DNA from: Eledone cirrhosa | Taxonomy: Eukaryota | DNA: 64,000 nt | Assembly (NCBI GenBank): GCA_964016885.1 | Contig: OZ024740.1 | Location: 336,722,001-336,786,000 of the forward strand | Direction: 5' to 3' | Part shown: positions 1-64,000 of the stretch, one piece after another | Layout: the number at the start of each line of letters is the position of its first letter | How positions within the stretch are numbered: position 1 is the first letter of the stretch | The notes under the pieces: generated by a model | What the model saw: the letters and a program-made list of their open reading frames with translations, nothing else | The model's database searches: none | What the model was told of the DNA's origin: nothing | Position numbers and translations under genes: made by a program

Positions 1-630
1 CACACCACTACAATCACCACCACACTACAACTACCTTCACACTACCACACCACTATAGCCACAACAATCACCACACCACTATAGCCACAACAATCACCAC
101 ACCACTATAGCCACAACAATCACCACACCACTATAGTCACAATCACCACCACACTACCACACCACCACATCACCACCACCACCACCACACCACCACCACC
201 ACCACCACCACCACACTACCACATTACCACACCACCACCACCACCACACTACCACATTCCCACACCACTACACTACCACATTACCACACCACCACCACCA
301 CACTACCACATTACCACACCACCACCACCACACTACCACATTACCACACCACCACCACCACACTACCACATTACCACACCACCACCACCACCACCACCAC
401 ACTACCACATTACCACACCACCACCACCACACTACCACATAACCACACCACCACCACACGACACTATCACATTACCACACCACCACCACCACACACCACC
501 ACCACCCTACCACCACCACACTACCACACCACCACCACCACACTACCACACTACCACACTACCACACCACCACCACCATCATCACTACCACACCACCACT
601 ATAGTCATCCCTACCATACAACTACTACCA
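1..630. repeat. (CAC)n-derived low-complexity tract with a ~30-bp unit (CACTACCACATTACCACACCACCACCACCA)
   Basis: The same 30-mer recurs at 271, 301, 331 and 361; ORF 268..459 is only a translation of this repeat. Confidence 0.9.
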
Positions 631-1129
631 ACACGGGTAAATCTTCACAAATATTCCAGTATTAATTTAGTAAATTCTATGTAATTCCTTAAGTTATTGA
701 TAAAGATAAATCCTATATTATGTTAGTTACTAAAGTGATTAATTTATAAAATCCCTTCTCGTTAAATTAATAAACATTAATTGATTATATATGCAGCACT
801 TAAATACAGCTAAACCAAGATTTATATTGTTGGAAGCAGATAGAAAGTTATATACTTGGTCTGCTAACAAATTCTAATAATTGATCATTTCGGTATTGTT
901 AAACCAGAGAGATTATTAGGAATTTACTGCTAAGACTTTTAATGTAAATGATATTCAGATATTACAGCACCAGTTTTATCATGTGTATCTCCATGTATTT
1001 GAATATGTACACCATATGTCTAGATGTTGTAAGAGGCAACTAATAGGGAAAGGCATCTTCTGGCCATAAGACACTGCCTCGAAAAGTCCGGTCCAACTCC
1101 TGTTGGCATGGAAAGGTTGGCACAGAAAC

Positions 1130-1350
1130 GGTGGTAGTAGTGGTGAGGGGGTGTCATTGTGGTTATGGTGGTTATGGTGGTTGTGGTGGCAGCAGCAGTA
1201 GTGGTGATAGTGGTAGAGGTGATGGTGGTAGTGGTGGTGATGGTGGTGGTGTAGTGTTGGTGGTCATGGTCATGGTAGTTCTGGTGGTGGTGGTGGTGGC
1301 ATTGGTGGTCGTGGTCATGGTAGTTGTGGTAGTGGTGGTGGTGGTGGTTT
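1130..1350. repeat. (GGT)n-rich low-complexity tract
   Basis: Degenerate GGT/GTG triplets. Confidence 0.85.
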
Positions 1351-1539
1351 GTGATGTGTTAGAGAGAGACATTATTACAGTGTGACAAAACCAACAAACA
1401 AACATACAAAAGTGACATAGTCGTGTATATTGAGAATTGTAAAATATATATTTGTAAGTAAATATATTTTGTTGTTAAAATTTCTTTTTAACATTTTGTT
1501 CCAGTATGATAAGATTTTTTTTGTTGAAAATTGACTTAA

Positions 1540-1755
1540 TTAATGGTTTCTGATTTAGGCACAAGGCTAGTGATTTGGGGGGGAGGGAAAAGTCGATTAA
1601 ATCAACCCCAGTACATGACTGGTACTTTATTTTATCGACCCCATAAGGATGAAAGGCAATGCTAACCTTGGAGATTTGAATTCAGAGCGCCGAAAGTGAG
1701 AAAAAATACCACAAGGCATTTTGTTCTATACTCTAACAACTACCAATTTGTCTGC
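1540..1755 (-). mobile_element. tRNA-derived SINE (Meta-SINE-like central domain)
   Basis: Reverse complement of the SINE at 41045-41266 (GCCTTTCATCCTTATGGGGTCGATAAAATAAAGTACCAG core, B-box-like GAATTCAAATC). Confidence 0.7.
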
Positions 1756-2889
1756 ACTGATCTGTGTCCCATCAGTGGGGTATTGCTTTTTTCTTTCTCA
1801 AATTGATGCTTGTATTATGTAATATCAAACACAGTATTGTTATATAATGTCGGTTCCATGATAAAATGAACACAATACATTCTGTAAAGGGTTTGGTGTT
1901 AAGGAGGAGATCCTGCTTATAGAAACCATACCATACAAAAAGTAGAGCGGATTCTTCCGTTATGTCAAGGACATGACAACCTCCTTTATACTGCTAGTGC
2001 CATGATCCCATTACAAATGTAAACTGGTTGGTGATAAGAAGGACATCCAGCTGTAGAAGCCATGTCAAAACCAGAAGTATGTAAGCGAGATGTAGCCCCT
2101 AGCTTGTCTAGAAATACAATAGCTCTGATTCAATATTAACCTTGACTATGACGATCCATATAACCCATGCTGGCATGAAAAATCAGACATTAAATAATGA
2201 TGATGTTGACGACAATGATAACGATGATGATTACTAGGGTGATGACAATGCAGTTTAATAACTGAAGTCAACCAGTAACAAAAAGAAGATAGAAAGGAAT
2301 GAAAAAAATAAAATCAGAGAAAATTCAGATCATATGATGGCAGTTTTGTTCTCTCTAACACTTTCAGCTATATTTGAAGAACATGAATTGGAAAAACATT
2401 TACAGAGAAATATTTATTTTTTAGATAAAATTAAATCTCAAAAGTATTATTCCCTGGTGTCTTTTGAAGAAAGAAAAATGGAAGATTGTGGATTCATTTC
2501 TAGACAGAAAACATAATAACGTTATTCTGATAACGAAAAAACAAATGATTATTAATGAAAAGTTTGTGGTTTTATGTTTTCTTTTTAACGAAAAAAAGAT
2601 TTCATATCATGCTTCTTTAGTGGATTGAATAAAGTAAAAAAAGCAAGATGGAAAAAGTTGAGAAAATACAAAAAAAAAATGAAATTTAAGGGGAGATAAT
2701 TGATAATCTATTACAAAATTCATTACTTTGAGATTTTCGTGAAGGTTGGATTTTTTATGTTTTTTGTTTTGTTTTGTGGTGTTTTGTTTTTTTTACTTGA
2801 AAAATATTTAATCAATTCTGTTTCCTTCTTTAGACATATGCATGTCTTTTTTTATTCACTTTATCTTTTACTCCGCCCCACTTTTCATC

Positions 2890-3405
2890 TTATTATTATC
2901 ATCAGCAGCAGCAGCATCTCTATCATCATCATCATTATCATCATCATTTACATCATCTTCATCATTATCTTGATCATCATCAGCAGTAGCAATATCATTA
3001 TCATCATCATCAACCTCATATCATCTTTATGATAATCATCATCATCATCATCATCAATATCATCATCAATATCATCATAATCATCAGCATCATTGTTATT
3101 ATGATCAGCCTGATATCATCCTTATCATCATCATTACCATCATCATGATAATCACTATCATCATTGTCATCATCAGCCTTATATTATCCTTATCATTAAC
3201 ACCATCACATACCATCATCACCATATCACCATCACCTTCGTCAACATCACCATCATTAATCATAATCATCACCATCATCATTACCACCATAGACATTGCC
3301 ATCATTATTATCAACATAAGTTTATATCATCATCCTTATCATCACCATCATCACCATCATCACCATTATCATTATCATTATCATCATCATGAGCAGCAGC
3401 AACAG
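2890..3405. repeat. (CAT/ATC)n degenerate trinucleotide microsatellite
   Basis: Directly visible; produces the poly-Ile/Met/His pseudo-ORFs. Confidence 0.9.
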
Positions 3406-3719
3406 CCTTACATGTTCAGAGCAGTGAAGTAATATGATTGTTTTATCTCCATTATATCATTACATAACTTTCCTGGCCTGCACTACCATCAAATTACACC
3501 AAATAACTTCACCCACTATAACCTACCCTTATCTACCATCTCCTACTGCAAGCTACCATCCACTTCCATTATCTACAATCATCTAGTGGCCCCTAGTATT
3601 ACTTATCTCCAAATACGACCCCATACCAACAGCTATCATCAACCACTATCACCTACTCTTATCTACCATCTCCTACCACAAGCTACCATTCACCTCCATC
3701 TACTGTAGCTACTATCACA

Positions 3720-6700
3720 ATCTCCATACCACCACTACCTACCTCTACTGAAGTTACCATCCACCCCATCACATGACCATACCACCACTACCTACCTCTA
3801 CTGTAGCTACCATCACATGACCATACCACCACTACCTACCTCTACAGTAGCTACCATCACATGACCATACCACCACCACCACCTACCTCTACTGTAGCTA
3901 CCATCACATGACCATACCACCACCTACCTCTACAGTAGCTACCATCACATGACCATACCACCACCACCACCTACCTCTACTGTAGCTACCATCACATGAC
4001 CATACCACCACCACCTACCTCTACTGTAGCTACCATCACATGACCATACCACCACCTACCTCTACTGTAGCTACCATCACATGACCATACCACCACCACC
4101 TACCTCTACTGTAGCTACCATCACATGACCATACCACCACCACCTACCTCTACTGTAGCTACCATCACATGACCATACCACCACCTACCTCTACTGTAGC
4201 TACCATCACATGACCATACCACCACCACCTACCTCTACTGTAGCTACCATCACATGACCATACCACCACCACCTACCTCTACTGTAGCTACCATCACATG
4301 ACCATACCACCACCACCTACCTCTACTGTAGCTACCATCACATGACCATACCACCACTACCTACCTCTACTGTAGCTACCATCACATGACCATACCACCA
4401 CCACCTACCTCTACTGTAGCTACCATCACATGACCATACCACCACCACCTACCTCTACTGTAGCTACCATCACATGACCATACCACCACCACCTACCTCT
4501 ACTGTAGCTACCATCACATGACCATACCACCACCACCTACCTCTACTGTAGCTACCATCACATGACCATACCACCACTACCTACCTCTACTGTAGCTACC
4601 ATCACATGACCATACCACCACTACCTACCTCTACTGTAGCTACCATTACATGACCATACCACCACTACCTACCTCTACTGTAGCTACCATCACATGACCA
4701 TACCACCACTACCTACCTCTACTGTAGCTACCATTACATGACCATACCACCACCACCTACCTCTACTGTAGCTACCATCACATGACCATACCACCACCAC
4801 CTACCTCTACTGTAGCTACCATTACATGACCATACCACTACTACCTACCTCTACTGTAGCTACCATTACATGACCATACCACCACTACCTACCTCTACTG
4901 TAGCTACCATCACATGACCATACCACCACCACCTACCTCTACTGTAGCTACCATCACATGACCATACCACCACCACCTACCTCTACTGTAGCTACCATCA
5001 CATGACCATACCACCACTACCTACCTCTACTGTAGCTACCATCACATGACCATACCACCACTACCTACCTCTACTGTAGCTACCATCACATGACCATACC
5101 ACCACCACTTACCTCTACTGTAGCTACCATCACATGACCATACCACCACTACCTACCTCTACTGTAGCTACCATTACATGACCATACCACCACTACCTAC
5201 CTCTACTGTAGCTACCATCACATGACCATACCACCACCACTTACCTCTACTGTAGCTACCATCACATGACCATACCACCACCACCTACCTCTACTGTAGC
5301 TACCATTACATGACCATACCACCACTACCTACCTCTACTGTAGCTACCATCACATGACCATACCACCACCACTTACCTCTACTGTAGCTACCATCACATG
5401 ACCATACCACCACTACCTACCTCTACTGTAGCTACCATCACATGACCATACCACCACCACCTACCTCTACTGTAGCTACCATTACATGACCATACCACCA
5501 CTACCTACCTCTACTGTAGCTACCATCACATGACCATACCACCACCACTTACCTCTACTGTAGCTACCATCACATGACCATACCACCACCACCTACCTCT
5601 ACTGTAGCTACCATTATATGACCATACCACCACCACTTACCTCTACTGTAGCCACCATCACATGACCATACCACCACCACCTACCTCTACTGTAGCTACC
5701 ATCACATGACCATACCACCACCACCTACCTCTACTGTAGCTACCATTACATGACCATACCACCACCACCTACCTCTACTATAGCTATCATTACATGACCA
5801 TACCACCACCTACCTACCTCTACTGTAGCTACCATCACATGACCATACCACCACTACCTACCTCTACTGTAGCTACCATCACATGACCATACCACCACCA
5901 CCTACCTCTACTGTAGCTACCATCACATGACCATACCACCACCACCTACCTCTACTGTAGCTACCATTACATGACCATACCACCACTACCTACCTCTACT
6001 GTAGCTACCATCACATGACCATACCACCACCACTTACCTCTACTGTAGCTACCATCACATGACCATACCACCACTACCTACCTCTACTGTAGCTACCATC
6101 ACATGACCATACCACCACCACTTACCTCTACTGTAGCTACCATCACATGACCATACCACCACCACCTACCTCTACTGTAGCTACCATTACATGACCATAC
6201 CACCACTACCTACCTCTACTGTAGCTACCATCACATGACCATACCACCACCACTTACCTCTACTGTAGCTACCATCACATGACCATACCACCACTACCTA
6301 CCTCTACTGTAGCTACCATCACATGACCATACCACCACCACCTACCTCTACTGTAGCTACCATTACATGACCATACCACCACTACCTACCTCTACTGTAG
6401 CTACCATCACATGACCATACCACCACCACTTACCTCTACTGTAGCTACCATCACATGACCATACCACCACCACCTACCTCTACTGTAGCTACCATTACAT
6501 GACCATACCACCACTACCTACCTCTACTGTAGCTACCATCACATGACCATACCACCACCACTTACCTCTACTGTAGCTACCATCACATGACCATACCACC
6601 ACTACCTACCTCTACTGTAGCTACCATCACATGACCATACCACCACCACCTACCTCTACTGTAGCTACCATTACATGACCATACCACCACTACCTACCTC

Positions 6701-8535
6701 TACTGTAGCTACCATCACATGACCATACCACCACCACTTACCTCTACTGTAGCTACCATCACATGACCATACCACCACCACCTACCTCTACTGTAGCTAC
6801 CATTATATGACCATACCACCACCACTTACCTCTACTGTAGCCACCATCACATGACCATACCACCACCACCTACCTCTACTGTAGCTACCATCACATGACC
6901 ATACCACCACCACCTACCTCTACTGTAGCTACCATTACATGACCATACCACCACCACCTACCTCTACTATAGCTATCATTACATGACCATACCACCACCT
7001 ACCTACCTCTACTGTAGCTACCATCACATGACCATACCACCACTACCTACCTCTACTGTAGCTACCATCACATGACCATACCACCACCACCTACCTCTAC
7101 TGTAGCTACCATCACATGACCATACCACCACCACCTACCTCTACTGTAGCTACCATTACATGACCATACCACCACTACCTACCTCTACTGTAGCTACCAT
7201 CACATGACCATACCACCACCACTTACCTCTACTGTAGCTACCATCACATGACCATACCACCACTACCTACCTCTACTGTAGCTACCATCACATGACCATA
7301 CCACCACCACTTACCTCTACTGTAGCTACCATCACATGACCATACCACCACCACCTACCTCTACTGTAGCTACCATTACATGACCATACCACCACTACCT
7401 ACCTCTACTGTAGCTACCATCACATGACCATACCACCACCACTTACCTCTACTGTAGCTACCATCACATGACCATACCACCACTACCTACCTCTACTGTA
7501 GCTACCATCACATGACCATACCACCACCACCTACCTCTACTGTAGCTACCATTACATGACCATACCACCACTACCTACCTCTACTGTAGCTACCATCACA
7601 TGACCATACCACCACCACTTACCTCTACTGTAGCTACCATCACATGACCATACCACCACCACCTACCTCTACTGTAGCTACCATTATATGACCATACCAC
7701 CACCACTTACCTCTACTGTAGCCACCATCACATGACCATACCACCACCACCTACCTCTACTGTAGCTACCATCACATGACCATACCACCACCACCTACCT
7801 CTACTGTAGCTACCATTACATGACCATACCACCACCACCTACCTCTACTATAGCTATCATTACATGACCATACCACCACCTACCTACCTCTACTGTAGCT
7901 ACCATCACATGACCATACCACCACTACCTACCTCTACTGTAGCTACCATCACATGACCATACCACCACCACCTACCTCTACTGTAGCTACCATCACATGA
8001 CCATACCACCACCACTTACCTCTACTGTAGCTACCATCACATGACCATACCACCACCACCTACCTCTACTGTAGCTACCATCACATGACCATACCACCAC
8101 CACATACCTCTACTGTAGCTACCATCACATGACCATACCACCACTACCTACCTCTACTGTAGCTACCATCACATGACCATACCACCACCTACCTCTACAG
8201 TAGCTACCATCACATGACCATACCACCACCACCACCTACCTCTACTGTAGCTACCATTACATGACCATACCACCACCACCACCTACCTCTACTGTAGCTA
8301 CCATCACATGACCATACCACCACTACCTACGTCTACTGTAGCTACCATCACATGACCATACCACCACTACCTACCTCTACTGTAGCTACCATCACATGAC
8401 CATACCACTACCACTTACCTCTACTGTAGCTACCATCACATGACTATACCACTACCACCACTATAGCTACCATCAAGTGATCATACTAGCATCACCTACC
8501 TCTTCTGTAGCTACAATCAAATGACCATACCACCA
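3720..8535. repeat. 44-bp minisatellite, about 108 copies, consensus ACCATACCACCACCACCTACCTCTACTGTAGCTACCATCACATG
   Basis: Identical lines at 4261 and 4921 (660 bp = 15 x 44); degenerate copies at both edges. Confidence 0.97.
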
Positions 8536-9071
8536 TAATTTATCAGCAACTAGACACCTGGAGCTCTTTCTTCTATATGTCATGTCTCCTCACCCTATGT
8601 AAGTAACCTATGTATTATCTGGTTCTGTATTTATACTTAGTCAATGTCCTGGGGTCACTAGAGTTCAGAGAGATCCCTCTGCTGAACACAGATGCCATTG
8701 GTTCATAAGCTATCACTCCCTAAGACATTTAGCATTGAAAACCTAGACTAACTTCATTCTAAATAAATAGTATAAAAATGAACTTTTAGGTAGAGGGCAT
8801 ATATGTGTGTGTGTGCGTGTGCGCCTGCGCATGTGTGTGTGTGTGTGCATGTATCAGTCAAAGGTATTACCTTATATATATTTTTTTTTTATTATGCTAA
8901 ATAGGAGGAACAGTAACAATGACCATTACAAAGTCTTTAGACAGGAAAGATTGATGCAGTTGATGTTCCATTTGAATTTCTGAGGTTCTCCTATTTTAAA
9001 CAGATGTTGGTAAAGATATCTTTGATCCAGTTACAATAATCAATGACACTCAAACACTTCTTATTTTCCAG

Positions 9072-9271
9072 AAAAGTCCAAAAGTCAAGGAGAACTTCAT
9101 CCAGGGGTTATATGTAACAATTGTGGTACACAAGTTCGAGGCAATCGTTATAAATGTCTAATATGTCATGAATATGAACTGTGTGAAGATTGTGAGAACC
9201 TTAGAGTCCATTTAGAACATGCAGTCATCAGAATTCCAAATCCAACTACCCACTGGATGCCACTTGTAACG
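9072..9271 (+). CDS. SQSTM1: SQSTM1/p62-like gene, ZZ zinc-finger exon (phase 1 in, phase 0 out)
   Basis: Acceptor TTCTTATTTTCCAG| and donor |GTAAGA. Translates KSKSQGELHPGVICNNCGTQVRGNRYKCLICHEYELCEDCENLRVHLEHAVIRIPNPTTHWMPLVT, the ZZ pattern CxxC..RYKCxxC..LCxxC..HxxH preceded by the p62-typical HPGVIC. Absent from the ORF track. Confidence 0.9.
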
Positions 9272-9710
9272 GTAAGAAATATTTCCAATATGATCCTGTG
9301 CTTTACCATGTGCATTTTATCATGGCACCAACACTAGGGAAGTTGTCATGTATTTGGCATAGGTGAAGAGTTTTCATAACACTTTTGGGGGAAGTTTTTC
9401 TATGGCCAGATGCCCTTCCTTTCACCAATCCATTTCAGGGGTATAGTGGAGGACCGTTTATGGTGTGGATCACTAACACTAGGGAGTTTGCCATGTCTAT
9501 AGCATAACTGAAGAATCATCACAAAAGCCAATTGTAATTAGATAATTAAAATTTAAACAATTTCTTGTGGTTTTGATTCAAATACAATGAGCTCTTCAGA
9601 TGTTTACAAACACATTGATTTGTATACACATGCTAAGAGTAAATAAACCTGTTAAACTGTAACTTCACTTCCTATATATATGTGTGTGTATTTATATATA
9701 TATATACACT

Positions 9711-10349
9711 TCATCATCATCATCATCGTTTAACGTCCATATTCCACGCTTGCATGGGTTTGGACGGGAGTTTTCCCACTTGAGGCAAGAGTGGTTGTCT
9801 TGCTCGCATAGGACTGTTTGGCGGGTTTTCTACGGCTGGATGCCCTTCCTAACACCAACCACATTTACAGTGTGGAACTGGGAGGTTTTTACCGTGTTAC
9901 CTACACGGCCACATTACAGCGTGGACTGTGTGTTTTTTTGTCATGACACCTACACGACCTCATTTGTTTCGGGCTGGATGTTGTGGTACCAACATAACTT
10001 TACATTGAAAGGGGTGGTGTGGATGGGGTGGGGGTAGTGGGACGGGGGCTGTATTTTGTTAGAGGTGCCTACTGACTGTAGTAGGTTTCACTTTGTACTT
10101 AGGTAAGGCGGGTCTTCTCTATTACTGTGTAACGCCAAAGCTCTCGGTCCAGTGACATTGTCTTGGAGAGGTGTAAGTGTGTGAGGTCGGAATTTATCAA
10201 GTCGTCCCAGGATTTTCTGGGTCTGCCTACTCTGTGGCTACCGTCTATTTTTATTGCCCTGCACTTTTTTATACAGCTGTCGTCTTTCATGCGCATCATG
10301 TGACCATACCAACGTAGCCTTCTCTCGAGTAAACAACATCTGATCCCTT
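9711..10349 (-). mobile_element. RTE-clade LINE, subfamily A, 3' fragment with (GAT)n tail
   Basis: Reverse complement of about 19070-19706; ORF ending WRYTVIEKTRLT. Confidence 0.9.
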
Positions 10350-10400
10350 ATATATATATATATAATATATATATCCCTTATATATATATATATATATATA

Positions 10401-10530
10401 TAAAATACAATATGTTGAAAAGGTAACACACTAGAGAGATACAGTGCGCTATCAATAAATTTTCCCTGTTTTATTGATAGCGCACTGTATCTCTCTCTAG
10501 TGTGTTACCTTTTCAACATATTGTATTTTA
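10401..10530. repeat. Fold-back inverted repeat (about 59-bp arms) next to (TA)n
   Basis: TAAAATACAATATGTTGAAAAGG...CAATAAA versus TTTATTG...CCTTTTCAACATATTGTATTTTA. Confidence 0.9.
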
Positions 10531-10610
10531 AAGTGCCCAGGATTTCCTCTCCTTTGAACACATTATTTACAGGGAACAGCGAGAGTCTATGGCTCCGTTA
10601 ATGTATCGTG

Positions 10611-10667
<57 letters not shown>

Positions 10668-10670
<3 letters not shown>

Positions 10671-13600
10671 TTAAGGGTACTATTTATGGTTATGTATGCA
10701 ATAAAACCTTTGATGGTAATATATTATATATACACAGACCCTAAATAGTGAGAGATAGTCATTAATTACTATCCTATTACCAGTAAGATAAATAGCTCAA
10801 TGTAATAACATCAGTTGTTTTACAGAGCAGTTATATAGAGATTACAGTAATCAAAGTTCAGTTTAAGTCATTTATTTGCTTACAATTGTTTCCTCCAAAC
10901 CGAGGTTTGGATTCTTCGGAGCAACTATTTATAACATACTTGACCTCCATTTCAACCCAAGAGACACATAAAACATATGCGCATATTGATCAACAGTGGG
11001 GTGACATTCATCAAATGATATAGCATGGCAATTTACATATAAAGGTTACAGGATAAAAATAAAATAAAATAAAAACAAGAGTGAAAATAAGAGTGAAAAT
11101 AAAGATAAACATGAAGCGTTGGCAGTCTATGAAGATAAAGCAAGAGGAAAGCTTAGAGTAGTCAGTGTATGAAACAATCTCCCGTGTAGCATGCACGCGT
11201 GTCTTATCTATACATGATTAGAGTGCATCAGAATGATATTTGCAGGGTCAGGCAGTTGAAGCAGGCAATCGATCTTATTATATAGGCTGAATTATTAAGT
11301 CATTTATTCTCATACATCTGTATGATATACAGTCTCGGATGCGGGGAAACACCAAAATATCAAAAACCTTCAACATACTATAAACCTTATTGTATCGTAT
11401 GCAAGGTCGTACCACTGTCCTTGCTCACACCACCACTCACATAATCCATGAGACGCAATATATATATAGAGAACACGCGTCTATCGTATAATTCGCAGTG
11501 GTTCAGCATATAGTCAAGCTATAAACCGTATCCAGTCGGTTCTTAATTAATATATCATGCTGTCCAGATTCCGGAAGTGCCTGAATGACTAAGGGGAATT
11601 AATGCGTAAGGGGAGGTAACTAGCTAGTTATCTTAGTTACATTACTATGCTAAACTACATTAATGGTGATTCAAATACGTGCCTATCATGTGAAGTTATA
11701 ACTAATATCTAGAGTATGTTACCCATTTATAGGTTAGAGAGTTGTCCATTAAGAAGTACAAGGGTGTATATATTAGGATGATTACCATCCATTAATTAAG
11801 GGGTGTCATATCTGAACGTTCTATAAGAGGAGTCAGACTCTCAAGTCACTGCTCCATGCAAATGTAATATAACAGTAGGACCTGGTATGGTCCCACTATT
11901 ATATATGCCACCCGGTAGGCTCCGGGTCATTGCTTGCCTGCATCTCCAGTAAATCTTCGGTATGGTCCGGAGATCCAATCTCTCATATAAATGCACTAGT
12001 CTGGCCATCAAGCAATAGACAACCCCCGTCTCAAATATAAATCAATTATGTATCACATCTCCAAGTTGGAGTGGAGTCTATTAATAGGTATTAAAGGAGT
12101 CCACATCAAGATGATTACGTGCATAATTCAATGAACTGATCGTTTACAGTATATAATCACTTAACAATACGATTATCTATCTAATCATCAATCTATCTCT
12201 TGGTGGTAATCCATGCACAGGACTATGCTATCGCAACCAGTACCGTGTCCCCAATTTATACTAATCTTATATTTGTGCAATGCAGAATAAGTAGTCCACG
12301 GTCGAGATATCAGTATTAGAGGTACAAGGGGGTATTCCCAGGGTAGGTGGTACTAAAATGCTGTCAGTATTATCTTTAGAGTATAGAGATGGGTGTGGAT
12401 GTGAGGTGTAAGGTGTGCTACTGATGTTAATTGCTAGGGGTGGTGCTGGTTCCAGTCTGACATTATTATATATAGGGTTTAAAGTTTTGGAACGAGTGTC
12501 GGAAGCGGTGTTGGCAATTTGCGAACACTTCTGATTTTTTATTAAGGAGATTATGTTTAGAGAAGATGATAGTATGGGTCTCTAGTAGACAGAGGTTACA
12601 AAATTTATCAGGTGGTTTGTACGATGTTGCACTACCTACCACTTCCCATTTAAGTGTATATATTTTATTTTTAGTTTTTAGATAGTGTATGTAGCTAGAT
12701 AGTGAAGTGGAGTTGGCTAGACTGTGTTTTTTGAAAGAGTGGAGGTGCGAATTGTATCTAGTTTTGAAGCAGTTAGAAGTGGAGCCTATGTAGGTTTCAG
12801 AAGAGCTGTTAGTTGTGACTGTACATGAGTATATGATATCCTTGGTTAAGCATTTTTTATCTAAAGGGCAGGTTCTACTTGATCTACAGTTACAATTACT
12901 CTGGGTGCTAGTCTGCCGGTTACTATGCTGTGTAGAAGTTTGGAGGTTAGCTATAGGGTTATGGTTATGCGGGTTGTGGTACGCAGCGTTAATGTTTACA
13001 CTAGTGCTATTACTATTATTTCCATTGATATTACGGTTATTTGTTATAATGTTACTTTGACTGTTATTTTGAATGTTATTTTGAAGGTTTATCGACCGTT
13101 GTGATTTAGTTTGTTGGAAGTAAGAATTAATTTTTCTTTTATTTGTACTAGCTATGTGGTATGCTAAGTTAGGCGTAGTAGAGTATGAGATCTTAATAGT
13201 GTTTTTGTTTAAAAGGCCGTGGTACCTGTGGCCGGATGGGAAGTGTTTATCTAGTAGTGAGAAGAAAGCCCTAGGAAGGTTGGTAGAGACGTTTAAATTG
13301 AAAGGAGGGTTGAAAAATGTATTATTTCTTCTTCTATTTCTGTGTTTTATGCCTGGTGATTTGTTTCCTTTAATGTTCCTATGGTCATTTCTGTGGTGCG
13401 GGTTACTCTTGTTGTTACAATCCCTATTAGTGTGTGTGCAGTTGCTATTCCTATTATTAAATTTTCCCATGCACATGTTGTGTGAAATGATGTTGTAGCT
13501 ATGTGTTTTTGTAGGTAGGAACTCTATCCCTGTATTATGGCCTGATCTAGCTAATGCCTGATTATAATACTGCGAGTTATTGTTAAATGTGTTTATGTCA

Positions 13601-14345
13601 TGGGATAGATTAGAGATTCTATTAGATACTCCCTTAGAGATAGAGTTCAATATAGATTTAGGGTGGTTAGACTTGGTATCTACGTAGATGAGTTTTTCAT
13701 TAGGTTTGTGGAAAGGTGCATATATCATTGAGTCTAAGTAGAGTGTGGCGTCTAGGAAGTTGACGTTTATGGTGTTTTTGTCCATGGTAATACTAAGGTT
13801 AAAGTTTTTGAATGTTTTGTGCAATAGTTTTCTACTCCTTTCTATATTGAATTTTTTATAGTCTATAAGTAGAAGTGCATCGTCGCGATACAAACCACCG
13901 CTGAGGTACGGAAGTTCCCTGTGGATTAGGTTAAGTAAGTATAGGCCAACCAAATCAGATTAAACACAAGATTTACCTTAAGCAATGGGGAAATACGGGT
14001 GAAGTGATTGAATGGTTCAAAAATATCATAGATAACAAGGATAAAAAATGTATTCAATTTGATATCAACTCTTACTACACCTCTATTTCTCCTATCCTAC
14101 TAAATAAGGCACTTATAATGGCCATGGACAATAGTGACTTGACTAGACCCCAGATTGATGTCATACTTGCGGCCCATAAAACAATAATCACCTTTGAGGA
14201 CCAATTATGGACCCGCAAGGATACGCAAAACAACTTCGACATTACTATGGGGTCTAGTGACTCGGCGCAGGTCACTGGTTTGGTTGGCCTATACTTACTT
14301 AACCTAATCCACAGGGAACTTCCGTACCTCAGCGGTGGTTTGTAT
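10668..14345 (-). mobile_element. Penelope-like retroelement (RT plus C-terminal GIY-YIG endonuclease), 5'-truncated with an inverted 5' segment, inserted in (TA)n
   Basis: ORF 12466..13953 (-) has GGLYRDD, NFLD, a CxCx5Cx5C linker (CNCRSSRTCPLDKKC) and IIY...YIGST...FKTRYNSH. The upstream RT part (IQFDINSYY...MGS) is on + at about 13960-14345. (TA)n on both sides. Confidence 0.9.
10876..10924 (-). ncRNA. Minimal type I hammerhead ribozyme in the Penelope 3' region (variant core CCGAAGA)
   Basis: Minus strand: TTGCT-CCGAAGA-A-TCCAAAC(CTCG)GTTTGGA-G-GAA-ACAATTGT-A-AGCAA. Stem I TTGCT/AGCAA, 7-bp stem II, palindromic stem III, GUA cleavage triplet. Confidence 0.75.
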
Positions 14346-14384
14346 ATATATATATATATACTTATATATATATATATATATATA

Positions 14385-14467
<83 letters not shown>

Positions 14468-14514
14468 TTATATATATATATATATATATATACTTATATA
14501 TATATATATATATA

Positions 14515-15418
14515 TCATCATCATCATATCATCATCACCGTTTTACATCCGTTCTTCCACGCTAGCATGGGTTAGACGGGTTGTCCTGTTGTGGGCAGTG
14601 TCTGGTCGGCTGACCATGCCTTGCTCATACAGGAACTGTATATATATACTTATATATATATATATATACTTATATATATATATCATCATCATCATCACCG
14701 TTTTACGTCCGTTCTTCCACGCTAGCATGCGTTAGACGGGTTGTCCTGTTATGGGCAGTGTCTGGTCGGCTGACCATGCCTTGCTCATACAGGAGCTAAT
14801 TTGGCTTGATTTCTACAGCTGGATGCCCTTCCTAACACCAACCTCATTTACAGTGAGTGCTGGGTGCTTTTTCGTGGCGCCTACACGTCCACTTTACAGT
14901 GTGGGCTGGTTGCTTTTTTGCTGTGGCACCTCCACGACCACCTTGCAGTGGGGGGTGTGGGGGCATATTGTCCATATGCATCAGCTTGTACCCATGAGAG
15001 GTCGGGTACTCTGTATTTGCTGCGTGACACCAGAGGTCACGGTCGTGTGTCATCGCCTTTGAGAGGTGTAATTGGGTAAGGTTGGCTTTTATCACCTCAT
15101 CCCAGGTCATCTTGGGTCTCCCCACTCTGCGGTTTCCATCGACTTCTAGTGCTCTGCACCTTTTTATGCAGCTGTCATCCTGCATACGCATCACATGTCC
15201 ATACCAACGCAACCGCCTCTTCTGTACACAGCATTTGATTCCTCTTATGCTCAGTCTTTCTCTCAATTCATTTAGGCTTTGTCGGTCGCATATATTACTA
15301 TTACACATCCATCGGAGCATGCAGGCTTCGTTTCTCTCTAATCTACGTAAGTCTTCCACCTTCAGTACCCAGGTCTCACTACCATGCAACATTGCTGTTC
15401 GGATACACGCATCATACA
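14515..15418 (-). mobile_element. RTE LINE subfamily B 3' fragment (14683-15418) plus an extra copy of its 3' tip (14515-14637)
   Basis: Reverse complement of about 35780-36513; ORF 14844..15392 LHGSETW...RRLRWYGHV...GRPK; (GAT)n tail abutting (TA)n. Confidence 0.9.
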
Positions 15419-15505
15419 GTATATATATATATATATATACGTATATATCATAAGTATATATATATACTTATATATATATATATATACTTATATATATACA
15501 CTTAC

Positions 15506-16309
<804 letters not shown>

Positions 16310-16340
16310 TTATATATACATATATATATATATATATACT

Positions 16341-16427
<87 letters not shown>

Positions 16428-16566
16428 TTATATATACATATATATATATATATATACTTATATATACATATATATATATATATACTTATATATATATATA
16501 TATATATACTTATATATACATATATATATATATATATACTTATATATACATATATATATATATATA

Positions 16567-16633
<67 letters not shown>

Positions 16634-16656
16634 TTATATATATATATATATATACT

Positions 16657-16691
<35 letters not shown>

Positions 16692-16861
16692 AATATTAAA
16701 TAAATGGAAAACTATATTTATAAAACCATATTTATTTCATTATATATATTTCGGGGATATCATATTAACAATATGCTATGATTAACAATATGATATCCCC
16801 GAAATATATATAATGAAATAAATATGGTTTTATAAATATAGTTTTCCATTTATTTAATATT
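16692..16861. repeat. Fold-back inverted repeat (about 75-bp arms) next to (TA)n
   Basis: AATATTAAATAAATGGAAAAC...TTCGGGGATATCATATT versus AATATGATATCCCCGAA...GTTTTCCATTTATTTAATATT. Confidence 0.9.
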
Positions 16862-17036
16862 ATAAATATACTCCAAGTATTTGTCGAGTGCTTTTATATC
16901 AGTTATAAATATTTACTAGTTGTAACCCAACAATTTTAAATATAACTTTACATGTATATATATATATATATACTTATATATATATACTTATATATATATA
17001 TATACTTATATATATATACTTATATATATATACTTA

Positions 17037-17602
17037 TATATGAAAGACGTAAAATAAGAAAATTATAAAAATTAACTTACTTACTAAAATTTCACTCCAA
17101 CTAATTAGTTTCTGAAAGGGAATAAACATGGTTTCTGAATGGAACATGGAGAATACCTTTCATCATCAGGATGTCAATTCTCAGCTAAGTTCCCAGGCGA
17201 TGCGTGGACACAGGGAACTTATACAAAAAGAATTCAGTGGATGGAAAAAAGCAAGTGAGGACTAAATTCCAGGACATTGAAAAAATCACTGCCTACTTGG
17301 TCGGTGGCAAATTCAAAAGAATCAATTACATGACATTGAGGTTAATCAGTGAGGAGTGGGTGTTAATAAGACAGTAGCCGGACTATTACTATGAACTATA
17401 GTAATAGTTTTGGCAAATTTTTGCTCAACAAAATAATTTGGAGATAATTATAAAGAATTAGTATATCTACCAACATATATATACAGATGCATACCTATGC
17501 TAGCAAATATATAGGTTTTGTCTTAGTAATTTTGTGGTTCAATGCAAGGGGATGCAGAACAATTATATGAAAGACGTAAAATAAGAAAATTATAAAAATT
17601 AA
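17037..17602 (-). mobile_element. Penelope pseudo-LTR / retrozyme-like unit with terminal redundancy and a hammerhead-like motif
   Basis: Direct repeat TGAAAGACGTAAAATAAGAAAATTATAAAAATTAA at 17041 and 17568 (527-bp period). Minus strand at about 17097-17171: CTGATGA-TGAAAGG...CCTTTCA-GAAAC-TAATTA-GTT. Confidence 0.55.
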
Positions 17603-19706
17603 ATAAATGGGAGAAGGACAGTCTCCCACATCGACCCAATAGAGGGACCAGCAGTGTTAGTTGAAGGTAGTATAATAAGTAAGGCAATCAAAGATATGAA
17701 GACGGGTAAGGCGGCTGGGCCTTCGGAAATAGTTGCTGAGATGCTGAAAGCCTCTGGAACGGTGGGACACACCATGGTCACCCGGATAGTAAACCAAGTC
17801 ATACAGAATGGGGTTGTTCCGAAGGACTGGCGTAGCAGCATCATCATTAACTGTTACAAGGGTAAAGGAGATGCCCTAGATAGGAGTAACTATAGAGGCA
17901 TTAAATTAATCGACCAGGTCATGAAGGTCACGGAGAAAGTAATAGTGCAACTAATCAGAGAGAGAATTGATCTAAATGAAATGCAGTTCGGGTTTGTGTC
18001 AGGTAAAAGTACCACAGACGCTCTTTTCATTGTACGACAACTACAGGAGAAGTACCTAGCTAAAAGTAAACCCCTATACTTAGCTTTTGTCGACTTGGAG
18101 AAAGCCTTCAACAGAGTCCCCCGTTCCATTATCTGGTGGGCTCTTAGAAAACTAGGTGTTGATGAATGGCTTGTGAGAGCTATACAAGCCATGTATAAAG
18201 AAACAGTCAGCAAGGTTAGAATTAACAATGAATATAGTGAAGAGTTTAGCATAAAAGTTGGTGTTCATCAGGGCTCTGTTCTTAGCCCCCTACTATTTAT
18301 TATTGCCCTTCAGGCTATAACAGTGGAGTTCAAGACCAGCTGCCCATGGGAATTCCTATACGCAGATGATCTAACGCTCATATCTGAATCAATGGCCGAG
18401 CTAGAGAAGAAATTCCAAACATGGAAGCACGGCCTAGAATCAAAAGGCCTTAAAATTAACCTGGCTAAGACTAAAGTTCTAGTTTGTAGGAAAGAAAATA
18501 AGGCGCCGGTCCCTTCCGGGAAATGGCCATGCTCAGTGTGTAGGAAAGGCGTAGGTATAAACTCCATTTTATGTCCCAAATGCAAAGTATGGGTGCATAA
18601 AAGATGTATTGGGATCACAGGTAAACTAACTAAGAACATAGATTTTACATGTGGCCGGTGCTCTGGTGCAATAAGTAGCAGCAAGTGCCCACAAAATACT
18701 AGCTCTTTCAATTGCGCAGAGGGTTCTATAGAAATAGTGGACAGCTTCCGTTACCTGGGTGACAAAATCAGCAGTGGGGGAGGGTGCTCTGAAAGTACAG
18801 TAGCTAGAGTCAGAACTGGATGGAAAAAGTTCAGAGAGCTTATACCACTATTAGTCGCTAAAGGGTTCTCCCTAAAAATGAAAGGCAGGCTGTATGATGC
18901 CTGCATACGAACAGCAATGTTACATGGCAGTGAGACCTGGGCATTGTGTGCAGAGGATATACGCAGACTAGAGAGGAACGAAGCTTGCATGCTCCGCTGG
19001 ATGTGTAATAGTAATATATGCAAACGGCAAAGCATAAACGAACTAAGGGAAAAATTAGAAATAAGAGGGATCAGATGTTGTTTAGTCGAGAGAAGGCTAC
19101 GTTGGTATGGTCACCTGATGCGCATGAAAGACGACAGCTGTATAAAAAAGTGCAGGGCAATAAAGATAAACGGTAGCCACGGAGTAGGCAGACCCAGAAA
19201 AACCTGGGACGACCTGATAAATTCCAACCTCACACACTTACACCTCTCCAAGACAATGTCACTGGACCAAGATCTTTGGCGGTACTCAGTAATAGAGAAG
19301 ACCCGCCTTACCTGAATACAAAGTAAAACCTACTACAGTCAGTAGGCATCTCTAACAAAACACACACCCGTCCCACCACCCCCACCCCATCCACACCGCC
19401 CCTTTCAATGTAAAGTTATGTTGGTGCCACAACATCCAGGCCGAAACAAATGAGATCGTGTAGGTGTCACGACAAAAAAAACACACAGTCCACGCTGTAA
19501 TATGGCCGTGTAGGCAACACGGTAAAAACCTCCCAGTCCCACACTGTAAATGTGGTTGGTGTTAGGAAGGGCATCCAGCTGTAGAAAACCCGCCAGACAG
19601 TCTTATGCGAGCAAGACAACCACTCTTGCCTCAAGTGGGAAAACTCCCATCCAAACCCATGCAAGCGTGGAACATGGACGTTAAACGATGATGATGATGA
19701 TGATGA
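17603..19706 (+). mobile_element. RTE-clade LINE subfamily A, 5'-truncated, RT frame intact (553 aa), (GAT)n tail into (TA)n
   Basis: KGKGD..NYRGI, QFGF, FVDLEKAF, GVHQGSVLSP, YADD, FRYLG, RRLRWYGH, GRPRKTW. Confidence 0.95.
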
Positions 19707-19728
19707 TATATATATATATATATATATA

Positions 19729-19869
<141 letters not shown>

Positions 19870-20054
19870 TTATATATATATATGACTGTACATAAGCAGG
19901 ATACAGACCCCTCGGCCTCTCTGGGAGGTCAGTAGCCCCGTTTCAGTACTAATTTGGTCTATGCAAACCCATCCAACCCTTGCTAGCAGGGAAAGAGGAT
20001 ATTAAATGATGATGATGATATATATATATATATATATATGTGTGTATGTGTGTG

Positions 20055-21161
20055 TATACTACTAAAACTCTGTGATTGTGTGCTTGTCTGTAATTTAATA
20101 CAACCAAAATGGCGCATAATGGGAGAATACTTTAAAAGGAAGTTGACCCTGAAATGGGAATACAAATGGAATAAAACAAGTTTCGCGTAAATTTGAGCAC
20201 GGGTTTCCGAGATACAAGGTTTTTCTGGGTACCTTCATCAAAAGAGGGAGAGAGAAAGAGATAGCGGTTGGGAGAGGGTAGATTGAAAAAGAGACATAGA
20301 AAGAGAGAGAGAAAGAGACAGTTCTCACACACATATATATATATGGGCCTTCCAATTTCATTTTACATTATATACATGTCTGTGTATGTTTTAATTATTT
20401 AAAAATTATTTCTAAGTGAATCATCATCATCATCGTTTAACGTCCATCATCCACGCTAGCATGGGTTAGACGTGAGTTGTCCCAATTTGAGGCAAGGTTG
20501 GCTGAGAGACCGTGTCTCACTCATATAGGACTATCTGGCAGGGTTTCTACAGCTGGATGCCCTTCCTAATACCAACCACATTTACAGTGTGGACTGGGAA
20601 CTTTTTACTGTGCTACCTACATGGCGACATTACAGTGTGGACTGTGTTTTTTTTGTCGTGACACCTACACAATCTTGATCTCATTATCTCATTTATTTGG
20701 ACTGGATGTTGTGGTACCAACTTTACAGAGAGAGGGTGGTGTTGGTGGGAGTGAGAGGATAGAGTAGGAGTAGTGAGTGGATTGGGGTGTATATTTGGTT
20801 AAGAGGTGCCTACTGACTGTAGGTTTTGCTTTGAATATGATTTTTTTTAAATATTTTTAAGTGAACATGACCCAACGAGTCACAGGTGGTCTAGTATACT
20901 ACTAAAACTCTGTGATTGTGTGCTTGTCTGTAATTTAATACAGCCAAAACAGCACATAATGGGAAAATCTTTGAAAGGAAGTTGCCCCTGAAATGGGAAT
21001 GCAAATGGAATAAAACAAGTTAATCGGAGCATGGTTTCCTGAGATACAGTGTTTTTCTTGGTACCTTCATAAATAGAGAGAGAGAAATAGATAGTGGTTG
21101 TGAGAGAGTAGAGAATATTTCCTGCTAAATAGAAAAGGTTTCTAAGTGTATGTGTGTATTT

Positions 21162-21206
<45 letters not shown>

Positions 21207-21269
21207 TGCATATGTGCGTGTGTCTGTAACCAATATATATAGGTCACAGACACCCACGTATATATATAT

Positions 21270-21327
<58 letters not shown>

Positions 21328-21456
21328 GGCTTCCAATTTCATTTTACATTATATACATGTCTGTGTATATTTTGATTATTTAAAAATTAAAAGTGAACAT
21401 GATTTTTATAAAACATTTTTAAGTGAACGTGACCCAATGGGTCACAGGTGGTCTAG
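20055..21456 (+). mobile_element. Two head-to-tail non-autonomous Helitron-like elements (20055-20894 and 20895-21456); the first is interrupted by an RTE-derived 3' fragment at about 20420-20835 (-)
   Basis: Both start TATACTACTAAAACTCTGTG and end with a short hairpin (GTGACCC-AAT-GGGTCAC) about 8 nt before CTAG; internal sequences are homologous. Confidence 0.7.
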
Positions 21457-21458
21457 TG

Positions 21459-21492
<34 letters not shown>

Positions 21493-21589
21493 TATATATA
21501 TTATATATATATATTATATATATTATATATATATATTATATATATATATTATATATATATATATTATATATATATATTATATGTATATT

Positions 21590-21639
<50 letters not shown>

Positions 21640-22185
21640 TTCGTTTTCGAATTTGTTTTGCAAGATTTCTTACCTGAAAACGTGTGTTGAAACAGATATT
21701 GTTAAACTATGGGTCATGCTGCCAATAAAACACACACACTTGTTGGTTTTCACTTCAATAAATTTCCAGTTGGTTGGCTGGTTGGTTCAGTAATCGGATG
21801 GTTGTTTATATATTGCCAAAGCTCTTTCCTCACACATTTAGTTACTGGGGTTTTATTTTGTGTCTCTCCTTTCTTCTGTCCTACACCATCTTGTTTTTGT
21901 GTGCTGTGTGCTTGGTTTGTGCATGCGTTACATCCGGGTGTGTGTCTGTGTGTTTATTTATTTATGTGTTTATATACTTGTCACTAGTTGGTTTTTTGTT
22001 CTATCTGTGTGTGTCTGGTTTGTTTTATTAATTTGGTTTTTGTGTGTCTCTGTATGTCTTTATTTTGTCCTTAATTACTAGTTGTGATGAAGCTATACCA
22101 ATTCTCTTCAACTAGCTTCGTAAACCAATATTTATATATACTACACTTTGATTGTAGCCAAAAGGCCAAGAAGCAAATATTTATA

Positions 22186-23075
22186 TAATAATAATAATGG
22201 AATTATTGTGTACAGTGCTCAGGGGTACTACAACTCATCAAAGGTGCATATATAGTACATAGAATAATCTACAAATGTCAGGAAAGTGAACAGTGTATGA
22301 GTCATGATATACATGTATGCGTGTGTATGGAGGGGGGGATATCAGGTGTAGTGTTGGCGAATTTCAGGAAGCATGAAGATTTTAAAGGATGCAGTGTCTC
22401 GGCAGCTAACAACTGATGCAGGTAGTTTATTCCATGCTTCAGCAACTCTGAACGTGAAAAAATGTTTCCGAATGTCATGGGAGCTGTGCTGTTTTCTGAC
22501 TTTGTAGGCATGCCCATGGGTGTTAGACACATGGAATTCAAAAAGGTGCTCAGGGTTGTTGTTGGAAAGATGGTTAATAATTTTGTGGGTGTTTACTAAG
22601 TCAGCTGCCAGACGTCAGAGCTTCAATGTATCATGCCCAGTGAAGCAAGGCGTTCAGAGTATGGTAGATGCCTGATGGAGGGTATTCGCTTGGTTGCACG
22701 TCTCTGAACAGTTTCCAGGTCAATGTTCTGAGCAAGATAGGGGTTCCAGACTGGTGATGCAAATTCTAAGTGTGGCCGCACCATAGCTAAACACAGCTTT
22801 AAACAGATAGCTGGAGAGCAGCTGACAAAGGTCTTGCTGAGTGATACCAAGACACCCTCAGCCTTCTTAACAATTTTAGAGATGTGCTTTGTCCAACACA
22901 AATCGCTGCTGACAGTAATGTCATGTTGACAAGAAGACTTCTTGATATTAGTGTTGTTGAGGGAGTATATATATACACTGGGTTTTTCCTCCCAAAATGC
23001 ATGGTGGTACATTTGTCCACAGCCAGCTTGAGTTACCAGTCTATCTGTAACAACTTGTCCAATCTTGCTAGCAAG
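22186..23075 (-). mobile_element. CR1-clade LINE 3' fragment
   Basis: ORFs VRPHLEFASPVWNPY...VQRRATKRI...YSERL and GHAYKVRKQH...FFTFRVAEAWNKLP. Confidence 0.9.
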
Positions 23076-23259
23076 AAAAAACAGATGTTGAATGGTGATG
23101 ATATATATATATATGAAATTAGTGCATTTCAATCCAAATGACCATAATAATAGTAAATCATTATAAATAATATTTGAGAAAATCAGGTAAATTATGTGTG
23201 TGTGTCAGTTAACTAATATAATCTATTCTCTCTCTCTCCCTCCTTCTCTCCCCCAACAG

Positions 23260-23389
23260 GTTTCTAGTGGTCCACATTCACCAGCTATGAAAGGTATACC
23301 TATACCTGTAGACTTCAACCAATCCACTAGGTGTAATGCTGCTCCATTTGATATTGACGAATACCAACCCCCACTTCAATCACGTCCAG
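23260..23389 (+). CDS. SQSTM1: SQSTM1/p62-like internal exon (phase 0 to 1)
   Basis: Long pyrimidine tract plus CAG acceptor, donor |GTGAGT; open frame VSSGPHSPAMKGIPIPVDFNQSTRCNAAPFDIDEYQPPLQSRP; phase matches the ZZ exon. Confidence 0.75.
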
Positions 23390-24133
23390 GTGAGTATGTT
23401 ACTTCTACAGGTAATTTGATAATGTTTAAGTATAACCACTTAAAAAATTGATCGACAAGATCCTAAACCTCATTCAATTACTAAGTGAGGGCGAACTCAT
23501 CAAATCAGACCAAGGAAATAATGTTTCCAGTGGTATTTCTATTATGATACTCTCTACCAGTCACAAACCCTGGCGGAAAGAGTTACATGAAATACAGTAT
23601 CTTGCTCAAGGACATAACACATTGCCGAGTCCAGGAATGAACTTGCAACATTAAGATTGTGGATCCAGTTATTTAACCCCGAAGCCATGCACCTTCACAT
23701 ATACATAATTTACTCATTACCAATGCTAATTCTGTTGTATTTCATTTAAATTCAGAATATGTGACACCATACTAAAAATATTAAAGACCTCTTTTGTCTA
23801 CACCTGAATGGTTGTAGTTGTTATTACTGTCTATCACATCTCTGAACTGCTATCAGCAACTACTACTTTTGCTAGTATCTAACACAACCATGAGATAACC
23901 ACATCAGCTAAACATAGCTTTACTGTAGCTAACAAAACCAAGCAACAAACAGAGGAGGGAGAAGTAAAAAAGGGCAGATCTGGCTGTAAAGGAAAGTAGG
24001 AGAAAGGGCTATAAATGCCATAAATGAGAGGAAAAGGAGGGAAAAGGCATGGACTGTGATACCATGTAAAGGAGAGTGAAGAGGAGAGGGTTATAGGCTC
24101 TGTGCCTAGAGTGGGGCAATGTTCAGGCTGTGT

Positions 24134-24333
24134 NNNNNNNNNNNNNNNNNNNNNNNNNNNNNNNNNNNNNNNNNNNNNNNNNNNNNNNNNNNNNNNNNNN
24201 NNNNNNNNNNNNNNNNNNNNNNNNNNNNNNNNNNNNNNNNNNNNNNNNNNNNNNNNNNNNNNNNNNNNNNNNNNNNNNNNNNNNNNNNNNNNNNNNNNNN
24301 NNNNNNNNNNNNNNNNNNNNNNNNNNNNNNNNN
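24134..24333. other. Assembly gap (200 N)
   Basis: Run of N. Confidence 1.
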
Positions 24334-24571
24334 AACACCAATCCACCCTGTAAAGTGGTAGTGTTGATGCTTCAAAAAAGTTCCCAATGTACACTGTAAG
24401 GTGGTTTGTATTAGAAAGAATATTCAGCAGAAAAAAAAAAAACCAAAACAGTATTCATGTGTAAGACATGGTCACATGACCTTGTCTGACCTTATAAAGT
24501 CACAGCCTGTCTAACCCATGCAAACAGTGAAAATAGACATTAAACAGTGATGGTGGTAGTGGTGTTAATGA

Positions 24572-24740
24572 TAATGGTTTCAGATTTAGGCACAAGGCCA
24601 GCAATTGAGGGGGGGGGGGGGTTAATTACTGGTACCATAAGGTTCAAAGGCGGGATTTGAACTCAGAACGTAAAAGGACGTAACTCTATGCTGCGAAGCA
24701 TGGTGTTCGATGCTCTACCAATTCTGCCAATCCACTGCAT
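24572..24740 (-). mobile_element. tRNA-derived SINE, internally deleted copy of the 41045 family
   Basis: TGGTTTCAGATTTAGGCACAAGGCCAGCAATT and GGATTTGAACTCAGAAC match the family. Confidence 0.65.
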
Positions 24741-25143
24741 TAGTGGAGTTGATGATAATGTCGATGACTACAGCCCTTAGCAGATGGCACAAGTTGAAAC
24801 AATGTTTGAGAATAGGTTAAGATCTTTTTGTGATTTATACATTATCAAACCAGAAGCTTTCAACACACATCAGCTTCTTGGTAATTCCTTATACTAAACT
24901 ACACACTATCTTATGTAGTATATTATAGAGCTTCAACTCTTTTGACTGCCATTGTGATCAATTTATTACCCAACCAACTGAAACCAGCTCTGGCTCTATG
25001 AAATAAAACCACCCATTAAAATGGGTGGTTCAGTAATAGAATAATTAATAATCTTAGTAAATCCCTTAAAATTCTACATTAGTGTATCTTTCATTAGAAA
25101 TATAGTCACAAAAGTGTCACTCATGTTATTCTGTGTATGTGAG

Positions 25144-25199
<56 letters not shown>

Positions 25200-25980
25200 C
25201 ACACACATTTTATTAGAGCTCATCAGTGATACCTAGACTTCCCTGTATTTGCCAAAGTAATATTGAAAGAATCACTAAGTCGATGTTCATTGTTATACAT
25301 ACTGATACCACTATGATTTATATCTTTCCTAGCTACCATCTATGATCAAACTCACCATGATGATGAAATCTTCTGTATTTTATTTCTCATTATGTTTGAC
25401 CTAGTCAGATTTCTCACTCTCTAGCAACATCTTACATCAGATTTCACTAAATTATTAAATGAATAATTGTGTTTTTAATACAATCAAAATGTCATAAAAA
25501 CATTTTAAAAAGATAATCACACACCATTTAAAGATACTGACTTCTGTCATAAATTTATTGTAATGTTATCTTAATTACTGTATATAAAACAATCACTTCA
25601 CCTTTCCCCATTCATAATTTTATTATTTTATTGAGCTGGCACAGACAGTATAGAATTTGTTTAGATGTCTCATGATTTTAAATTCATATTGAAATTTACC
25701 ACTATACACACCAGCATCATCATTATCATCGGTTTTATGCTTATTTTTCCGTACTGGCAAGGATTGGATGGGACTTTTTGAGGCATAATTTTATGGTTAG
25801 ATGCCCTTCCTCATGTCAAGTAAGATACAGATTTTTGCACGTATAACTGCTGAGCCACAGGATCTCTTTTTACATGAAATATAAAGAAATATCTTCACCT
25901 ATGATAGAATACAAAAAGAAGCGAAGAGACAATCAAACATACACATGCACGCATACATGGTAATTGCTTCATCTTTGCAG

Positions 25981-26030
25981 ATGATTGCCATCTCCCTATG
26001 CACCCCCATCAACCGTCACCAACTCCAAAC
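25981..26030 (+). CDS. SQSTM1: SQSTM1/p62-like putative 50-nt exon (phase 1 to 0)
   Basis: Acceptor CTTCATCTTTGCAG|, weak donor |GTCCGT; encodes (D)DCHLPMHPHQPSPTPN and bridges the phase-1 end at 23389 to the phase-0 start at 27879. Confidence 0.5.
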
Positions 26031-26206
26031 GTCCGTTCATAGCCTCTTAGATGGTTTTTAAGTCCAGCTTTAGATTTGCATGGTCTGCAACAAATGTGAC
26101 AGACAAAAGATGTGCCCTCTATTTATTGGGTCAGTTTGTGGGATGTCATTCTTATGTACCCTCACATTCATACATACATACATACATACATACATACATA
26201 CATACA

Positions 26207-26660
26207 TGGTGGCTGCCAGCTCGTTTTCGAGTACGGCCACTACTTTATATCCATGTAGAAGAACCCCTACCAATGCGTTGAATGAGTGTGACTTTTTAGT
26301 CCAGCCAGCGACTTGAAAACTCTGGTACAAACACTGCACTTGTGACAATTATTGACACATAGTGCTGGGCTCATGGTACCATGTGACGACAAGTGCAGAG
26401 AGATCTCCAGATATAAAGCAATGCCTGTGCTGTGAAGTTTTTATAGTGAGCAAAGGCACTGCACAAAGCCAGTCCCACTCTCTTAACCAAGATGATATTT
26501 ACCAAAAAGAAGAACAAGTCAACATCATTGGATACCATCAGGGTTGCAGGTGTTATATCAGAATTTTCCTTCTCCTAGAATTCTGCCTTGACAAAGGCTA
26601 AGGGGTCATCTCTCGCGGTGATTTTGGATGGCCATTGACTCTTAAGAGCTCCTTTGCTCT
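26207..26660 (-). mobile_element. Second copy of the 15606-16215 repeat, in (CATA)n
   Basis: Direct sequence similarity; near-identical 79-aa pseudo-ORFs. Confidence 0.75.
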
Positions 26661-26687
26661 TACATACATACATACATACATACATAT

Positions 26688-26840
26688 AATGGGCTTCCTT
26701 ACAGTTTCTATCTACCAATTTCACTAACAAGGCATTGGTCGACCCAAGGTTATAGTAGAAGAAACTTGCTCAAGAGACTATGCAGTGGGACAGAATCCAA
26801 GAGTATATGGTTGTGGAGAGAACTTATTGACCACACAGCT
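26688..26840 (-). mobile_element. CORE-type tRNA SINE (related copies near 23580, 29140, 38625, 46660, 47550, 52600)
   Basis: Shared CAGTTTCYATCTACCAA...CACTTGCYCAAG...GAAC...AACCAC pattern among the copies. Confidence 0.55.
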
Positions 26841-26870
26841 AATTCTCTTTAGTTTAGATTTAGACCTTAA

Positions 26871-27078
26871 CCCTTTAATATTTAAACTGGCCATATCTGG
26901 CCAGAATTCTCTCACTTCTTTCTGTTCAAACTGACCATAACTTGCTACTCATACCGACATTAAGGTATTGTTCTCAAAATAAATAATATCAAAATCTCAT
27001 AGATACGATATTATGTGAGATAAAGCCTTTACCACAAAAATACAATAGTATATATAAAATAATGTAAATGCTAAAGGG
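26871..27078. mobile_element. piggyBac-type MITE
   Basis: TTAA|CCCTTTA ... TAAAGGG|TTAA termini; similar TTAA-flanked elements at 44515-44734 and 54470-54681. Confidence 0.7.
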
Positions 27079-27297
27079 TTAAAAAATTCCTTTATTTCAA
27101 ATGTTTGTCATGGTAGAAGTCTTGTTGGAAGTGAAGTGTTGTGTCTCAGATATTCACTTAACTTTCCTGTCTTCCCACTAATACTTGCTACACACACCTA
27201 AGGAAATAGCCCTGTAAGGTGAAATAGATGATGCAGTGGGTATCACACAGTTATTCCTTATGTCAATGCTTTTACCAGCTTATCTATGGAGTATCAC

Positions 27298-27455
27298 CTG
27301 TGCTGGATTTAGGACAAATGAGGCCCTGTGCTAGTTAAGTTATGAGGCCCCTTACTTGATCATAAAAAAAATGTTTGGCAGGAAGATGGGATCTCCCCTG
27401 GCTAACAGGGCCCTGTGCTTAAGCATACCTAAGTACAATGGTAAATCTGGCACTG
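27298..27455. mobile_element. hAT-type MITE
   Basis: Imperfect TIRs CTGTGCTGGATTTA / TAAATCTGGCACTG flanked by an 8-bp TSD AGTATCAC (27290-27297 and 27456-27463). Confidence 0.8.
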
Positions 27456-27878
27456 AGTATCACTAATATATGCTGTCTAACTGAAGGTGTAGAGAGAGGG
27501 TGCTTTATTTATCTTTGTTCCCTTTTCTCAGGTTATTTTTTTGGTTGTTCTTTTTTGCTATGTATTTTCTGTATGTATTTGGCTGGGAATAAATACACTA
27601 TAACCCTACATGTTGTATGAGGTGACAGAATTTGTTAGCTCCAATAAAGGCATCTGACTGTATAATGGTGCCTTAAAAATTACCCATTGAGGAGTATAAA
27701 GCCTATTTCAGGGTCCACAAAGCCAGGGAAAATAGCCTTAAAATTCTTGTTGTTGTTGTTGTTGTGTATATTTCAAAAACTTAAAGAATAAACAACAATT
27801 TAAAAAATATTTTTCAAATAACTTATATCTGTATCCTAATTCGTTTTTTTTTTTTTTTGGTTCACCAAATCATCAAAG

Positions 27879-28587
27879 CCGCCAAAACATTCGAAATCTG
27901 AGGTGAAACCCAACAAATCTGAAGGGAAATTACTAGCAAGCACTGGTCCAAAAGATAAGAAATTTGAGGAGAAACCTTTAGCAAGCATTAATCCAAACCC
28001 CAAAGAATCCGAAACTGCTATGCTATCATCAAATGTTTCTGGTAATTTGACCCTAGAAAAACATTCATCACCTAAGTCAAACCAACCTATGACAGTGGAG
28101 AAGTCATTTGCTTCAGCTACTTTCATGGAATTTTCTGAAAGTCTAGAAAGATCTTATTCCCAATCTCAACTGATATCTAAAACTTCAGATATATTAGACA
28201 AATCAAGGGGAGAAATTGACTCAACACTGGCTGCAAGCATTGTAAATAGTGCTGACATTGATGCTGATATATCACCTGACAATTTAACACTGACTAATCT
28301 TACTACATCCTTTACACAAGAACACTCTGAGAAAAAATATTCCGCTACAAATGATATTTCTGATGACACACCAAATGTTAATAGTAACGACAGTAATACT
28401 ACAGTTAATACTGGTATTAACACCACAGAAGAGTATGAAGTTGATACAAGAGAAGAGAACAGAAGCAATGAGATAACATCAAATGACACAGAAGACATTG
28501 AATCTACAGCAGACATAACTCCAGCTACCGGAGAAGACACAAACCAACCTATGCCAACAGTTGACTACAATTTATACTACCCTAAAA
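27879..28587 (+). CDS. SQSTM1: SQSTM1/p62-like large S/T/acidic linker exon (phase 0 to 1)
   Basis: Poly-T tract plus AAG acceptor, 709-nt open frame (ORF 27903..28652) ending YNLYYPK (compare the p62 pre-UBA ALYP motif), donor |GTAAAC. Confidence 0.75.
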
Positions 28588-29989
28588 GTAAACATTTCAC
28601 TTTTTACATTTTCTCATATATATTGTTTCATAGATTTCACATGGGAAAGTAAATGTTTTATTCTTAATAAGCTTATTTCTAATCAAATGCAATGTATTTC
28701 AATTAATTAATGAAGAATTTGAAAGGATTTACTAAAAATATTAACTATTTCATTATTAAGGTTGCATGTGTAATATGAAATTATGCAGGAAGATTTTAAT
28801 TCAAATAGGAACCTTTTATAATGGATGGTTTTGCTTCCTAGAATTAGAGATGGTTTGGGGCAAGTTGGTATAAAAAAAAGTTAATATTAAAAATGAACTA
28901 AGGAAATCTTCAGAGTATTCTAAATAATATTTCTTTGATAAACAACACAAAGTGATATAGAGTGTGTATGTGTGATTCAAAGTTCCATCAGTTCCGAGAA
29001 TGAGTGTTCCAGTTGTTTCTGAAATTAGCATACAAGTGGCTGAGCATTCACATGTATACAAATATAGTTCTTAAAGAAATTCAGTGTGACACTGAATTAT
29101 ATGTACAACTCATTTCTCCTAGCTGAGTGGTCTGGAGCAATATGAAATAAAGTGACTTGCTCAAGAACACTGCATTCCACTGGAACTCAAACTCACAAAC
29201 TTACCATCATGAGCTGAAGACCCTAACCACTAACCCACACACCTTCACAATATAGCATAAGCAATAGAAAGAAAAGTGGGGGTAAGTTTAGTCAGGGAAG
29301 GAAGGACTAGACACATGACTTGAGATGTGGTCAACAGAATAAACTCCACTAAAGACACTCATTTGAAACACTAAAGGAGATAAAACATTTAGTATTAATC
29401 CAATGTGTAGTTAAATATATAAGTGAGGGGGGATGAATTTAGTCTTTAGAAGGGACACTGATAACTCCAGACCAAAATATGTGAAGCAGAGTCTCCCTTA
29501 TATTTACCAGATATTAGAATGATAGAGAGGGTAAAAACTTTGAGTCATGAACGTTTACATGTATGTATGCAAAAGTACATGATGATCAACCACAGCCGGC
29601 TCTTGCCTGTGAATGTTTTTATCATGGTTGCCAACTCTGTGCCAGACATTTTAGATCATTGGCTGGGCTAAAAAGCTACATTCGATCGCAGCACCATTAA
29701 TTATTAATATATATGTGTGTATGTATACATATGTATAAGTGTTTGTTTTTTGTTTTTAGTGCAATGGCCATACTCAATAACAAGGGGGCAGCCATCATGT
29801 ATGTATGTATGTACGTATGTAATGTATGTATATATATGTGTGTGTATGTATGTGTATGTATGTATGTATTCATGTATGCAAGCATGCATGTATGTATGTA
29901 TGCATGCATTTATGCAAGTATGTATGTATGTATTGATGTATGTATGTATGCATTTGTGTATCTATGTTTTATATACTTATGTATGCATG

Positions 29990-30122
29990 GGTGGTAAATT
30001 GGCAGAGATGTTAGAAAAGATAGAATGCTTTGCAGTATTCGTTTAGGCTCTCTGTGCTCGGAGTTCAAATCCCACTGAGGTCAACTTTGCTTTTCTTCTT
30101 TTCAAGGTCGATGAAAAAAAAA
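29990..30122 (+). mobile_element. tRNA-derived SINE fragment (41045 family)
   Basis: GGTAAATTGGCAG...GAGTTCAAATCCC...GGTCAACTTTGC...GGTCGAT. Confidence 0.6.
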
Positions 30123-30564
30123 CCTATCTAATATTGAGTCAATTCTTCTTCAACATCTCTTTCTCATTTCCTGTCTATCACTTTCTCTCCTTCTCTAGAA
30201 GAAATCGTGTTCAGACATAGAGAGGAGCTGGGCTTCACCAGGTTCTAAAAAATACTGTATGTCACCTGGGCACTCCTACGACTCCACCACAGGTTACAGG
30301 CCCATATATACATACACATATATGCATGTACATTCAATGCTATTCGATAATTCTGTCTGATCGTTCAAAATAATCTTCTTGTATTTTAAAATCCCATAAT
30401 TCTTCCCGTATTACAGTTATATGCTCGTTCGATTAGGGCCAAAATTTTGTGGATTTTATTTTATAACCTTCTCGCTAACTACCCCCGCCCCACTCACCAC
30501 CATTATTATTTGGACCAATCATAAGTCAGCAGCCTATGTTATCACTTCTTAAGTTTAGACCTGG

Positions 30565-33500
30565 TTGCCTTTCGATATGATGGATGGACTACGGAATTCT
30601 GGAGAGTCTGAAAAATCTGGACACTCAGTGACAATGCCAAAGATAATGACAAATTCACCTCATGCTGCCAGAAGAGAATGCAAGGACTCCTCCTCTTTAT
30701 TTAGGCCGCGGACGGCTAACATAGCCCCATCCCCCTCACCCCTCCCTGCGCCCTGTCCTTCCCACCCACCAAACGCAATCCAAAACTTCAGAGTTGGCAC
30801 CATGAATGTAGGTACCTTAAAAGGTCGCTCTAACGAGGTTGTAGAGATGCTTGAACGTAAGGAGATTGATGTTTGCTGTATTCAAGAGACCAGGTGGAGG
30901 GGTGGGTCTGCTAGATTCATTGTGGGTAAAAAACGATGCTATAAGCTTTTCTGGGTGGGAAATGACAATGGGCTGGGTGGAGTAGGAATCATGGTAGCAG
31001 AAAAGTGGGCAGATAAGATAATAGATGTAAATAGAGTGAACAACAGAATAATTAAAATAAGACTTGTCCTCAATAGAACTACTGACAATAATATCTGCTT
31101 ATGCACCCCAACCCGGACTGCCTGGCATTATAAAAGACAGATTCTATGAGTCGTTAATGCTCATTACCTCCCAAATAACTGACAGTGACTATATAATTAT
31201 TGCTGGTGACCTAAATGGTCACATTGGACAACACTGTGACGACTATGACGGAATCCATGGAGGCTATGGGTTTGGTACTAGAAATGAGGAAGGCTCCAGA
31301 TACCTGGAATTCTGTGACGCAAATAATCTAACTATCTGTCCCCTTCTTTTGTGCCCCTGTGGCTAATAAAGAAACATATCTGTAACACAAACTTCAAAAA
31401 ACGAGACAATCACTTGATCACCTATAGATTAGGGGAACATGCCAGTCAGATAGATTATATCCTTACCAGAAGACGAGACAGAGTGTCTGTTGTAAACACT
31501 AAATCCCTCCCCCATGAAGAATGCACCTCCCAACATAGCCTCATAGTTAACGACCTCATAGTCAGGACGAGACGTATTCGACAACAGAGGAGGACTATCC
31601 TTAGGAGAAAAATATGGAAGTTAAATGACCCCACAGCCAGTAATAAATTTAAAAGCATATTACTTGATGCTTTTGACAGTAAGGAAGAGCAATTAGAGTC
31701 GTACAATATAGAGGAACAGTGGGAATTCCTGAAAGCTAACCTGCTGAAGGTGACAGATGAAATCTGTGGCTGGAGCAGACCTATAGGCAAGAGGAGAGTA
31801 ACTTGGTGGTAGAACAGTAAGGTGGAGGAGTCGATCAAGGCCAAAAAGCAGGCTTGGAAAGTATGGCGGGATGGGAGAAGTAGAGAAGACTATCAAGTGG
31901 CTAGGAGACAAGTGTACTTTGCAAGAGGGGAAGCAGAGGAAAGAAAATTCAAGCATGTTCTACAACACAAGGACCAAAAACGTGAGGTGTTCAGGATTGC
32001 TAGACAATGTGTCAAGGAGAACCGTGATATTGTCGGGGAGAAGTGTGTCCATAATGATGATGGTGTACTTGCCATCACTGACGCTGATAAGAAGGTAGCT
32101 TGGAAGTGTCACTACGAAAGGCTACTAAATTAGGAGAATAAATGGGAGAAAGACAGCCTCCCCCACATCGATCCAATAGAGGGACCAACAGTGCAAGTTG
32201 AAGGTAGTATAATAAGTAAGGCAATCAAAGATATGAAGATGGTCAAGGCGGCTGGGCCTTCGGAAATAGTTGCTGAAATGCTGAAAGCATCTGGAACGGT
32301 AGGACACACTATGGTCACCCGAATAGTAAACCAAGTTATACAGAATGGAGTCGTACCAAAGGACTGGTGTAGCAGCATCATCATTAACTGCTACAAGGGT
32401 AAAGGAGACGCCCTAGATAGGGGAAACTATAGAGGCATTAAATTAATTGACAAGGTCATGAAGGTCACAGAAAGAGTTATAGCGCAACTAATCAGAGAGC
32501 GAATTGATCTAGATGAAATGCAGTTCAGGTTTGTGTCAGGTAAAAGTACCACAGACGCTCTTTTCATTGTACAACAACTACAGGAGAAGTACCTAGCTAA
32601 AAGTAAACCCCTCTACTTAGCTTTTGTAGACCTGGAGAAAGCCTTTGACAGAGTCCCCGTTCCATTATCTGGTGGCCTCTTAGAAAACTAGGTGTAGATG
32701 AATGGCTTGTGAGAGCTATACAAGCCATGTATAAAGAAACAGTCAGCAAGGTTAGAATTAACAACGAATATAGTGAAGAGTTTAGCGTAAAAGTTGGTGT
32801 TCATCAGGGCTCTGTCCTTAGCCCCCTCCTATTTATTATCACCCTCCAAGCTATAACGGAGGAGTTCAAGACCAGCTGCCCATGGCAACTTCTATATGCA
32901 GATGATCTAACACTCATAGCCGAATCAATGGCTGAACTAGAGAAGAAATTCCAAACATGGAAGCATGGCCTAGAATCAAAAGGCCTTAAAGTTAACTTGT
33001 CTAAGACTAAAGTCCTAATATGTAGGAAGCAGAATAGGGCACTGGTCCCATCTTGGAAATGGCCATGCTCAGTGTGTAGGAAAGGAGTAGGCAGAAACTC
33101 CATTTTATGTCCCAAATGCAAAGTATGGGTACATAAAAGATGTACTGGGATCACAGGTAAGCTAACTAAGAATATAGATTTTATATGTGGCCGGTGCTCT
33201 GGTGCAATAAGTAGCAGCAAATGCCCACAGAATACTAACTCATTCCATTGCCCAGATGGTTCTATAGAAATAGTGGACACCTTCCGTTACCTGGGTGACA
33301 AAATCAGCAGTGGTGGCGGGTGCTCTGAAAGTACTGTAGCTAGAGTCCGAACGGGATGGAAAAAGTTCAGAGAGCTTATACCACTATTGGTCACTAAAGG
33401 TTTCTCTCTAAAAATAAAAGGCAGGCTGCATGATGCCTGCATACGAACAGCGATGTTACATGGCAGTGCGACATGGGCATTGTGTGCAGAGGACCTACGC

Positions 33501-33995
33501 AGACTGGAGAGGAACGAAGCTTGCATGCTCCGCTGGATGTGTAATAGTAATATACGTGAACGCCAAAGCATAAATGAACTAAGTGAGAAATTAGGAATTA
33601 GAGGAATCAGATGCTGTTTTCTCGAGAGAAGACTACGTTGGTATGGTCACGTGATGCGCATGAAAGATGACAGCTGTATAAAAAAAATGCAGGGCGATCA
33701 AAATAGACAGTAGCTACGGAGTAAGCAGACCCAGAAAAACCTGGGATGACTTGATAAAATCCGACCTCACACACTTACACCTCTCCAAGACAATGTCACT
33801 GGACCGAGATCTTTGGCGCTACATAGTAATACAGAAGACCCGCCTTGCCTAAGTACAAAGCGAAACCTACAGTCAGTAGGCACCTTTTAACCAAAATACA
33901 CTCCCCTCCCACTAACCCTACCCCCACCGCCATCTACACCACACCTTTCGATGTAAAGCTATGTTGGTACCACAACATCCAGTCCTAAATAAACG
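30565..33995 (+). mobile_element. Near full-length RTE-clade LINE (APE endonuclease plus RT), inactivated by stops and frameshifts; 3' UTR cut off at the Chapaev3-like remnant
   Basis: GTMNVGTL...CCIQETRW, SAYAPQ, AGDLNGHIG, SQIDYIL, then an RT closely similar to 17654..19315, split over at least six ORFs. Confidence 0.95.
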
Positions 33996-34901
33996 AGGAC
34001 TTTCACACTGTAGTAATCTTCCTTTAGGCAGATTGAATGAACTAGGGGCAGTGTCGGGAACTTGTTTCCATTGTGGACGAGGACAACCTTCAAACTTGTG
34101 GTGGAGCTGTCTATAAATAGCCGCCACTCCTTGGACGCAAACGGCACCCAATAACGTCAAACAGTCCAGACACGTCATGGCAAAAGCAAAGGCCATCCCT
34201 AAGCCTGAGAAAGGTTTGTGTCGACTTCTCTGACTTGCCACCTGCACTTCCTCCTTGACCAAGTTCCACTGCTTCATCCTGGAGAATGAATACATCCGTA
34301 TTGGACTTGGTCAGACCCATATCCCTGACCAAGTCATTGACTTCTTTTTGGTTTGGGAAGTGAGGAACTTTTTTGGTACCTCAGGCAGGTAATCCAAGTC
34401 CTCAGCATCCATCTCCACCTCTTCATCAGAAATGGAAAATAAATTTGATATGCAATACAAAATAAATATTGGAAAGGGAAATACATATTTAAATAATATA
34501 AAAGAACACTAATCATACTAATGAAAATTCGTGCTTAAAACACAACTTACCCTTTATTCAGGGTGCGAAAATCCAGTATCAATAAATCTCTTTAATCCAC
34601 TTTTTAACAATTTTATACTTTATTGCACTTTTATAATTTTCTTTAGGTATTACTCTTCATTTTATAATTTTAATTTAACCTGAAACATATATAAAAAAAA
34701 ATCATTTAACATAAACAAATTAAACTTACATACAACGTAAAATCCAGCATACAAATAATTTTAGTGAATTGCTTAGAATTTTTACAAACCCAAACTTTTA
34801 ACTGTTTAATAGCACTTTTTTTATTTATTTGGGACCTAAGCAACACAATAAAAGTGATTACAAGCCAGGAACAGAGAAAAAAATCTTTTTGTTACACGGT
34901 G
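33996..34901 (-). mobile_element. Chapaev3 (CMC superfamily)-like DNA transposon remnant
   Basis: Fragments VRDMGLTKS and EWRLFIDSSTTSLKVVLVHNGNKFPTLPLVHSICLKEDY; minus-strand terminus CACCGTGTAACAAAAA next to a TAA triplet at 34902-34904. Family assigned from recalled motifs. Confidence 0.65.
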
Positions 34902-35194
34902 TAATCTAAGCCTACTAGTTTAATATAACTCTGTTCTTAATGCTTGAATGTGTTGATCAATGCAAATGTAAATTACATAGGACTACCCAGGGGGCATAAC
35001 TCCTTGTTAAAAGGTGTTGAAGTGGAAGTTTGACCCTCATACCCACCTAAGAGGGTATGTGTTTAATTCATCTTTTAAAAAGGAATTAATTTAAAAATTA
35101 TAAAAATTCTGATTTCATGTTTATTTAAAGGTATTCAAACATTTTCCACTAATAATAATTCCTATTATTTCACCTATATACTCAGAGGATCATC

Positions 35195-35247
35195 AGTCTT
35201 GTCTGATGATTGTGAAAGTAGACGGGAAACTCTGAAGTAACAAGATT
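35195..35247 (+). ncRNA. Type I hammerhead ribozyme motif
   Basis: AGTCTTGT-CTGATGA-TTGT(GAAAGTAG)ACGG-GAA-ACT(CTGA)AGT-A-ACAAGATT: 8-bp stem I, intact core, wobble-weakened stem II, GUA site. Confidence 0.75.
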
Positions 35248-35304
35248 CATCATTTAGCCATAGAAAAGAGTATATATAAATATATATTTATATATACTCC
35301 AAAT

Positions 35305-36513
35305 AAATTCCAAACCTGGAAGCAGGGACTAGAGAGAAAGGGCCTCAAAGTCAACATGACAAAGACTAAGGTCCTTATAAGTAGACGAGAAAACAGAACC
35401 CAGATCCCCTCAGGGAAATGGCCTTGCTCAGTATGTAGGAAAGGTGTAGGTAGGAACTCCATTCTCTGCCCCAAATGCAAACAATGGGTACACAAGAGAT
35501 GTAGCGGGATCTCAGGAAGCTTAATTAAGAATGTAGGATTCACATGCAGCAGCTGTGCTGAAACAGCAAGCAAACAGCCACAGGAAACAAGTACCACCAA
35601 TCTCTGGGAGGGCCCTGTAGAAACAGTAGACAGCTTCTGCTACCTAGGTGACCGAATTAGCAACGGAGGTGGGTGCTCAGAAAGTACAATAACTAGGGTA
35701 AGAACGGGATGGAAGAAGTTTAGGGAACTACTACCACTGCTAGCTGCAAAAGGCTTCTCCCTCAGAATGAAAGGCAGACTGTATGATGCGTGTATCCGAA
35801 CAGCGATGTTGCATGGTAGTGAGACCTGGGCGCTGAAGGTGGAAGACTTACGTAGATTAGAGAGAAACGAAGCCTGCATGCTCCGATGGATGTGTAACAG
35901 TAATATACGTGAACGACAAAGCATAAAGGAATTGAGAGAGAGACTGAGCATAAGAGGAATCAAATGCTGCGTGCAGGAGAGGCGGTTACGCTGGTATGGA
36001 CATGTGATGCGTATGAAGGATGACAGCTGCATAAAAAGGTGCAGAGCACTAGAAGTTGATGGAAACCGCGGAGTGGGGAGACCCAAGATGACTTGGGATG
36101 AGGTGATAAAAGCCGACCTTACCCAACTACACCTCTCAAAGTCAATGACACACGACCGTGACTTCTGGTGTTACGCAGTAATACAGGGTACCCGACCTCC
36201 CATGGGTACATGCTGAAGCATATAAACAATATGCCCCCACTCCCCCCACCGCAAGGTGGTCGTGGAGGTGCCACGGCAAAAAAGCACCCAGCCCACACTG
36301 TAAAGTGGACGTGTAGGCGCCACGAAAAAGCACCCAGCACTCACTGTAAATGAGGTTGGTGTTAGGAAGGGCATCCAGCTGTAGAAATCAAGCCAGATCA
36401 GTTCCTGTATGAGCAAGGCATGGTCAGCCGACCAGACACTGCCCACAACAGGACAACCCGTCTAACCCATGCTAGCGTGGAAGAACGGACGTAAAACGGT
36501 GATGATGATGATG
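35305..36513 (+). mobile_element. RTE LINE subfamily B, 5'-truncated, (GAT)n tail
   Basis: ORF 35356..36216 is homologous to the C-terminal half of subfamily A but has a different 3' UTR. Confidence 0.92.
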
Positions 36514-36625
36514 ATATGTATATATATGATGAGGCACTGCCTTAATTTAGACAATTATATTGACCCCAGTACTTGTTTTTCAAGTAAGGTACTTATTTTA
36601 TCGATCCTATCTTTATTGAACTGCT

Positions 36626-36663
<38 letters not shown>

Positions 36664-36666
<3 letters not shown>

Positions 36667-37968
36667 GGTGTGGACGATATTTGTTCGCAATTTTCAACTG
36701 CTAATTTTATGCAAATTTTTTTTACTTCCGTTGTCACTCTTGTCTTCATAAAAACAGTGACTATATTTCCATTATTTATTTTCAGAATAATTGATTATAA
36801 ATAATTTTGAACCTACAAATTTGTGGAAGAGACACGGAGTTCTTGGAATCCACGCCGGGAGGACAAATAAGGAAATTTCAGACTTTCTAAGCGTCAGCAG
36901 GAGAATGGTGGAAAAGGTCAGAAAGGAATTGGAAGATTCAGGATTTGACTACGAAGCAACATCAGAGAGGAAAACACATGATCGAGGATCTGACGCCTTC
37001 AGAATGTCCGAGTTCGTCGCTGAAGTTCAGGATATCATCAACAATGAACCTAGCAAGTCGATGCGTGCCATTGCAAGGGAGAAAGGCGTGGGTGAAAAGC
37101 TCATTAGGCTGGTGGTACATGAAGACATTCGCTATGTTTCATACAAGATGAGGAAAGAACAATTTCTGTCAAAGGCGATGCAAGAAAAGCGACTGAAGCA
37201 CACAAAGAAGCTGATCAACAAGTTGAAACACCCACTGGAGCCAGACATGCTGTGGTTTTTCTCCGACGAGAAAAACTTCTGCTAAGACCAGAAGATCAAC
37301 TCCCAGAACAACAGGTGGCTCGCTGTCTCATCCAAAGACGTGCCCAGAGTCATGCAGTCAAAGTTTCCAGCGACAACATTGGTCTTAGGTGTCGTCAGCA
37401 GTCAAAATGACGTCATGCCACCTCACTTCTTCCCTGAGGGCCTCAAGCTGAACACCGATGGCTACATCCGCGTTCTGAGCGAGGTAGTAAAGCCCTGGAT
37501 TGACCAGGTAGCTGCAGGTAGGCCGTACTTGTGGCAGCAAGACTCAGCGCCCTGCCATACCAGCCGAAAGACCCAAGCCTGGCTGTCAGAGAACTTCGTC
37601 GACCACACTTCACCTGACATCTGGCCTCCCAACTCGCCTGACTGAAACCCCCCTTGACTTCTTTGTGTGGGGCGCAGTGGAACGAGACACCAACAAATCT
37701 AGCTGCAATACGTAAGACGATCTGAAGGCCAGGATCACAAGTGCCTTTAGAGGCCTAAGTTGGGGGACAGTGACGAAGGCCTGTAGCCAGTTCCGAGATC
37801 GCCTTGAGGCCGTCATCAAAGCCAATGGCGGGTTTATCGAGTGATATCGAAAGAACAAGTCATGAAGACAAACTGACCCAAGTTTGATAAATATATCTTA
37901 AAAAATAAAACTACTGTGTTATTTTTTCCTAGACAGTAATCTTGCAAACAAATATCGTCCGCACCCTG
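36664..37968 (+). mobile_element. Tc1/mariner DD37D (maT-type) transposon, full length, defective transposase
   Basis: 27-bp TIRs CAGGGTGTGGACGATATTTGTTCGCAA / TTGCAAACAAATATCGTCCGCACCCTG, TA TSD inside (TA)n; FSDEKNF, WQQDSAPCH, WPPNSPDxNPLD with 37 residues between the second and third D after correcting a +1 frameshift; stops at 37283 and 37643. Confidence 0.92.
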
Positions 37969-38129
37969 TATATATATATATATTAGTTTTGCGAGGTTTT
38001 TTATATGAAATCGTGTGTCGAAACAAATATTGTTCTATATATATATATGTATGTATGTAAAAGATAAACAGAAATAACAACACAATTGATACAATGCTTT
38101 GCGTATAGAATTTGGTAGATGGAAACTGC

Positions 38130-38615
38130 AAAATAATGAAAATTGTGTACAGTGCTCAGGTGCACTACAACTCATCAAGGGTGCATGTATAGTACATAGA
38201 ATAATGTACAAATGTCAGGAAAGTGAACAGTGTCATGATATACACACACATGCATGTGTATGGAGGGGGATATCAGGTGTATTGTTGGCGAATTTTGGGA
38301 AGCATGGAAGTTTTGAAGGCTGCAGTGTCCCGACAGCTAACAACTGATGCAGGTAGTTTGTTCCATGCTTCACCAACTCTGAGTATGAAAAAATGTTTCC
38401 AAAAGTCATGGGAGCTGTACTGCATTCTGATTTTGCAGACATGCTCACACGTGTTAGACACATGGAATTCAAAAAGGTGCTCAGGGTTGTTGTTGGCAAG
38501 ATGGTTAATAATTTTGTGGGTGTTTACCAAGTCAGTTCCAGACGTCAGAGCTTCAATGTATCCATGCCCAGTGAAGCAAGGCATTCAGAGTATGGTAGAT
38601 GCCTGATGGAGGGTA
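38130..38615 (-). mobile_element. CR1 LINE 3' fragment, same family as 22186-23075
   Basis: Direct similarity; LRVGEAWNKLPASVVSCRD. Confidence 0.9.
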
Positions 38616-38747
38616 CTTAAGACAGACTTTCTCAGTTTCCATCTACCAAATTCCACTTACAAAGCATTGGTCAACCCAACACTACAGGAGAAGACACTTG
38701 CACAAAGTGCTTCCCAGTCTGACTGAACCTGATGCAATCTCCTTAAC

Positions 38748-38830
<83 letters not shown>

Positions 38831-39247
38831 GTGTGATGATGTTGTTGTATATATAATATCAACGCTTACATGGACCTCTCAAAATTCATTGGATTTTCAC
38901 CCCGAAACTGGATACCAGCCCAGAGTACATCTGAACTTCCACCAGGAAATCTTTCATATCATTGAAATTTCTTTGCTTCTTACATTTAATATTCCACAAC
39001 TCTCTACCACTTTTCCTCTACTACAATCTTCTTACACCACCTTCTTCTTCTCACCCGTCTATTTTTCACTCCCACCCTTGTACCTTCAATATGTCCAATC
39101 TCAAATCTTTATCCGCCAGCTCCATTCTATTCTCAAACGCTTCCTCCATCCTCTCCCCGCTATATGCATCCAATCCTATGAATGGACCTGTTATTTTTAT
39201 CAATTCCAACCCGCCCGTCCCCTCAGCCTATCTTATTTTTCATTCTT

Positions 39248-39283
39248 TCTTCTGATGAAGGACTAGCGTCCGAAACGTTAAGA
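39248..39283 (+). ncRNA. Minimal type I hammerhead ribozyme of the Penelope type
   Basis: TCTT-CTGATGA-A-GGAC(TAGC)GTCC-GAA-ACGT-T-AAGA: 4-bp stem I, 4-bp stem II, loop-less palindromic stem III (ACGT), GUU site. Confidence 0.8.
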
Positions 39284-39916
39284 CCCTCTTCCTGTTATAT
39301 CAAGTGTTAACCTAATATATCCCTTCCATATTCTGTACCGATTGTGGTTTTATTTCTGTGTACCTTTTACATACATATATATATAAAATTGTAGGACTTC
39401 CCATGACAATAAATATATATTCTCTACATATTGGAATTATTAATATATTTGGTCTCTGTTGCTCTTGACATGATGGTGATGATTATATAAATATTATATT
39501 ATATATATATATAAAGAGCAACAGAGACAAAATATATTAATAATTCCAATATGTAGAGAATATATATTTATTGTCATGGGAAGCCCTACAATTTTTTTTT
39601 TTTTTTATTCCATGTAAATCAACATAGTGCCACCATTAATCACAATTTTTGTATTAGCAAAATTTTCAAGTAACAAAGAGTGGCCTCGTGATTATCTCCC
39701 TTGGAGCGAAAGTATAATTCTCTATAGCTTCACACACAAGATGTTGGCACACTTATTTCGTTCTTATTCCTTTCTTCTTTTACTCTACTTATATATATAA
39801 ATATAAATATATATGTGTGTAAAAGGTAAACAGAAATAACAACACAATCGGTACAGTATAGGGAAGGAATATATTAAGTTAACGCTTGAAATAGCAAGAA
39901 GAGGGTCTTAACATTT
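39273..39916. repeat. Nested inverted repeats: outer arms 39273-39372 / 39818-39916, inner arms about 39385-39466 / 39514-39594
   Basis: The outer arm begins at the hammerhead (AAACGTTAAGACCCTCTTC versus GAAGAGGGTCTTAACATTT); the inner arms are near-perfect complements. Confidence 0.85.
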
Positions 39917-40119
39917 ATGAAAGTTGAGAACATCGTACGTGTGGTGGATATGTGCCCCCAAATTGTAAAACATTGATCCCTTTATCAGTCTGAGAGGCCC
40001 TGAAAAAGGTCGTGGGTACTGTCATCCCCTCGTTGAAATAACAGTATTTAAAAAGTGATAATAGTGAAATATGTTTAGTCTTAAGTTGATTCAAAACATC
40101 TCTTCTGAATTTGTTTCAG

Positions 40120-40295
40120 TTCGCCGGTATGCAGAGGCATTGGATAATTTGCTGAGTATGGGTTTCTCCAATGAAGGTGGCTGGCTTTCAATACTGGTAG
40201 AAGAAAAGCGAGGAGATATCATCCGTGTCCTGGACTTTATTGAAAACAACATCCAAAAGTGTAAAGAAAATGAGCAAGCCAAAACAAGGCGTTAA
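40120..40295 (+). CDS. SQSTM1: SQSTM1/p62-like terminal UBA exon
   Basis: Acceptor TTTGTTTCAG|, phase 1; EALDNLLSMGFSNEGGWLSILVEEKRGDIIRVLD matches the p62 UBA signature (LSMGFSDEGGWL); stop TAA at 40293-40295. Confidence 0.92.
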
Positions 40296-40420
40296 GATTA
40301 TTTATATCACAACCATGCTTGCATTTATGGTAAAGGAATGAGCCCAAACAAGGTGCTGAGATTATCGATATCATGAACTACTGACTAATGTCTATTAACA
40401 ACTCTTTAGCCAACAAACAA

Positions 40421-40426
40421 AATAAA
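40421..40426 (+). promoter_or_regulatory. Candidate polyadenylation signal AATAAA of the p62-like gene
   Basis: AATAAA about 125 nt after the stop codon, followed by T-rich sequence. Confidence 0.45.
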
Positions 40427-40529
40427 AGTAACTAATTCTTCCTTTAAATTATTAAAATACAAAAGAAGAAATATTTATTTTCACAAGTCGTTCAACTCTG
40501 CTCATTCTTAGTGTTGTCTTCTTCTTCTT

Positions 40530-41005
40530 CTTATTATTATTATTATTATTATTGTTCTTTGAGTCTCAGTCATTGATGTTAGTTAACTGGAAAGTTTGTT
40601 GAAATGAATACCAAGCCACTACCTGCAGCCTCAGATATTCAGGACGTATCGGAGGGTTGTTGCTGTTCCCAGCAAGCATACCTTTTGAAGCGTTCCAAAA
40701 AGCGTGGCAGGGCCAATTTTCTTTAACCATCCCTGGAAACTTTTTGAGATAGTACCTAGTGCGCCTATGACAATCGGGACCACTTTGACTTCATGGCAGT
40801 TCCAAATCCTTTTTACCTCCCACTTTAAGTCCTGGTATCGGTTAATTTTCTCCCTCTCCGTCTCTTGCACTCTCGTGTCGAATGGGCAGGCCACATCCAC
40901 AATCAGGCACGATCTTTTTTCTTTGTCCACAACCACCAGGTCAGGTCTATTGTGTTCCAGTTTCTTGTCCGTCTGTATCCTAAAATACCACAGCACCTTC
41001 ACTTG
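40530..41005 (-). mobile_element. R4/Dong-like non-LTR element 3' fragment with restriction-like endonuclease, in (TAA)n
   Basis: LW.F.IQTD...HNRPDLVVVDK....LIVDVACPFD...EKINRYQDL...VVPIVIGALG; (TTA)n on both flanks. Confidence 0.85.
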
Positions 41006-41009
41006 ATCG

Positions 41010-41042
<33 letters not shown>

Positions 41043-41044
41043 GC

Positions 41045-41266
41045 TGGTGGATTGGCAGTATCAGTAGAGTGTCGGACACCATGCTTTGCAGCATAGAGTT
41101 ATGGCCCTTTATGTTCTGAGTTCAAATCCTGCTATGGTTAGCTTTGCTTTTAATCCTTATAGAGTCGATAAAATAAAGTACTAGTAATGCACTGGGGTCG
41201 ATTTAATCGACTTCCCCTCCCCAAAAATTGCTGGCCTTGTGCCTAAATCAGAAACCATTATTATTA
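41045..41266 (+). mobile_element. tRNA-derived SINE, apparently complete, (ATT)n tail
   Basis: A-box-like TGGCAGTATCAG, B-box GAGTTCAAATCC, central GTCGATAAAATAAAGTAC domain; further copies near 41290, 42250-42500, 46350-46530 and 50382-50570. Confidence 0.75.
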
Positions 41267-43383
41267 CTGTTGTCACTGTCATTGAGGGGTGTGGATTAGC
41301 AGAATAGTTAATGTTAACCAAATTCCTCTGAGGTCATCATTGTTTATCATCCTTCCAGGATCAATAAAATAAAGTACCAGTCATATACTGAGGTCAATTT
41401 AATCAATTAAACTTGCCTCACAATGTTCTGATCTTGTGGCTGAATTCGAAACAGTTCTTATTATCATTGGCATTCATTGAGTGGGGGCATGTTTATTTCT
41501 ACATTCTCTCTCTCTCCCTCTCTCTCGTTTTGGATATTGCTATGTTTTTCAAAGATTGAATGATATTTTTATGTCTAAACCTCTTTATAAGGCTAATGAG
41601 GTTTATTTTATTAATTCTCACTCAATTTTGAAAAAGAAAGGAATTTTATTGAGCAAATTATTTTTTTCTTATTTGATGTTGTTGGATATTACAGGTTTCT
41701 TTCAGAAATTGGATTAAATTTTTACATGTCGGGTCATGTAACCCAGTTTAAACAAGGCAAGTGAAGTTTATTTAATTGATTTTTGCTGCATTGTGAAGAA
41801 GAAAGGAATTTTATTGAACATTTTAAACTTTCTTTTAGCTCATCTTCATTCACAATAGTGACACGTCAAAAAAGAAATACCTTCTAGAGCTAAAAAAACA
41901 AGAAGAAAACAAACATTTCTGAAGATGCAAATTGGAAAGATGTGAAACAGCCTACTTTGCAGCAGAATGCACATAATTAGGAAGGAGAAAACATTGAGTT
42001 TTCTACAAAAAAAAACTAGTAGCATATTAAGTGGTTTTAGGAATTTACTAAGTAATAGCAACATCAAAAACAACATTGCTACTAACCCAGACTCATCATT
42101 TGCAAAGCAAAAGATGCACAAATCGAGGCAGTTTTGCCAAAATTGCTACCAGCACTGAAACTTTGGGTGTAGACAAGAGGAAAAAAAAGCAGATTGTCAG
42201 ATCAGTCCAATTAACTAGGTTTCCATTGCTGATACTATGTTAGTCATAAATCCTGGCTGAAGGAGGCAGAATTTGAACTTAGAATGCACTGAACTGGATC
42301 AGATATCACAAAGCATTCCATCTGACTCTTTAACCATTTTGCTTATCTTTGCTCCTGCACTTGTATTTTACTTATCGACCATATAAGAATGAAAGGCAAA
42401 GTTGACCTTTACAAAATTTGAACTCAGAGTGAAGTGAACCAGAACAAATAGCAAAGCATTTAATCCGATTCCCAAACAATTCTGTTAATTTGCTGCCTGG
42501 ATATAGACAAAGCACAATCCAAATCAGAACTGTTAAATTGTGTTAAGAAGGAATTTGTCTCTTTGCCTCAATATTTTATTCAAAAGAAAGAAACAAGAAA
42601 ACTTACCTAGTTTTACCTTACAAAGGGAAGCTGAGCCTTCTCCGTACCAGATAAGGAAAGCTTTAACTGATATCTGGACTAGCAACTTGTCACAGCACCA
42701 TCTACCTGGGACACCAACACCAGTAGCAGAAAGAAATTTTACACTGAAAACTTGCTCATAAGCTCCTGCCCTAGTACATGGGGCAACATAATAAAAAGGT
42801 AACAGTTAAGAGCATTGCAAGTGACATTAACCCCCATGTACATTTTCACCTTTGTAGTATAGTATGAGTGCATAAGTACATAAGTAACAAGAAATGATGG
42901 TTGGACAGAATCAGCATGAATTTACAAGTCCTTGTTATGCCAGAGGACTACGGGGCTACTTCAGAGTTGTGTGTTGTTCTTTGTGCTGAATCAAAATGAA
43001 TGAGACTGATGGTGCAGGGCAAAAAGAATGATCATTATAGCTGTGATAGCAAGAGCAGCTTGATGACCTTTGGGCTTGAAGAACTAAAGAAGCAAAGAAA
43101 AGAAAGGACATAGAACATCAGGACCTTAAGTCATGGTTCTGGAAGCTACTATCCCAGTAACACCTCCAGTTACACCACTAATTGCTGTTCCAATGGTAGC
43201 CAGACAAACCCACACCAATTTTGATTGCAGAAGCAAACAATGACAAATGATTCATACATATATATTTGTGTGTTTGTCTGTGTGTGTATTTGTACTATAT
43301 TAAGCGTGAAAATAATATATATCTTTATTGAACTTCATCGTCTGTTGTGTTTTTTCCATTTACTTTTCCCACACACACACACA

Positions 43384-43440
<57 letters not shown>

Positions 43441-46400
43441 TATGTATACGTACACATTTCTCACTCTTAGTTTCATTTTTTCTATTTATATATATATACT
43501 CATAACAGTAAGCAGTAGCAATGGTATAAAATTGATGAGTGAACATTACAAACACTTCGCAAAGGGGACTGACTCTTGGATGATACATTTACAAAATTCA
43601 CTCAGTTTCAAACATTCAAGCCAGGTCCTCAATATGAAGATAACTTTTCCATACTTTCCATGTCTCAACGACCTTGAAAAGGGTCATGAGTACTGATATT
43701 CACCCTCAGATTTAGAAATTTAAAAAATATATAAAAATAATAAGTTAATTCGCCAAGACATTTTAAGCAGTGCCTTTTATCAGAAGAGTAAGAAATATAT
43801 GTAGCTTCTCCAAAGAGTCCTGTCCACTCCAAAGAGTCCTGTCCAAAACATTAGACCTGTTCTCTTAGTAACCGATTCTATTCTGTGTTCTGTTTTTGTT
43901 TTTATTTGTCATCATAAGATTCCTTGGATTTTACTGTTTCACTTGAAAGTATATGCCAGCCAAATGGAAGTATGATATATGTCAGTATTGCTATATGAAG
44001 GATAAGATTACAGCCTCCTCAGTTGTAAAGTGCTTAATTCACTGTTTGACTATCAACAGTTGCATAAACCAAAATGGAGAGTTCTACACTGTCACTAAAC
44101 CTGCTAGAGATAGCAGCTCAGTCTCCTTGAAATTTCACCGTACTATCTTTAAAAAATGATACATTGAATAAAGTAGACCTAGGTATAATGTCTTAATAAA
44201 AGATGGTATGATTATGTACTTATTGGATTAGGGATGAGGATAAACAACAACAGCTGTTTCCTGCCTGTAAATATATATTCTCTACAACACCAATCAAACT
44301 CTTCTATAAAATGTCCTAATCATGAGGCAGCACATAACTGAACCACCAGACTGTTTACCATCCCAACATTTAAGTCATCCTCCCTCCCTCTCTTTCTCTC
44401 AACTGGTCTGGTTATTATTTAATCAATCCTGTAGAAATAGGAACAGAATTGAGCTATGTTGAACCTGGAAATCATGGTACCAAACCATTACTAACTTTGT
44501 TGTAACTACATTAACCTTTTTGATACTAATCCAACATACTCTGATTCTATAAAATACAACCATATATTTTAAAGGGTTCCTATTTAAATTAAAATCTTCC
44601 AAAATAATTTTATATAAGAACCATGTGATATGTTACTATCTTAGTGATTAGATAATTAGTAATTTTTGTAAATCTCTCAAAATTCATTACTTAACTGAAT
44701 TAGAGTGTTTCATAAGAAATACGGCCAGGGAGGGTTAATAACAAGTCAATCACTCAGAATGTGTATAATACAAGGATTAAAATTCTAGAGATGCAGTAGT
44801 TTAAGATATCAGACTATTTACCTTAAGGAATATCATTTTCAACTAGCTAAAGTGTTCTTACGTTCAATTTTATTCCATAGTTAACTTATTTAACACTCTG
44901 TGTTACATTAGTAAGACATTCTTGGAAAATATAAAACAACATTATGACTGCATCACATTAAAAATTAGTCTTTACTTTAATACTTCAAATTTTCATAACA
45001 ATCTGTTCACTAATAAATATACTATAAACCTTTAAATTAACAAACCTATTTTTAGACATATTTTGCTAAATCGTTGCAAGATGTTAAAAGAAACAAAATA
45101 TAACAGTTATTGTTATTAAAATCATATTATAGCTTTACTTTAACACCTTCAGAAACCTTACCCGCTACACAATAATCAGTCACCTTACAGAGCCTGTGTT
45201 AACAAGATAAATACAGATAGGCAAGGAGAAATGTATCTTCTACTTCTTTTTTCTTTAAAGTCTATTAGCTAGAGATTGGAGTTACTTTTGTCGTGAAGCA
45301 AAGGTAGTGTGTAAATTGCTGTATTTTGTGATGAATCACCTTTCAAAGGGAAGTAAATCCTGTGTCTGATACATTGACAGTTACAGAGTATGAAAGTTGC
45401 AGTAATATATAAAGTGTATTTCTATGTGAGTATATGAAAAAATAAAAGGTTGGTAATTTTCAATGAAAATTATTTTCTATTTTTTCCCAAAACAAATACA
45501 TTATATATATCAAAGAATTGTTAATGAAAGAGGAAACCAAATCATAGTGTATATATATATATGTATATATACTAGACTCAAGTAGACGTATTTAAGACTA
45601 TTCAACAGAATTCGTAATATAATCGGCTTCTATCCCCACAGCCCCGGCGGACAGAATGGAGAAGGCGTTTCCACGGAGGACGGCAACGGAGACGCGTGTG
45701 AATAGAAATTTATTTGACTAAGGGAGATAACTCTTCAGGCTCTGGCTATCGAATTGTATAATCATTTATATTAAAAGGGAAGTTTTAACATTCGGTAATA
45801 TTTTTTTATGTAAGATTAATGATATCTAATAGTGACCAAAGCTTGTGTGTAGGGAAAAAAATAATTCATATAATTAAAGAACTTCCTACAGTGGTGAAAC
45901 ACCGATAATTTCTTATACAGTTGTGGATATTCCGTTTCACAGTGAAGGATATTAGAACATAAGTGAAGTTATGATGGCTATGGGAACTGCCACTCCTCAG
46001 GCGAATTTATTTTGTTTATGAGAAATACAATGCGAATAGGAATAATGCTGAAAAAAGAGTAGAGTAGTGTAAGACTGATAAAACAAAACAATAGTTTATT
46101 TCAAGGTTAGAACCGCTTTTTGAAATGAAGAATGAAGAAAGTATGGAGCATCTTATTCTTATTGTTGTATGACTGACCGTTGGTGGAAAGGTCACACAAT
46201 GGTCGGCTGTATGTAGCTTTATATCATCATCATCTTCATCATCACCATTTAACGTCCATTTTCCACACGAGTGTGTTATTCCCAGTCTGCCAAGTTACAA
46301 AAACCATACAAATCATTTAAAAAATAATTCTATCCCTAAAAATACATATTGATTTCTAATATAGGAACAAGGCCAAGACAAAGACGTTTATATTAACCCC

Positions 46401-46774
46401 TTGACTGGTACTTTATTTCATCGACCCCAGAAAAATGAAAAGATAAGTTGACCTGGTCAAGATTTGATCACAGAATGCAAAGAGCCAAAACAAATACTGC
46501 AATGGCATTGAATCGACACTCTACCAATTCAAAGATTGATAATATTACCTAATGACATAACTTCATAACTTATTTTTCTACATATTTCATTAACAATATC
46601 CTCTCAACTTCAAATTGCTTGGCTTGAGATTATTTTGTTACTTTAACAATGATTAAGATTTTAGGATCACAAATGTAAGGTCATGGGTTCAATTCCCAAC
46701 CAGTTGGCATATTGTGTCCTTGAACATATTATCAAGTTCCTTCAGCTTTCCTCTTTGTTGCCTTGTCTTCAAGC

Positions 46775-47075
46775 GTTTAAATGAAGCACCAGATTGGCAG
46801 TTAGGTCTCATCAATTTGCAGTTGAAGTTCCTAAATGTAATCACAAATTCTATTCTGAAAGTTTCTTCCCTCACACATCTCACTTATGGAATTCTTTTCC
46901 AGCTTCTTGCTTTTCTTACAACTACAATTTGCAAAAATTCAAAAGTAACATCAATTGTCGATCATCATTTCTCTTCTTGAATTATATTCTGTGTCTTGTC
47001 CTTCACCATTTCTCAGTAATTTTAATGGCTTTATTGCCTTGTTTGGAGTTAGCAAAAGAAATGATAATAAGTACC
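46775..47075 (+). mobile_element. CR1/L2-group LINE 3' fragment
   Basis: RSHQFAVEVPKCNHKFYSESFFPHTSHLWNSFPASCF..NYNLQKFKSNIN. Confidence 0.7.
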
Positions 47076-49299
47076 AGCTACGACCATTCCATTGTTTTAG
47101 AAGTATTTCTAGGAGTACAATATTCAATGTGTCCTTTCCTTATTTAAAACAGTAGTATATGTTCTCAGAGAGATTTGGCTGCTATTTCTAGCAAATCATG
47201 TAGCCATGTAGAAACTCACTTGTTGACTCTAATATGGATGGTGATTACCTTTCCTATCGTTTACTACCTTGATTGTCAAGGATTTCAGTTGAATTAGCAC
47301 AAGTAGAATTACGTATCTTGACTAGGCTTGGCAACCATTTGATCTACAAACAGCCCCTTAGCATTAGTCACTGTACATCTTGTACCATATAACTGGGAAT
47401 ATGGCATTAACATCAGATGAGAGAAAGAAACGAAAATGTTGTGTATACACAAATTTACTGAGTAGTCTCACCTTGGTTTCAAAATTTCTGCAACAAATAT
47501 CAGACACCATCTAATATACAAAAGCTATGTGTGTATATTTATAAAGTATAGCTGTGTGGTCGTGAGTTTAGTCCTACTGTGTGGCACTTTGGATAAATGT
47601 CTTCTACTTCAGCTTTGGGTTAATTAATGCCTTATGAGTGGAAATTGGTAGGCAGAAACTACTGAAGCCTATCATGTATATGTATGTATATGCATATGTA
47701 CATGCATATTCTCGTGCCAATGCTTAAGTTTTTGCCTATGTTTATGTCCTGTAACTTAGAAGTTCAACAAAAAAGAAATTGATATAAGTACCAGACTTGA
47801 AGGAAAATAAGTGGAGAGATGCTGTGCTGAATAGGAGCCACCCGACCCTTGCAAATCGGGAAAAGCAGGCATAAAATGATGATGATGATGATGATGATAA
47901 GGTCAATATGGTAGACTAAATCAAGGTGGTCCTGCAATATGTCTGCAGTCCAATGACAGAAACCAGTAAAAGGTTTCAAAAAAGGTATATGTATATATAT
48001 ATAGAAAAGGGGGGGGGGGGATAAAGTTTAATCTGTATAAATAGAGAGTATGTAACCAAAACTGCACAAATGTTTATATAAATATACACATATCTAATAT
48101 GTAAGCATGTAAACATGCCAAAAAAATATGAATTTCTTTGTAAATTGAAAATATGATATATTTATAAAGATCAATTTACAGGGAATTCCAAGAATTATAC
48201 TCCCTTCAGAAGATGAGATGCAAGCAAGGGAGAAAATTCCTATAGCCTTCGTTGATACAAGTCTTTTTGGCACAATGCAAATTGGTTAGACTAGAATGGC
48301 CAAATACAAATATATAAATTATGCGTTAATTACGTATCAACAAAAGGTAAAGGTGAAAAAACACCAGGGGAGTACTTTGCATGAAGTGTATACATACAAA
48401 TAGTCTTACAGTCTATGACAAGTGGAGATAAAAAAAACTGTGAGGTGGTGTATCATCATCACTGTTTATCATCCATTTTCTCATGCTAACATGGGTTAGA
48501 CGAGTCGCCCCATTGTGAGACAAGTCAGATCAGGTGAATATATCTTGCTCATACGGATCTGTATTTTGGCTTGGTTTCTACAGCTGGATGTCATTCCTAA
48601 CACCAACCATGTTACAATGTGAACAGGGTGCTATTTGTTGTGACATCTACATAACCACTTTACAGTGTGGGCTGGGCACTTTTTGTCATATCACTAACAC
48701 AACCACTTTACAGTGTGGGATTGAAGTAGATCTAGGGACATGGGTGAGGTGTTTGGGCATGGGTGTGGTGTTAGGACAAGGGAGGTGGAGGTATACACTA
48801 GATGTATGCTTCAACTCGTGCATGGGAGAAGGCAGGTCTGTACTGTGCATATAAATTGTAATGTATACAGGGGCATTATATATATATATTTCTCAGAGAA
48901 AATATATATTTTGTAATATATAAAAGTGTATATAATAATGTCCAACTAACAGAAGGAGAGTATATATTTTGTAATATATACAGGTTTGTGTATAGATTCC
49001 TCACAGATAGAGAGGTAGTGTATATTTTTAATGTATACAAGGATATCTCATAAACAGAAAATGTATATTTTGTTATATAAACATAAGTGTCTACAGATAT
49101 CTCAGACAGAAAGGGAACATATATTTTGTAATAGAGTATATGTCATCATTACATAGACACTATCTTGTTTTGTAATGTATACAGGGGAAGATGACTGTGT
49201 GAGGGACAGAGGTTAGATAATGAAGTAAGGAAATGAAAGGGGGCATATTTGGCAGGAGGTTGGGATCTAGATATTGTTACACCTCTCTGCTTTTATCAC

Positions 49300-49880
49300 C
49301 ATCTTCTTCCTGTTTGTTTCATCCTGCTCACTTGGAAGGTGAGTCTTCTGTAGTACAGCATATTGCCAGATGACCTGATCCTGTATCACCTCTTTAATAT
49401 GGTTCAAATTTGTTAGGTCAACATTTACCACTTCATCCCAAGTTTTCCTTGGTCTACTACTTCCACAATTTCAATTAAGTTTATGTGCCATGCACAACTG
49501 TTATCCTCTGTGCCAATACCAACATAATCTTCTCTCTTGTTCATTGCTTCTAATTCCGCTTATGCTCAACTTTTCTTTTAGTTTGCTAATGCACACTGTT
49601 ATACACATCCATCAGAGCATGCTTGCCTCATTTCTTTCCAATTGTTACAGATCCTCTGCAATCAAGTCCCAAGTTTTACTTCCATGCAATATTACACTTT
49701 ACACACAATTACCATACAATCAAGCTTTCATCCTGTGGGAGAAACCCTTTGTAGCTAGCAGGGGTAGTAACTCCCATGAATTTTTTCCACTCAGTTCTCA
49801 TTCTATCCACAATATTTTCAGAACATCTACTGCCACTGTTCTAATTAAGTCCCATAGGTAGCAGAAGCTATCAACCACTT
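49300..49880 (-). mobile_element. Old, degenerate RTE fragment
   Basis: Antisense ORF IHQSMLASFLSN...VLLPCNI parallels the antisense ORFs of the younger RTE copies. Confidence 0.75.
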
Positions 49881-51240
49881 CTTATTCTTTGTAATGTATA
49901 CGGGAAGTGTCTAAAGATTTTTCATAGACAGAGAATATATATTTTGTAATGTATACACACAAAGCTGGTGCTAACATTAGGCTAACTAAACAGCTACTGA
50001 GGGCTCAGAGCTGTCTCTTGAGAGGCATAAAACTGAGCTGTTTTTGAAAATCGAAGTAGACAATGTGGATGGGGGTGCATGAAGTTACCTTACATAAGCC
50101 ACAAAATCTTAATTATGAGAAAACTTATTTTACTAAACCCTTGTTCATTTTTGGTGACTCTATTGGTGCCACAGTCCTCATATTTCACCTTTACTCAGCT
50201 GTTTATATAATTCATGTAAGCATGGGTTATAGAAAGGATGATGATGACAATTATATATATAAAAGGTTCTCAAAGTGGGTACTACCAACCCCCGATCCTG
50301 GCGGGGGTGCGGGTGGGGGTAGAGATGATATAATAATATAATAAATATCAAATGATAGATATTATATATAAATATATAATATGGTGGATTGGCAGTATCG
50401 GTAGAGAGTCAGACGCCATGCTTTGCAGCATAGAGTTACGGCCCTTGCTATTCTGAGTTCAAATCTTGCCAAGGTTAACTTTGCCTTTCATCCTTATGGG
50501 ATCGATAAAATAAAGTACCAGTAATGTACTGGGTAATTGCTGGCCTTGTGCCAAAAGTAGAAACAATTATATATAAATATATGAAAATAAAAAATATATA
50601 TTTATTTATACATAGTATATATTATATTATTATATATAAATTAACAATTTAATTTATTGTATATTTACAATTTGTGTGTAGGCAGGTCTCTTTGGAAACA
50701 GGGGGAGGGGGGGGGGGGGGGGGGGTTAGAGAACCTCTGATCTATATATTCTACTTTTCACATTTTATTTACTAAGTTATTAATTTATTTATTTATTCCT
50801 ATTTATATCATTTTTATAAACCCATGTCTCATTTCTAATTATCAGAGTATCTGGAACTCAGGATCCTTGTTAGCAGTATCGGGCAAAATGAAAATGCGAC
50901 AAGGTAGTCAAGCATCTCACATGCTGGCTGTCTGATGTGCATGATTGTATGCAACCCCAACTGTACCCACATTTTGTCTCCCTAACGTTATTACTTCCCA
51001 CGGAAAATAATATATCAGATTCTTTTTTGACAGACCTCATATATATATATATATATCAAAACACAGCCACCGTACTTGCTATTAACTAAAATATGTGCAC
51101 CCTGAACTATGAGTTGCAGTAGCATTACTGCAATCTAACAGAGTTATTGAGTGGGCGAGGCGTTGGCTGGAGACTGTTGAGTTAATATCAACAATTTTCA
51201 TAAACATTGTACGTGTATGCATGTATATATATATATAAGG

Positions 51241-51502
51241 AAAAAAGAGATGTCCTACACGAGTGAAAGTATAAGGAAAAAAGATGAAATCGAAAATGCA
51301 ACTGGAGTCTTTTTAAGAATATTTATTTGGTTCCTTTACCGGTTTCGTAGTTCTTTTGAGAAACCACAAACCCTCCATCTCAATTCTACTTTTGAAAAGC
51401 ATAAGAACTGCGAAACCGGTAAAGGAACCAAATAAATATTCTTAAAAAAACTCCAGTTGCATTTTCGATTTCATCTTTCACTCGTGTAGGACATCTCTTT
51501 TT
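51241..51502. repeat. Fold-back inverted repeat (about 100-bp arms) between (TA)n tracts, with a decayed hammerhead at 51389-51424
   Basis: Arms complementary except for a 14-nt insertion; CTT-TTGAAAA-GCA(TAAGAAC)TGC-GAA-ACCGGT-A-AAG. Confidence 0.85.
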
Positions 51503-51537
51503 TATTTTTCATTTTGGAAAAAAAAACTCATTTTCTA

Positions 51538-51598
<61 letters not shown>

Positions 51599-52916
51599 TA
51601 TAATTATTTTATATCAATAAGTGGTTTTATTTGCAATACAACTTTCATATAATGGTTGATCACAACTGCATGTTGTGACCAGCCATTAGGTGAAACTTGT
51701 ACTGCAAGTAACTGCTATTATACATATAGAGAGCTGTATCAGATGTTTGCAGCCTGTACATGTTTTAAAACAACTACATTACGATGTTATATGTGTGTAT
51801 GGGCACCCAACTCTAGAAACCATATTAAAACCAGAATGTATGTAATTGAGATGTGGTCCCTGACCCATCTGAGAGGACAGTGGCTCTGATTTAAATACTG
51901 AATTTGTCTGTAATGATCTATACATGGAAGAACAGATGTTAAATGATGATAATGATATATATGTATGTGTCTTCACTTCACATTTGACACCACTACCACA
52001 AGTGGTGACATTTGTTTATGTCCAACATAAACAAAGATCTAGCAGTTCAGCAAGTGTTGGTGTCAAAAAGAGCATCTGGCCATAGAATGCTGCCACTAAA
52101 GAGTAACATGCAGCCTATGGTAAAAAAAAGAAACGGCATAAAAACAATGATTATAATGATGTATTTGGTATTAAAACCTTAGACAACACACACCATCTTA
52201 CTTACCTCAATCTATATAGAAACCTATATCAGCAAATAAATAAATATATAAACAAGATCTGCTCCCAGCTTTCATGTTGTTGGTGTATTCTATTACACCT
52301 AACTATAATAGAACAACAAATACTTCTATTTAATGGTTTATGTTTGCATTTGTAAACCCATCAAGTGTTAAAATTGGAAAAATACAATGGAACATATCAC
52401 ATAACAAACACACACACATGAAGGAACTGTTTCAATGATGAATGTTCCAGTTGTTCAATCAACAGAACAGCCTACTCATGAAATTAATGTGTAAGTGGGT
52501 GAGCAGTCCACAGACATATGTATCGTTAACATAATTCTAAGGGAGATACACAGTGGTACAGAGTGTGAGATTTAAACTTTGAATTACAGGTATAGTCCAC
52601 CCAACAAGCTTCCAAACATTTTCCATCTACCCAATTCCATTCACAAGGCAACGGTAAATGATACTTGCCTAAGATGCCAGTCCGTGAGATTGAGCCTGGG
52701 ATGTAACAATTACGAAGCAAACTAATTAACCATTCAGCATCCACATATACACACATATATATATATCATCATCATTTCTGTTTAACGTCAATTTTTTCAT
52801 GCTTGTATATATATATATATATATGCTCAATAGTTGTTTTGGTAAAAATAGGAGTAAGCAGGAGAAAGCTCTCTACATTCATAATGTGTAGTTATGATGG
52901 AGATTCAGTATAAGAC

Positions 52917-52972
52917 TAACATTAAGAAAGATGCTGATGTTACATGTAACATCAGCATCTTTCTTAATGTTA
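52917..52972. repeat. Perfect 56-bp palindrome next to (TA)n
   Basis: TAACATTAAGAAAGATGCTGATGTTACA|TGTAACATCAGCATCTTTCTTAATGTTA. Confidence 0.9.
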
Positions 52973-55899
52973 TTTGTATATATATATATTTAAGATAGAA
53001 ATGACTTCTACAAGACTAGAACTGTTTCATTTGTATGAAATCATCAGCAATATCAGGACATTTCAGATGATTTCATACAAATGAAACAGTCCTGCAGTCT
53101 ACTAATGTACTGAGTACCTTTTATAACTGAGGCTAGCCCCTGACACACACATATATATATAAACATACATATATACATACACATACATATACATATATAT
53201 ATATGTATATATATACACACACACACATATATATATATCGTCATCATCATCATCATCATTTTACTCCATTAAATGTATGATTGCTGGATGGGTACTACAA
53301 AAATAGTGGGAGGTGGCCTTAAAATGCTTCTTGTTGTTGGTTATCATCATTCTATGTCTTCCATGCTGGCAAGGACTGTTGGGTTGTTAAAGATTAAGTC
53401 AGTACTTAAACGAAGCTACTCTCCTACTAGAAGGGTTGGGGAACCTCATCTCCCTTAATACATTCCATTTTTGGCATGGTTTCAATGACTGGATGTCAAC
53501 CACTTTATAGAGTACTGGGTGCATTTTATCACAGCACTAACATTAGAAAGGTGGCCGTATCGGAATAGCCCATACAACTGTTTTGGAAGTTTCTACAGTT
53601 GGATACCCTTTCTAACACTAAACACTTTACAGAATGTACTGGGTGTATTTCATCATGGCACGAAACCAACAACAGAGATATCTAGAGTTTCAGTGGGTAA
53701 AGTGGAACTTTCAAAGGGATTACTTTGCTACAAGACAAAATGTGATCAAGAATGGAGAAGAGAGGGTTGTGGCCAATAAGGATATAGGTTATGTGAAGTA
53801 GTTAAAATGATGGAGCTACATGTTGGCTGTTGGTGAAAGGTTGAATAAATAAAAACATGAGCAATGAGAGCACATATGAAATAGGCTCTCTCAAATGTTC
53901 AGATAGTTGATAGCTTTTAACTAGATGGTTTAATTAGCTGTGGGGACCTCTCTATTACTATCCATTACTTTCCCTCTCTCTCAAACATTCACCTGTTGCT
54001 ATTTTTCAACCCTTACTCTCTATATTACAAACCCCTCTTCTAGACAATGGTCACTCCACTAATTGCTTACCTATGTCCCTCTCCCAAACTCCCAATATTC
54101 CTCTTTTCATCACCCTGTCTCTACCTAGCATATAGCTGCCCACAAATGTCACTCTTCCATTATATTCTGCTGTACCAACTGGTGGCTCTGTCTCATCCAC
54201 AACACTCATATATATGAAGTTTCTTCTATTTACTCTCTTGGTCACATTGGCTTTGAACAAACACAAACAAATTAGAGTAGAGAGAACTATTTAGCCTTGA
54301 AAAGGGACGAGGCATTTTCTATAGAGCTTGTGCTATGATAAAATAAGCCCAGTACACACTGTAGAGTGGTTGAAGATCATAGGGTAGAGAGGATCCTTTG
54401 GTTTTCTGGAGGACTTGACAATTTCTGAAGCTGGTGTCATGATAAAATGCACCCAGTAAACTTTATTAACCCTTCAGGTACCAACCCGGCCAAAACCAAC
54501 TCTGGTTCTATGAAATAAAACCACCCATTTTAAAAGTTTCCAATTTAAATTAAAATCTTCCAACATAATTTTAGTTATATCTTAGTAATGAAACAATTAA
54601 TAATTTTAGTAAATCTCTCAAAACTTTTCATTAATTAATTATAATAGAGAATATTTCATTAGAAATGCAGTCATGATAGGATTAAGTGATTGATGTAAAG
54701 TAGGGTACTCAGCCATAGGATTGAACATGCAAGCAAGATGTGATCCCTGTTGCATCTGAGGAGCAATAACTTCAAATAAGAGTTGAATCAGATCATGATG
54801 ATCCATCCAAGCCATGCCAGCAAGGAAAACAAGACATAAAATGATGATAACGATGATGTTTATGTTTAGAAAAGCTGAATACACATAGGTACTCAAAATT
54901 TCATGAAATTGTGAGATCATTCTGGTTTTATCGATAAATACGGAATAATCATTCAAACATGTAAAATTTTAAGAAACTACAAACTTTCCACAGATGTGTG
55001 TGTGTGTATATATATATATATATTTAGGGATTGTAACATCCAGTTACTGTAGGTTCACCAGAGTGAGCACTCAATGCGTAGTTTCCAGCAAGTTTAAAGG
55101 TATAGTACTAAGCAGAGTGTAATACTAATAATAAAAAGGATGATTTGTTAGGACTTCATTACGTTTATTGAGTAGTGACGAGCTTTTGATTCCAGAATCG
55201 GGCCAGAATCATAGATTGAACATTGAGCTGATCAATCGCGAAACACTATTCAATAAATATGATGAAGACATAAATCGTCTTTTTATTAGTGTATATATAT
55301 GTATATATATATATAGAGAGAGAGAGAGAGATTGTGAACCCACACAAACATACTTAAACAAAAATGATAAACATAAAAAGAAAAGGCATAGTCGCTAAAT
55401 AAAGGCATGAAAAAAATTCCAAAGATTTTTTTTTTGCCTATAGGATCAACAAAAAAGAACAAAAACACAAAAAAAATCAATGTAATGAAATATATGAGAA
55501 ATAAAAAAAATCAAACAAATTTTATAATAATAATAATAATAATAATAACTGAACAAGACAACAATTATAAGATTTTTCAAAACTGGATCATTATATTCTA
55601 ATATTTGCACAACTTACAAAAATAACTTTCACAGGGTTGGCCTCTAAAGGAAGAAAAAAAACAAAAAAAACAGAAATAAACAGCACCTGGCAGAGAGAAG
55701 AATAATAATAAATGGTAAACCAAAAATGTGCAGGAACAGAAGGGGGGGGGGGGGGGTAAATAATAACAAATGAAGGGGTGGGGGGGAATCAAGGTTGGGG
55801 GGGGGGGTAAGCAAAAAATGTGTAGAGAAAATTAGAATGAAATAGCCATTTGGAGTACACACATGTATAAATGTACAAATATAGTGTAGGCATACAGAC

Positions 55900-55997
55900 A
55901 TTCATTTAAATATGTATACATGTGTGTATATATATATATATATGAGTGCATGTGTATATATATATATGCATACATATATATATATATATATGCATAC

Positions 55998-56028
<31 letters not shown>

Positions 56029-56086
56029 CATATATGTATATGCATACATATATATACATATATATACATATATATATACATATATG

Positions 56087-56128
<42 letters not shown>

Positions 56129-57167
56129 TGCATACATATACATACATACATATACATATATACATATGTATATATATATACATACATATACACATACATA
56201 TATATATATACATACATATACACATACATATATACATACACACATACATATAATATATATATATATTTACATATATATAGATACACATATAAATACATAC
56301 ATGCATATATATATATATATATATATACATATATATACATACATATATGTACATATATACACACACACATACATTGCTGTATATATATATATCATAATGA
56401 TGATGATTGTGCATGTATACATATACATAGAAACACTTAATATATATAAGAAAACATATACATGAACTGAACATGTGATGCAGTGAGCATACATACACAT
56501 ATGCTTGTGTATGTATGGGTACATGTATGTGTGTTGTGATTATATCATCCCCATTCTACATCCACTTTCCATGCTTGTATGAGTTGAACTGTGTGTGTAT
56601 ATGTATATATATATATATTATAAATACACACATACATTTCCGTGTATATATATAATGATGATGAAGTATGTGTTCATACATAGATGTGGACTTGTAAGCA
56701 TGTGTATGTGTGTGTGTATATATGTATATATATACACATACACACACATATATATGGAGAGAGATACATACAGAAATACATGAAAATGTATGTGCGACTA
56801 TATGTATAGACACATGCATGTATCTACACATACGTATACATGCAAACTATACTGATACATATACATACATCAACACAATGTACACATGCATTCATCTACA
56901 GGTGCACAAGTAAAAAGGTGAATGCAAGAGGTGAGAAATTAGTAAATAAAAAATAATTTTAAGTAGAAAACTAAAAGGAAAAAAGAATGAAACAAAATAT
57001 ACATACACACACATCATATATATATATATATATACACATATATATTTATATACATATATATCTATATACATATTTGTATATATATATATAAACATATATT
57101 TATATACATATATATCTATGTATGTATGTATATATATATATATATATATATCTATATATATATATTA

Positions 57168-57199
<32 letters not shown>

Positions 57200-57215
57200 A
57201 TATATATTTATGTGT
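55900..57215. repeat. Compound (TA)n/(TACA)n/(CA)n microsatellite region, possibly within the NIPBL 3' UTR
   Basis: Directly visible; source of many IY-rich pseudo-ORFs. Confidence 0.9.
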
Positions 57216-57903
57216 GTGTTGTTTAACTGAATAAATAGATCATAGGATACAAGAGAGGCCATGACAACAGTGAGAAGTCCCAACTCAGTTGGACTGCACT
57301 CACATAAAAAAAATCCAGGCACGTCCAGGAATTCAATGGAAAATGTTTGATGTCTTTTTTTTATTATCATTGTTATTGTTTTCACTTTTATTTTTATTTA
57401 TTTAACTTTTTTTTTTCAATTCTGAGATGGAACTGTGTTTAAGAATATACCAATATACCAATCTCAGAACATTGGTCTGAAGAACTAAAGAAATATTGTG
57501 TGTCTGTGTATGTATGTATAATGTTACTTTCTCACTTTTTATTTACTCAACCAAGCCCTGCAATATATATATATAATATAATTCAAATTCAATCTTTCAG
57601 TTTTTGAGGACAAATGTTTGGGGAATGGGGAAAGGTTTGGTGTCTTGCAGGTTTTGTTTGAGTTTTTCTTTGTTTATTGTTGTTGTTCTTTTTTATTGAG
57701 AAATATGAAGAAAAAAATTATATATTTCAACCACTTGAAAGTTTGTGCATATGTATGTGTGTATATGTGCCTGCATGTGTTTCTGTATGAAATACAAATG
57801 TTTTAAAACAACCCTGCAAATGACAGTAAACTTAACATTTTTTTAATTGTTAGCAAAATGTTTTATTAGTTTTATTCATTGTTCCATTTTATGTTTTTAT
57901 TTA

Positions 57904-57934
<31 letters not shown>

Positions 57935-58644
57935 AGCTGTGGTGTGGTGGTGGTGGTGGTGGTGGTAGTGGCATTGTATGGAGTTAATGGAAACTCCAAT
58001 GAGCGTTGAATATTTTTTTTGTCATTGTGTATGTGTGTTTTGGGGTTTGATAACCATGATTTTTTGATGAAAAATAAACCCCAGTCAACACAGTATGAAA
58101 TGTCAAGTTGTGGTTGTTACTGTTTCATTGAATTAGTTAAATGTGGATGTTGTTATTATTTTTTTTATATATTTTAATTTTATTTTTTTAAATAGTCGTT
58201 TTCATCTCCAATGTTAGGAAATAAATTTCAATAAAATTTTTTTATTTTTGTTTTCAAAATTTTAGCACAAAAATAACTTTTTTTCCCATCTTTTCAACCA
58301 GTTTGCTGTTATCTTTTTACATTATATGTATATATTTATATAATGTGTATGTGTGTGTATATATATATATATGTATATATGTGTATGTATATATATATAT
58401 ATATAATTTAGCATAGACTATTTTATAATCTCTGCATTCAGCATTGGTTGTTTTACAAAGTTTTGTAGTGTTTTAGCCTCCAATGAACGAAAATTAAACA
58501 GTTCAGAATGTATCAACCCATCCCATCCCAACAGTCCACTTTCATCCCTGTAACCCTAATTAACCCAAGCCACTTTTACTGTTGCTGCTCTTCTCGCCCT
58601 CCCCTGATTTAAAGATTTTCATTTTACTTATCAACAACAATGAA

Positions 58645-61600
58645 TCAAACGATGAAATCAGGGTCTTCATCACTATCGGCGTCATCTTCACTATCACTGA
58701 GACGACGCCGTTTCTTGCGCATCTTCTTCTTAGGAGGAGGTTTTGGAGTTAACTTGGGTGATGGTTTGATTTTCTTTTTCTTTTCAAGTAAAGCAGCATA
58801 ATGTTGGTTACGAGGCGTATGAGGGTGATGAAATGGTGCTTGATGCTGACTTCGGGGTTTGATTCCATCAGAGCCGTCGGAAACTTTATTGGTAATGACC
58901 ACTTCATTGACACCTTTAGACTCAACATGATTCTTAGCTCCTTCAGAAACTGAGTGCTTTATTTGTGGATTGATTTTGACATTGTCATCAGAATCATCGT
59001 CATCTGGAGGGTCAATACTCAACATTAATTGTTTGAAATCAAGGAATTCTTCAATTAATTTTCGTTTCCCTTCTTCATCAAGAGTATCTGATGGTTTTTT
59101 CTTGAGTAACTCAATAGTTGATGTTGGATTAAAATCTATTGAATATTTCCTTGCCAAAGGCTTATCATAAACTTTAGCCGCTTCTGCTGGTGAATAACGA
59201 TGGACTTTTGTGTCGGTGAAGCCATATAACTCTTTCAGATGCTGTTTCAGGACAAGAAGCAGTACACATCCTTGAGAGATGCGGCATATCTCCTGCAGCG
59301 GCACCACATTCTCAGGTAATCTTTCCATGATGCTTTCTATTTCTTCATCATCTTCATCATCAAATGTTTCTCCTTTTTTTCTATCAGTATCTTTCTTTGG
59401 TAGAAGACATTCTTTGAAAGACTGTAACAGGTTAGAGCCAGATACTGAGACAATAATGTCTATTTGATGAATGATAAATAATGGTTCGTCTTGAGATTGA
59501 TAAGCGAAAAAGGCAAGGTTATCAGCTATGTACAGAAGTTGCTCAAGTGATGCGCGTGCTGAATCATCAAATAGATTCAAAAGAGAAGTGATTAGCGCTC
59601 TTCGATAGGTTCGATTGGCCCGAAGAACTGCATAAAGGAATGCATTTAAACTAAGATTGACAGCATCCTGGGTCCTAAGGCCTCGAACTGGCTCTGAAGA
59701 ATCTTGAATGATACTTTGGAACTTATATGACATCTTTACACCTTGTAGAGCCTTCATATGAATGAACCCAGGATACTTCTTATCAATATCTTGAAGTTGT
59801 TGATCTGATCTCACTCTCACACTTGGATCCGTTTCTGTTCCCATTGTTATTAAATAGGGCACACACTGTACTGGGTGAATAAGACCCTGGCGGAGTACGA
59901 GCTGAATAATATCAAGAGCAGACTGTCGTACCTGGAAATTGGCACAAATGAAAGACTCAAGAACTTGTTTCAGGTACACCTGTATGATGGTGCTTGCCAT
60001 TCCTGATTGTAAATCACCCATATCTCGTAGATCCTCCCCTTTACATTGCTTTCTCCATTCAGCATCAGCTATGATCATTTTTGTTTCTTCCTCAACTAGA
60101 TAGCTGTGCACGTTCCGCAATGCTTGGATCTTCAGCTTTACAGCTGCACCACTGTTTGTAAATAGATAATAATAGAGTCCTTTCAATGTTTTCCCAAGCA
60201 TATATTCATAATGACGGACACACATGAAGCCAAGTCCTGTCAAAGCTTTTACACGCACTTCTTCATCTTCATGTTCAATAAAATAAAACAGAACATCGAA
60301 TACTCGATCTTTTATAGGAACTTTTGCTTTTGTTTCTCCCATTTCTTTCGAATCAAAGTCAAAATGGCGGCACAAAAGGCCCACAGTGAAAAGTGACCTC
60401 AACAATGTAGGTCTTCTCTTTTGAAGGGTTGGATTGTTAGCGTTTTCTTTGTGGTCAGCCATTAACTTAGAAAGAACGCCAAAAAATTTCTGGAAGCAAT
60501 CTTTAACTAGTCGATAATTATGACTGACATTGTTAACAACAGCACCAAGGCAACTGACGCAGCTCTGTAAAACCATCATTCCATGCTTTAGAATCAACTT
60601 CATCATGTCTTCTTCAAGTTGTGCCAGAAATGTTTCACTTGGATGGTCCATGAGAGGCACCACCACCTCAAGAATACGTGCAACAAAGTGAAGCACCATA
60701 ACATCACCTTGCGTGTTGCATTTGATATTTAAATATGGCTGAAGTGTAATTGCATGTTGAACCATGAGATCAGGTTTAATCTTACTGAAGAGATGTAGTG
60801 TGGTCAAACATGCTATCAGGCGCTGTGGATGAGAAGTATTATCACCATCCACTAATTTTTCTTCTAAACTCATGACATTTTCAACAAGGCAGTTAACAAT
60901 TTGCTGAGAAGCCAGCAAAGCACTCTTATTATAGTGACCGTCATCATCTTTCTTTAACAAATTTTCTAGCAAATGTTCAAAGAATTCCAAGCCACTGTCT
61001 TTACACGCAGCAACAACTTCTGTAATATTCACAACACGTCTCAGAAGTCTGGATGAATCTCTGTCACGTAAAGGACAAAACCACATCATTTGGAAAACCT
61101 CATTGACTAGTTTTTTTATACCTTCTTCATCATTTACTCTACGGATCATTTTCACACACATCTCAGGTATTTTGTTAAAATCAGGTTGTCCAAGACAAAT
61201 GTCTTTGAAAATCTTTATCACTCTTTTTCTTACACTAATACCTGTATCGAGAATCCGATCACATAACATATCATAATATTTGGGGATCAGTTCAGGTTTG
61301 ATCAGTATGAACTTTCCAACAAGTTCTACAGCTGCTTCTCGAACAGATGTTGATTGATCCAGAAACCTTCCATGCACTCCACGTTGCATATCATCACGAG
61401 CAAGAATTCCAGGGTCAGCTTCTACAACTGCTGTTAAACATTTCATTGCCTTTGTTCGTACTGCCACAGCTGTTTCGCTGAGCACACGTAAAATTTGAGT
61501 CAGGTATACATCAAAGCTCTGGGCAAATGGTCTCTTAGAGCTAAGATAGCGTGCTACAAGACAAGAGTCCTCAGTATCTAGTCTGCATTGTGACTGTCTC

Positions 61601-63999
61601 ATGTTATTTATTGGTTTGCTCGGGATTTCAATTATTGAAATTAAAAAGGCTTTCCCTTTCTCTGCTATTTCTAAGGCATGGTTCACTTCTTCAACTCTTT
61701 CATCTTCTTCTTCTTCTTTTAGTTGTTTAATTTTCTTCTGTAATTTTTCTGCTTCAACAGTGATATCCCGATACCACTGAGCAATATAAAATTGTCTTGC
61801 AAACAGCAGTGCAGCATCACTTTGTCCATTCTCAGCCAAATAGTACAGCATGGCTTTTTGCAAACTTTTTGTCTGCTTAATTTCATCTACACTGTCTTTA
61901 TTGGCTTCCTTCTTTACATCATTCTCTTCAGTCATTTCATTGTCTATTTTTGAAATAATCTCTTCGATCATGTCTGGGTTCATTTGACTAGAGACAGCAT
62001 CACTGCGAAGACGAGCAGCAACTATGCCTAAATACTCTAATGATGCAACTCTCAAAGACATGTCCGTAGATTTATTGCTGAACTGCTGTACAAGGATTCT
62101 CCCGAGAAGACTAAGCAACAGTTCTGAAGCTGGCCATTCTGGTTTGTTCACTGTAGATAGTAAATCCTGAACAAAATTTTCAAAAAGAGGACGATAGTCA
62201 TCTTCACTTTTGGCTGTACACTTCTTAAGAAAGACAGAGAGGAAGTTATAACCAGTTCTCATTGCTGTCTCATATGATGTTACAATCATGACATCACCAT
62301 CTACATGCTTTTTTCTATCCCCCAATAATCTTTTATCTATTAAAGGTTTTTCATCAATGCAAATCTCAGATATAATAGATTTTGCTGAAGGCAATTTAAC
62401 AACACATTGGATCAGCTGCAAGGCAAGAGCTGTTACCATCTGTATAGATTCATCAGCATTCAAGCGATAGTTGCGAAGGTTCCGTTTGGTGGATGGTAGT
62501 CGAGCTAGTGAGGCAAAAATATCTTCCAAAATAAGTTGCCTGTGTTTATCATACTTAGAAAAAATATTTGTAACCAACTTCATTGAATTTAACTGCATTT
62601 CACTAATGTTCTCAACAAAGAAAGGAGACACACTTAATGTAGACACTTGCAAAATGACAGTGTCTGTCAGTTCTTGAATGCTCAATAACTCACTCAGAGC
62701 TTTGATGAGCTCACAAAGTTTATTATATAAAGTTATTGTAGCTTTGTGCTTAACTGATTGAGTACGAGCTCGTTTAGATTTCAGGTTGCCTTGGTAACCT
62801 CCTTTCGCATGAGGATCTATTTTATATACCGGATCAAACTCTGGGTAAACTGTATTCTGAAGCTGCCACTTACCAAATAGAATGATTCTTTCAATAACAT
62901 CATCTAAATACACCTGCTTTGGCATTTCTGGGGCAGTCATTATGTAAAGAGCTGCCAGAGAAGCATCCACGCTCCTCATCACTCTCTCCATCATCATTTC
63001 TCGCCACATTACAGATTCCTCATCGTCTTCATCTTCATCTTCCTCAGGTTTTATATTTGGTGCTAGCTTTACACCATCTCGTACATTCCACTGAAGTATT
63101 GTAAGTAGCTTCACAAGTTTATCGGAGGGAATTTGATTTGTTACTTTTTGGGCTTTCAGTTTTGCAGCTTCTCCACAGATTTCGGCAAGTACCTGTCTTG
63201 CAATCAATGATTCCGGTGGACATTCTGTATCATCATCATCTGGATCAAGAGATCCAAAATCAATCTCCTCCGCACTATCAAATACATACTCCACTGCCTG
63301 AGCAAATTTTCTAAATGTTGGACTATCAAATAACTCCTCAGAACTTAATGCTCGCTGATTCATACGTTTGTGTCGTTTCCGACGTTTTTTCCGTGCTGAT
63401 TCATCCATTTCTTCTTCTTCATCACTTGAATACAATCTTTTTGTACTTTTTATTTTTTTCATAGTGTCACAATCTGTCCTAATTCTTCCTCCAGAGACAA
63501 CAGACTGAAGTGTTTTGGGATCTAAAAGTTCTAACACCACAATAGGCTTAGAATTTTTAGCAACTAAAAGGTCAACTTGCTTACTAAAAGATATCTCTTC
63601 GACATCTTCTGGTTTCATTTGCCTTTGTTGTTGTTGTTGCAGTAAATAATCCTCCGGTAGAACAATAGAGAAGGGTGGACACTGCTTTGATTTATCTGTT
63701 TTCTCCGAAGACATGTTGCGTGTTCGTCGTTTACACAGCTCCATATCTGCCTCTACACAGGAAGAACTAGCAGTGGCCGTGAATGGTGCAGGAAATCTGA
63801 TACTCTGGTGAAATTCTCCACTAACAGAGGCGGAATCTCTCCGTAGACCATGTGGCATTTGTTGCAGAGACAGGCTATCTGATCCACTCTTTCTGCGACC
63901 AGACATGTCCTGACAAATGTTCATACACTCAGTGGAAGGCTTGTTCTCAAAAGAGATGCTGCGCTTCGGTACTGAGGTAGATTTGGTACTACTGGTTCG
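58645..63999 (-). CDS. NIPBL: Nipped-B-like protein (cohesin loader Scc2), C-terminal ~1785 codons in a single exon; 5' end lies beyond the window
   Basis: Conserved NIPBL blocks: VYLDDVIERI, LILEDIFASLARLP, YRPLFENFVQDLLSTVNKPEWPASELLLSLLG, AVRTKAMKCL, SVREAAVELVGKF, RILDTGISVRKRVIKI, QGLIHPVQCVPYLI, YIADNLAFF, EPLFIIHQIDIIVSVSGSNLLQSFKE; PxVxL motif KPIVVL at 63532-63546. The frame stays open from 63924 to the window edge (RTSSTKSTSVPKRSISFENKPSTEC), so the listed Met is probably internal. Confidence 0.97.
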   Translation of the reverse strand, partial: RTSSTKSTSVPKRSISFENKPSTECMNICQDMSGRRKSGSDSLSLQQMPHGLRRDSASVSGEFHQSIRFPAPFTATASSSCVEADMELCKRRTRNMSSEKTDKSKQCPPFSIVLPEDYLLQQQQQRQMKPEDVEEISFSKQVDLLVAKNSKPIVVLELLDPKTLQSVVSGGRIRTDCDTMKKIKSTKRLYSSDEEEEMDESARKKRRKRHKRMNQRALSSEELFDSPTFRKFAQAVEYVFDSAEEIDFGSLDPDDDDTECPPESLIARQVLAEICGEAAKLKAQKVTNQIPSDKLVKLLTILQWNVRDGVKLAPNIKPEEDEDEDDEESVMWREMMMERVMRSVDASLAALYIMTAPEMPKQVYLDDVIERIILFGKWQLQNTVYPEFDPVYKIDPHAKGGYQGNLKSKRARTQSVKHKATITLYNKLCELIKALSELLSIQELTDTVILQVSTLSVSPFFVENISEMQLNSMKLVTNIFSKYDKHRQLILEDIFASLARLPSTKRNLRNYRLNADESIQMVTALALQLIQCVVKLPSAKSIISEICIDEKPLIDKRLLGDRKKHVDGDVMIVTSYETAMRTGYNFLSVFLKKCTAKSEDDYRPLFENFVQDLLSTVNKPEWPASELLLSLLGRILVQQFSNKSTDMSLRVASLEYLGIVAARLRSDAVSSQMNPDMIEEIISKIDNEMTEENDVKKEANKDSVDEIKQTKSLQKAMLYYLAENGQSDAALLFARQFYIAQWYRDITVEAEKLQKKIKQLKEEEEDERVEEVNHALEIAEKGKAFLISIIEIPSKPINNMRQSQCRLDTEDSCLVARYLSSKRPFAQSFDVYLTQILRVLSETAVAVRTKAMKCLTAVVEADPGILARDDMQRGVHGRFLDQSTSVREAAVELVGKFILIKPELIPKYYDMLCDRILDTGISVRKRVIKIFKDICLGQPDFNKIPEMCVKMIRRVNDEEGIKKLVNEVFQMMWFCPLRDRDSSRLLRRVVNITEVVAACKDSGLEFFEHLLENLLKKDDDGHYNKSALLASQQIVNCLVENVMSLEEKLVDGDNTSHPQRLIACLTTLHLFSKIKPDLMVQHAITLQPYLNIKCNTQGDVMVLHFVARILEVVVPLMDHPSETFLAQLEEDMMKLILKHGMMVLQSCVSCLGAVVNNVSHNYRLVKDCFQKFFGVLSKLMADHKENANNPTLQKRRPTLLRSLFTVGLLCRHFDFDSKEMGETKAKVPIKDRVFDVLFYFIEHEDEEVRVKALTGLGFMCVRHYEYMLGKTLKGLYYYLFTNSGAAVKLKIQALRNVHSYLVEEETKMIIADAEWRKQCKGEDLRDMGDLQSGMASTIIQVYLKQVLESFICANFQVRQSALDIIQLVLRQGLIHPVQCVPYLITMGTETDPSVRVRSDQQLQDIDKKYPGFIHMKALQGVKMSYKFQSIIQDSSEPVRGLRTQDAVNLSLNAFLYAVLRANRTYRRALITSLLNLFDDSARASLEQLLYIADNLAFFAYQSQDEPLFIIHQIDIIVSVSGSNLLQSFKECLLPKKDTDRKKGETFDDEDDEEIESIMERLPENVVPLQEICRISQGCVLLLVLKQHLKELYGFTDTKVHRYSPAEAAKVYDKPLARKYSIDFNPTSTIELLKKKPSDTLDEEGKRKLIEEFLDFKQLMLSIDPPDDDDSDDNVKINPQIKHSVSEGAKNHVESKGVNEVVITNKVSDGSDGIKPRSQHQAPFHHPHTPRNQHYAALLEKKKKIKPSPKLTPKPPPKKKMRKKRRRLSDSEDDADSDEDPDFIV

Positions 64000-64000
64000 C

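Follow-up and report, generated by a model that had tools for sequence, protein, structure and literature searches.

An intact intronless second NIPBL gene, likely a retrogene, and its spliced parent in the octopod Eledone cirrhosa

The genome of Eledone cirrhosa holds a real, ancient and intact second gene for the cohesin loader NIPBL (Nipped-B/Scc2), which has no coding introns and is likely a retrogene of a spliced copy that still resides on another chromosome. Its 3′ part lies in the window, by which we mean the whole 64,000-nucleotide stretch analysed (G000:C1:336722001-336786000 of a 3.0-Gb assembly), where 1,784 stop-free codons on the minus strand extend from the right edge to a stop codon at 58645 (58645..63999); were stops as frequent as they are on average in the five remaining frames, the random expectation for such a frame would be ~1e-63. 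The frame extends 331 codons past the edge, up to G000:C1:336786992, with the start Met 993 bases outside the window, and the complete coding sequence is one unbroken frame of 2,115 codons (2,115 aa) with zero coding introns. No N letters occur in the 60 kb of DNA running outward from the gene. An earlier note on this DNA had described an intact frame of more than 5.3 kb without stops and had proposed inspecting the adjacent DNA for the N-terminal MAU2-binding region. The frame is confirmed by the 1,784 codons seen, with which the Pfam and human NIPBL matches agree, and in the adjacent DNA the same frame runs on and the N terminus is present. The frame on contig C1 is thus the 3′ part of a genuine intron-free NIPBL coding sequence.

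The encoded protein carries both Cohesin_HEAT (PF12765; 61318..61443, minus strand, E 8.5e-13, 48.9 bits) and Nipped-B_C (PF12830; 59452..59997, minus strand, E 4e-51, 174.1 bits) above the Pfam cut-off, and its HEAT-repeat body, as aligned to human NIPBL, occupies 58972..63402 on the same strand. This body spans 36 of the 37 intron positions modelled in the second copy, on contig C15, and the 37th maps to 58851 (minus strand). Against human NIPBL (6wg3_E) the C1 protein scores 1,688 bits, its closest named protein is that of Argonauta (92% over residues 540-2000), and protein matches and trees together support orthology with animal NIPBL across the HEAT body. Outside the window, the frame adds 18 extra N-terminal residues, a conserved N-terminal segment and a Q/S-rich stretch. 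The conserved segment, which by sequence is retained in the C1 protein, corresponds to the MAU2 contact described for human NIPBL (10.1101/477752). Basic clusters are also found in the protein, and a PIVVL motif of the PxVxL type lies at 63532..63546 (minus strand), the C15 copy carrying the motif as well. PxVxL is an HP1-binding motif with a role in human NIPBL, and the PIVVL of the C1 copy fits it. The 3′ flank of the gene (57300..58644, minus strand) is AT-rich and contains several AATAAA hexamers.

Searching the genome with one C-terminal and one N-terminal piece of NIPBL, so that locus counts are lower bounds, we found at least two loci, C1 and C15, on which both queries agree. On C15, 38 exon-sized matches lie in order across 110 kb, and the conserved part was modelled as 38 exons with GT-AG boundaries at 37/37 introns and zero stops; three further N-terminal exons were located, giving at least 41 coding exons. 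The model excludes the low-complexity middle, which gave about 7-8 weak matches. In runs X4, X12 and X18, RNA contigs span the five C15 exons examined and skip the introns, with X4 and X12 joining at 4/4 predicted GT..AG junctions and X18 at 3/4 (the fourth with a few differing letters), and the read depth of X4 is zero in most C15 intron bins. Run X1 covers the C15 introns and is DNA. The C15 NIPBL is an intact, spliced, living gene. Three of its exon pairs (39+96, 107+67 and 55+136 nt) resemble single human exons, presumably split by extra introns. RAD21 is found on the same contig as this parent gene, 20 Mb away (G000:C15:1545898-1547950).

The earlier note had advised a search for other NIPBL loci and had offered a second cohesin-loader paralog, a replacement of the parent, or wholesale intron loss as readings of the C1 frame. 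With an intact intronless C1 copy alongside an intron-containing C15 parent, the first of these holds. Replacement is ruled out in this genome by the intact and spliced C15 copy, and in-place intron loss of a sole copy by the coexistence of the intron-rich one. An orphan retrogene, in which the parent is lost or pseudogenised, is likewise rejected, C15 being neither.

Human NIPBL is described with 47 exons (PMC7549606; PMC4100155), as the earlier note had it, and with 46 coding exons (PMC4100155). To compare introns we used 12 human junctions in the alignable region, with positions taken from PMC4100155, PMC4746300 and PMC7549606 (four of them derived from stated exon lengths); c.868 and c.1495, which fall in unalignable sequence, were excluded. 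Eleven of the 12 coincide with C15 introns at the identical alignment column and phase, and the twelfth has the same phase but lies one column off beside an indel. Nine of the 12 were exact on first mapping, and local recalibration of the other three gave two exact matches and the one displaced by a column. The chance of an intron-position match is ~0.008 per site. C15 begins with a coding exon of 64 nt, the same as human c.64, and the two junctions that follow are at 233 and 352 in C15 versus 230 and 358 in human, with equal phases. Because the C15 introns match human positions, the intron-rich state is ancestral and the intron-free state derived; the refutation envisaged in the earlier note, that molluscan and other lophotrochozoan orthologues are single-exon here as well, is not borne out, the paralogue retaining human intron positions. 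At the modelled C15 junctions the C1 sequence is gap-free and colinear over four codons on each side in 33/37 cases and has an indel nearby in 4/37. All 39 precisely located parent introns, the first and last coding introns included, are absent from C1.

Over 1,544 codons the two copies share 75% protein identity and 70% DNA identity, with dN 0.19, pS 0.75 and a dN/dS of about 0.05, the last figure being approximate since dS (3.9) is near saturation. Taken together, the intact frame and this low ratio, which the earlier note had listed among its checks, show strong purifying selection on the C1 copy.

The pair is not private to this species, as Sepia pharaonis has two Scc2 proteins, one per type. 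We built one tree of 24 rows (C1, the C15 model and 22 of at least 120 matches) and a second of 21 rows (C1, C15, 15 matches from the first tree and four of at least 120 others). In both, a clade of the C1 gene with Argonauta, Sepia P0004 and Logan P0005 and a clade of C15 with Sepia P0006 (support 100/99-100 for each) are sisters, apart from other molluscs. In the second tree the 75% match P0128 groups with the non-cephalopod molluscs. A duplication confined to octopods is rejected, as forcing the octopod sequences together gives a p-AU of 1e-43 (LG+G4). The duplication is shown to predate the octopod-cuttlefish split and is older than the coleoid crown, placed at about 270 Ma (PMC13652810). 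The parent type in Sepia is represented by isoforms and exon-sized fragments, and Logan P0126/P0127 end at C15 intron 37, so the Sepia parent-type gene has introns. Among the matches listed there is no Nautilus or other pre-duplication cephalopod sequence and no Argonauta parent-type protein. The intron loss could postdate the duplication.

With regard to expression, 575 words were sampled from the C1 stretch, and the spliced-RNA run X4 contains 0.99 of them; this stretch and the modelled C15 parent have no 31-mer in common. From these words the C1 copy is likely transcribed, X4 and the DNA runs richest in C1 words belonging to one study. A donor-like site ~1.5 kb upstream of the C1 start is a candidate only. 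For each of the partner genes MAU2, RAD21, STAG and WAPL we found a single locus, split into exons, counts that are lower bounds from a search of limited sensitivity, in which no separate REC8 locus was found either. A duplication of the whole cohesin system is rejected on these four single loci, SMC1, SMC3, PDS5 and CTCF being outside the search. Going by its conserved residues and domains, the C1 copy is likely a functional second loader of cohesin.

At the flanks of the C1 gene we recognised neither a poly(A) remnant nor a target-site duplication, hallmarks of retroposition that would be expected to be erased at this age, given that synonymous sites are near saturation. The C1 3′ flank has no similarity to the parent 3′ flank except simple repeats. 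Similarity between C1 and the parent reaches 18 nt into the parent 5′ UTR, and weakly to the parent splice acceptor, which fits either an RNA or a DNA route. The 18-residue extension of C1 partly aligns to the parent 5′ UTR (L006:6939-6992, minus strand, versus L025:2850-2884, plus strand), and this UTR contains an in-frame ATG-TAA.

The two copies lie on different contigs, and the UBA exon of the gene next to C1 is without a match on C15 (one neighbour only). This neighbour appears to be a multi-exon plus-strand gene (~9000-40292), tail-to-tail with NIPBL and SQSTM1/p62-like by domain, with candidate exons at about 9000-9158 and 23436-23651 and a later exon with a UBA_5 match at 40068-40292. 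The earlier note had assigned it introns of up to 14 kb; a spacing of ~14 kb is indeed found between the two candidate exons. An Atlas search with the neighbour exon gave no match. Some 185 kb along C1 there is another UBA match, on the opposite strand. We considered that NIPBL might be nested in a host gene and found none, the neighbour ending near 40.3 kb on the other strand. The 50 kb upstream of C1 contained transposon-like or unmatched frames only (63 filtered ORFs, four of them sent to Pfam). Within the window, fragments of LINEs carry reverse transcriptase, endonuclease and a PHD-like finger (17603-19315, 30559-33849, 35236-36216 and 14844-15467), and a frame pair without Pfam match and Tc1/mariner-like transposase remnants were also noted (window 12466-14735 and 36791-37841; L009:7396-8328). 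The frame pair is presumably Penelope-like. An origin by movement out of the Z chromosome was considered and rejected on one marker: Amnionless, reported as Z-linked in Octopus vulgaris (10.1101/2024.12.09.627507), is on C28 (G000:C28:56351442-56394054), not on C15 or C1, which makes C28 a candidate Z chromosome by that marker.

The account that we regard as probable is that the C1 gene is a retrogene, made in a cephalopod ancestor from a reverse-transcribed full-length mRNA, and now a second co-expressed loader that shares dosage or expression with its parent. A full-length, spliced NIPBL mRNA would have been reverse-transcribed and inserted in that ancestor, an RNA origin to which the loss of the 39 located introns and the location on another chromosome both point. 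Retroposition is favoured by the complete intron loss, the other chromosome, the lack of a C15 match for the UBA exon and the abundance of LINE reverse transcriptases. We consider it rather unlikely that the copy arose instead at the DNA level, for example in the course of a coleoid chromosome rearrangement, and then lost its introns wholesale by cDNA recombination. The missing hallmarks and the large-scale rearrangement reported for the coleoid ancestor (PMC13652810) would suit such a history, but that history has to contend with the disappearance of every located intron and no 3′-biased partial pattern, with copies on different chromosomes, with a neighbouring UBA exon that has no C15 paralogue, and with MAU2, RAD21, STAG and WAPL at one locus each. 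That the C1 copy is an artefact or a dead copy, be it assembled cDNA, a mis-assembly or a processed pseudogene, is very improbable and effectively already refuted. Contamination by cDNA had been raised in the earlier note, and the 30% difference in DNA from the sole spliced copy means that C1 is not a cDNA of the C15 gene. Genomic repeats surround it on a contig of 443 Mb, its unbroken frame has a dN/dS of about 0.05, and it has orthologues in Argonauta and Sepia. The DNA run X1 contains 1.00 of the C1 words, although X1-X3, the richest DNA runs, may be the assembly's own sample; X5, from another organism and study, contains 0.43. Fifteen runs of other organisms contain 0.09-0.12 of the words and are not counted as evidence.

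For the function of the retrogene, the favoured account is that the C1 protein would act with the one MAU2 and the one cohesin set, binding them and stimulating loop extrusion, by conservation and by analogy with human biochemistry, and that it may have been retained through sharing of dosage or expression with the parent. The main functional rival, which we hold to be unlikely, accepts the same RNA origin but makes C1 a specialist rather than a partner in dosage, loading cohesin for a single tissue or process such as the germ line, neurons or the long-range control of protocadherin or zinc-finger clusters. Retrogenes often turn testis-biased, which counts for specialisation, as do the N-terminal extension of 18 residues, which is also conserved in Argonauta and P0005, and 84 columns fixed differently between the C1 and C15 clades. 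These differences and the strongly diverged low-complexity middle, which hardly aligns between the copies, leave room for functional divergence, and the copy has been retained for at least about 270 My (PMC13652810). However, the fixed differences are evenly split, the mollusc majority matching the C1 type in 34 and the C15 type in 30, and relative-rate tests of C1 versus C15 give no consistent asymmetry (p<0.05 in 1/10). Moreover, 54 non-cephalopod homologues show no variation in 241 columns, and the invariant residue is retained by C1 in 236 of these and by C15 in 238; both copies appear in a single RNA run, X4.

Compared with known systems, the C1 protein resembles NIPBL/Nipped-B/Scc2 (human 6wg3_E and 6wge_E; PF12830, PF12765) in its full domain order and conserved N-terminal segment, but differs from human NIPBL in length (2,115 versus 2,804 aa), in having no coding intron and in being a second copy in its genome. 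The known NIPBL duplicates, as far as described in PMC3201921, are the syntenic teleost pair. As with the expressed nipbla and nipblb, two NIPBL genes are retained in one genome, the C1 copy here being likely transcribed; unlike those zebrafish genes, which lie in syntenic neighbourhoods and are DNA-level duplicates (PMC3201921), one copy here is intronless and located on a different chromosome, and each of the further cohesin genes tested gave one locus. The C1 gene is intronless, dispersed, intact and under purifying selection, like the functional retrogenes with retained parents described in PMC5470649 and PMC4772013, but it differs in its 6.3 kb of coding sequence, a parent with >40 exons, an age at least that of the coleoid crown, and as its target a dosage-sensitive chromatin motor subunit. 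Single-exon copies of ancient multi-exon genes are also described in amphioxus SYCP1, another chromosome-biology gene (PMC5803294), and in human orphan retrogenes (PMC3548309), from which the present case differs in that the NIPBL parent was not lost and both copies are intact. Midasin is likewise a very long single-frame gene here, with three AAA-lid matches (G000:C17:15760447-15765030) within one 5,535-codon open frame, so that very long intronless genes exist in this genome.

A cephalopod NIPBL duplicate or retrogene is not mentioned in the accessible literature, subscription papers and supplements aside, and NIPBL/Nipped-B does not appear in the main texts of PMC13652810, PMC10658181, PMC9023564, PMC10925132, PMC13218726, PMC12682272 and 10.1101/2024.12.09.627507, whose supplements could list the pair; public annotation already includes two Sepia SCC2 entries. 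In vertebrates NIPBL is dosage-sensitive, and it is the factor that sets cohesin loading and loop extrusion (PMC4746300; PMC5016002). Coleoids have large, rearranged genomes in which CTCF/cohesin loops are thought to be used, and a 2023 review describes functional cohesin data as absent for spiralians (PMC10658181). By conjecture, the pair may be relevant to genome architecture in this lineage. A bolder extension, which strikes us as unlikely, is that a burst of long-mRNA retroposition on the coleoid stem, close in time to the great chromosome rearrangement, left squid, cuttlefish and octopus with an additional loader made without splicing, expressed fast and with targets of its own. Two kinds of loop-extruding cohesin would result, and NIPBL would be the member of that burst in which both parent and copy survive. 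As a long intronless gene with a surviving parent, the C1/C15 pair bears on how giant intronless genes arise, and shows directly that a duplicate is involved, the parent being kept. A likely second loader common to octopods and cuttlefish, with four partner genes single here, offers a concrete pair for knockout and chromatin mapping.
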